DNA of 32,000 nt from positions 1 to 32,000 of the forward strand of contig NZ_JAQFIQ010000027.1 in NCBI RefSeq assembly GCF_029504745.1, in the 5' to 3' direction. The notes under the pieces are model-generated. The model saw nothing but the letters and a program-made list of their open reading frames with translations, was not told the origin of the DNA and made no database searches. Position numbers and translations under genes: made by a program. This stretch comes from Breznakia sp. PF5-3 (GTDB lineage: Bacteria > Bacillota_I > Bacilli_A > Erysipelotrichales > Erysipelotrichaceae). Every line of letters starts with the position of its first letter. The first letter of the stretch is position 1. Shown piece by piece: positions 1-32,000 of the stretch.

Positions 1-4
1 ATTT

Positions 5-45
5 AAAACAAAATAAAAGCTTGGCTGCAAAAGCATAACCAAGCT
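5..45 (-). terminator. possible rho-independent terminator downstream of the lctP-GNAT operon
   Basis: 7-bp stem AGCTTGG (18-24) / CCAAGCT (39-45). On the minus strand it is followed by a T-rich run (plus-strand A-run 5-17). It lies about 90 nt past the stop codon, so the assignment is tentative. Confidence 0.3.
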
Positions 46-134
46 GTATATAAATTTTATTTATTTCATCTGTCTACTTGACAGGGGTAACATCACAAAG
101 AGAGGAATCGGCTTTTATATGAAAAAAGTTTTTA

Positions 135-716
135 CTATGAGTGTTTATTACTATTATACTTTTGCAGAATATTTTCTAGCGTCTTGGTTGTGATTTGATG
201 AATAGGTAAGAACGGAGCTGGGTTAGAAGTATGTTCTCCAATTGACTTTTCAAAGATGGCTACATCATGCCATTTTTTATCTTTATATCCAGCATTATGG
301 TATTTTCCTATTTGCTTAAAGCCAAGGCTAGTATGAAGGCTTTCACTTTTTTTATTTGGAAGAGTGACAATGCCGTATACGGTTTTAACCTCTTGTAGTT
401 TTAAAATTTCAATAATTGCTTGGTAAAACTTTTTCCCTAAACCTTTAGAAGTAGCTACTTCATCAAGATAAATTGATAATTCAGCATTCCACTGATAAGC
501 ATCTCGTGCTTGATAGCGATGTGCATATGCATATCCTATAATTTGTCCAGCTTCTTCATATACTAAAAAAGGGTAATTCATCTTAATGTTTTCAACACGT
601 TTAAAAAAGTCTTCTTCACTAGGCAAGGTATATTCAAAGGTGATTGCTGTATCAATATATTGTGCATATATCTTTCGTAAAAATGGAATATCTGAAGTTG
701 TGATAAAGCGTATCAT
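135..716 (-). CDS. GNAT family N-acetyltransferase (phosphinothricin-acetyltransferase-like subfamily)
   Basis: 193-aa ORF. AAGGAG sits upstream of the ATG (plus 717-735 reverse-complemented). It has the GNAT motif-A-like segment SKGLGKKFYQAII and resembles YwnH/PAT-type proteins overall. It starts 18 nt after the lctP stop, so it is probably co-transcribed. Confidence 0.8.
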   Translation of the reverse strand: MIRFITTSDIPFLRKIYAQYIDTAITFEYTLPSEEDFFKRVENIKMNYPFLVYEEAGQIIGYAYAHRYQARDAYQWNAELSIYLDEVATSKGLGKKFYQAIIEILKLQEVKTVYGIVTLPNKKSESLHTSLGFKQIGKYHNAGYKDKKWHDVAIFEKSIGEHTSNPAPFLPIHQITTKTLENILQKYNSNKHS

Positions 717-733
717 AGACGATCTCCTTTCAC

Positions 734-2290
734 TTAAATTATTAGATCTACAATGGGATCCCCAAAGTAAATGATGAATGCCATAATGATTAGATAAATA
801 AAAGCATATTTTGCAATCTTCTTAAGAATTTCTCCATCTTTTCCACTTAATGATGTTGCAGCACATCCAATGGCAATGCTTTGAGGAGATAACATTTTTC
901 CAACTCCAACGCCAAGTGAATTGGCAGCAGCTAACCAATACTCATTTGCATGAATTGCCTTTGCGGCTTCCATTTGTACATTTCCAAACAATACTTCAGA
1001 ACTAGTACCACTTCCTGTGACAAATGTTCCCAATGCACCAAGAACTGGTGCTACAAGAGGATAGAAAGATTTCATTGCAGTTACTAATAATTCAGATATA
1101 GAAGTAATCATTCCACTATACCCCATGATTTTCGCAGTTCCTAAAACACTCAACATGGTAACAACAGTTTTTGACATTTGAATACATGTGTCTTTTAAAA
1201 CGTGTAACATTCCTGCAAGACTAACCTTTTGAATTCTTCCACCAATAAATCCAGATAGAAAAATCAAGATTCCAGGAGTTGCAATCCATACGAATGTATA
1301 TGGTGTTGCATTTTCGCCAGTATAAATTAGTACAGAAGATTGAATACTATTTAATGGTTCATAAATGAAAGGAACCATTTTGCTTGTCAATAATAAAAGA
1401 ATGAAGATTAAAATAAAAGGAGCCCAAGCATAAAGAGCCTTCTTTAAATCAATAACTTCTTTTTGTGGTTCCACCTCTAGACGATATGCATCAGGAACAG
1501 GGTGCTTTTTACTATGATATTTCGCATAAGCAAAGGTTGTAATTAAAGAACAGACACTACCAACAATCACAGGTAATTCAGCACCAATGAAGCGAGCAAC
1601 AAGGATTTCTGGCAAAATATATGAAATAGCTGATAATGTTGTTAATAGGGTTATACCTTTTAATGATTTGAATCCTTTTCCTGTTAAAATAACCATTAAG
1701 AAAGGAGATATAAAAAGTAATGGTGTAGCTTGTATTGTTTGAACAAAACCCAAAATAATTGGATCTAAATGGGTTAGGTTTGAAAGCGTTACTGTGGGAA
1801 TACCAATGGACCCAAACATGGTTGGCATTCCATTGGCAATCAAACATACAAGAATTGCTTTTACGGGTTGAAATCCCAGTGCACATAACATACTTGCAGG
1901 AATAGCAATGGCAGTTCCAAATCCAGCAATACCTTCAAGAAACCCTCCAAAACACCATCCAACAAGAAGCACTAAGATACGCTTATCATAACTAACAGAG
2001 GTAATCATTGATTTAATTGTATTCATCGCCCCAGAATAAACGGTTAGATTATATGTGAATACCGCAGCAATGATGACTAGGATGATGGGCCATAAAGCCA
2101 TAGCAAAACCTTCCAAAGCAGCACTACTGGCATCTAAAAGGGACATTTTCCACACTAAAATAGCAAGGAAAAAAGCAATTACAAGTGCTATGATACTTGC
2201 TTTAAAGCCTGCCATTTTAAATTTTGTAAGTGCTATGATCAACCATATGATTGGAGCCAAAGCTAAAAGAAACATTAAAAATAGTTGCAT
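734..2290 (-). CDS. lctP: L-lactate permease (LctP/GlcA family)
   Basis: 518-aa polytopic membrane ORF. The N-terminus and the conserved GFGTAIAIPASML segment are typical of the LctP family. GGAG lies upstream of the start. Confidence 0.85.
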   Translation of the reverse strand: MQLFLMFLLALAPIIWLIIALTKFKMAGFKASIIALVIAFFLAILVWKMSLLDASSAALEGFAMALWPIILVIIAAVFTYNLTVYSGAMNTIKSMITSVSYDKRILVLLVGWCFGGFLEGIAGFGTAIAIPASMLCALGFQPVKAILVCLIANGMPTMFGSIGIPTVTLSNLTHLDPIILGFVQTIQATPLLFISPFLMVILTGKGFKSLKGITLLTTLSAISYILPEILVARFIGAELPVIVGSVCSLITTFAYAKYHSKKHPVPDAYRLEVEPQKEVIDLKKALYAWAPFILIFILLLLTSKMVPFIYEPLNSIQSSVLIYTGENATPYTFVWIATPGILIFLSGFIGGRIQKVSLAGMLHVLKDTCIQMSKTVVTMLSVLGTAKIMGYSGMITSISELLVTAMKSFYPLVAPVLGALGTFVTGSGTSSEVLFGNVQMEAAKAIHANEYWLAAANSLGVGVGKMLSPQSIAIGCAATSLSGKDGEILKKIAKYAFIYLIIMAFIIYFGDPIVDLII

Positions 2291-2407
2291 ATATATTCTC
2301 CACAGTTTTTATTTTAGAATGTAATTATAAAAAAGTCTAATTATATAACTATAAAATAAAACAATAAAAGAATTATACCATGATTTCTTTATGATGTAGA
2401 ATGAAAG

Positions 2408-2416
2408 TGGTATAAT
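2408..2416 (+). promoter_or_regulatory. candidate extended -10 sigma-A promoter for the tmk operon
   Basis: TGgTATAAT at 2408-2416, about 20 nt upstream of the tmk ATG. There is no good -35. Confidence 0.35.
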
Positions 2417-2437
2417 AAAAAAGAATGTGAGGTTGTT

Positions 2438-3061
2438 ATGAATAAAGGAAAATTTATTACGTTTGAAGGTAATGATGGTTGTGGGAAAACAACGATTTCA
2501 AATAGAGTATATAATCAATTACTGGAAGATGGGTATGATGTTATTTTTACTCGTGAACCAGGTGGAATAGATATAGCAGAACAGATTAGAGAAGTGATTT
2601 TAAATCCTGAAAATACCGCTATGGATGCAAGATGTGAAGCACTGTTATATGCTGCAGCACGACGTCAACATTTGATTGAAAAGGTACTTCCAGCACTAGC
2701 TGATGGAAAAATTGTTATCTGTGATCGGTTTATTGATTCATCCTTAGCTTATCAAGGCGCTGCTCGGGGTCTTGGAATGGATGAAATATATCAAATCAAT
2801 GAATTTGCCATTGATGGGAATATGCCATATGCAACAATTTTATTACGGGTAGATGCCGAAACAGGATTAAAACGAATTGCATCTCGTAAAGATAAAGACC
2901 GTCTTGATGTAGAGGGAGAGAAATTTCATAAATTAGTTGCACAGGGATATGATGAAGTAGCAAAACGTTATCCACAACGCATTCATGTAATTGATGCAAC
3001 TTTAGATGAAGATGAAGTTTTTAAAAATACATATATGCTAGTCAAGGAATTGGTGGAATAG
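2438..3061 (+). CDS. tmk: thymidylate (dTMP) kinase
   Basis: P-loop FEGNDGCGKTT, the DRF/LAYQG region, 207 aa, and classic tmk-holB synteny. Confidence 0.95.
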   Translation: MNKGKFITFEGNDGCGKTTISNRVYNQLLEDGYDVIFTREPGGIDIAEQIREVILNPENTAMDARCEALLYAAARRQHLIEKVLPALADGKIVICDRFIDSSLAYQGAARGLGMDEIYQINEFAIDGNMPYATILLRVDAETGLKRIASRKDKDRLDVEGEKFHKLVAQGYDEVAKRYPQRIHVIDATLDEDEVFKNTYMLVKELVE

Positions 3062-3062
3062 C

Positions 3063-4028
3063 ATGTTTCAAGAGGTATTAAAGGCAGAACATCCCCAAGT
3101 CTATACGATTTTAAAGAATGCTTTATTAAATGATCGCTTAGCGCATGCATATATGTTTGTTGGTGATAAAGGTGCTCCTAAAAAAGAAACAGCATATTTA
3201 TTAGCACAAAGCTTGGTATGTGATGAAGAAGGATTTGGATGTGAACAATGTGATGCATGTTTACGTGTTCAACATAATAATTATGCGGATATGGTATATT
3301 TAGATGGTAGTGAAATATCCATTAAGAAAGAAGATATCATTCGTTTAAAAAGTGAGTTTTCAAAGACCAACGTTGAACAAAAAGGAAAAAAAATATACAT
3401 CATCGATGGTGCTGAATATGCAACAATCAGTGCATTAAATAGTTTGCTTACATTTTTAGAAGAACCAGATTCACAAACCATTGCCATCTTACTTGTGGAA
3501 AATAGTGATCGTATTTTGGATACAATTAAATCAAGGTGTCAAATGATTACTTTTCATAAGATGAATAAAGAAGAGTGTTTTATAAGAATTAAGGAAGAGT
3601 ATGATATACTAGATGCATATCTATTAAGTCATATAGGACTTCATCAAGATAAGCTAAAAGCGATGGAAGAAAGTGAAGAATATCAGCATGCACGTTATGT
3701 ATTTAAAACATATATAGAAAAGTATTTAAAACATTATTTAGATGCTAGTGTGTTTCTTCAAAAAGATGGTTTTGCGAAAAGTAAAAGAGATCAAAAGCTT
3801 GTTCTTCATTATGTTTTGGATATGATGAATTTATTAGCAAAAGATGCACTTATACACAAACGAATCAAAGAAGCTTGGTATGATGAAATGCTAGAACTTA
3901 TGGATGAGCACACAGCTGAACACATTTTAGTTGTAGCAAATAGAATCAAGGACAAAAATATAAAATCAGTAAATTTAAATTTATTGGTTGATCAATTTAT
4001 ATATGAAATGGAGGAATATGATGAGTAA
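3063..4028 (+). CDS. holB: DNA polymerase III subunit delta prime
   Basis: 321 aa. N-terminal AHAYMFVGDKGAPKK clamp-loader P-loop-like motif, Zn-module CDEEGFGCEQCDACLRV, and SRC-like motif IKSRCQ. It immediately follows tmk. Confidence 0.9.
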   Translation: MFQEVLKAEHPQVYTILKNALLNDRLAHAYMFVGDKGAPKKETAYLLAQSLVCDEEGFGCEQCDACLRVQHNNYADMVYLDGSEISIKKEDIIRLKSEFSKTNVEQKGKKIYIIDGAEYATISALNSLLTFLEEPDSQTIAILLVENSDRILDTIKSRCQMITFHKMNKEECFIRIKEEYDILDAYLLSHIGLHQDKLKAMEESEEYQHARYVFKTYIEKYLKHYLDASVFLQKDGFAKSKRDQKLVLHYVLDMMNLLAKDALIHKRIKEAWYDEMLELMDEHTAEHILVVANRIKDKNIKSVNLNLLVDQFIYEMEEYDE

Positions 4029-4848
4029 AAATTATAACTTTACACATGTTGTTTCTGTAAGTTTTGATGAGAATGGAAGAACTTATACATTTGGTGCTGA
4101 ATCATCAGATTTTGCAAATGGTGAAAAAGTGGTAGTGGAAACAGTTCGTGGAATCGAGATGGCAACAGTATGTGGAGATGTCATAAAAATTGATGATTAT
4201 CATAATAATTTAGAGTTAAAACCAGTTTTACGAAAAGCTAACAAAAAAGATCATCAGAATTATGAGCAAAACATTGAAAAAGCAAAAGAAGCAATGAAAA
4301 TCTGTGACAATGAGATTAAAAAAATTGGTTTGGATATGAATTTAATCGAGGCCGAGTATACACTGGATCAAAGTAAAGTAACCTTTGTATATGTTTCGGA
4401 AGAACGGGTTGATTTTAGAGAGTTATTAAAAAGTCTAGCAACTATTTTTCACTGTCGTATAGAATTGCGTCAAATCGGACCTAGAAATAAGGCGAAGATG
4501 GTAGGTGGAATTGGACAATGTGGACAAGAGTGTTGTTGTAGTCGGTTTATGAATGATTTTTCGATGGTTTCAATTAACATGGCAAAGAATCAAATGTTGG
4601 CATTGAATATCCAAAAACTTTCAGGACAGTGTGGAAAGTTAAAATGTTGTTTGCGTTTTGAAGATGAATTATATAAAGAAATAAAAAAAGATCTACCAAA
4701 AATAAACTCAAGGATTGAATATAATGGGAAGCAATATCGCATTACTAGTTACAATGTCTTAATGCAACAGGTAAAGATTGAGAATAATGAAGATGTACAG
4801 TTTTTAGAATTTAGAGATCTTTGGCCGGATATGAAATACTATGATTAA
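4018..4848 (+). CDS. ricT: PSP1-domain protein RicT/YaaT (stage 0 sporulation / RNase Y maturation complex protein)
   Basis: PSP1 domain with the Cys cluster GQCGQECCCSRF...GQCGKLKCCLRFE. I prefer the ATG at 4018 (GGAGGA at about 4011) over the ORF-track start at 3988, which lies inside holB. Confidence 0.88.
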   Translation: MMSKNYNFTHVVSVSFDENGRTYTFGAESSDFANGEKVVVETVRGIEMATVCGDVIKIDDYHNNLELKPVLRKANKKDHQNYEQNIEKAKEAMKICDNEIKKIGLDMNLIEAEYTLDQSKVTFVYVSEERVDFRELLKSLATIFHCRIELRQIGPRNKAKMVGGIGQCGQECCCSRFMNDFSMVSINMAKNQMLALNIQKLSGQCGKLKCCLRFEDELYKEIKKDLPKINSRIEYNGKQYRITSYNVLMQQVKIENNEDVQFLEFRDLWPDMKYYD

Positions 4849-5692
4849 AAGACAAAAGAGTTTTCATAACACAGCTTCAACGTTATATTTAGTAGCAACG
4901 CCAATTGGGAATTTACAAGAGTTGACACCAAGAGCAATCGAGATTTTAAATCAGGTAGATATTATTGCTGCAGAGGATACAAGAAATACGATAAAGATGT
5001 TGAATTATTTTGATATAAAAACGAAATGTATTTCTCATCATCTACACAATGAAAAAGAAAGTATTAAAGGAATTCTTCAATTATTAGAAGATGGAAAAGA
5101 TATAGCACTTGTTAGTGATGCGGGTTATCCATTATTATCTGATCCAGGGCAAGAGTTAGTACAAAGAGTAATTGATGAAGAATATAATGTTGTCCCTATT
5201 TCGGGAAGCAGTGCAGCCTTAAATGCCCTTGTCGCAAGTGGTATCTGTGCGCAACCTTTCTTATTTTATGGTTTTTTGGATGCAAGCGAAAGTAAAAGAA
5301 TGAAAGCATTGGTAGAATTAGAAGATCTTCCCTATACAATTATTTTCTATGAAGCACCTCATCGAATTGAAAAAATGTTGCGGAGTTGTTTAGAAATATT
5401 AGGAAATCGTAAAATTTGTTTAGCACGTGAATTAACTAAAAAATATGAAGAATTCTTACGTGGAACGATTGAAGAAGTATTATCCGTTATTGATGAGGTA
5501 AAAGGAGAGATGGTCGTAATTGTAGAGGCTGTTGAAAAAGAGAAAGCAATTTTACCTGTTCCAATATTAAAAGAAAAAGTAGATAATTACATTGAAAGAG
5601 GATTCAGCAGTAAAGAAGCAATAAAAAAAGTAGCTCAAGAACAAGGGTTGTCTAAGAACTACTTATATCGTGAATATCATAATTTAAATTAA
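4841..5692 (+). CDS. rsmI: 16S rRNA (cytidine1402-2'-O)-methyltransferase
   Basis: 283 aa. LYLVATPIGNLQELTPRA and AEDTRNT motifs of the tetrapyrrole-methylase-fold RsmI family. It overlaps the ricT stop. Confidence 0.92.
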   Translation: MIKRQKSFHNTASTLYLVATPIGNLQELTPRAIEILNQVDIIAAEDTRNTIKMLNYFDIKTKCISHHLHNEKESIKGILQLLEDGKDIALVSDAGYPLLSDPGQELVQRVIDEEYNVVPISGSSAALNALVASGICAQPFLFYGFLDASESKRMKALVELEDLPYTIIFYEAPHRIEKMLRSCLEILGNRKICLARELTKKYEEFLRGTIEEVLSVIDEVKGEMVVIVEAVEKEKAILPVPILKEKVDNYIERGFSSKEAIKKVAQEQGLSKNYLYREYHNLN

Positions 5693-5729
5693 CTATCTGG
5701 CTAATATACATAGTCAGATAGTTTTTTTG
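5691..5729. terminator. bidirectional hairpin terminator between convergent rsmI and the SEDS gene
   Basis: 9-bp stem AACTATCTG (5691-5699) / CAGATAGTT (5715-5723) followed by a T-run to about 5728. It overlaps the last codons of the minus-strand gene. Confidence 0.6.
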
Positions 5730-6924
5730 CTTTTAGACTAGCATTCATAACGATTCCAAATGCAAGCATATATGATAATAGTGAAGATCCCCCTGATGAA
5801 ATTAATGGGAGGGTAATTCCCGTAATCGGGAAGAGACCGATTACCATTCCAATATTTTCTAGTTGTTGAATGATTAACATTCCTAAAAATCCAATAATCA
5901 TTAATTTTTCAATATTATTTTTACTTCGTGAGGCGATTAAGAATAATCGCAAATCCAAAGCGACACAAAGACCAACAATAAAGATACATCCTAAGAATCC
6001 AAAGTTCATCCCAATAGCTGCAAAGATAAAGTCAGTATGTGCTTCTGGAATACTGATGACATCAGCTTGAAAACCATGACCAGTTAAGCCACTAGAACCA
6101 AGGGATAAGATAGAAGAATATAGTTGTAAACCAGCACTTGTTGAATATTGTTCTGGATATAGCCAACCATAGATTCGCTTTACTTTATAACTAGAACCGA
6201 ATATTTTGGTAAATAGTGTTTGATTAAAATAGAATAAATAAAAGAATGTAACTAGTGCTACGACAACAAGAATGGTTCCAATAATAATCCATTCTCTACG
6301 AATACCAGAACATATTACCATTAATAAAATAGTAAGAATGATAATAAGGAAAATCCCTGTATCTGGTTGCAATAGAATTAATGCTAATGGTGGTAATAGC
6401 CATTTTCCAAGTTTAAGGAAAAGTTGAATATCACTTTCAAAAGAATCTTCTCGTTTATCTTCGTTGTGATCTACAATCGTGTATGCAGATATGATAATAA
6501 GAATAACTTTCATGAACTCCGACGGTTGGATCGTTCCAATGAAGGGGAACTCTAACCAAGCGGTGGCTCCATTAACCGTTTTTGCAAAGGGAAGTGTCAT
6601 TCCTAAAAAACGTTGAAAAATATGTAAATCAAGAAATAAATATATTAGTAAAGCTAAAAAGATAAAATATCCGATTCTAGCAAAAGTATTAAGATTATCA
6701 TTTCCTAGGTACATGATGATAGCAATAACAATAATACCAATGATGTAAAATTGAATTTGTTTTCCTAAAATTCCATTGAATCCACCAGTAGGTACATAAG
6801 CAGGAACTAGTGGAAAGGCAGCATAAATTGCAATGATACTTGATATAAAAATCAACACTAGGATAATTGTAAGAATGAAATCAAACTTTTGCGGTTGACG
6901 GACTTTCGATAATTGTTGTTTCAT
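5701..6924 (-). CDS. SEDS family peptidoglycan glycosyltransferase (FtsW/RodA/SpoVE)
   Basis: 407 aa, about 10 TM segments. C-terminal signature GITLPLISSGGSSLLSYMLAFGIVMN is typical of SEDS proteins. Confidence 0.88.
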   Translation of the reverse strand: MKQQLSKVRQPQKFDFILTIILVLIFISSIIAIYAAFPLVPAYVPTGGFNGILGKQIQFYIIGIIVIAIIMYLGNDNLNTFARIGYFIFLALLIYLFLDLHIFQRFLGMTLPFAKTVNGATAWLEFPFIGTIQPSEFMKVILIIISAYTIVDHNEDKREDSFESDIQLFLKLGKWLLPPLALILLQPDTGIFLIIILTILLMVICSGIRREWIIIGTILVVVALVTFFYLFYFNQTLFTKIFGSSYKVKRIYGWLYPEQYSTSAGLQLYSSILSLGSSGLTGHGFQADVISIPEAHTDFIFAAIGMNFGFLGCIFIVGLCVALDLRLFLIASRSKNNIEKLMIIGFLGMLIIQQLENIGMVIGLFPITGITLPLISSGGSSLLSYMLAFGIVMNASLKAKKLSDYVY

Positions 6925-7343
6925 AAAATCTTCTCCATCATTCGATGCTCAATATCAGCATCTAAATATATATCACCATAGGCAATAAAACCATTTTTTT
7001 CATAAAAAGGAATTGCTACAGTTTGTGCTCCTAAAACAAGTTTTTCAGCTTGTTCTTGATGAGCTATTTTTTCAATCTCCTTTAGCATAAATGAGCCACA
7101 GTGTTTATTACGAAATTCTTTTAACACAGCAACACGACCAACGTGCCAAGTTGTTCCATGACGAATGACACGACAAGTAGCAATTGGCTTATTGTCGCTG
7201 TAAACAAGGTATTGATTACAGGTTTTGTCTTCTTCATCTAACTCGATCAGAGGATCAACACATTGTTCTTTGACAAATACTTTGATACGGATTTCCATAA
7301 GTGAAAAATATTCAAATTGTGTAGTTGCTTTTGTGAATCTCAT
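6921..7343 (-). CDS. GNAT family N-acetyltransferase (small, about 140 aa)
   Basis: The internal ATG at 7343 is preceded by AAGGAGGAAATCC. The GNAT core is VAVLKEFRNKHCGSFMLKEIEKIA. The stop overlaps the SEDS start as ATGA (6921-6924). The longer ORF-track version (to 7580) runs antisense through the M-box and is rejected. Confidence 0.8.
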   Translation of the reverse strand: MRFTKATTQFEYFSLMEIRIKVFVKEQCVDPLIELDEEDKTCNQYLVYSDNKPIATCRVIRHGTTWHVGRVAVLKEFRNKHCGSFMLKEIEKIAHQEQAEKLVLGAQTVAIPFYEKNGFIAYGDIYLDADIEHRMMEKIL

Positions 7344-7433
7344 GGATTTCCTCCTTCTGAATTTTGCATATGTATATGGTATCACAGAAATGATTTTGAT
7401 ACCATGGTAGATATATAAAATCATGTGTAAAAG

Positions 7434-7462
7434 TTGACAAAGGAATATAGAGGTTATATAGT
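7434..7462 (+). promoter_or_regulatory. sigma-A type promoter for the M-box/mgtA transcript
   Basis: TTGACA (7434-7439), 17-nt spacer, TATAGT (7457-7462), just upstream of the riboswitch. Confidence 0.6.
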
Positions 7463-7469
7463 ATAAACG

Positions 7470-7678
7470 TAATAGAAATACCCGGTAGGTGAGATTCCTA
7501 CAAGGATACGGGCTACTGCCGCAAAATAGTGGAAACACTATTCGCTGGTCAACAGGTGTTATCGCATAAAAAGGTTTCATCTAATGTAGTTTCATCGCCT
7601 TGTAGAGTCAAAGCTCAAACGGTGGCGATGTGATTTTTAATCCCATACTGCTTTTTGAGCGTGTGGGATTTTTATTTG
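7470..7678 (+). promoter_or_regulatory. M-box (ykoK leader) Mg2+-sensing riboswitch with intrinsic terminator
   Basis: Conserved M-box blocks CCGGTAGGTGAGATTCCTACAAGGATACGGGCTACTGCCGCAAAA, GCTGGTCAACAGG and AGTCAAAGCTCAAACGGTGGCGATG. These are followed by the hairpin AATCCCATAC (7639-7648) / GTGTGGGATT (7661-7670) and TTTTATTT. A Mg2+ P-type ATPase lies downstream. Confidence 0.85.
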
Positions 7679-7702
7679 AAAAAGGAAACGAGGTGAAGAA
7701 AA

Positions 7703-7798
7703 ATGGACGATGGTAGTGTGCTGAGAAAATATAAATATTTTATGATTTCAAAGAAAATGTCGAATACATTCGTCTATTTTCTTTGCGACAGTGTATAG
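7703..7798 (+). CDS. hypothetical 31-aa leader ORF between the M-box terminator and mgtA
   Basis: GAGGTG (7691-7696) lies 6 nt before the ATG at 7703. Translation is MDDGSVLRKYKYFMISKKMSNTFVYFLCDSV, with stop TAG at 7796-7798. I recognise no homology, so this is speculative. Confidence 0.25.
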   Translation: MDDGSVLRKYKYFMISKKMSNTFVYFLCDSV

Positions 7799-7875
7799 AT
7801 TAGTTTATGTTTTCATTGCAGACTATTGTTAAAACATTCCTATGAAATTAAAACGAAGAATAGGAGATGAGGACA

Positions 7876-10572
7876 ATGGCAAAAAGAATAAATAGAGCAA
7901 GTGAAGTTCGCTTACAAGAACACAAAGAAGCAATTAAAAACAGATTGTTGGAAGCTTCAAAAATGAATAATGATGAAGTGCTTCTTAAATATCATACAAC
8001 AATGGATGGTTTAAGCGACACACAGGTAGAAAAGAATGTGGAAATGTATGGAGAAAACATCATTTCTAAAAACAAAGAAGATTCGGTATTTAAAAGATTA
8101 TATGATGCATTCATTAATCCTTTTACAGTGATTTTGATTGTATTGGTTGGTGTATCTTTTTTAAGTGATGTAGTTTTGGCTGCACCAAAAGAAAGAGATT
8201 ATACAACAATTATCATTATTTCTTGTATGGTATTTATCAGCGGTATTTTAAGGTTTGTGCAAGAATCACGTTCAAATAATGCAGCAGAAAAATTAAATGA
8301 AATGATTGAGACAACTACAAAAGTCAAACGGTTGAATGAACAAGAAAAAGAGATTCCACTTGATGAAATAGTAGTAGGAGATATTATTTATTTTTCAGCA
8401 GGAGATATGATTCCTGCTGATATGCGTGTACTTAACGCAAAAGATTTATTTGTAAACCAAGGATCATTAACAGGAGAAAGTGAACCTGTAGAAAAGTTTG
8501 CAAACAATAAAATAAAAGGAACACTTACTGAAACAAGCAATTTAATTTTTATGGGAAGTAATGTTGTAAGTGGTTCAGCAATTGGCGTGGTATTATCGGT
8601 AGGAGATGATACAACATTTGGTTCCATTGTTGGAGATGTAAATCAAAAAGCCCCAGAAACAAGTTTTGAAATAGGAATTAATAAAGTTTCGTGGGTGTTA
8701 ATTCGTTTCATGTTGGTTATGGTACCAATTGTTTTTGTGATTAATGGACTTACAAAAAATGATTGGTTACATGCCCTTATGTTTGCTATTTCAATTGCTG
8801 TGGGATTAACTCCAGAAATGTTGCCAATGATTACAACGACATGTCTTGCAAAAGGTGCAGTAGCAATGTCAAAGAAGAAAGTGATTGTGAAAAACATGAA
8901 TTCCATTCAAAATTTTGGTGCAATGGATATATTGTGTACAGATAAAACAGGAACAATAACGGTTGATAAAGTAGTATTGCAACATAATTTAGATGTACAT
9001 GGAAATGAAGATGATCGTGTATTACGACATGCATTTTTAAATAGTTATTATCAAACAGGATTGAAAAATTTTATTGATTTAGCAATCATTAATAAAAGTA
9101 AGCAAAAGGATATTGATGATATTGTAATTGATCGTTTTGAAAAAGTGGATGAAATTCCTTTTGATTTCAATCGTCGTAGAATGAGTGTTGTAGTTAGTGA
9201 TAAAACCGGAAAAACACAATTGATTACCAAAGGTGCAGTTGAAGAAATTCTTAGTGTATGTTCATTTGTTGAATATCATGGAGATGTACAACCAATTGAC
9301 GAGAATATTAAGGATAAGGTATTAAAGGTTGTTGAGCAGTTGAATCATGAAGGAATGCGTGTAATTGCAGTTGCACAAAAGAGTAATCCTGCAGTGGTTG
9401 GTGCTTTTGAAACAAAAGATGAAAAGGATATGGTATTAATTGGATATTTGGCATTTTTAGACCCGCCAAAGGAAACAACAAAAGAATCCATTCGAACGCT
9501 TGTTGAGTATGGAGTAGAAGTAAAAGTTCTTACTGGCGATAACGATATGGTTACGAAAAGTATCTGTAGACAAGTAGGTATTGATGTTAAAGAGGTTATT
9601 TTGGGTAGTGATTTAGATGAAATGAGTGATGAAGAAGTTAAGAAGGAAGTTAAACATGTTGATGTATTCGCAAAATTATCACCATCACAAAAAGCAAGGT
9701 TAGTAAAACTAATGAAAGACAATGGAAATGTTGTTGGCTTTATGGGAGATGGCATCAATGATGCTCCAGCGATGAACCAATCAGATATTGGAATTTCGGT
9801 AGATACAGCAGTAGATATCGCAAAAGAATCAGCAGATATTATTCTATTAGAAAAAGATTTGATGGTTCTTGAAGAAGGTATTATCGAAGGACGAAAAACA
9901 TATGGAAATATGATTAAATACATTAAGATGACAGCAAGTTCAAACTTTGGAAATATGTTTTCGGTTTTGGTTGCTAGTGCCTTTTTACCATTTTTACCAA
10001 TGAGTGCAGTACAGTTGATTTTCTTAAACTTAATATATGACTTATCTTGTACAGCAATTCCTTGGGATAATGTGGATCTTGAATATCTTAAAAAACCAAG
10101 AGATTGGAATGCAGATGGAATTGCAAGTTTTATGAAGTGGATTGGACCTACTAGTTCCATTTTTGATATTACTACTTACATATTATTATATTTTGTAGTA
10201 TGTCCTGCTGTAACAGGAGGATTATTATTCCATCAAATAAGTGATCCAAATATACAACTACAGTATATCGCAGTATTTCAAACAGGATGGTTAATTGAAT
10301 CTATATGGACACAAACCTTGGTTATTCATATGATTCGAACACCAAAGATTCCTTTTTTCCAAAGTAGAGCATCACTTATGGTTGGTGTATTTACAAGTAT
10401 ATCAATAGTTGTGGTAACGGTTATTCCATATACTATTATAGGAGAAATGTTACATCTTACTCCATTACCATTGCTATATTATGGTTGGTTATTATTAACG
10501 ATAGTATTATATATGGTTTTGGTTACGATTGTGAAAAAATACTATATTAAAAAGCACGGTGAACTATTATAA
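7876..10572 (+). CDS. mgtA: magnesium-translocating P-type ATPase (MgtA/MgtB family)
   Basis: P-type ATPase motifs [17 protein letters not shown] and [10 protein letters not shown]. The length and C-terminal TM bundle are typical of MgtA, and it is preceded by an M-box. I prefer the ATG at 7876 (GGAG at 7863-7866) over 7867. Confidence 0.9.
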
Positions 10573-10621
10573 AAGCTGATGATTTTATAGTATAAGTTTT
10601 ATATTGGAGATATATAGCATA

Positions 10622-10660
10622 TAATAAAAGAACAAAATGCTCTTTTATTATAACTTTTTC
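10622..10660 (+). terminator. weak AT-rich hairpin downstream of mgtA
   Basis: 10-bp stem TAATAAAAGA (10622-10631) / TCTTTTATTA (10641-10650), then TAACTTTTTC. Low GC, so stability is doubtful. Confidence 0.3.
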
Positions 10661-10721
10661 TCTTAAATTACTTAATAATAAAATGTTTAGAGTATATAAT
10701 AGTAGTGAGGTAAGATACAGT

Positions 10722-11402
10722 ATGAAAAAAATATTAATCATTGAAGACGAAGCGAGTATTAGAAAACTGGTTGCATATGATTTAAAACAAGTAGGTTATG
10801 ATGTATATGAAGCAGAAGATGGATTGCAAGCAAAGGAAATGATAGAGAATGATACTTATGATTTGCTTTTAATCGATTGGATGATTCCCCATATAAGTGG
10901 AATCGAATTGGTTAAACATTTTCGTGCAAGAGATGTACATAGCGTTTTTATAATGCTGACAGCAAAAGATGAAGAAGAAAATATTCTTGAAGCGTTTGAA
11001 GCAGGTGTAGATGATTATGTTTCAAAACCTTTTTCGCCTCGTGTATTGTTAGCACGTATTAACTCACATTTAAAAAATAAAGAAAGCACTAGTAGCAATG
11101 TATTCGCAGATCTTGAGATTGATGAAAAGAAACGAAAGGTTATGATTGGGAATGAAGAGTTGATTCTAACCAAAAAAGAGTATGATCTTTTATGTTACTT
11201 TATTATGAATGCAAACATTGTATTATCTAGAGATCAGATTTTAAATGATATTTGGGGATTTGATTATGATGGAGATACAAGAATTGTAGATGTTCATACA
11301 TTTAAATTGCGTAGCAAATTAAAAGAAAGTCAAGTTGAAATCAACTCGAGTCGAGGAGTTGGATATATTTTGGAGGAAAAGAATGAAGAAAGAAAGGATT
11401 AG
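10722..11402 (+). CDS. phoP: OmpR-family response regulator, PhoP-like
   Basis: Receiver domain (MKKILIIEDE, LLLIDWMIP, TAKD) plus a winged-helix C-terminus (RIVDVHTFKLRSKL...GVGY). AGTGAGG lies before the ATG at 10722. It is adjacent to the pst operon. Confidence 0.8.
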   Translation: MKKILIIEDEASIRKLVAYDLKQVGYDVYEAEDGLQAKEMIENDTYDLLLIDWMIPHISGIELVKHFRARDVHSVFIMLTAKDEEENILEAFEAGVDDYVSKPFSPRVLLARINSHLKNKESTSSNVFADLEIDEKKRKVMIGNEELILTKKEYDLLCYFIMNANIVLSRDQILNDIWGFDYDGDTRIVDVHTFKLRSKLKESQVEINSSRGVGYILEEKNEERKD

Positions 11403-12603
11403 TGAAATCCTAACGGTTTTAGTTTTTGCATTATTAGCATTGGGTGTATTTCAAATTCACCCATTTTTAGTAGTGCTAGCAATGACTGCTACATTTATAT
11501 ATATTCTTTATAGAAATGATAATGAATTTGAACAACGCTCACGGATGGAAAGCAATCAACTAGCAAATCGCGTGAAAACAACAGCCTCGGATGCATATTT
11601 GAAACAAAAGCGATTATACACACTTGTAGCTAATATTCCATTACCTCTTGTTTTGTTGAATATAGATGGAAAAGTAGTTCTGTATAATTCTTTTTTTGAG
11701 GTTTTTCGTGATAACAAGGATGATCGCGAATTGACGTATAATAAAAATGATTTTGAAAAAGACATTCATAAGTTTGTAAATGATGCTTTTATTTTTGAAC
11801 GGAATATCGATAAAACAATGAGTGTTAAGGGAAAAGAATATCAGGCAATCAGTGTTCCCATTACGACAGAAGGGAAGTTTAGTGGTTGTGTTGTGTTGTT
11901 TCAAGATATTTCAAAAGCGAAAGAAAAGGAGCAAATGCAAAAGGAATTTATTGCAGATGCTTCTCATGAATTAAAAACACCAATTAGTGCAATTAAAGGA
12001 ATGATTGAAATTTTAAATCGTGATTCTTTTGATGATGAAGAAATAAGAAAAGAATTTATGATTCAAATTCAAAAAGAAAATGATCGTTTAGAAGCCATTG
12101 TTAGAGACTTATTACAATTATCTAGGCTATCTAGTGATGTACTTGTATTGAAAAGAGATTCTATGGATTTTACAAGAATTCTTGATGCAAGTATATCTTC
12201 TTTACAACAAAAAGCAGAAAATAAGGGCTTGAAAATTGTAGCAGATTATCAAACCCATGAGGATGTCTTTGTAGACTTTGAACAAATGGAAGTAGTGGTA
12301 AATAATTTGTTGAATAATGCGATTGCATATAGTGATTCAGGGACGATTACTTTACGAACATATAAAAAAGATGATTATTATGTATTTGAAATACAAGATG
12401 AAGGAAGAGGTTTAAGTGAAGAAAATACGCATAAGATTTTTGAACGGTTCTATCGAGTCGATAAAGCTCGCTCTCGCTTGAGTGGTGGTTCGGGATTAGG
12501 TTTATCAATTGTAAAATCAATTTTAGAAGCCCATAATGCAATTTTAGAAGTGGAGAGTGAGGAGAATAAAGGGTCCGTTTTTAGAATTTTAATAAAGTAT
12601 TAA
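11383..12603 (+). CDS. phoR: sensor histidine kinase, PhoR-like
   Basis: Two N-terminal TM segments, a PAS-like segment, H-box SHELKTPISAI, N-box NNLLNNAIAYS, and G-boxes DEGRGL / GGSGLGLSIV. GGAGG lies before the ATG at 11383, which overlaps the end of phoP. Confidence 0.8.
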   Translation: MKKERISEILTVLVFALLALGVFQIHPFLVVLAMTATFIYILYRNDNEFEQRSRMESNQLANRVKTTASDAYLKQKRLYTLVANIPLPLVLLNIDGKVVLYNSFFEVFRDNKDDRELTYNKNDFEKDIHKFVNDAFIFERNIDKTMSVKGKEYQAISVPITTEGKFSGCVVLFQDISKAKEKEQMQKEFIADASHELKTPISAIKGMIEILNRDSFDDEEIRKEFMIQIQKENDRLEAIVRDLLQLSRLSSDVLVLKRDSMDFTRILDASISSLQQKAENKGLKIVADYQTHEDVFVDFEQMEVVVNNLLNNAIAYSDSGTITLRTYKKDDYYVFEIQDEGRGLSEENTHKIFERFYRVDKARSRLSGGSGLGLSIVKSILEAHNAILEVESEENKGSVFRILIKY

Positions 12604-12607
12604 TAAG

Positions 12608-12640
12608 ACGCTAGATATTAGTATATATCTAGCGTTTTTA
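12608..12640 (+). terminator. rho-independent terminator after phoR
   Basis: 11-bp perfect stem ACGCTAGATAT (12608-12618) / ATATCTAGCGT (12625-12635) followed by TTTTT. Confidence 0.8.
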
Positions 12641-12699
12641 ATGCTTAACGAATGAAAAATTGAAAGTATAAAAATGAGGTTTGAAAACACTCGCTTTTT

Positions 12700-12738
12700 T
12701 TAACCCTTTTTTAACAATTCCTTGATTTTTATTTAATC
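12700..12738 (+). promoter_or_regulatory. Pho-box-like array: four direct hexamers at 11-bp phasing upstream of pstS
   Basis: TTAACC (12700), TTAACA (12711), TTGATT (12722) and TTAATC (12733) are each 11 bp apart. They match the Firmicute PhoP TT(A/T/C)ACA-N5 repeat logic. A possible -10 TATGCT lies at about 12747. Confidence 0.5.
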
Positions 12739-12777
12739 TAAGACATGTATGCTTAAAGTGTAAAAGGGAGGCTTGAA

Positions 12778-13587
12778 ATGAAAAAATTTCTTAGCGTGTG
12801 TGTACTATGCAGTATGTTATTAGTTGGTTGTGGTGGGAAAGCATCTGGTAGTGAAACATCTGAATTTGTAGTTGGAGGATCAACATCAATTCAACCATTG
12901 ATGGAGCAAATAGCAGAAAGTTACAATAAGAGCAAATCAGGAAAAATTACTGTTCAAGGTGGTGGTTCTAGTGTAGGAACTAAAGGGGCAATGGATGGAA
13001 CGTTTAGTGTTGGAATGGCATCGAGAGCATTAAAGGAAGAGGAAGAAAAGAGCTTAGAAGGAACTGTAATTGCGCTTGATGGAATTGTCATAATTGTGAA
13101 TAAAGATAATCCAATTACAAATATTACCTTAGAACAAGCGAAACAAATTTATACAGGGAAAATTACAAATTGGAAAGATATAGGTGGCAAAGATCAGGAA
13201 ATTGCCGTTGTCTCTAGAGAAGAAGGTTCAGGGACAAGAGATGGGTTTGAATCGATTGTTGGATTTGAATCATCACAACTCATTGCGAATGCGGATATTC
13301 AAAATGCAACAGGAGCAGTTATTAGTAATGTATCTGGTAATAAACAAGCAATTGGATATATCTCAATGGGTTCAATGTCAAATAACATTAAAGGATTAAC
13401 CATTGATGGTGTTGAAGCAAGTGAAGCTACTATATTAGATGAAACCTATAAATTACAACGGCCATTTATGTTGTGTGTAAAAAAAGGTGATGAGTCAGCA
13501 AAAGCATTATTTGACTTTATTTTCTCAGATGAAGGAAAGCAAATCATTCAAGAACATAAATATATTCCAGTAGAAAGAGAAGGCTAG
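12778..13587 (+). CDS. pstS: phosphate ABC transporter substrate-binding lipoprotein
   Basis: Lipobox LLVGCGG. PBP-like-2 motifs GGSTSIQP, GGGSSVG and SREEGSGTR. Strong RBS AAGGGAGG. Confidence 0.92.
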   Translation: MKKFLSVCVLCSMLLVGCGGKASGSETSEFVVGGSTSIQPLMEQIAESYNKSKSGKITVQGGGSSVGTKGAMDGTFSVGMASRALKEEEEKSLEGTVIALDGIVIIVNKDNPITNITLEQAKQIYTGKITNWKDIGGKDQEIAVVSREEGSGTRDGFESIVGFESSQLIANADIQNATGAVISNVSGNKQAIGYISMGSMSNNIKGLTIDGVEASEATILDETYKLQRPFMLCVKKGDESAKALFDFIFSDEGKQIIQEHKYIPVEREG

Positions 13588-13597
13588 AAAATAGTTG

Positions 13598-13620
13598 GCA
13601 CATTATCTAATGTGCTTTTC
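13598..13620 (+). terminator. intra-operon hairpin after pstS (partial terminator or mRNA stabiliser)
   Basis: Stem GCACATT (13598-13604) / AATGTGC (13609-13615), loop ATCT, then TTTTCC. It lies between pstS and pstC. Confidence 0.5.
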
Positions 13621-13638
13621 CTATAGAGAGGAGAATGT

Positions 13639-14529
13639 ATGAAATCAATAGAATATAAAAATCGATTAGATAGTGTGTTTAAAAAAATAGTTTTCTTTTT
13701 TACGTTTGTTTCCGTTATTGCATTAGCAGCAATTCTAATCTTCACACTTTTAAAAGCACTACCGTTATTTAAAGAAGTAGATATCATATCTTTTATTACT
13801 TCTGATGTATGGTCTCCATCAAATGGTCAGTATGGAATCTTGGCTTTTATTGTTGCTAGTGTTTTAACTACGTTGGCTGCTGTTTTAATTGGCATTCCGA
13901 TAGGGTTGTATACGGCAATCTTTATTAGTGAAATTGCACCTAAGAAAATCAGTAACTTTGTGTTGTTTTGTATTGAAATATTAGCAGCTATTCCAAGTGT
14001 TGTATATGGATTTTTCGGTTTAACAATGGTTGTGCCATTGATACAAAAAATCTTTCATTTACGTAGTGGATCGACATTGTTAACAGCATCGATTATCTTA
14101 GCATTGATGATTTTACCAACCGTAGTATCTTTATCAACTTCAGCATTGAAGAGTGTTCCAAAAGCAATTGAAGAAGGTTCTTTGGCTTTGGGAGCAAGTA
14201 AGATACAAACGATTTTTAAAGCTAAAATTCCATATGCTAAAAGTGGTATCCTAACATCTTTCTTATTAGGATTGGGAAGAGCATTAGGTGAGACAATGGC
14301 AGTGATTTTAGTGGCAGGTAATTCTAATATGATGCCAATTCTTAATCCTCTATATGAAGCATTCTTGAATGGAGGAAGAACGCTTACAGGAAATATTGTG
14401 ATGGAATTAGCATATGCAAGTGGAACGCATGAAGCAGCGTTATTTGCAACAGGAGTAGTTTTATTTATATTTGTAAGTTTAATTAATGTAGTCATATTAG
14501 TTGTTAAGAAGAGAGGTGTTACCTCATGA
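13639..14529 (+). CDS. pstC: phosphate ABC transporter permease PstC
   Basis: 296 aa, 6 TM segments, EAA-like loop EEGSLALGASKIQTIFKAKIPYAKSGI. Operon position. Confidence 0.92.
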   Translation: MKSIEYKNRLDSVFKKIVFFFTFVSVIALAAILIFTLLKALPLFKEVDIISFITSDVWSPSNGQYGILAFIVASVLTTLAAVLIGIPIGLYTAIFISEIAPKKISNFVLFCIEILAAIPSVVYGFFGLTMVVPLIQKIFHLRSGSTLLTASIILALMILPTVVSLSTSALKSVPKAIEEGSLALGASKIQTIFKAKIPYAKSGILTSFLLGLGRALGETMAVILVAGNSNMMPILNPLYEAFLNGGRTLTGNIVMELAYASGTHEAALFATGVVLFIFVSLINVVILVVKKRGVTS

Positions 14530-15377
14530 GTAGAAAAGTAAAAGATTCCATACAATTAGGTTTCATTTATATAGCAAGTGCAATTAGTATTTTATCTTTA
14601 TTGCTTATTGTTGGGTTTGTATTAAAGAACGGATTAGCTCATGTAAATCTAAGTTTCTTATTAAATTATTATAGTGTTAGTGGCAAAGATAGTGGTATTT
14701 TACCAATGTTGATAGGAACCCTATATATTGTATTATTGACATTGCTTATCGCTACACCAATTAGTATCTTTAGTGCTATTTATTTAAATGAATATGCTAA
14801 AGATAATAGAATTACACGAATAATTCGCTTTGCTATCGATGGACTTGTAAGTGTACCAAGTATTGTTTATGGATTGTTTGGTTTTAGTTTGTTTGTAACG
14901 ATTCTACAACCACTTACAGGAGGATATTCAATTCTTTCTGGTTCTTTGACTTTAACCATTATGATCTTGCCTATTTTGATTAAAACGATTGAAGAAACAT
15001 TAAAAACAATACCAAATAATATGAGAGAAGCATCCTTTGCGTTAGGGGCTAGTAAAGTACAAACCATTTTTAAAGTAATCTTGCCAACTAGTTTAAGTGG
15101 AATTATTAATGCAATAATTTTAGGAATGGGAAGAATTATTTCCGAGAGTGCACCTTTGTTACTAACTGCTGGTATGGTATATTACATGCCTGAGGGAATT
15201 TTCTCTTCTAGTCGAACATTGACAACACATTTATATTATCTTGCAAGTGAAGGTGTTAATGATGAAGCACGAGCACAAGCATATGCAACGGCAACTATCT
15301 TGATTGTTATGATTGTTATATTGAATCTTCTTACAAGATTGATTGCGAAAAGAATTCATAAGAAAGTAGGTAAGTAA
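14526..15377 (+). CDS. pstA: phosphate ABC transporter permease PstA
   Basis: 283 aa, EAA-like loop [27 protein letters not shown]. 4-nt overlap with pstC. Confidence 0.92.
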
Positions 15378-15378
15378 A

Positions 15379-16137
15379 ATGGAAGATATAAAATTTAATG
15401 TGAAAAACCTTAATTTATACTATGGTGATTTTCAAGCTTTAAAAAATATAAATCTAGCAATTAGATCTAATAAAGTAACAGCATTAATTGGGCCATCTGG
15501 GTGTGGGAAGTCGACATTTCTTAGAACCTTGAATCGAATGAATGATTTGGTAGATAATGTGCGAATTGATGGAGAAATTGAATTTGACAATCATAATTTA
15601 TTATCAAAGGATATTGATGTAATTGCACTTAGAACAAAGGTGGGAATGGTTTTTCAAAATCCAAACCCATTTCCAATGAGTATCTTTGATAATGTTGCAT
15701 ATGGTCCAAGATGTCAAGGAATTAAGGATAAAAAGGAGTTAGCAGCGATTGTTGAAACATCGTTAAAGCAAGCGGCATTATGGGATGAGGTAAAAGATCG
15801 ATTAAATAAGAATGCAATGGGTATGTCAGGAGGACAGCAACAGCGATTATGTATTGCTCGAGCAATTGCAATGAAACCGGAAGTTATCTTGATGGATGAA
15901 CCAACAAGTGCATTGGATCCAATTGCAACAAAGAAAATCGAGGAATTGATTGATATCTTAAAAAAAGATTATACAATATTAATTGTAACGCACTCGATGC
16001 AACAGGCATCACGAGTAAGTGATGATACAGCTTTCTTCTTATTAGGTGAGGTTATAGAGTTTGATTCTACATTAAAATTATTCTCGAATCCAAAACATAA
16101 GAAAACCGAAGAGTACATTACTGGTAGATTTGGATAG
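15379..16137 (+). CDS. pstB: phosphate ABC transporter ATP-binding protein PstB
   Basis: Walker [10 protein letters not shown], signature MSGGQQQRL, Walker [12 protein letters not shown], and the PstB-specific C-terminus EEYITGRFG. Confidence 0.95.
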
Positions 16138-16147
16138 GAGGCAAACA

Positions 16148-16801
16148 ATGATTAAATTAGATAGAAAATTAAAGAAATTAGAAACAAGTGTTATTCATAT
16201 GGGAGAACAGGTTATTGAGCAACATCGTCGTTGTGCACAGGTGCTTACAAATTATGATGATACGCTTGCACAGCAAATAGTTGATAATGATGAAATCATT
16301 AACAATTATGAAGTTAACATCAATGATCAAGCAATTGCAGATATTGTATTGCTTCGTCCAGTCGCAACGGATTTGAGAAGAGTGTTGGTAGCAATCAAGA
16401 TTGCATCTGATTTAGAAAGAATTGGTGATTATGCAAAAGGATTGGCAAACTATATTTTAAAAAATGAGAATGAAGAGGAGTATCATAGTTTATTAAATCA
16501 TGCGGTAATCATGGAAAATAAATTGATTCAGATTTTACAAGATGTTATGAAGTGTTATAAAGATAAAGATGCTCAATGTGCTTATGAAATTCCCAAACAA
16601 GATGAGGAATTAAATAAATTGCTTCGTGAATTCCGTCATAAATTAGTAGCAGAAAAGAATCCTAATTTAAGACATGTATTTTATCTTTCTAATTTATTTC
16701 GTAATATTGAGCGAGCAGGAGATCACAGTGTTAACATCTGTGAGCATATCGTATATTTATGTAAAGGAATTCAATATGATTTTGATAAAGTTTCTCAGTA
16801 A
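16148..16801 (+). CDS. phoU: phosphate signalling complex protein PhoU
   Basis: Two PhoU repeats with ERIGDYA and ERAGDHS metal-site motifs. GGAGG lies before the ATG at 16148. Confidence 0.9.
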   Translation: MIKLDRKLKKLETSVIHMGEQVIEQHRRCAQVLTNYDDTLAQQIVDNDEIINNYEVNINDQAIADIVLLRPVATDLRRVLVAIKIASDLERIGDYAKGLANYILKNENEEEYHSLLNHAVIMENKLIQILQDVMKCYKDKDAQCAYEIPKQDEELNKLLREFRHKLVAEKNPNLRHVFYLSNLFRNIERAGDHSVNICEHIVYLCKGIQYDFDKVSQ

Positions 16802-16837
16802 TGAGAAGCTTTTTTTGTTTATCATAAAGTTAAAAAA

Positions 16838-16860
16838 ATAGGCAATAATGCCTGTTTTTT
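16838..16860 (+). terminator. probable terminator after phoU
   Basis: Stem ATAGGCA / TGCCTGT (one G-U pair), loop ATAA, followed by TTTTTT (16855-16860). Confidence 0.5.
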
Positions 16861-16961
16861 GGTATTATTTAAGTATATTCACACAACGTTCACAAAGAAA
16901 CCCCATGAACTCCATACATGATAAGGGTTTCTCATATATAATGTAGAAAGGAGTGATAACG

Positions 16962-17651
16962 ATGAAAAGATTATTAATTGTAGATGATGAAGCGAATATT
17001 CGTGAAATCATAAAAAAGTATGCAAAGTTTGAAGGATATGAATATTGTGAAGCAAAAGATGGATTAGAAGCAATCGATGTTATGAAGAAAAATGAGCATA
17101 TTGATTTGGTTATTATGGATGCAATGATGCCAGAATTAGATGGTTTTAGTGCTTGTAAAGAAATTCGCAAGTTTAGCAATGTTCCGATTTTGATGTTATC
17201 AGCACGAGGTGAAGAATATGATCGAATTCATGGGTTTGAAATCGGTGTTGATGATTATGTGGTAAAACCTTTTTCACCTAAAGAGTTGATGATGCGAATT
17301 GCGGCAATAATGAATCGTTATCAAAATTCAAATAATGTAGATAAATTCATATATAAAACATTTGAAGTGAATTTTACTTCAAGGGTTGTGAAAATTGACA
17401 ATGAAAGAGTTGAACTATCTCCAAAAGAATATGATTTATTATTTTATTTGATTAATAATAAAGATATTGCTTTAACTCGTGAGCAATTAATCTCAAAGGT
17501 ATGGGGTTATGATTTTTATGGAGATGATCGTACATTGGATACACATATTAAATTGCTTCGTAAGAAATTGCAGCAATATAGTACAACCATTGTGACGTTG
17601 AGAGGAGTAGGTTACCGTTTTGAAACTAAAGAAGATGAAGCTGAGGACTAA
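16962..17651 (+). CDS. OmpR-family response regulator (second pair)
   Basis: Receiver domain (MKRLLIVDDE, LVIMDAMMP, SARG) plus winged helix (LDTHIKLLRKKL...GVGYRF). AAAGGAG lies before the ATG at 16962. Confidence 0.88.
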   Translation: MKRLLIVDDEANIREIIKKYAKFEGYEYCEAKDGLEAIDVMKKNEHIDLVIMDAMMPELDGFSACKEIRKFSNVPILMLSARGEEYDRIHGFEIGVDDYVVKPFSPKELMMRIAAIMNRYQNSNNVDKFIYKTFEVNFTSRVVKIDNERVELSPKEYDLLFYLINNKDIALTREQLISKVWGYDFYGDDRTLDTHIKLLRKKLQQYSTTIVTLRGVGYRFETKEDEAED

Positions 17652-19101
17652 AGTATTTGCTTATATACTTATATTTGCCATGATAATCATTGCATTATTA
17701 TGGGTTTTTCAGATTGTCTTTTTAGATGACTTTTATAAGATGATAAAGACACGCCAAATTCAAAGTACAGTAGATGAAATAGCAGATCATATACAGGATA
17801 ATGTTGAAAGTAATGAAATGGAATCTTTTTTATACTCTACAGTAATCAATGGAGAGTATTGTATTCAGGTATGGGAGAAGGATAGTGAAGCAAATGGTAA
17901 AGAATACTATACACGCTTATATCAAGACGTTTTGACGAATCCTGGAATTTGTGGATATCAAAATGATACTTCAATATCTGTGGAGGATCATGATTTGTAT
18001 ATGCAGGCAAGTGAAAATGATGGAGAAGCGACAATGTCTTCATCAAATTCCATATCATTACCATCTGGGGTAAAAATCAAAAATGATTTTGATGGAATTA
18101 CAGTCGGAAGAATAATTTATACAGAAGATGATACAAAGTATTTTTTAATTGTAAATTCACGAATTTCTCCAGTAAATGAAACAGTGGATACACTAGTTCA
18201 ACAGCTTGGGATTATTACAACGGTATTGTTATTATTAGCATTTGCTATTGCATTAATTATTGCAAATAATGTTTCAAGGCCAATTCAAAAGATTACAGCG
18301 AAAGCGCGTCATCTAGGAAAAGGTGATTTTGATATTCATTTTGATGGGAAGGGATATTTAGAGATTGAAGAGTTAAATGATACATTGAATTATGCAGTAC
18401 AGGAATTAGGTAAGGTTGAGAATTTAAGAAATGAATTGATTGCTAATATGTCACATGATCTTCGTACACCATTGACGATGATTACTGGATATAGTGAAGC
18501 AATACGTGATCTTCCAGGAGAAGATACAAAAGAGAATATTCAAATTATCATTGATGAATGTACACGTTTAACAAATTTAGTAAATAGTATTTTAGATTTG
18601 TCTAAAATTCAATCAAGAGTAGAAGAGTTAAAGACAGAGAAGTTTAATTTAAGCGAACAAGTAAGAACAATTTGTGAAAGATTTGATACGTTATTGAAAA
18701 AAGATGGGTATGAGATTCAATATATACAAGATACAGAGGAGGATGTATATGTTGAAGCGGATCAAGAGAAAATTAGCCAGGTAATTTATAATATCATAGG
18801 TAATGCTGTCCATTATACAGGCGAGGATAAAAAAATATACGTTCGTCAAACTTGTATGAATGACATTGTGAGAATAGAAATCGAGGATACAGGAAAGGGT
18901 ATCAAGGAAGAAGATATTCCTTATGTATGGGATCGTTATTATAAACTAAAGACAAATCATAAGCGACAAGAATTAGGTACGGGATTAGGTCTTAGTATCG
19001 TAAGGGGTATTTTGGAATTGCATGCTGTACGATATGGCATTATAAGTGAAAAAGGAAAAGGGGCTAATTTCTATTTTGAATTTCCCAAAGTGAAAGAATA
19101 G
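17620..19101 (+). CDS. sensor histidine kinase with extracytoplasmic loop and HAMP domain
   Basis: TM1, an external segment of about 170 aa, TM2, then HAMP. H-box SHDLRTPLTMI, N-box YNIIGNAVHYT, G-boxes DTGKGI / GTGLGLSIV. The start is a TTG at 17620; the alternative is the ATG at 17635. Confidence 0.85.
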   Translation: MKLKKMKLRTKVFAYILIFAMIIIALLWVFQIVFLDDFYKMIKTRQIQSTVDEIADHIQDNVESNEMESFLYSTVINGEYCIQVWEKDSEANGKEYYTRLYQDVLTNPGICGYQNDTSISVEDHDLYMQASENDGEATMSSSNSISLPSGVKIKNDFDGITVGRIIYTEDDTKYFLIVNSRISPVNETVDTLVQQLGIITTVLLLLAFAIALIIANNVSRPIQKITAKARHLGKGDFDIHFDGKGYLEIEELNDTLNYAVQELGKVENLRNELIANMSHDLRTPLTMITGYSEAIRDLPGEDTKENIQIIIDECTRLTNLVNSILDLSKIQSRVEELKTEKFNLSEQVRTICERFDTLLKKDGYEIQYIQDTEEDVYVEADQEKISQVIYNIIGNAVHYTGEDKKIYVRQTCMNDIVRIEIEDTGKGIKEEDIPYVWDRYYKLKTNHKRQELGTGLGLSIVRGILELHAVRYGIISEKGKGANFYFEFPKVKE

Positions 19102-19155
19102 GCATTTGTGATTTTTTGATATATAATGGTTATAACAACCATTTGGGGGATTACA

Positions 19156-19566
19156 ATGAAACGAATAATGACAATATTTTGTTTGTTTTTCTTGTTGGCA
19201 GGATGTCAAGCAAGTGGAAAAACAAATGATACAACTGAAAATAAAAAGGAAATACATATGGAACTTTATATAAGAGATATGGATAAAAAAGTTGAAGTAA
19301 AGGAAAAGGATTGCAAAGAACTTCAATCTTTACTTGATATATGCCCATATGATGGGGATCAATATCATGAAGAAGATAATCCAGAAGGATATCATTTGCA
19401 TATGGCAGATAGTGAATATGTATTAACAATTATGGAAGGTAAAGAAGTTCTTAAAAAAGTATACATATGGAAAGATGGAGATCATGTGAAAATAGATGAA
19501 AATTGGCATTTTGTTGATGAAGCCAAAGATCAGATTTTAACGATTCTTCAATCATATGAAAAATAA
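19156..19566 (+). CDS. small lipoprotein of unknown function
   Basis: Signal peptide with lipobox FFLLAGCQ after the ATG at 19156. Acidic mature part with no domain I recognise. It directly follows the second two-component pair. Confidence 0.6.
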   Translation: MKRIMTIFCLFFLLAGCQASGKTNDTTENKKEIHMELYIRDMDKKVEVKEKDCKELQSLLDICPYDGDQYHEEDNPEGYHLHMADSEYVLTIMEGKEVLKKVYIWKDGDHVKIDENWHFVDEAKDQILTILQSYEK

Positions 19567-19590
19567 GGTATCGAAAGATATCTTTTTTCT
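19565..19590 (+). terminator. rho-independent terminator after the lipoprotein gene
   Basis: Stem AAGGTATC / GATATCTT (one G-U pair) with GAAA tetraloop, followed by a T-run. Confidence 0.65.
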
Positions 19591-19644
19591 TGGGTTGTGT
19601 TGGATTGTTGCTGTATTTATAAATAGTTATGCTATAATCTTAAT

Positions 19645-20184
19645 ATGAAGCAAAAAGAGGTTATTGTCGTAGAAGGTAAACATGATTCACAAAAATTAAA
19701 ATCTTTTTTTGATGTAGATACAATAGAAACAAATGGGCTTCATCTATCTAAAGAAAAGATAGAATGCATCAAGAGTTTGAATGAGAAGCGTGGTGTTATT
19801 TTGTTTTTGGATCCTGATAGTGCAGGTGAACGTATTCGTAAACGCTTAAATGATGCAATACCAAATTTAAAAAATGCTTTTATTGATAAAAAAAGATGCA
19901 GAACAACAAAGAAAGTTGGAATAGAACATGCTGATAAAGAAGCTTTGAAAGAAGCTTTAGAGCATGTTTTAACATATGATAAAGAAATAAGAGAATCGTT
20001 GTCTTATGAAGCGTACCTCAGTATGGGGTTTCAGGGTCAAGAAGATTCACGAATGTTGAGAAGAAAAGTTGGAGAATTACTTTTTTTAGGTGAATGTAAT
20101 AGCAAGACACTGTTTAAGAGGTTGAATATGTTTCAAATAACAGATGTGGAATTAAAGAAGATTGTTGAGGATATATATGAATAA
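19645..20184 (+). CDS. rnmV: ribonuclease M5 (5S rRNA maturase, Toprim domain)
   Basis: VIVVEGKHD...ILFLDPDSAGERIR Toprim motifs, 179 aa, and conserved rnmV-rsmA synteny. Confidence 0.9.
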   Translation: MKQKEVIVVEGKHDSQKLKSFFDVDTIETNGLHLSKEKIECIKSLNEKRGVILFLDPDSAGERIRKRLNDAIPNLKNAFIDKKRCRTTKKVGIEHADKEALKEALEHVLTYDKEIRESLSYEAYLSMGFQGQEDSRMLRRKVGELLFLGECNSKTLFKRLNMFQITDVELKKIVEDIYE

Positions 20185-21022
20185 AATAATTGCGACTCCC
20201 TCTAATACCAAAGAGATATTAGAGACTTATGATTTATATGCCAAAAAGAATTATGGACAGAATTTTTTGGTTGAATCTCAAATAGTTGATAAAATTGCAA
20301 AGCATGCAGTATTAAGTGAAAATAGTGTCGTTATTGAAATTGGACCTGGAATAGGAGCATTAACTCAATTTCTAGCAAATTATGCAAAGCAGGTTATTGC
20401 TTTTGAAATAGATGAACGACTGATTCCTGTTTTAAAAAACACCTTAAGTGATAAAGATAATGTAGAAATCATTCAAGAAGATTTTCTAAATATTGATTTA
20501 GATGAAATAGTGAAAACGTATTCGGAAGTGGTAGTAGCGGCAAATCTTCCTTATTATATTACAACTCCTATTTTGTTTAAAATATTTGAAAGTAATGCCA
20601 ATATAAAACAGATAACTGTAATGATGCAAAAAGAGGTTGCAGATCGTTTCAGTGCAAAGGTAAATTCTAAGGATTACAATGCTTTAAGTATTATTGCGCA
20701 GTATCATTATGATATAAAAACAATCATGAAAATAAGTAAACATGTATTTAATCCAAAACCTAATGTTGACAGTGCTGTTGTACAGTTTACATATCGACCA
20801 AATACATTGGTTGATGATGAGAAAGCTTTTTTTCTAATGGTGAAAGCATGTTTCAAACAGCGAAGAAAAACTATTTTAAATAATTATGGAGAGTATTTGA
20901 ATGACAAAGAAAAAGCACGGCAATATTTGCAAAGTGCCAATATTGATATAAAAAGTAGAGCAGAAAGTTTAACAAGAGAAGCTTTTGTTCGTTTATATGA
21001 GGTAGAAAAAAATGGAAGTTAA
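20177..21022 (+). CDS. rsmA: 16S rRNA (adenine1518/1519-N6)-dimethyltransferase
   Basis: GQNFL, SAM motif EIGPGIGALT, and NLPYYITTPI. I prefer the ATG at 20177. Confidence 0.93.
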   Translation: MNKIIATPSNTKEILETYDLYAKKNYGQNFLVESQIVDKIAKHAVLSENSVVIEIGPGIGALTQFLANYAKQVIAFEIDERLIPVLKNTLSDKDNVEIIQEDFLNIDLDEIVKTYSEVVVAANLPYYITTPILFKIFESNANIKQITVMMQKEVADRFSAKVNSKDYNALSIIAQYHYDIKTIMKISKHVFNPKPNVDSAVVQFTYRPNTLVDDEKAFFLMVKACFKQRRKTILNNYGEYLNDKEKARQYLQSANIDIKSRAESLTREAFVRLYEVEKNGS

Positions 21023-21854
21023 GGCTTATGCGAAAATTAATTTAACCTTGGATGTGATTAGGAAAAGAGAAGATGGGTATCATGAAATGGATATGATTAT
21101 GACACCGATATCTTTATATGATACCTTAGATGTAGAAGTTGCTGATCAAGATACTTTTTCAAGCAATGTAGAAGGATTAAGGTTTGATGAGAATAATACC
21201 ATTTATCGGGCTGTTTCTTTGATGAGAGAGCATTATCAGATAGCAGAGCACTTTTGTATTACATTAGACAAACGCATCCCCATGCAGGCTGGATTGGCTG
21301 GAGGTAGTGCTGATGGAGCAGCAATGTTGATTGCAATCAATCACTTATGTAACTTACAACTAAGTGAACAAGAACTTGTTCGTATTGGCGTGAAGATTGG
21401 CGCAGATGTTCCCTTTTGCTTATTAAATAGATTAAGTAGAGTACAAGGGATTGGTGAAAAAATACATCCTATTTCTTCACAGTTAAATAAACACATTTTA
21501 CTTGTAAAGCCACAAAGTGGTGTTTCAACAAAAGAAGCATTTCAAAATATTGATTTTAAAGTATGTGAACATCCTAATGTGAGTTTAGTAGAGAAAATGT
21601 TAACCCAAAATGATGAACAATTTGTCAAACATTTGGGTAATACATTACAACAACCTGCAATAAAGTTAAATAAAGACATTGCAGATGTTCGAAAAGCTAT
21701 GCAACAATTTCCCTTTGATTGTGTGTTGATGTCAGGAAGTGGATCTTGTGTGTTTGCTTTATCGGATGATATCGACTTAATAGTAGAGGCAAAGAGGCAT
21801 TTAAAAAATACATATGATTTTGTAGAAAGTTGTTCCATGGTGAAAAATAGTTGA
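21012..21854 (+). CDS. ispE: 4-diphosphocytidyl-2-C-methyl-D-erythritol kinase
   Basis: AKINLTLDV N-terminus and GHMP kinase motif PMQAGLAGGSADGAA, 280 aa. Confidence 0.92.
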   Translation: MEVKAYAKINLTLDVIRKREDGYHEMDMIMTPISLYDTLDVEVADQDTFSSNVEGLRFDENNTIYRAVSLMREHYQIAEHFCITLDKRIPMQAGLAGGSADGAAMLIAINHLCNLQLSEQELVRIGVKIGADVPFCLLNRLSRVQGIGEKIHPISSQLNKHILLVKPQSGVSTKEAFQNIDFKVCEHPNVSLVEKMLTQNDEQFVKHLGNTLQQPAIKLNKDIADVRKAMQQFPFDCVLMSGSGSCVFALSDDIDLIVEAKRHLKNTYDFVESCSMVKNS

Positions 21855-21862
21855 GGTAGATT

Positions 21863-22648
21863 ATGGCGCTGTTTAAGAAAAAAGAAAAGAAATTAAAGAA
21901 AATTAGTGAAGATTGGGAATTTTATTATACAGAGATAGATGATAATGTTGCCTCAATTCGTTTGGATATGGGGTTAGAAACATTTTCTGAATATACTAAG
22001 TTAAAAAACACATATGTTTTTAGTGTTTTTTATGATGACCAATATCCAAATGGATTTCCAACAAAAGAATCAACAGCGATGTTACATGCTATTGAAGATA
22101 GCCTAGAAGCAAGATGGGGGATATATGATATCTATAGTGTTGGGATGATTACAGGCAATGGGCAACGAAGCTTTGTATTCATGAGTGAGCATGAAATGTC
22201 TTGGGAAAAGATGTGTTCCAAAATTATGAAACGTAGAAAGCATATTAAATTTTCAATGAGAATTTTAAGAAATGATAAAGGTCGCTATTATGAAGAAATA
22301 TTATATCCAGATGTATATGGAATGGAATGGATAAAAAATCGGAATATCTGTCAACGATTAGGAGATCAAGGAGAAACGTTTAGTGAAGAGCGAATCATCG
22401 ATTTCTATACGTGCTTTCCAAAACAAGAGGATGCAGAAAAATTTGTTGCAATGCTAACATCAGAAGATATGAAGTTAACAGACTTTGATATTAATCTAAA
22501 TGAAAAAAAGGAATATTTAGTATATTTTAGAACCTTTGATATTCCTAGTCAGGAAATAATGAATCAGTATAGTAAAAGGCTACTTACTTTAACAATTCAA
22601 AACCATGGAAAGTTTGAGGGTTGGGGGACAACGATTATAAAAGAATAA
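21863..22648 (+). CDS. DUF695 / RraB-like two-domain protein
   Basis: The N-terminal WEFYYTEIDDNVASIRLDMGL resembles the DUF695 signature. The C-terminal half (IIDFYTCFPKQEDAEKF...GKFEGWGT) resembles the RraB (regulator of RNase E activity B) fold ending in the xDGWG-like motif. Confidence 0.55.
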   Translation: MALFKKKEKKLKKISEDWEFYYTEIDDNVASIRLDMGLETFSEYTKLKNTYVFSVFYDDQYPNGFPTKESTAMLHAIEDSLEARWGIYDIYSVGMITGNGQRSFVFMSEHEMSWEKMCSKIMKRRKHIKFSMRILRNDKGRYYEEILYPDVYGMEWIKNRNICQRLGDQGETFSEERIIDFYTCFPKQEDAEKFVAMLTSEDMKLTDFDINLNEKKEYLVYFRTFDIPSQEIMNQYSKRLLTLTIQNHGKFEGWGTTIIKE

Positions 22649-22689
22649 AAGAGTTGTTTTTCTTATTTGATTATGCCATTATATAGGAT

Positions 22690-23568
22690 ATGAAAACAGT
22701 AAAAGCAAAAACGATTTTACAAAATATGAAATATGGAAATCAATGGTTTGGTTCAGATTATAATATGAACTTATACCGTGGTTGTTGTCATGGTTGTATT
22801 TATTGTGATAGTCGTAGCAATTGTTATCGAATTGATAATTTTGATGAAGTGACAGTAAAAGAAAATGCATTAACAATTTTAGATCGGGAATTAGCATATC
22901 GAAAAAAAGGGGTTGTAGGTTTAGGTGCAATGTCAGATCACTATAATCCATTTGAAAAGGATTTGGAAATTACAAGAGGAGCCTTAAAGCTTATTGAGCA
23001 AAATGGTTATGGTTTATCATTAGAAACGAAAAGTGCAACGATTACTAGAGATATTGATCTTTTTAAAAAAATACAAGCAAAGCACAATGTAATTTTAAAA
23101 CTGACAATTACTTGTACAGATGATCAATTATGTAAAAAGATAGAGCCTAATGTATCGATAGCAAGTGAACGATTTAAAGCTGTGAAGCAGTTGAGTGATG
23201 CTGGGTTGTTTGTAGGAATTTTATTTACACCATGGTTACCATTTATTACGGATACAGAAGAGAATGTCCGTACGCTTGTTAAACAAGCACATGAAGCAGG
23301 TGCTCACTTTATCTATGCATCTACTGGAGTAACCTTAAGAGAAAATCAGATGGAGTATTATTTTCAACAATTAGATAAATTGTTTCCAGGATTGAGTGAT
23401 AAATATCGACAGGTTTATCGTGGAAGATATGCATGTAATACGTTGAATAAGAATTTATATAAGATTTTTGAACAAGAATGCAAACGATATGGTATGCTTT
23501 ATAAAATGCAAGATATTATCAATGCTTATAAAAAACCAAGAGGAATTGTTCAAGAAAGCTTGTTTTAA
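22690..23568 (+). CDS. radical SAM protein (SPL / DNA-photolyase-like subfamily)
   Basis: CxxxCxxC cluster in YRGCCHGCIYCDSR near the N-terminus. 292 aa with a TIM-barrel-like length. Confidence 0.75.
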   Translation: MKTVKAKTILQNMKYGNQWFGSDYNMNLYRGCCHGCIYCDSRSNCYRIDNFDEVTVKENALTILDRELAYRKKGVVGLGAMSDHYNPFEKDLEITRGALKLIEQNGYGLSLETKSATITRDIDLFKKIQAKHNVILKLTITCTDDQLCKKIEPNVSIASERFKAVKQLSDAGLFVGILFTPWLPFITDTEENVRTLVKQAHEAGAHFIYASTGVTLRENQMEYYFQQLDKLFPGLSDKYRQVYRGRYACNTLNKNLYKIFEQECKRYGMLYKMQDIINAYKKPRGIVQESLF

Positions 23569-23622
23569 TATGTTGAGAGAAATGTAGAATTTTGTTATTA
23601 TATGCAATATAGAGGTATTTAT

Positions 23623-24360
23623 ATGGAAAGATTCAAAATAAAAAATATAGACATAGGAAGTGGAAAAACAAAGATATGTGTTCCAATTACAGGAACAACA
23701 CAGGATGAAATAATTAAAAATGTAAAAGCTATAGCAAAAACACATGCAGATATGGTAGAATGGCGTAGTGATTATTATGAAGATTGTCATGATATCAGTA
23801 AAGTTGTTGAAGTGTTGAAAATGATTAATGAATGTATTCCAGAGAAACCGCTTATTTTCACTTTCCGAACAAAATCGGAAGGTGGGCAAATCGCAATTAC
23901 AGCACCAGAATATTTATTGCTTTATAAAACAGCGATGCTTAGTAAGAAAGTGGATTTTGTAGATGTGGAAGCACTTCGTGAAGAGGCAGTAATCAAAAAT
24001 ATTTTGAAGCATGCGAAAACGGCAGGAATTAAAGTGATTTTATCGCATCATGATTTTGCTTCAACACCACCTGAGGAAAAGATAGTTCAACGTTTAAAAA
24101 TAATGAAAGAATTTGGTGCAGATATATGTAAGGTTGCATATATGCCAAGAAATGAAGCAGATGTACAAGCGCTTATCAGCGCAGCTGAAAATGCTAAACA
24201 AAATAATTTATTATTTATTGCGATATCTATGGGTGTGTTAGGCGAAGTTACAAGGATAAGAGCAAATGCACTTGGATCTTGTGTTACCTTTGCTTATGTA
24301 AATAAGGAGAGTGCACCAGGTCAAATTGATGTTGAAAAGTTATACAGTATATTGGAATAA
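23623..24360 (+). CDS. aroD: type I 3-dehydroquinate dehydratase
   Basis: KICVPITG N-terminus, catalytic His region LSHHDF, and Schiff-base Lys region CKVAYMP. I prefer the ATG at 23623. Confidence 0.9.
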   Translation: MERFKIKNIDIGSGKTKICVPITGTTQDEIIKNVKAIAKTHADMVEWRSDYYEDCHDISKVVEVLKMINECIPEKPLIFTFRTKSEGGQIAITAPEYLLLYKTAMLSKKVDFVDVEALREEAVIKNILKHAKTAGIKVILSHHDFASTPPEEKIVQRLKIMKEFGADICKVAYMPRNEADVQALISAAENAKQNNLLFIAISMGVLGEVTRIRANALGSCVTFAYVNKESAPGQIDVEKLYSILE

Positions 24361-24437
24361 ATAAAAATTTATATGAAATAGAAATAAGGAAATAAGAATA
24401 GGATTTCAAAAGAAATACTATATTTATATTTAATGAA

Positions 24438-24490
24438 GGGCAAACTATCATCTTTTACTTTTTTTAGTTAAGATATGTTGCCCTTTTATT
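24438..24490 (+). terminator. long imperfect hairpin terminator after aroD
   Basis: GGGCAA (24438-24443) pairs with TTGCCC (24478-24483). The interior is bulged (TATCATCTT / AAGATAT). It is followed by TTTTATT. Confidence 0.5.
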
Positions 24491-24551
24491 ATGCAATAAA
24501 GGGGTGATAATCTTAACTATTTTAATTTTATATAGAAAAAAGTGTAAGATG

Positions 24552-24580
24552 TGAACCTTTTTGATGTAAAAAGTGTCTAA
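24552..24580 (+). promoter_or_regulatory. ECF-type promoter motif, copy 1 (TGAAC-N17-TGTCTAA)
   Basis: TGAAC at 24552-24556 and GTCTAA at 24575-24580, with exactly 18 nt between GAAC and GTC. It lies 54 nt upstream of the sigma-region-4 fragment. The downstream block TTAATGAAGG is also shared with copies 2 and 3. Confidence 0.6.
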
Positions 24581-24633
24581 TTAATGAAGGGATAATTATT
24601 TGGAAGTAAAGTAAATAGGAAGGAAGTGCAAAT

Positions 24634-24981
24634 ATGGAAATCGGATCAGATGTTATTCTAGCAGTAAAAACAGAAATCGAAAATATGCCAGTAAAATATA
24701 AATTTATTGCATTGCTTTGGTATTTTGAAGAATTTACTGTTGTAGACATTTCAAATATTTTGAATATTCCAGAAGAAATCGTGGAAATTAGAATTGATAA
24801 AGTAGAAAGTATGATTCGTCCTACAATTTTGGTAGAAGGAATGACTTCGGCAAGAAAGTATTCAAAACATTTTCCTGTTGTGGTTTCAAAGGCGTTTGAT
24901 TTGATTATTAAGAGTTATCAGATGCCTGCTGAAACAGAGAGTAGAATATATGTAAACATTTTAAATACATGTCTTTCATAA
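24634..24981 (+). pseudogene. truncated paralogue of the sigma-fusion genes, keeping only sigma region 4 plus the juxtamembrane linker
   Basis: The 115-aa ORF aligns to residues of about 125-225 of the 438-aa protein (VKTEIENMP..., YFEEFT..., IPEE..., ARKYSKHFPVVVSKAFDLII vs PAKYFSFAFTPIMFSAFQQII). DNA identity is visible (AAAACAGAAATCGAAAATATGCC vs AAAACCGAAATTGAAAATATGCC). It lacks region 2, the TM span and the ectodomain. It keeps an RBS (GGAAGGAAG), a promoter copy and a terminator. Confidence 0.65.
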
Positions 24982-25010
24982 AATGGAAAAAATATATATA
25001 GAAAAAAGTA

Positions 25011-25047
25011 GCAGATAGAACAACGTGTTTTATTTGCTTTTTATTTT
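25011..25047 (+). terminator. rho-independent terminator after the sigma fragment
   Basis: 12-bp stem GCAGATAGAACA / TGTTTTATTTGC (two G-U pairs), loop ACG, followed by TTTTTATTTT. Confidence 0.7.
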
Positions 25048-25059
25048 GAAAATGAAAAT

Positions 25060-25086
25060 TATGCTATTTAAGTGAAAAATAGCATA
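25060..25086. repeat. perfect 10-bp inverted repeat upstream of promoter copy 2
   Basis: TATGCTATTT (25060-25069) and AAATAGCATA (25077-25086) with a 7-nt spacer. No T-run follows. It lies about 100 nt upstream of the -35 of copy 2. Confidence 0.5.
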
Positions 25087-25188
25087 GAATATTACACAAT
25101 TGTAAATACTTATGGTATGCTTTTAGTATGGAATTATTCTAATCAAAATTAGCAAATAGAAGATAAATGTTTATTTTTTTATAAAAAA

Positions 25189-25217
25189 TGAACGAAAAGA
25201 ATAATGAAATTGTCTAA
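25189..25217 (+). promoter_or_regulatory. ECF-type promoter motif, copy 2 (TGAAC-N17-TGTCTAA)
   Basis: TGAAC at 25189-25193 and GTCTAA at 25212-25217, with the same 18-nt GAAC-to-GTC spacing. The AAATGAACGAAA block is identical to copy 3. It lies 75 nt upstream of the 438-aa sigma-fusion ATG. Confidence 0.65.
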
Positions 25218-25291
25218 ATTAAGAGGAAATTTGAATTTATTAAGGAAATATGCTAATTTTGTTTTGAATAATAAAAAAAAGGGAGCACATA

Positions 25292-26608
25292 ATGGGTAAA
25301 AAAAGTATTGATGTGAAATATGTAAAACGATTGAAACAAGGCGATCCTGAAGCTTTTGAAGAAATCTTTCGTTTTTATAAAGACTCTATATATTATTTTT
25401 CCTTAACCTTTTTGAAGAATCGAGCAGATGCGGAAGAAATTGTTCAAGAAACCTTTATAACAGCAATGAAAAATATTGGTTCTTTGGAAAAACCGGCATC
25501 ATTTCATTCTTGGCTTCACAAAATAGCGTATAATAAATCAATGACCCTCTACAAAAAGAATAGCAAGAATGTACAACTAGATAGTGATTTTGATCTAGAA
25601 AACATGATTGAAGGAGAGGAAGGTCCAGCTGGTATGTTATCGCGTAATGAACTAATTTCAACTATAAAAACCGAAATTGAAAATATGCCTAATACATTAG
25701 TTCAGGTCGCACAATTGCGTTATTTTGAGGATTTTACAACCAGAGAGATTTCTGAAATAATGGATATTCCTGAAGGAACGGTTAAAACAAGGTTAAATAA
25801 AGTTAGAAAGATAATTCAACCAAAGCTTGATACAAAAGGGTTTTCTCCTGCAAAATATTTTTCATTTGCGTTTACACCAATAATGTTTAGTGCTTTCCAA
25901 CAAATTATTGATTCACATACTTTGTCAAATGCAGTAGCAAATAAGATGTTTGAAAATATGTCAGTAGCAATTGGTGGAGCGGCAGGATTAGCTGCAAGTG
26001 CAGGCGCAGCAGCAGGTTCTGCAGGTGCAGGTGCATCAAATGCAAGCAATGGATTGCTTACAGCAGCCAAGGTTGCAGTGGCAGCTGTTGCTGGAGGGTC
26101 TGGTGTCTATGGAGTTTATAATGTAGTGCAATCAACAGGGCCTAATGTAGAGCAAATTTCATATTATAATGAAATAACGAATAAAGATATTGAGGTTGAA
26201 GTAATATTAAGTAAAAAAGAAAATGAAGAAGATATAAAAATATTGTATAATGGTAATGATGTAACATTTACTGCTGAAGACAAGACATTGACATTTGTAG
26301 CGAAAGCAAATGGTGAATATGTAGTAGAAGTTGGCGGAACACAAAATATATTTACAATTTCCAACATTGATAAACAATCACCGGAGTTGATATCTGTCGA
26401 AAAGAGTGGAAATAGTGTGGTATTTTCATATAATGATGATGTTTCAGGAATTGATTTTGAAAAATCATATATTACTGTAAGTACAGGGGAAAAAATAAGC
26501 TTACCAACTAATAACGTAATCAATGGTGATTATAGTGGTAGTATAAAAGTAAACTTATATGATAAAGCGGGGAATGTTGCAGAATATGAAGTAGATTTAG
26601 ATGCATAA
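25292..26608 (+). CDS. ECF-type sigma-70 family factor fused to a Gly/Ala-rich predicted membrane span and a beta-rich C-terminal (Ig-like?) domain
   Basis: N-terminal sigma region 2 (FEEIFRFYKDSIYYFSLTFLKNRADAEEIVQETF...WLHKIAYN). Region 4 HTH (LRYFEDFTTREISEIMDIPEGTVKTRLNKVRK). Then KYFSFAFTPIMFSAF, an Ala/Gly tract, the hydrophobic LLTAAKVAVAAVAGGSGVYGVYNVV, and about 170 aa of alternating beta-strand-like sequence. Strong RBS GGGAGC. Confidence 0.85.
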   Translation: MGKKSIDVKYVKRLKQGDPEAFEEIFRFYKDSIYYFSLTFLKNRADAEEIVQETFITAMKNIGSLEKPASFHSWLHKIAYNKSMTLYKKNSKNVQLDSDFDLENMIEGEEGPAGMLSRNELISTIKTEIENMPNTLVQVAQLRYFEDFTTREISEIMDIPEGTVKTRLNKVRKIIQPKLDTKGFSPAKYFSFAFTPIMFSAFQQIIDSHTLSNAVANKMFENMSVAIGGAAGLAASAGAAAGSAGAGASNASNGLLTAAKVAVAAVAGGSGVYGVYNVVQSTGPNVEQISYYNEITNKDIEVEVILSKKENEEDIKILYNGNDVTFTAEDKTLTFVAKANGEYVVEVGGTQNIFTISNIDKQSPELISVEKSGNSVVFSYNDDVSGIDFEKSYITVSTGEKISLPTNNVINGDYSGSIKVNLYDKAGNVAEYEVDLDA

Positions 26609-26625
26609 TATAAATGGAGATGAAT

Positions 26626-27966
26626 ATGAAAAAAATAAGAAAAATAAAAATATTCTTTCTAATTGCAATAATGTTATTTGGAACCATTTTGGCGAGTAGC
26701 ATTTTTCGTGCATCCATAAGTGCAGATGATGAAACTAAAGTACATGTAAATGTCTATAGTAATTTATATTATAATAACAATGGTAATTATGAGGATATTC
26801 CAGTAGAAGGATTACCTTATGAAGCAGATGTAGTATTAGAAATACATGCTTCTACAAAGAAAGAATATGAAACGGTAATTGATTATAAAGATAAAGTAGG
26901 AACAGTAGTATATTCATATTATGATGGAGTGTTAAAAATTGATGATCGCAATGCTACACAAGAAGAATATGAAGCATTTATTGGCAATGGGATGTCAGAT
27001 GTACTTTCAAGTAAGGAAAGAATATATACTTTACATTTGAAATCAACAGGTGAAGATGAAGGGTTGATAACTTGTGGTATTAATTTTCTTTTTAGACATC
27101 CAAGTGGAACAATTAAATATTTGTATACATTGAAGCATAAAGGTTTATTTCATGGCGAAACATATGCTGTAAATTTTTATGATTATGATGGTTCTGTAAT
27201 AAAAAGTGAACGTGTAAAACCAGGAACAGCTGTAGAAGTTCCAACGGTTAAAAGAGAAGGATATAATTTTCTTGGTTTCAATACGCTTGAAAATGGAACA
27301 GGTGAATATTATAAAGGTCAAGAAATAGTTGAAGATATGTCATTTTATGCTATTTATGAAAAAAAGATATATCGGGTAAATTATTATGTGGATGATGAAT
27401 TATATACAACACGAGAAGTTGCTCATGGTGAAGATGCAGAAAATATTAAATTAAAAGACACAGCGAGTCGTAAATTTGTTGGATGGGACAAGAGCTTAAA
27501 TAATGTTACTAGTGATTATGATGTACATGCAGTATTTAAAACAATTAAACCTATACCAAGTCCGCCAAAAGATGCAGAAAAACCAAGTACAGATACTTCT
27601 ATAAAAGAAAAGGAAGTTATTGCGAAGCCAAGTGAGGCAGTAACCCCAAAAGCAGAAATAGAACAAAAAGAACCATCAAAAAAAGATGAAAAAAAGGCAG
27701 CGAAAGTAAAAGCTAAAATTAAAAAAACAAGTTCTATTGAAGGAAATGATACATTAGAAGCAGATAATAAAGCAGCTATAATAAATAATGATGATAATGC
27801 AGAGGTGATTGATTCAGAAGAGAAAGTATCAGCTTCTGTGGCAAGCAAAGAGGTGGGTTCATCAAAGGATGACACATTAATGAAACTATTGCCGTTTGCT
27901 GTTTCAACATTAAGCATGTTGGTATTGTTATTATTGACGGTAAAAAGTAAGATTTTTAAAAGATAA
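26626..27966 (+). CDS. secreted or cell-surface protein with Listeria-Bacteroides (InlB B / Flg_new) repeats and a C-terminal hydrophobic anchor
   Basis: Signal peptide MKKIRKIKIFFLIAIMLFGTILASS. Two repeats of the YxVxF...G...GYxFxGW...Y type (YAVNFYDYDGS...REGYNFLGF...FYAIYE and YRVNYYVDDE...RKFVGWD...VHAVFK). A Pro/Lys/Glu-rich spacer follows. The terminal LLPFAVSTLSMLVLLLLTV is followed by KSKIFKR. GGAG lies before the ATG at 26626. It starts 17 nt after the sigma-fusion stop. Confidence 0.8.
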   Translation: MKKIRKIKIFFLIAIMLFGTILASSIFRASISADDETKVHVNVYSNLYYNNNGNYEDIPVEGLPYEADVVLEIHASTKKEYETVIDYKDKVGTVVYSYYDGVLKIDDRNATQEEYEAFIGNGMSDVLSSKERIYTLHLKSTGEDEGLITCGINFLFRHPSGTIKYLYTLKHKGLFHGETYAVNFYDYDGSVIKSERVKPGTAVEVPTVKREGYNFLGFNTLENGTGEYYKGQEIVEDMSFYAIYEKKIYRVNYYVDDELYTTREVAHGEDAENIKLKDTASRKFVGWDKSLNNVTSDYDVHAVFKTIKPIPSPPKDAEKPSTDTSIKEKEVIAKPSEAVTPKAEIEQKEPSKKDEKKAAKVKAKIKKTSSIEGNDTLEADNKAAIINNDDNAEVIDSEEKVSASVASKEVGSSKDDTLMKLLPFAVSTLSMLVLLLLTVKSKIFKR

Positions 27967-27988
27967 GTAAAAAAACTTATCTTTTTTT
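27961..27988 (+). terminator. rho-independent terminator after the surface-protein gene
   Basis: Stem AGATAAGT (27961-27968) / ACTTATCT (27975-27982) with an A6 loop, then a T7 run. It overlaps the stop codon. Confidence 0.7.
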
Positions 27989-27997
27989 AAAAATAAA

Positions 27998-28026
27998 TGA
28001 ACGAAATGCTATTTTTACTTGTCTAA
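27998..28026 (+). promoter_or_regulatory. ECF-type promoter motif, copy 3 (TGAAC-N17-TGTCTAA), with no adjacent gene
   Basis: TGAAC at 27998-28002 and GTCTAA at 28021-28026, with identical spacing. The next credible CDS starts about 400 nt downstream, beyond a terminator. Confidence 0.6.
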
Positions 28027-28320
28027 ATAATGAGGTGGATAGAGAAGCTAGATGTATAAGAAACTTGATGCAATGAAAGAAGTAATAAATTTATGACCTA
28101 ATATATTATGACCAAATATACTATACAACTTCTGGAGGGGCGTTATATATCGTAGATAAATAACTTGTATTATAATAATCAAAATTTTTAGACATTACAC
28201 TCACATAATTGTTCATCGGAGGGGGATGAACCTAAGCGTATGGGAAGATAGGATTTTAGATAATAATTGAAATCTTATACATCTACAAGCATTGTTTAAG
28301 GCAGATTATTGAATTGAAAA

Positions 28321-28356
28321 GGAAAAGGTTCGTTTAACGAACTTTTTCCTTTTTAT
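28321..28356 (+). terminator. strong rho-independent terminator inside the copy-3 promoter to sigma-2 interval
   Basis: 12-bp stem GGAAAAGGTTCG / CGAACTTTTTCC (one G-U pair), loop TTTAA, followed by TTTTTAT. Confidence 0.75.
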
Positions 28357-28370
28357 GCGAGGTGTTTTAA

Positions 28371-28399
28371 TTGTATTTTTATAGCGAGTGTGGTATTAC
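28371..28399 (+). promoter_or_regulatory. candidate sigma-A promoter proximal to the second sigma-fusion gene
   Basis: TTGTAT (28371-28376), 17-nt spacer ending in TGg, TATTAC (28394-28399). It lies 25 nt upstream of the ATG at 28425. Confidence 0.35.
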
Positions 28400-28424
28400 T
28401 ATTGTGGGGAAAGCAAGGAGTAGT

Positions 28425-29702
28425 ATGAAGAGGCGGCAGATTGATACAAAGTATATAAAGCAGCTTAAGGAAGGCGATGAGTCTGCTTTTAACAAGGTTT
28501 TTGATTTTTACAAGGATTCAATCTATTTTTTCGCATTGTCATATGTGAAAAATAGAGCGGATGCAGAGGAAGTAGTTCAAGAAGTATTTATTCAAGTATT
28601 AAAAAGTATACATACACTAAAGAAGCTTGATTCTTTTGGATCGTGGTTGCATAAAATTGCTTATTATATGGCGATTAGTATTCAGCGCTCAAAAGGAAAT
28701 CAACATATCCAATTAAATGAAGAATACGATATAGAGAATATGGTAGTGGAGAAAGAAGGACCAGACAAGATGTTATCGAAGAATGAAATGGTGGAAAGGG
28801 TGCGTGAGGAGATCGAGAAGATGCCCCCCAAACTGACTAGGATAGCACAATTACGGTATTTTGAGGATTATTCAACAAGAGAAATTGCAGAAATTGTTGA
28901 TATTCCAGAAGGAACGGTAAAATCAAGATTAAATAAAATAAGAAGAATGATGAAGCCGATTTTAGAGACAAATGGAATATCACCAAGCAAATATTTCTCA
29001 TTTGCACTTACACCACTTATTGTGGAGGCAATGCAGTTGATAATGAATAAAAATAGTATGCCACAGGATGTAGGGGTTGGAATAAAATCACATGTATTAG
29101 CTAATGCTGGAAGCATATGGCAAGAGTTAGCGAGCAATGAAAGTGTTCGTCAGGGGTTATCAAATATGACCAAAGCAGGATTAGCTTTAGCTACAGGTGG
29201 AGCTGGACTAATAGGACTCAATGTTTTAAATGAACAACAAGGGATGCATATTGAAAAGGTGAATATACCAACTGAAATTTCTAAATATCCAATTGATGTG
29301 GAAATCCAAGTAGATAAAAACATTAATGATGAACATGTGGAAGTTGCCCATGAAAATGAAAACATCCACTTTGATGTGGAGAATGATAGACTCATTTTTG
29401 AAGCCAAAGAAGATGGTGATTATACAATTCAAGTAGATAATGATAAAATGATTATTCATGTAGAGAATGATGGAAGGAAACCACCTATATTTGTAGAAGT
29501 AGAACAAACAGAAGGTGGAATTCAATTGAATGTAGTAAAAGGCGAACGAATTTTGAATTATGATGATTCTTATATTATCTATCAAGGAGAGCAATATTCT
29601 TTTGATGAGCATGGTTTTATAGAAGGTGAGTTTGAAGGCGATATTCAGATTTATATTGTTGAAGAGGATGGACCAACAACCCAAATTCACCAACAAATTT
29701 AA
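28425..29702 (+). CDS. second ECF-type sigma factor fused to a predicted membrane span and a beta-rich C-terminal domain (paralogue of 25292..26608)
   Basis: AAGGAG at 28415-28420 precedes the ATG at 28425. Region 2 (FNKVFDFYKDSIYFFALSYVKNRADAEEVVQEVF...WLHKIAYY). Region 4 (LRYFEDYSTREIAEIVDIPEGTVKSRLNKIRR). The conserved KYFSFALTPLIV, the hydrophobic AGLALATGGAGLIGLNVL, and then a beta-rich acidic C-terminal domain alignable with the paralogue. Confidence 0.85.
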   Translation: MKRRQIDTKYIKQLKEGDESAFNKVFDFYKDSIYFFALSYVKNRADAEEVVQEVFIQVLKSIHTLKKLDSFGSWLHKIAYYMAISIQRSKGNQHIQLNEEYDIENMVVEKEGPDKMLSKNEMVERVREEIEKMPPKLTRIAQLRYFEDYSTREIAEIVDIPEGTVKSRLNKIRRMMKPILETNGISPSKYFSFALTPLIVEAMQLIMNKNSMPQDVGVGIKSHVLANAGSIWQELASNESVRQGLSNMTKAGLALATGGAGLIGLNVLNEQQGMHIEKVNIPTEISKYPIDVEIQVDKNINDEHVEVAHENENIHFDVENDRLIFEAKEDGDYTIQVDNDKMIIHVENDGRKPPIFVEVEQTEGGIQLNVVKGERILNYDDSYIIYQGEQYSFDEHGFIEGEFEGDIQIYIVEEDGPTTQIHQQI

Positions 29703-29714
29703 TATTAAAAAAAG

Positions 29715-29740
29715 GCAATTACTAGATGGTAATTGCTTTT
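29715..29740. terminator. bidirectional terminator between convergent sigma-fusion 2 and rarA
   Basis: 8-bp stem GCAATTAC (29715-29722) / GTAATTGC (29729-29736), flanked by an A-run upstream and a T-run downstream. Confidence 0.7.
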
Positions 29741-31004
29741 AACGTTTTTTTAGATTTGCCAATTTTGAGGTTCTTTGTTTCTGTTTTAATTTTTTCCAAT
29801 TAGAGGCCAATGCTTTTTCATATTGGCTATTTTCATTTGGGTGATAGAAAGATTCATTCTTTAGCTCATCAGGCAAATATTGTATTTGATCTACTAGATC
29901 TAGTCGTGAATAATCATATTTATCCTCTTCCTTCATGCCTACAGGAGTAAGACGTAAATAAGATGGAACAGGATATGCATGATTTTTGATATGTGGCTTC
30001 ACATTATCAATAGCATTGATTGCAGATTTACTCTTTGGTGACAAGCAAAGATCAATGATTGTATGAGCCAATGGGATGCGACCTTCAGGAAATCCAACTC
30101 GTTTGGATGCATCAATTGCCTGAATGCATCGACTTACAGCAGCTGGATTGGCGAGACCAATATCTTCATAAGCGGTTACGAGAAGCCTTCGTTCAATAGA
30201 TTCTAAATCGCCAATTTCAATAAGAATTGCTAAATAGTATAGTGCTGCATCCACATCACTTCCACGAATAGATTTTTGAAAAGCACTCAGCAAATCATAA
30301 TGATAATCTCCATCACTATCAGAACTGATGTTAGGAATAAAGGCATACTTCTCTACTAGCTCTTCATCAATATCATTGCTAGCAACACTACAGATTTCTA
30401 AAATATTCAAAGCATAACGAATATCTCCATTGCTTTGGGTTGCAATAAGCGCTAATGCTTTATCAGATATCTTTACTTTATCATTTAATCCATCCGGGCT
30501 TTTTACAGCTCGTTTTAATGCTTCAACAATATCCTCTTTTTGTAACGCTTTGATTTCAAAAAGATGGGTACGACTACGAATTGCTGGATTGATTGAAAAT
30601 AAAGGGTTTGCCGTTGTAGCACCAATCATGATAATACTACCATTTTCAATATGTGGTAATAAAAGATCTTGTTTATCTTTATTTAAGCGGTGAACTTCAT
30701 CAATGATGACAATCATCCCAGGGAAGAATTTTGCTTCTTCAAAGATGATATCCAATTCTTTTTTATTTCCAGTTACAGCATTAAACAATCGATATTTTAT
30801 ATCCAATTCATTTGCTAAAACCATTGCTAGAGTAGTTTTACCAGTTCCTGGAGGTCCATAAAAAATCATTGAAAACAATTGTTTTTCTTCTAAACAGCGA
30901 GTAATTATTTTGTTTTCTCCAATTAGATGTTTTTGCCCGATGATATCCTCTATTTTTTGAGGACGCATTCGAAACGCTAAAGGTTTTTTTATCGTATTTT
31001 CCAT
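29739..31004 (-). CDS. rarA: replication-associated recombination protein A (AAA+ ATPase)
   Basis: Walker A GPPGTGKTT, Walker B VIIDEVHRLNK, sensor region SRTHLF, and the MgsA C-terminal domain (HYDLLSAFQKSIRGSD). Confidence 0.93.
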   Translation of the reverse strand: MENTIKKPLAFRMRPQKIEDIIGQKHLIGENKIITRCLEEKQLFSMIFYGPPGTGKTTLAMVLANELDIKYRLFNAVTGNKKELDIIFEEAKFFPGMIVIIDEVHRLNKDKQDLLLPHIENGSIIMIGATTANPLFSINPAIRSRTHLFEIKALQKEDIVEALKRAVKSPDGLNDKVKISDKALALIATQSNGDIRYALNILEICSVASNDIDEELVEKYAFIPNISSDSDGDYHYDLLSAFQKSIRGSDVDAALYYLAILIEIGDLESIERRLLVTAYEDIGLANPAAVSRCIQAIDASKRVGFPEGRIPLAHTIIDLCLSPKSKSAINAIDNVKPHIKNHAYPVPSYLRLTPVGMKEEDKYDYSRLDLVDQIQYLPDELKNESFYHPNENSQYEKALASNWKKLKQKQRTSKLANLKKR

Positions 31005-31024
31005 ATATCTATTTTATCATACTA

Positions 31025-31585
31025 TTACAAAAATAAATGCTCAATTAAGATTTTGATACCTAAAAAGACAAGAATGGAGCCACCGAATATTTCAGCATAT
31101 TTTTGAAAGATAGTACCTAATTGTTTACCCATAAATACACAAAATAAACTTAATATAAATGTAACGATACCAATAATGGAACTTGCATAGATAATATTAA
31201 CATTTAAAAAAGCAAAACTAACACCTACTGCAAGTGCATCAATACTAGTAGCAATACCTAAGACGATGATATCTTTAAAGGTAAGTGATGTATCACATTT
31301 TTCTTCTTTCATTGTCAATGATTCCTTAATCATTTTAATACCTATAATAAATAATAAAATAAAGGCAATCCAGTGATCTATACTTTGGATATATGAGGTG
31401 AACTTTGTTCCACATAGATATCCAATAATTGGCATAAGTGCTTGGGAAAACCCAAATGTAAAAGCAAGAATAAAGGCGTATTTTTTTGTTTCTTCTTTTT
31501 TAAAACACATTCCTTTAGCAATGGATACAGCGGATGCGTCCATAGCTAAACCAACGCCGGTTAAAATAATTGTAATAATATCCAT
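31025..31585 (-). CDS. mntP: manganese efflux pump MntP
   Basis: 186 aa, 6 TM segments, duplicated DUF204 motifs AMDASAVSIAKG and SIDALAVGVSFA. It is preceded by a yybP-ykoY riboswitch. Confidence 0.9.
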   Translation of the reverse strand: MDIITIILTGVGLAMDASAVSIAKGMCFKKEETKKYAFILAFTFGFSQALMPIIGYLCGTKFTSYIQSIDHWIAFILLFIIGIKMIKESLTMKEEKCDTSLTFKDIIVLGIATSIDALAVGVSFAFLNVNIIYASSIIGIVTFILSLFCVFMGKQLGTIFQKYAEIFGGSILVFLGIKILIEHLFL

Positions 31586-31603
31586 AATAATGTCTCCTTT
31601 TAA

Positions 31604-31740
31604 GAAAAAAAGACTTATACGAAAAAATCGTATAAGTCTCGTTTTTTACAATAAGCCAGATCTGAAAAGATCAATATGTTGACTTAAACACTTGTCGAAA
31701 GACAAGATAACTACTCCCTTATGACTATGCTATTATATCA
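31604..31740 (-). promoter_or_regulatory. yybP-ykoY (Mn2+) riboswitch with extended -10 promoter and terminator
   Basis: The minus strand reads TGATATAAT (plus 31732-31740), then AAGGGAGTAG...GTCAACATA...ACGAGAC, the conserved blocks of the class. These are followed by the terminator AGACTTATACG / CGTATAAGTCT (plus 31611-31639) and a U-run, then the RBS AAAGGAGAC of mntP. Confidence 0.8.
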
Positions 31741-31810
31741 ATATTTAAAAGAAGATTCAATGAAAAGTTTCTTTCCAACATTTATGGTATAGTAAAGGCA
31801 GGTGATAAAA

Positions 31811-32000
31811 ATGAAACAAATTCGTTATGGTATTCTTAGTGCAGCAACGATTGCACCAAGATTTATGAAAGGTGTAGAACTTAGTAAATATGGTGTGTTA
31901 GAAGCAGTAGCTTCTAGAGATTATAAAAGAGCGGAAGAGTTAGCAAATCGTTTTCATATTAAAAAAATATATGCTGATTATGATGCATTGTTTATGGATG
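31811..32000 (+). CDS. Gfo/Idh/MocA family oxidoreductase, N-terminal part (runs off the window)
   Basis: AGGCAGGTG RBS and ATG at 31811. Rossmann N-terminus MKQIRYGILSAATIAPRF...ASRDYKRAEELA. The frame is open to the window end. Confidence 0.7.
   Translation, partial: MKQIRYGILSAATIAPRFMKGVELSKYGVLEAVASRDYKRAEELANRFHIKKIYADYDALFMD

Follow-up and report, generated by a model that had tools for sequence, protein, structure and literature searches.

Three copies of an ECF-type promoter, TGAAC-N17-TGTCTAA, were confirmed in the window (the whole stretch of DNA analysed, 32,000 nucleotides), and the promoter is conserved in related gut bacteria. The copies P1, P2 and P3 are probably recognised by RNA polymerase together with an ECF sigma factor, most likely the fused sigma 1 encoded at the same locus and possibly also its paralogue sigma 2. 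This reading was based on the presence of the sequence, its statistical excess, its conservation at the same positions, the way it co-varies with paralogous sigmas, and the domain architecture of the encoded proteins. Conservation, co-variation and architecture also support the proposal of the earlier note that an autoregulated ECF promoter and a small local regulon may be present. The features of the locus are listed in Table 1.

Table 1. Positions of promoters, genes and terminators at the sigma locus, numbered from the first nucleotide of the window.
Feature	Position	Strand	Basis
P1, ECF-type promoter, class GTGAACCTTTT...GTGTCT(A/T)A	24552..24580	+	Exact match; 36.6 bits
Sigma-region-4-only protein, 115 aa, sigma-4 helix-turn-helix and two further helices	24634..24981	+	
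Intrinsic terminator closing the P1 unit	25010..25038	+	Terminator scan; 13-pair stem, then T run
P2, ECF-type promoter ahead of the sigma-fusion operon	25189..25217	+	Exact match; 23.0 bits
ECF sigma fusion 1, 438 aa	25292..26608	+	Pfam Sigma70_r2 and r4_2
Flg_new (Listeria-Bacteroides repeat) surface or membrane protein	26614..27966	+	Pfam PF09479
Intrinsic terminator of the sigma 1-Flg_new operon, AGATAAGT / ACTTATCT stem and T7	27961..27988	+	Read from sequence
P3, ECF-type promoter, class (G/A)TGAACGAAAT...(A/T)GTCTAAA	27998..28026	+	Exact match; 31.0 bits
Candidate sigma-dependent non-coding RNA, ~320 nt	28034..28354	+	Conserved block, terminator, no conserved ORF
Strong intrinsic terminator, 15-16 bp stem and T run, closing the P3 unit just ahead of sigma 2	28317..28354	+	Fold, sequence
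ECF sigma fusion 2, 425 aa from internal ATG, sigma 1 paralogue	28425..29702	+	Pfam sigma domains

Exact matching returned the three identically spaced copies that the earlier note had described and no others, and a distance of 18 nt from GAAC to GTC was measured in each, as had been stated. No further match was present on either strand of the window at up to one mismatch, again in agreement with the earlier observation; the chance expectation was 0.29, and three or more matches were found in 0 of 100 shuffles. The looser pattern TGAAC.{18}GTCT was also found three times (0.17 expected; shuffle maximum 1). A weight matrix was built from 14 sites on five related contigs, excluding the window itself. 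Only P1, P2 and P3 exceeded 8 bits in the 32 kb, and the maximum on 20 shuffles was 6.2 bits; these three sites cluster within 3.5 kb around the sigma genes, and the other 28 kb contained none. On the minus strand, TGAAC-N16-TGTCTAA at 28215 to 28188 forms a near-copy whose spacer is one base short; it was not conserved among orthologues.

Comparison was made with six orthologous loci of Breznakia-like Erysipelotrichales. TGAAC and GTCT were invariant at identical spacing in all 17 sites of these loci, while the flanks drifted (column agreement just 0.5-0.6) and the spacers diverged; 14 sites were observed in 55 kb of the relatives versus 0.285 expected. The sites sorted into three positional classes corresponding to P1, P2 and P3. 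P1 was kept ahead of the small ORF and P3 after the Flg_new terminator in all six loci. P2 was kept in four and was absent from L083, with no recognisable promoter at this position, and from L092, where its place is taken by the sigma-A-like TTGAAC-N18-TATAAA. L083 also carries a second site of the P3 type, which lies ahead of the gene for an InlK_D3 surface protein of 724 aa. The 'island' of the earlier note showed no compositional signature and occupies the same aroD-mgsA slot in the relatives.

That the similarity is a functionless remnant of local duplication, or due to chance in AT-rich DNA, is extremely unlikely. Copies 2 and 3 do have 12 contiguous bases in common (AAATGAACGAAA), the shared sequence already noticed, and sigma sequence is duplicated at the locus, which carries sigma 1, sigma 2 and also the sigma-4-only gene. 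However, the spacers of the three copies are completely different from one another. The alignment of orthologous intergenic regions placed the motif at the same three positions with diverged spacers, so the similarity exceeds duplicated flanking DNA. Across orthologues, invariance is limited to the -35, the -10 and the start region, a pattern that largely refutes this explanation, and the observed counts were never reached by shuffles. The shared block downstream of the copies, also described before, was present, and orthologues keep it as ATG(A/T)AG.G.

In diverged paralogues, matching promoter variants were found ahead of the sigma gene and again ahead of the giant adhesin or surface-protein gene next to it, namely (T/G)GAAC-N17-(C/T)CTCTA in L085, TGAAC-N17-GCGTC(A/T)TAC in L087, AAAATCCG...AATCGTCTATTAT in L090 and (T/A)AAAC-N17-CGTC in L093. 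One paralogue alone, P0019, differs in its region-4 helix (PISTIRDRI), and its -35 is divergent as well. In 848 kb around unrelated ECF genes, eight of ten motif matches were located 50-140 nt upstream of an ECF gene. TGAAC-N18-GTCT was found at this distance from canonical ECF genes (143-202 aa) of Clostridia, Bacillus, Pelotomaculum and a cyanobacterium, which encode the near-identical helix IPEGTVKSRL or VPVGTVKSRL.

Because many ECF sigmas with this region-4 helix use the same promoter type, an unlinked ECF sigma of equal specificity encoded in this genome could read P1-P3, and the fused sigmas would then be targets and not drivers. A small chance is given to this explanation. It is favoured by the frequency of TGAAC-N17-(C)GTCT among canonical ECFs with the IPEGTVKSRL helix and by one metagenome sample in which TGAAC-N17-CGACTAA precedes both P0015 and P0019, which are different paralogues, a hint at cross-regulation. 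It is opposed by the crowding of all three sites around the sigma genes, by their company with the sigma 1 orthologue in six loci, and by the co-variation of the promoter variants with the local paralogue. Transcription by the local fused sigma is the preferred reading.

Copy 2 had been placed ahead of a sigma-fusion and surface-protein operon, and Pfam identified the two products as an ECF sigma fusion and a Flg_new protein. Sigma fusion 1 begins with sigma2 and sigma4; two helices and a putative TM segment rich in Ala and Gly follow, and the C-terminal domain is of the tandem Ig-like type. It scored under every NCBIfam equivalog cut-off and was nearest to SigW (119.6 bits versus a cut-off of 209). 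In the AF2 model the beta domains reached a pLDDT of 80-90, and fold matches were SigW/RsiW and Ig-like tandems. The hydropathy of the putative TM peaked at residues 254-272 with a borderline 1.48; hydrophobicity of the TM segment was borderline (1.33-1.48) and its pLDDT low. Pfam domain search recognised no anti-sigma domain in the stretch from sigma-4 to this segment.

The gap between sigma 1 and the Flg_new gene is 5 nt, and co-transcription is predicted. The Flg_new protein has hydrophobic segments at the N- and C-terminus. A gene of the same type was found at +1 of the sigma gene in the six orthologous loci (the L081 copy without a recorded Pfam hit) and in the paralogue loci L085 and L087; there was no Flg_new call at +1 in L090, L093 and L094. 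The terminator of the operon was missed by the terminator scan because it has too few G-C pairs. P3 lies right after this terminator, as the earlier note had it, and unit boundaries across the locus are marked by terminators.

The B. subtilis sigmaW promoter reads TGAAAC-N16-CGTA. As in SigW/RpoE-type autoregulated ECF (group 4) promoters, the -35 has an AAC core, the -10 has a (C)GTC core and the spacer measures 16-17 nt; a site lies upstream of the sigma's own gene, the regulon would be a small envelope or surface regulon, and the local sigma domain is most similar to SigW. In contrast, the -10 is (T/A)GTCTAA here and CGTC/CGTA there, and a fusion of the sigma with a predicted membrane and extracellular part replaces the pairing with a separate anti-sigma. 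The layout of the sites also fits an experimentally dissected Firmicute case, the T. tengcongensis RpoE1 promoter, tGTTAC-N16-CGTC, which was compared with the E. coli sigmaE site GGAACTT (PMC3397946). Fused sigma/anti-sigma one-component ECFs have been described as IutY of Pseudomonas putida (ECF243) and as actinobacterial ECF48/52/53, e.g. SCO4117 (PMC8999054, PMC5411451, PMC5826349). The N-terminal ECF sigma, the membrane-spanning segment and the extracytoplasmic sensory domain of these systems have putative counterparts here. Differences are that no zinc-finger or FecR-type anti-sigma domain was detected by Pfam, that the modelled ectodomain is a tandem Ig-like fold, and that the host belongs to the Gram-positive Erysipelotrichales, with a Flg_new protein after the sigma gene in most loci.

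The ORF behind P1 had been called a sigma4-only fragment. Its position relative to copy 1 was correct, but the gene is conserved (orthologues of 111-117 aa, 49-76% identity, near-invariant helix DISNILNIPEEIVEIRIDKVES) and, judged from this conservation, is a real gene rather than a fragment. The protein shows 36% identity with the sigma fusion at residues 119-223 of the latter, and NCBIfam sigma models match it just by their region-4 end. The AF2 model had a mean pLDDT of 78; its top fold matches were sigma-4 domains, with E-values all weak (0.03 or worse). The basic recognition residues are lost in the small protein (PEEIVEIRIDKVES vs PEGTVKTRLNKVRK). Since the DNA-contacting basic residues are replaced by acidic ones, the protein would more likely be a protein-binding mimic or feedback modulator than a DNA binder.

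It is very unlikely that the motif serves as an operator, bound by a regulator such as this protein, and not as a promoter. In favour of an operator, the sigma-4 helix-turn-helix fold is retained in the model, and the P1 spacer is partly palindromic (CTTTTT-N5-AAAAAG). Against an operator stand the loss of the basic recognition residues and the geometry of the sites: two blocks at a fixed spacing of 17 nt, a -35 with an AAC core and a -10 with a GTC core (spacer 16-17 nt), pointing in the direction of the downstream genes and 45-75 nt away from their start codons, as in a promoter.

A function of the small protein as a mimic is a hypothesis. The sigma-like domain of PhyR is a sigma-factor mimic which acts by partner switching in the alphaproteobacterial EcfG/NepR system. 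The small protein shares with PhyR the resemblance to one portion of an ECF sigma and the encoding alongside a sigma system, and neither is expected to direct transcription. It differs in consisting of sigma-4 and two helices only, without a receiver domain, and in its predicted transcription from the sigma's own promoter type.

Copy 3 does not stand alone: it heads a conserved, apparently non-coding unit, a candidate RNA so far undescribed. The unit comprises ~230-400 nt with its own terminator and an invariant GGAGGGGCGGTAT block; the block TGGAGGGGCG(G/T)TAT is located at 28133-28146 and was found 95-121 nt past the -10 in 6/6 loci. No conserved ORF was present in any frame when the orthologous loci were compared, and no match was found in Rfam. 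Equivalent terminators were read from the sequence in L081, L083, L089 and L091.

Alternatively, P3 could be the sigma 2 promoter and the ~320 nt a terminator-containing leader (attenuator or riboswitch-like), to which a modest chance is assigned. In favour of this, both the window and L089 have sigma 2 as the next gene behind the terminator, on the same strand, and the whole RNA folds better than shuffles (z = -3.45). However, the P3 units of L091 and L092 have no same-strand gene after them and are followed by convergent mgsA, the L091 unit ending in a terminator hairpin. The gene after the unit in L083 is on the opposite strand, the Rfam search gave no match, and a separate sigma-A extended -10-like element was seen by eye upstream of sigma 2. 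The preferred reading is a free-standing RNA. In E. coli, the small RNAs MicA, RybB and MicL are sigmaE-dependent. The P3 unit resembles these in its ECF-type promoter, non-coding character, intrinsic terminator and predicted membership in the sigma's regulon; it differs in having no sequence or Rfam relationship to them and in its length of ~230-400 nt.

Autoregulation by the fused sigma is inferred from these sequence data. The region-4 helix IPEGTVKTRL would contact GAAC as the -35 core, and region 2 would contact GTC as the -10 core; the ATG(A/T)AG block would surround the predicted transcription start, ~10 nt past the C of GTC. Sigma 1 would be tethered in the membrane by its single Ala/Gly-rich helix, with the tandem Ig-like domains extracellular. 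On the model of fused sigma/anti-sigma proteins, an external signal may set free or activate the sigma part in the cytoplasm, and regulated proteolysis would be the natural model for this activation; the always-adjacent Flg_new surface protein may join in the signalling step. Active sigma would then transcribe its own operon via P2 (positive feedback), the sigma-4-only paralogue via P1 and the ~320 nt RNA via P3, and in relatives the same kind of promoter would also drive large surface adhesin genes. Since P2 is missing in two of six orthologous loci, direct autoregulation through P2 is not universal, and feedback in these loci would need read-through from P1. The result would be a tidy but fairly ordinary self-activating circuit of a membrane-anchored sigma with a surface partner, a small sigma-like protein and an RNA.

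Sigma fusion 2, ~400 nt downstream of copy 3, was absent from the earlier note. It is 37% identical to sigma 1 over the full length, and L089 has an orthologue, P0011, in the corresponding place. Immediately ahead of sigma 2, TAATTGT-N14-TGTGGTA(T/A)T was seen by eye to be conserved between the window and L089, and looks like a separate sigma-A extended -10 promoter.

The three copies of the motif TGAAC-N17-TGTCTAA that the earlier note had reported (copies 1 to 3, here P1, P2 and P3) were recovered as exact matches, each with 18 nt between GAAC and GTC. Both strands of the whole window were searched with up to one mismatch, and no further match was obtained. The chance expectation for this pattern in the window was 0.29, and three copies were reached in none of 100 shuffles. 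Because the pattern had been set after the fact, a position weight matrix was trained on 14 sites from other contigs only. With this matrix, P1-P3 were the only positions on either strand of the 32 kb to score above 8 bits (36.6 for P1, 23.0 for P2 and 31.0 for P3), against a shuffle maximum of 6.2 bits. A purine-rich block lies a few bases 3' of GTCTAA in all three copies, with ATG(A/T)AG conserved, and P2 and P3 have AAATGAACGAAA in common; both features had been noted before. The coordinates of all features are listed in the table.

Table. Features of the window (positions in nt), classes of motif sites in six orthologous loci, and promoter variants in diverged paralogue loci.
Feature	Position	Strand	Sequence or remark
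GNAT ORF	6921-7580	-	overlaps M-box riboswitch
M-box (magnesium) riboswitch	7474-7633	+	107.5 bits
P-type cation ATPase gene	7867-10572		901 aa; 3' of riboswitch
P1	24552-24580	+	exact TGAAC-N17-TGTCTAA match; 54 nt 5' of sigma-4-only gene
Sigma-4-only gene	24634-24981		115 aa
Terminator	25010-25038		3' of sigma-4-only gene
P2	25189-25217	+	exact TGAAC-N17-TGTCTAA match; 75 nt 5' of sigma 1 gene
Sigma 1 gene	25292-26608		438 aa
Terminator, AT-rich	27961-27988		3' of Flg_new gene
P3	27998-28026	+	exact TGAAC-N17-TGTCTAA match
P3 unit, candidate non-coding RNA	28034-28354	+	about 320 nt between P3 and sigma 2; invariant block at 28133-28146
Near-copy of motif	28215-28188	-	TGAAC-N16-TGTCTAA
Terminator, 15-16 bp stem	28317-28354		ends P3 unit
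Sigma 2 gene	28425-29702		about 400 nt 3' of P3
Class P1	5' of small ORF		GTGAACCTTTT...GTGTCT(A/T)A; 6/6 loci
Class P2	5' of sigma gene		ATGAACGA...TTGTCTAAATAATGAAG; 4/6 loci
Class P3	3' of Flg_new terminator		(G/A)TGAACGAAAT...(A/T)GTCTAAA; 6/6 loci
L085 (B. pachnodae) variant	5' of sigma gene and adjoining giant surface-protein gene		(T/G)GAAC-N17-(C/T)CTCTA
L087 variant	5' of sigma gene and adjoining giant surface-protein gene		TGAAC-N17-GCGTC(A/T)TAC
L090 variant	5' of sigma gene and adjoining giant surface-protein gene		AAAATCCG-N18/19-AATCGTCTATTAT
L093 variant	5' of sigma gene and adjoining giant surface-protein gene		(T/A)AAAC-N17-CGTC
L094 variant	5' of sigma gene; same -10 5' of 2016 aa gene		CGAAC-N17-GGTCTAA; -10 GGTCTAATAA

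Orthologous loci were fetched from five relatives (L081, L083, L089, L091 and L092) and compared with the window. Their gene order is radical-SAM, aroD, the small sigma-4-only ORF, the sigma gene and the Flg_new gene, followed by mgsA or a second sigma gene. Full-length homologues of the sigma fusion are few and were found in Breznakia, Coprobacillaceae and further assemblies. Across the six loci 17 sites were counted. TGAAC and GTCT are present in every one, and GAAC always stands 18 nt from GTC, which leaves 17 nt from TGAAC to (T/A)GTC. The base 5' of GTC is T or A, not C, in the clade of sigma 1 orthologues; CGTC was found in the paralogue loci L087, L090 and L093. Upstream of the sigma gene, L083 and L092 carry P1 alone and no P2, and L083 has an extra P3-class copy 5' of a 724 aa InlK_D3 surface protein. 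Alignment of the orthologous intergenic regions, as proposed in the earlier note, showed P1 and P3 sites at equivalent positions in all six loci and P2 sites in four. Column agreement was 1.0 in both motif blocks versus approximately 0.5-0.6 in spacers and flanks, and a loose pattern had 14 occurrences across the 55 kb of the five relatives, where 0.285 would be expected (shuffle maximum 3). Chance and duplicated flanking DNA were thus ruled out as sources of the similarity, since the blocks are conserved amid drifting flanks and the excess recurs in the relatives.

The bases after the -35 element differ by class (CCTTTT in P1, CGAAAT in P2 and P3), and the P1 spacer (24557-24575) is partly palindromic (CTTTTT-N5-AAAAAG); both features are retained among orthologous loci and might modulate promoter strength or separate sigma 1 from sigma 2. 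A near-copy of the motif on the minus strand converges on P3. Its spacer is one base below that of all 17 conserved sites, it overlaps the plus-strand hairpin GTTCATC-GGAGGGG-GATGAAC, and it was not found at the equivalent place in the orthologues. It was treated as probably due to chance, but could give rise to an antisense transcript.

Four of five defining features of ECF promoters were tested and found: an AAC-core -35 element (TGAAC in 3/3 window sites and 17/17 sites of the six loci), a (C)GTC-core -10 element (GTCT in 17/17), a fixed spacer of about 16-17 nt (17/17), and a co-oriented position 5' of the sigma factor's own gene (P2, in the window and three other loci). Judged by sequence, P1-P3 belong to this known promoter class, and the architecture proposed in the earlier note stands. 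The geometry agrees with that of the experimentally dissected RpoE1 promoter of T. tengcongensis, tGTTAC-N16-CGTC, in which CGTC occupies -13 to -10 (PMC3397946). By this numbering, transcription is predicted to begin some 10 nt 3' of the C in GTC, within the conserved ATG(A/T)AG block.

A scan of genome contigs with the sigma family alignment relied on generic ECF peptide patterns, so that all but one of the 80 loci recovered were unrelated ECFs; these 79 loci (848 kb of flanking sequence) were reused as a background set. The pattern TGAAC.{18}GTCT occurred ten times in this set, eight times at 50-140 nt 5' of an ECF gene. The genes concerned encode ordinary ECFs of 143-202 aa with the near-identical helix IPEGTVKSRL or VPVGTVKSRL, and the ATGAAGG block after the -10 element is also present in some promoters of unrelated ECF genes. 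This promoter type is thus widespread and, as a rule, sits 5' of the gene for its cognate sigma factor. Within the family, the region-4 recognition helix (I/V/M)P(E/V)GT(V/I)K(T/S/N)RL was found in every fetched member with a GAAC/AAAC-type -35 element. P0019 alone deviates in this helix (IPISTIRDRI), and it is also the one paralogue whose -35 element differs. Conservation, paralogue variants and the match between helix and -35 element support the earlier proposal of an autoregulated ECF promoter with a small regulon. The motif alone is a textbook ECF promoter; unusual are the accessories, namely the sigma-4-only paralogue, the candidate small RNA and the paralogue-specific variants tied to giant adhesins.

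The sequence TGAAC-N17-CGACTAA was seen 5' of two paralogous sigma fusions, P0019 and P0015, from one metagenome sample (SRR31861034; L090 at about 5865-5900 and L094 at about 2860-2895), each with a second variant nearer to the gene. These sites may reflect cross-regulation or a cascade between paralogues.

P2 precedes an operon of the gene for sigma 1, a fusion of an ECF sigma factor with a putative TM segment and an Ig-like part, and, 5 bases further on, the gene for a Flg_new repeat protein of 450 aa that has hydrophobic segments at both termini. P3 follows straight after the terminator of this operon; both placements agree with the earlier note. If sigma 1 is the reader of the motif, P2 would drive sigma 1 and the Flg_new protein in positive autoregulation. 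Sigma 2, a second fusion of this kind which the earlier note did not mention, is 37% identical to sigma 1 over the full length. The element TAATTGT-N14-TGTGGTA(T/A)T just 5' of sigma 2 (region 28363-28424), common to the window and L089, looks like a putative sigma-A promoter with an extended -10 element.

Both sigma fusions matched Pfam Sigma70_r2 and Sigma70_r4_2 (and Sigma70_ECF), and the score for TIGR02937 (sigma70-ECF) was above its cut-off. Regions 2 and 4 are present and regions 3 and 1.1 absent, as in ECF (group 4) sigma factors. The cut-offs of the SigW equivalog (NF007223 / TIGR02948) were not reached (119.6 vs 209 bits; 106.7 vs 243.1 bits). On these profile scores, sigma 1 is an ECF sigma factor closest to SigW and outside every named equivalog, i.e. 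SigW-like and not SigW. Sigma 1 as modelled with AF2 (mean pLDDT 71.5) has sigma-2 and sigma-4 domains followed by two more helices at residues 194-228 and an Ala/Gly-rich stretch of low confidence at residues 229-278 (pLDDT <50); the beta-rich C-terminus, predicted with confidence, consists of two sandwich domains. In fold searches the N-terminus matched SigW/RsiW, AlgU/MucA and RpoE/RseA, and the C-terminus matched tandem Ig or FnIII modules. The packing of sigma2 against sigma4 in the model resembles that of anti-sigma-bound SigW, CnrH and RpoE (target-normalised TM-score 0.68-0.71). The putative TM helix is borderline, the best 19-residue hydropathy being 1.48 in sigma 1 and 1.33 in sigma 2; by eye, a clearly hydrophobic helix, IVTLVSVGTIISAVLIGAYMM, is present in P0019. 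Past residue ~185 of sigma 1 no Pfam or NCBIfam match was obtained, and hence no recognisable zinc-finger ASD or FecR-like anti-sigma domain. In the model, the conserved helices 194-228 could form a divergent inhibitory segment.

Fusions of sigma factor, TM segment and ectodomain are known from IutY, ECF48, ECF52 and ECF53 (PMC8999054), and 19 ECF groups carry C-terminal extensions (PMC7826278). Sigma 1 differs from the IutY/ECF52 type in having no recognisable anti-sigma domain and an Ig-like ectodomain; it was therefore likened to these fusions and not filed as a member. By analogy, its predicted mode of action is likened to that of the IutY, ECF48, ECF52 and ECF53 fusions. More distant fused ECFs among the homologues (589-767 aa) carry LRR or CAP domains, so such fusions to surface-type domains are not uncommon among Clostridia-like bacteria.

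P1 precedes the small sigma-4-only gene. The earlier note had placed P1 correctly, but its term 'fragment' for the gene product did not hold, since this is a conserved gene with orthologues 49-76% identical. The corresponding identity for the sigma fusion was 55-61%, and the small protein was called the better conserved. Its helix-turn-helix segment DISNILNIPEEIVEIRIDKVES is almost invariant among orthologues. The protein shares 36% identity with sigma 1 over residues 119-223 of the latter, which comprise sigma-4 and the two following helices, and its AF2 model (pLDDT 78) gave matches to sigma-4 domain folds, all of them weak (E-values of at least 0.03). The recognition helix changes from basic to acidic, PEGTVKTRLNKVRK of the sigma factor becoming PEEIVEIRIDKVES. 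For this reason a protein-binding role is predicted rather than binding of the -35 element, which suggests a putative sigma-4 mimic or feedback modulator and not a decaying fragment.

In Breznakia sp. OttesenSCG-928-G09, the small ORF (P0072) and sigma 1 (P0001) are both partial and lie on separate contigs of 80.6 kb and 7.6 kb (P0001 on the latter). The break in this assembly seems to fall between the two paralogous stretches that encode sigma-4 (window equivalent ~24900-25650). A displaced sigma-4-only paralogue (L097, 7001-7351) adjoins a Transposase_mut gene 3' of large surface/dockerin-type proteins; no ECF motif was found upstream of it.

The P3 unit was rated as a candidate for a small RNA that depends on the sigma factor. 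An invariant block, TGGAGGGGCG(G/T)TAT, lies 95-121 nt after the -10 element in 6/6 loci, and a terminator-like hairpin follows approximately 230-400 nt 3' of P3 in five of them, none being evident in the P3 unit of L092. No same-strand gene follows the unit in L083, L091 and L092; in the window and L089, read-through from P3 into sigma 2 is possible. A small conserved ORF was considered and rejected: whichever of the three frames is read through the invariant block, the peptides vary in both length and sequence, and SD-like GGAGG with AT(A/G/T) at 6 nt would yield peptides of just 3-19 aa. A search of the whole window against Rfam yielded nothing for the P3 unit at gathering score, and no family for the P3 transcript was obtained at E<=10; the best sub-threshold match, ohsC (32.6 vs 50 bits), covered the terminator hairpin only. 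Folding of the invariant block, both with RNAalifold and for single sequences, produced a weak hairpin whose loop reads GGAG. With one compensatory pair only and z-scores of -1.6 to +1.3, which are not significant, conserved structure of the block was not claimed. By eye, another hairpin showed compensatory change among three close relatives: GTTAAC/GTTAAC, TGTAAC/GTTACA and ATCAACA/TGTTGAT. No complementary target of the invariant block was found in the window, and nothing was returned when metagenomes were scanned for the promoter together with the RNA block (TGAAC-N18-GTCTAAA-N92-122-GAGGGGYGKTAT).

P1-P3 might together form a self-contained one-component circuit not so far described in Firmicutes, complete with mimic feedback, small RNA and paralogous copies each controlling an adhesin; we consider this full reading tentative and less likely than not. 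A membrane-anchored ECF sigma factor with an Ig-like ectodomain would activate its own gene and its surface partner. It would also switch on a dedicated sigma-4-only mimic, which could feed back on the sigma factor through competition for either the RNAP flap or the sigma factor's own inhibitory helices. The third target would be a new sigma-dependent small RNA with the invariant GGAGGGGCGGUAU motif, and each paralogous copy of the circuit would govern a giant adhesin of its own via co-evolved promoter variants.

The main yield is a reliable regulatory annotation for an uncultured insect-gut Breznakia lineage of the Erysipelotrichales. The promoters point to an ECF sigma family fused to a membrane anchor and an Ig-like ectodomain, apparently controlling large surface adhesins, and to a conserved sigma-4-only paralogue and a conserved candidate non-coding RNA with the same promoter type. 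The paralogue-specific variants are natural sigma/promoter pairs, possibly orthogonal, for ECF specificity studies or synthetic biology, and the accessories of the module merit modest follow-up. The module was called an island in the earlier note; this label was dropped, since GC content is 0.27-0.34 throughout, as in the flanks, and in relatives the module is found in the same slot between aroD and mgsA. The remainder of the window consists of housekeeping genes. It includes an M-box riboswitch 5' of a P-type cation ATPase gene; a GNAT ORF on the opposite strand overlaps the riboswitch, and its true start is therefore probably further in.

Follow-up and report, generated by a model that had tools for sequence, protein, structure and literature searches.

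Two neighboring fused ECF sigma factor genes

The analyzed window, a 32-kb stretch of DNA from an insect-gut Breznakia (Erysipelotrichaceae), carries two neighboring genes encoding fused ECF sigma factors. Both ORFs lie on the plus strand, as described in an earlier note made from the sequence alone, and every sequence string quoted in that note was found (KYFSFAFTP / KYFSFALTP, LLTAAKVAVAAVAGGSGVYGVY, AGLALATGGAGLIGLNVL, LTFVAKANGEYVVEV / LIFEAKEDGDYTIQV, and IPEGTVK(T/S)RLNK). The first gene, sigma1 (25292..26608, plus strand), encodes a 438 amino acid protein comprising an ECF sigma factor, a linker, a predicted membrane span, and a tandem Ig ectodomain. The second gene, sigma2 (28425..29702, plus strand), encodes a 425 amino acid paralogue with the same architecture. 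The sigma2 ORF was listed from a TTG at position 28371 (443 amino acids); its true start was assigned to the ATG at 28425 because of the alignment to sigma1 and 17 homologues and the presence of an AAGGAG box adjoining this codon upstream, in agreement with the length of about 425 amino acids given in the earlier note. A bidirectional terminator (29711..29740, no strand assigned) separates sigma2 from a convergent gene encoding an MgsA-type AAA+ ATPase, with synteny in the related locus L004.

Both proteins matched Sigma70_r2 and Sigma70_r4_2 above the Pfam cutoff, and scored 91 and 101 bits against the NCBIfam model TIGR02937 (sigma70-ECF; cutoff 42.9), which bears out the claim that regions 2 and 4 are complete in each ORF. 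In sigma1, region 2 (25370..25564, plus strand; residues 27-91) scored 44.7 bits against PF04542 (cutoff 24), and region 4 (25646..25831, plus strand; residues ~119-180, recognition helix IPEGTVKTRLNKVR) matched PF08281 and PF04545, its helices spanning residues 114-181 in the AlphaFold model. The corresponding regions of sigma2, located through Pfam/NCBIfam and alignment, are residues 29-85 (region 2) and 125-176 (region 4). The nearest relatives, both by sequence and by structure, are SigW-type ECF sigma factors. The two paralogues share 38% identity over their full length (E = 1e-115), a value that declines along the chain, from 54% in sigma-2 and 60% in sigma-4 to 35% in the post-sigma helices, 25% in the first Ig-like domain (Ig1), and 18% in the second (Ig2).

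Region 4 of sigma1 is followed by a set of family-conserved helices (25847..26002, plus strand; residues 186-237; KYFSFAFTPIMFSAFQQII...), modeled by AlphaFold at residues 186-189, 194-208, 213-228, and 231-237 with pLDDT values of ~60-75. The KYFSFA(F/L)TP linker pointed out previously is likewise present in both proteins and conserved across the family. A comparison of the post-sigma helices with anti-sigma families and solved structures yielded no match; they are a candidate in-cis inhibitory or juxtamembrane module. Profile searches detected no zf-HC2, RskA, or FecR family, and neither protein contains a single cysteine, in line with the earlier observation that the locus has no separate anti-sigma gene and no zf-HC2 motif. 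The gene between the two sigma genes begins directly with a signal peptide and therefore lacks a cytoplasmic anti-sigma domain. The modeled sigma-2/sigma-4 arrangement superposes best on the anti-sigma-bound complexes SigW/RsiW, CnrH/CnrY, and RpoE/NepR (target-normalized TM-scores of 0.68-0.71, compared with an rmsd of ~26 Å for polymerase-bound forms), a result whose weight is limited by the fact that compact ECF sigma models are a frequent AlphaFold output anyway.

Membrane span, ectodomain, and conservation of the fusion

The predicted span of sigma1 (26051..26116, plus strand; residues ~254-275, GLLTAAKVAVAAVAGGSGVYGV) comes after a Gly/Ala-rich spacer (residues 223-253), and that of sigma2 (29175..29231, plus strand) covers residues 251-269 (AGLALATGGAGLIGLNVLN). 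Both are only marginally hydrophobic, with Kyte-Doolittle means over 19 amino acids of 1.48 and 1.33, respectively, and a Hessa-scale sum, itself a crude measure, of ~+3 kcal/mol (+2.9 for sigma2). In the AlphaFold model, the stretch has a pLDDT below 50 and no helix. Across the family, one dominant hydrophobic segment was found 155-190 residues from the C-terminus (84 full-length representatives), with a median Kyte-Doolittle mean of 1.98, values of at least 1.6 in 67/84, and values of up to 3.4; a second segment reaching 1.6 was found in only two of the 84. Lys/Arg counts are 2.0 before and 0.9 after this segment, and three stand-alone proteins (P0104, P0121, and P0148) carry the same ectodomain after a plain N-terminal signal-anchor. 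Together with the extracellular-type fold matches described below, these data favor a family topology with a single span, N-in/C-out. Thus, the membrane span proposed in the earlier note stands as a single segment at the family level, but is weak in the two Breznakia proteins themselves.

The C-terminal region, beta-rich as previously described, folds with high confidence into two beta-sandwiches. The sigma1 ectodomain (26117..26605, plus strand; residues 276-438), of ~163 amino acids, was modeled with a pLDDT of 96.4 and 14 strands as two tandem Ig-like beta-sandwiches, and that of sigma2 comprises residues ~264-425. Foldseek matches include tandem Ig ectodomains, intimin, and GhpA, and are nearly all extracellular or cell-surface proteins, while Pfam returned only sub-threshold matches to Big_13 and Big_3_2.

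The ectodomain is present in 111 cluster representatives, nearly all of which are sigma fusions of 410-465 amino acids. Among the full-length representatives scanned, region 4 was detected in 84/84 and region 2 in 83/84; as to whether homologues are fused or split, a point raised in the earlier note, the fusion is conserved in all 84 of them, which gives a minimum of 84 clusters (50% identity) with this architecture. The gene order is shared with the related loci L004, L005, L087, and L088, and dN/dS across the whole of sigma1 is 0.15-0.26. The spacer between sigma factor and span is of low complexity and variable length, exceeding 100 residues by a wide margin in Clostridial relatives.

Partner gene, sigma-4-only paralogue, and promoters

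The earlier note did not mention the Flg_new partner gene, the sigma-4-only paralogue with its promoter, or the non-coding leader behind a third promoter. The partner gene (26614..27966, plus strand) starts 6 nt past the sigma1 stop codon, is co-transcribed with sigma1, and encodes a 450 amino acid protein with a signal peptide, a conserved N-terminal domain, Flg_new (Listeria-Bacteroides) repeats (PF09479), a C-terminal membrane anchor, and a basic tail. An orthologue immediately follows the sigma gene in L001, L002, L003, L004, L005, L007, L087, and L088. No site-1 or site-2 protease gene was found in the 32-kb window. In L091, a Peptidase_S26 (signal-peptidase-type) gene adjoins a fused sigma gene and a stand-alone ectodomain copy, recalling RsiV, whose site-1 cleavage is carried out by signal peptidase.

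Upstream of sigma1, a mini sigma-4 gene (24634..24981, plus strand), followed on its 3' side by a terminator-like hairpin (25010..25038, plus strand), encodes a 115 amino acid protein with region 4 and two post-sigma helices, and without region 2, membrane span, or ectodomain. This protein is matched by NCBIfam sigma models through their region-4 end only (E = 1e-8) and aligns with residues ~117-243 of sigma1 (34% identity). Its nine homologues range from 98 (partial) to 117 amino acids, and share a recognition helix altered to an invariant IPEEIVEIRIDKVES. The gene is under purifying selection (dN/dS ~0.10 versus L004 and L005).

The motif TGAAC-N17-TGTCTAA occurs in exactly three copies in the 32 kb, all within this locus (~0.29 chance matches expected with one mismatch allowed; three reached in 0/100 shuffles). 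The first ECF-type promoter, an exact match to the pattern (24552..24580, plus strand; TGAACC-N-GTGTCTAA), precedes the mini sigma-4 gene, and the same TGAACCTTTT...GTGTCT(A/T) subtype is found upstream of the orthologous gene in L004, L005, L087, L088, and L089. The second (25189..25217, plus strand; TGAACGAA-N-TTGTCTAAAT) precedes sigma1, suggesting putative autoregulation, and recurs ahead of the sigma1 orthologue in both L004 and L088. The third (27998..28026, plus strand), whose position behind the partner is conserved in L004, L005, L087, and L088, is followed by a conserved non-coding leader or candidate small RNA of ~320 nt (28031..28355, plus strand) upstream of sigma2. This leader contains a box, TGGAGGGGCG(G/T)TAT (28133-28147), present in the window and in L004, L005, and L088, also where the locus has no sigma2; alignments with relatives revealed no conserved ORF in it and Rfam no significant match. 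RNA folding predicts a strong terminator hairpin (28321-28349), followed by a T-run, at its end ahead of sigma2, so that autoregulation of sigma2 is uncertain. No surface-protein target was identified in the window; in L003, L005, and L091, surface-protein genes are preceded by this motif or by a related GAAC-N17-CGTC.

A probable one-protein transmembrane switch

In Pseudomonas putida, the fused sigma factor IutY depends on the proteases Prc and RseP for its release (PMC5411451), and the same mode of action has been predicted for the ECF48, ECF52 (SCO4117), and ECF53 groups (PMC8999054, PMC5826349). By analogy with these systems, we infer proteolytic release. We consider it fairly probable that each Breznakia protein acts as a transmembrane device in a single polypeptide, of the fused sigma/anti-sigma type, and stays at the membrane until regulated proteolysis frees its sigma factor. 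The sigma factor (~residues 1-180), on the cytoplasmic side, is followed by two to three conserved helices, the Gly/Ala spacer, a single span, and ~163 residues outside. At rest, membrane attachment would keep the sigma factor inactive, with the post-sigma helices possibly acting as an additional clamp. Some event outside the cell that acts on the Ig-like ectodomain, perhaps involving the co-encoded Flg_new membrane protein, would trigger site-1 trimming followed by intramembrane cleavage by a RasP/RseP-type site-2 protease, and the freed sigma factor, with RNA polymerase, would then act on the TGAAC-N17-TGTCTAA promoters that drive its operon, the mini sigma-4 gene, and the non-coding leader. 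Site-2 proteases (RseP/RasP) prefer helix-destabilized substrates, a preference that the Gly/Ser/Ala-rich Breznakia span, with its helix-weakening small residues, would fit.

A long flexible Gly/Ala spacer would suit a functional tether no less than a cleavable one. In one alternative, the sigma factor acts while still anchored, in the manner of ToxR/CadC/TcpP, under the control of ectodomain oligomerization or partner binding instead of cleavage; the spacer would serve as a leash, and core RNA polymerase would be recruited to promoters of genes for secreted or membrane proteins, which coupled translation and insertion would keep close to the membrane. The low-complexity, variable and in Clostridia very long spacer, the absence of a recognizable anti-sigma domain, and the surface or membrane nature of the putative targets agree with this, but the site-2-substrate-like span and the compact, anti-sigma-bound-like model argue against it, and no sigma factor is known to function in a tethered state. 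IutY, the sole characterized fused sigma factor, needs proteolytic release (PMC5411451), and we regard action at the membrane as unlikely. 

Less likely still, the C-terminal domains could be cytoplasmic, at least in these two proteins, with the Gly/Ala stretch as a mere linker and the Ig-like domains regulating the sigma factor directly, similar to the soluble extensions of ECF41/42. The weak hydrophobicity of both spans and the low-confidence, non-helical model of this stretch speak for such an arrangement; however, in most relatives the equivalent segment is distinctly hydrophobic, the ectodomain is found after a genuine signal-anchor as well, its fold matches are nearly all extracellular or cell-surface Ig-like tandems, and the partner conserved alongside is itself secreted and anchored in the membrane. 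Finally, a frameshift or misassembly that merged two separate genes, one for a sigma factor and the other for an anti-sigma or surface protein, has practically no chance of explaining the fusion, since, despite contig breaks inside the mini gene and sigma1 in the strain's public assembly (P0072 and P0001, partial), the conservation of architecture and length in two paralogues and at least 84 independent cluster representatives, the identical gene order, and the dN/dS values refute it.

Like IutY and the predicted ECF52/53/48 groups, the Breznakia proteins combine a sigma factor with a membrane span and a domain outside the cell. Such fusions are well established, and similar ones are common in Clostridia with other ectodomains, so the high novelty implied by the earlier note is not supported. 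Since these fusions were already known, the Breznakia proteins introduce no new principle and are a new Firmicute version of the one-protein switch, not yet characterized. The shared motif and the gradient of identity along the chain fit the earlier suggestion of one promoter with different inputs, and the two paralogues probably have a common promoter specificity but respond to different signals through their ectodomains. In relatives, genes for large cell-surface proteins follow this motif or one like it, so the output of the switch is probably the remodeling of the cell surface or of adhesins.

A conserved ECF sigma fusion

Each of the two paralogous ORFs, sigma1 (25292-26608, plus strand, 438 amino acids) and sigma2 (28425-29702, plus strand, 425 amino acids), matches Sigma70_r2 (PF04542) and Sigma70_r4_2 (PF08281) above the Pfam cutoffs, and with the ECF superfamily model TIGR02937 (cutoff = 42.9) the two score 91.3 and 101.5 bits, which bears out the complete ECF-like regions 2 and 4 described in the earlier note. 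Taking ECF (group 4) sigma-70 factors as proteins with regions 2 and 4, without regions 1.1 and 3, and with a family-model score above cutoff, both sigma1 and sigma2 belong to this group; in the AlphaFold model, the gap between regions 2 and 4 is only ~25 residues long. For both proteins, the top specific models (NCBIfam) are of the SigW type, with scores far under the equivalog cutoffs of PRK09641 (119.6 for sigma1 and 115.6 for sigma2; cutoff = 209) and TIGR02948 (106.7 and 102.8; cutoff = 243). In the full-length AlphaFold model (mean pLDDT 71.5), the helices of sigma-2 and sigma-4 are well formed and arranged compactly, much as in the anti-sigma-bound form, and the best structural matches of the model are SigW bound to RsiW (5wur/5wuq; 32% identity). 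The true start of sigma2 is the ATG at 28425, preceded by an AAGGAG box; the longer form beginning at TTG 28371 gains no support from the homologue alignment.

A word-index search with sigma1 recovered 19 full-length-type homologues (365-446 amino acids), and the 17 chosen for alignment (416-446 amino acids) share its layout, in which the ECF sigma is followed by post-sigma helices, a Gly/Ala-rich spacer, a span and a tandem Ig-like ectodomain. An exhaustive phmmer search with the ectodomain alone against 1.84 billion cluster representatives returned 111 proteins, nearly all of 410-465 amino acids with the ectodomain at the C-terminus. Sigma70_r4_2 is present in all 84 full-length representatives (50% identity clusters) and Sigma70_r2 in 83 of them, and a scan of genome contigs added at least one full-length relative, in a Coprobacillaceae MAG (locus L007). 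In the few stand-alone copies (P0104, P0121 and P0148), a short tail and a strongly hydrophobic signal-anchor precede the same ectodomain. Homologues are thus not consistently split, because 84 of 84 representatives are fused, the layout is conserved and sigma1 has a dN/dS of 0.15-0.26 against two orthologues; the genuine fusion proposed earlier stands. A frameshift or assembly artefact is ruled out by the conservation of fusion, length and gene order. Sigma1 and sigma2 therefore fit the class of sigma factors with a fused transmembrane extension, with sigma and C-terminal extension in one conserved frame and no anti-sigma gene.

The window DNA is chromosomal and of low GC (~31%), and a partial protein of Breznakia sp. 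OttesenSCG-928-G09 (Erysipelotrichaceae) is 100% identical to sigma1. The neighbouring genes are all of ordinary housekeeping type and encode thymidylate kinase, a DNA polymerase III delta-type subunit, FtsW, a P-type ATPase, two two-component systems, a binding-protein-dependent (phosphate-type) ABC transporter with PhoU, a radical-SAM enzyme, 3-dehydroquinate dehydratase, an MgsA-type AAA+ ATPase and MntP. In the public assembly of OttesenSCG-928-G09, one contig stops inside the gene for the 115 amino acid sigma-4-only paralogue (P0072) and another begins inside sigma1 (P0001), a break corresponding to window positions ~24930-25650. Paralogous sigma-4 sequences, such as 24665-24689 and 25665-25689 (92% identical), may be its cause.

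Membrane topology and the C-terminal extension

Topology was assessed by hydropathy scoring, using 19-residue Kyte-Doolittle means, a crude Hessa-scale sum and counts of flanking K/R residues. The 84 representatives have one dominant hydrophobic segment, located 155-190 residues from the C-terminus, with a median Kyte-Doolittle mean of 1.98 (≥1.6 in 67/84), and the 15 flanking residues hold on average 2.0 K/R on the N-terminal side and 0.9 on the C-terminal side. Together with the signal-anchored stand-alone copies and the extracellular-type fold of the modelled ectodomain, this supports a predicted N-in/C-out topology for the family. The alternative of two spans, the first formed by the KYFSF helix or the Gly/Ala tract, was rejected for the family, as a second segment reaching 1.6 occurs in only two representatives; the Gly/Ala tract is absent from sigma2. 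The spans of the window proteins lie at the weak end of the family: their Kyte-Doolittle means are 1.48 (sigma1) and 1.33 (sigma2), and their crude Hessa-scale sums are ~+3 kcal/mol, compared with +0.7 for the family median. Since these spans are only marginally hydrophobic, an N-in/C-out topology is likely, not certain, for sigma1 and sigma2 themselves. The membrane span of the earlier note has a strong signal at the level of the family and is marginal in the two proteins for which it was proposed.

Conserved post-sigma helices (residues 186-189, 194-208, 213-228 and 231-237; AlphaFold pLDDT ~60-75) are followed by a Gly/Ala-rich stretch of low confidence, the hydrophobic segment and a beta-rich domain. 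When modelled alone from 17 sequences, the last 154 residues form two seven-stranded sandwiches with a pLDDT of 96.4, confirming the beta-rich C-terminal domain noticed earlier. Foldseek matched it to generic tandem Ig-like ectodomains with E-values of 1e-4 to 1e-3 (NCAM, Dscam, c-MET IPT domains, Fc receptors, intimin and the GhpA surface protein), with no match in the list prominent as a specific relative, and in Pfam it has bacterial Ig-like matches below threshold only.

The earlier note also saw no separate anti-sigma gene and no zf-HC2 motif, and indeed Pfam analysis found no anti-sigma family in or beside the two genes and no zf-HC2 match in either protein; the cysteine count of both is zero. 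FecR (PF04773) gave no match on the extension at E-values up to 10, and the linker showed no anti-sigma likeness in Pfam at E-values up to 10 or in a PDB sequence search that included solved anti-sigmas. Because the linker matches no known anti-sigma, inhibition in cis by the post-sigma helices is put forward as a hypothesis. A class I anti-sigma domain docked on sigma-2/sigma-4 would be a helical bundle in contact with both; in this position the model predicts two or three helices.

Promoters and companion genes

The motif TGAAC-N17-TGTCTAA occurs three times in the window, always on the plus strand, and nowhere else in it: upstream of the 115 amino acid ORF (24552-24580), upstream of sigma1 (25189) and just after the partner gene (27998). 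Bacillus ECF promoters are of the same 'AAC ... GTC/CGT' style. The motif is kept at orthologous positions in related metagenomic loci. It also precedes a 724 amino acid InlK_D3-type surface protein in L005, while a TGAAC-N17-CGTC variant precedes the sigma and a 4841 amino acid surface protein in L003, and in L091 an AGAAC-N17-CGTCATA variant lies ahead of two operons, one containing the sigma and the other encoding surface proteins. This distribution supports a putative role of the fused sigma in autoregulation and in the control of surface-protein genes.

The partner gene (26614-27966), which begins 6 nt past the sigma1 stop, encodes a protein that begins with a signal peptide, continues with a conserved N-terminal domain and Flg_new repeats, and is anchored at its C-terminus. 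Its orthologue directly follows the sigma in eight related loci (L001, L002, L003, L004, L005, L007, L087 and L088), where it is itself often followed by genes for large surface proteins. A classic anti-sigma function of this 450 amino acid protein was ruled out, given the signal peptide at its start and a cytoplasmic part that is a short basic tail. In the window, L001, L003, L004, L005 and L007, the partner ends in '(L/I)(L/V)PF(A/I)(V/I)S' followed by a hydrophobic span and a basic tail, an ending that resembles a conserved signal for sorting or anchoring, distinct from LPXTG.

The mini protein (24634-24981, plus strand, 115 amino acids) aligns to sigma1 residues ~117-243 with 34% identity and contains region 4 and two post-sigma helices only. 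Its nine homologues range from 98 (partial) to 117 amino acids, its dN/dS is ~0.10, the gene has its own conserved ECF-type promoter copy, and in L089 and L090 it is present without an adjoining fused sigma. A decaying pseudogene remnant is ruled out by the nine conserved-length homologues, the dN/dS and the conserved promoter; the ORF represents a functional gene. In its recognition helix, an invariant IPEEIVEIRIDKVES replaces the IPEGTVKTRLNKVR of the sigmas, and the protein may act as a decoy, a feedback inhibitor or a polymerase-flap binder. Partial sigma paralogues are found as separate proteins within the ECF circuits of PhyR, which combines sigma-2-like and sigma-4-like parts with a receiver domain, and of SigO-RsoA, in which RsoA supplies region 2. 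These are analogies for the mini protein only, which differs from both in having just region 4 and the post-sigma helices.

The third promoter is followed by a non-coding leader of ~320 nt with a conserved box, TGGAGGGGCG(G/T)TAT, at 28133-28147. In the window, the leader ends ahead of sigma2 in a strong terminator hairpin with a 12-bp core (~19 bp in the fold) and a T-run (28321-28355); in L005 and L088 promoter and box are present and sigma2 does not follow. Leader alignments contained no conserved ORF, Rfam gave nothing significant (only ohsC below threshold, with 32.6 bits where the gathering score is 50), and a consensus fold of five leaders gave no convincing structure, with one weak hairpin and almost no covariation. 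We present the region 27998-28355 as a candidate for a small RNA or a regulatory leader under sigma control. Inside the leader, a fourth match, to the relaxed motif TGAAC-N16-TGTCTAA (28189-28214, minus strand), is directed toward the partner gene and may be a chance match, and a possible extended -10 promoter, TGGTATTAC, lies at ~28395-28403 between the terminator and the sigma2 start. An unusually G-rich ribosome-binding region, (A/G)GAGGGCG(A/G), located 5-8 nt before the start codon of many module genes in L001, L003, L006 and L091 (sigma and surface-protein genes), resembles the conserved leader box.

Mode of action and relation to known fused sigma factors

Proteins that join a sigma factor, a span and an ectodomain are an already established class. 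In the FecI-like ECF243 sigma/anti-sigma hybrid IutY of Pseudomonas putida, sequential proteolysis by Prc and then RseP was shown experimentally (PMC5411451, PMC8999054), and release by regulated proteolysis has been proposed for ECF52 (SCO4117 of Streptomyces coelicolor), ECF48 and ECF53 (PMC8999054, PMC5826349). IutY has a cytoplasmic ECF sigma, one span and an extracytoplasmic domain in one polypeptide, the layout predicted for sigma1 and sigma2 as well, and like them it has no separate anti-sigma gene. However, IutY has a FecR-type anti-sigma/periplasmic domain, a signal from a TonB-dependent outer-membrane receptor and a Gram-negative host, whereas sigma1 and sigma2 have no FecR domain, carry a tandem Ig ectodomain, are SigW-like rather than FecI-like and belong to a Gram-positive-lineage Erysipelotrichaceae host. 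ECF48, ECF52 and ECF53 resemble the predicted layout in their long C-terminal extension with one or two spans and an extracellular sensory domain, but they are actinobacterial and have a zinc-finger (ZAS-like) anti-sigma domain, to which ECF52 adds a proline-rich region and a carbohydrate-binding domain; sigma1 and sigma2 lack the HxxxCxxC of the ZAS type. The closest sigma domain by profile and structure is that of SigW-RsiW of Bacillus subtilis, where RsiW is a separate gene product with a zinc-binding anti-sigma domain and whose equivalog cutoffs neither protein reaches. A match to a characterised ECF group, which the earlier note weighed against its own reading, did not emerge among the named groups compared here: without FecR domain, zinc-finger or cysteine, and under the SigW cutoffs, these proteins are therefore not IutY, ECF52 or SigW.

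Sigma fusions of a related kind, but with different ectodomains, occur commonly among Clostridia. The proteins P0020-P0043 have the same build, with the sigma followed by a hydrophobic 'G-x-(K/R)-L-(Y/H)...P' helix, a spacer rich in Ala/Gly, a lysine and an Ala-, Gly- and Val-rich span. They differ in being much longer (526-764 amino acids) and in a variable outside domain (LRR, BspA-LRR or CAP), and their alignment with the window proteins extends to the sigma part alone, with 27-33% identity and 38-56% query coverage. Our literature searches found no paper characterising any such Clostridia fusion and nothing relevant on membrane-tethered or fused sigma factors in Firmicutes or on Breznakia, and the main text of Casas-Pastor et al. 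(2021) yielded no Firmicute ECF group with a single-span extension. The sigma1/sigma2 family is real, conserved and uncharacterised.

By analogy, this family very probably works like IutY and ECF52. The best-supported reading is a membrane-held pro-sigma, whose sigma domain would be kept at the membrane and then set free by regulated proteolysis; we infer the release step from the IutY precedent (PMC5411451) and the ECF48/52/53 models (PMC8999054). Hints in the same direction are the small-residue-rich (Gly/Ser) span, the compact sigma arrangement and, at one related locus, an adjacent S26 peptidase. In that locus (L091, 214-6311), DUF1307, a signal-anchored stand-alone tandem Ig ectodomain, Peptidase_S26 (signal-peptidase type) and a 444 amino acid fused sigma are followed by surface-protein genes, and the peptidase may point to the site-1 protease. 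The main rival to proteolytic release, a sigma that is active while still tethered, is less likely and would suit the long flexible spacers of the family and its Clostridial relatives. A further reading, which we consider improbable, sees in the locus a self-contained ECF circuit of undescribed type with several parts: a membrane-spanning sigma, control by the Flg_new partner outside, a promoter-driven sigma-4-only decoy or feedback element inside and a non-coding RNA output; in its boldest form, the still-tethered sigma would itself initiate transcription.

The small set of one-component sigma factors, whose characterised members are proteobacterial (IutY) or actinobacterial (ECF52), gains a well-defined conserved Firmicute family of at least 84 clusters at 50% identity, so far found in Breznakia and Coprobacillaceae-type gut bacteria. 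The sigma-4-only paralogue, which is under purifying selection, is a separate lead to a possible new kind of sigma modulator. With a candidate promoter, a conserved extracellular partner and likely large surface-protein targets in relatives, the compact locus offers a tractable system in which to ask whether a fused sigma needs to be cut loose for activity, and one that serves the question of adhesin and surface-protein switching in gut Erysipelotrichia.
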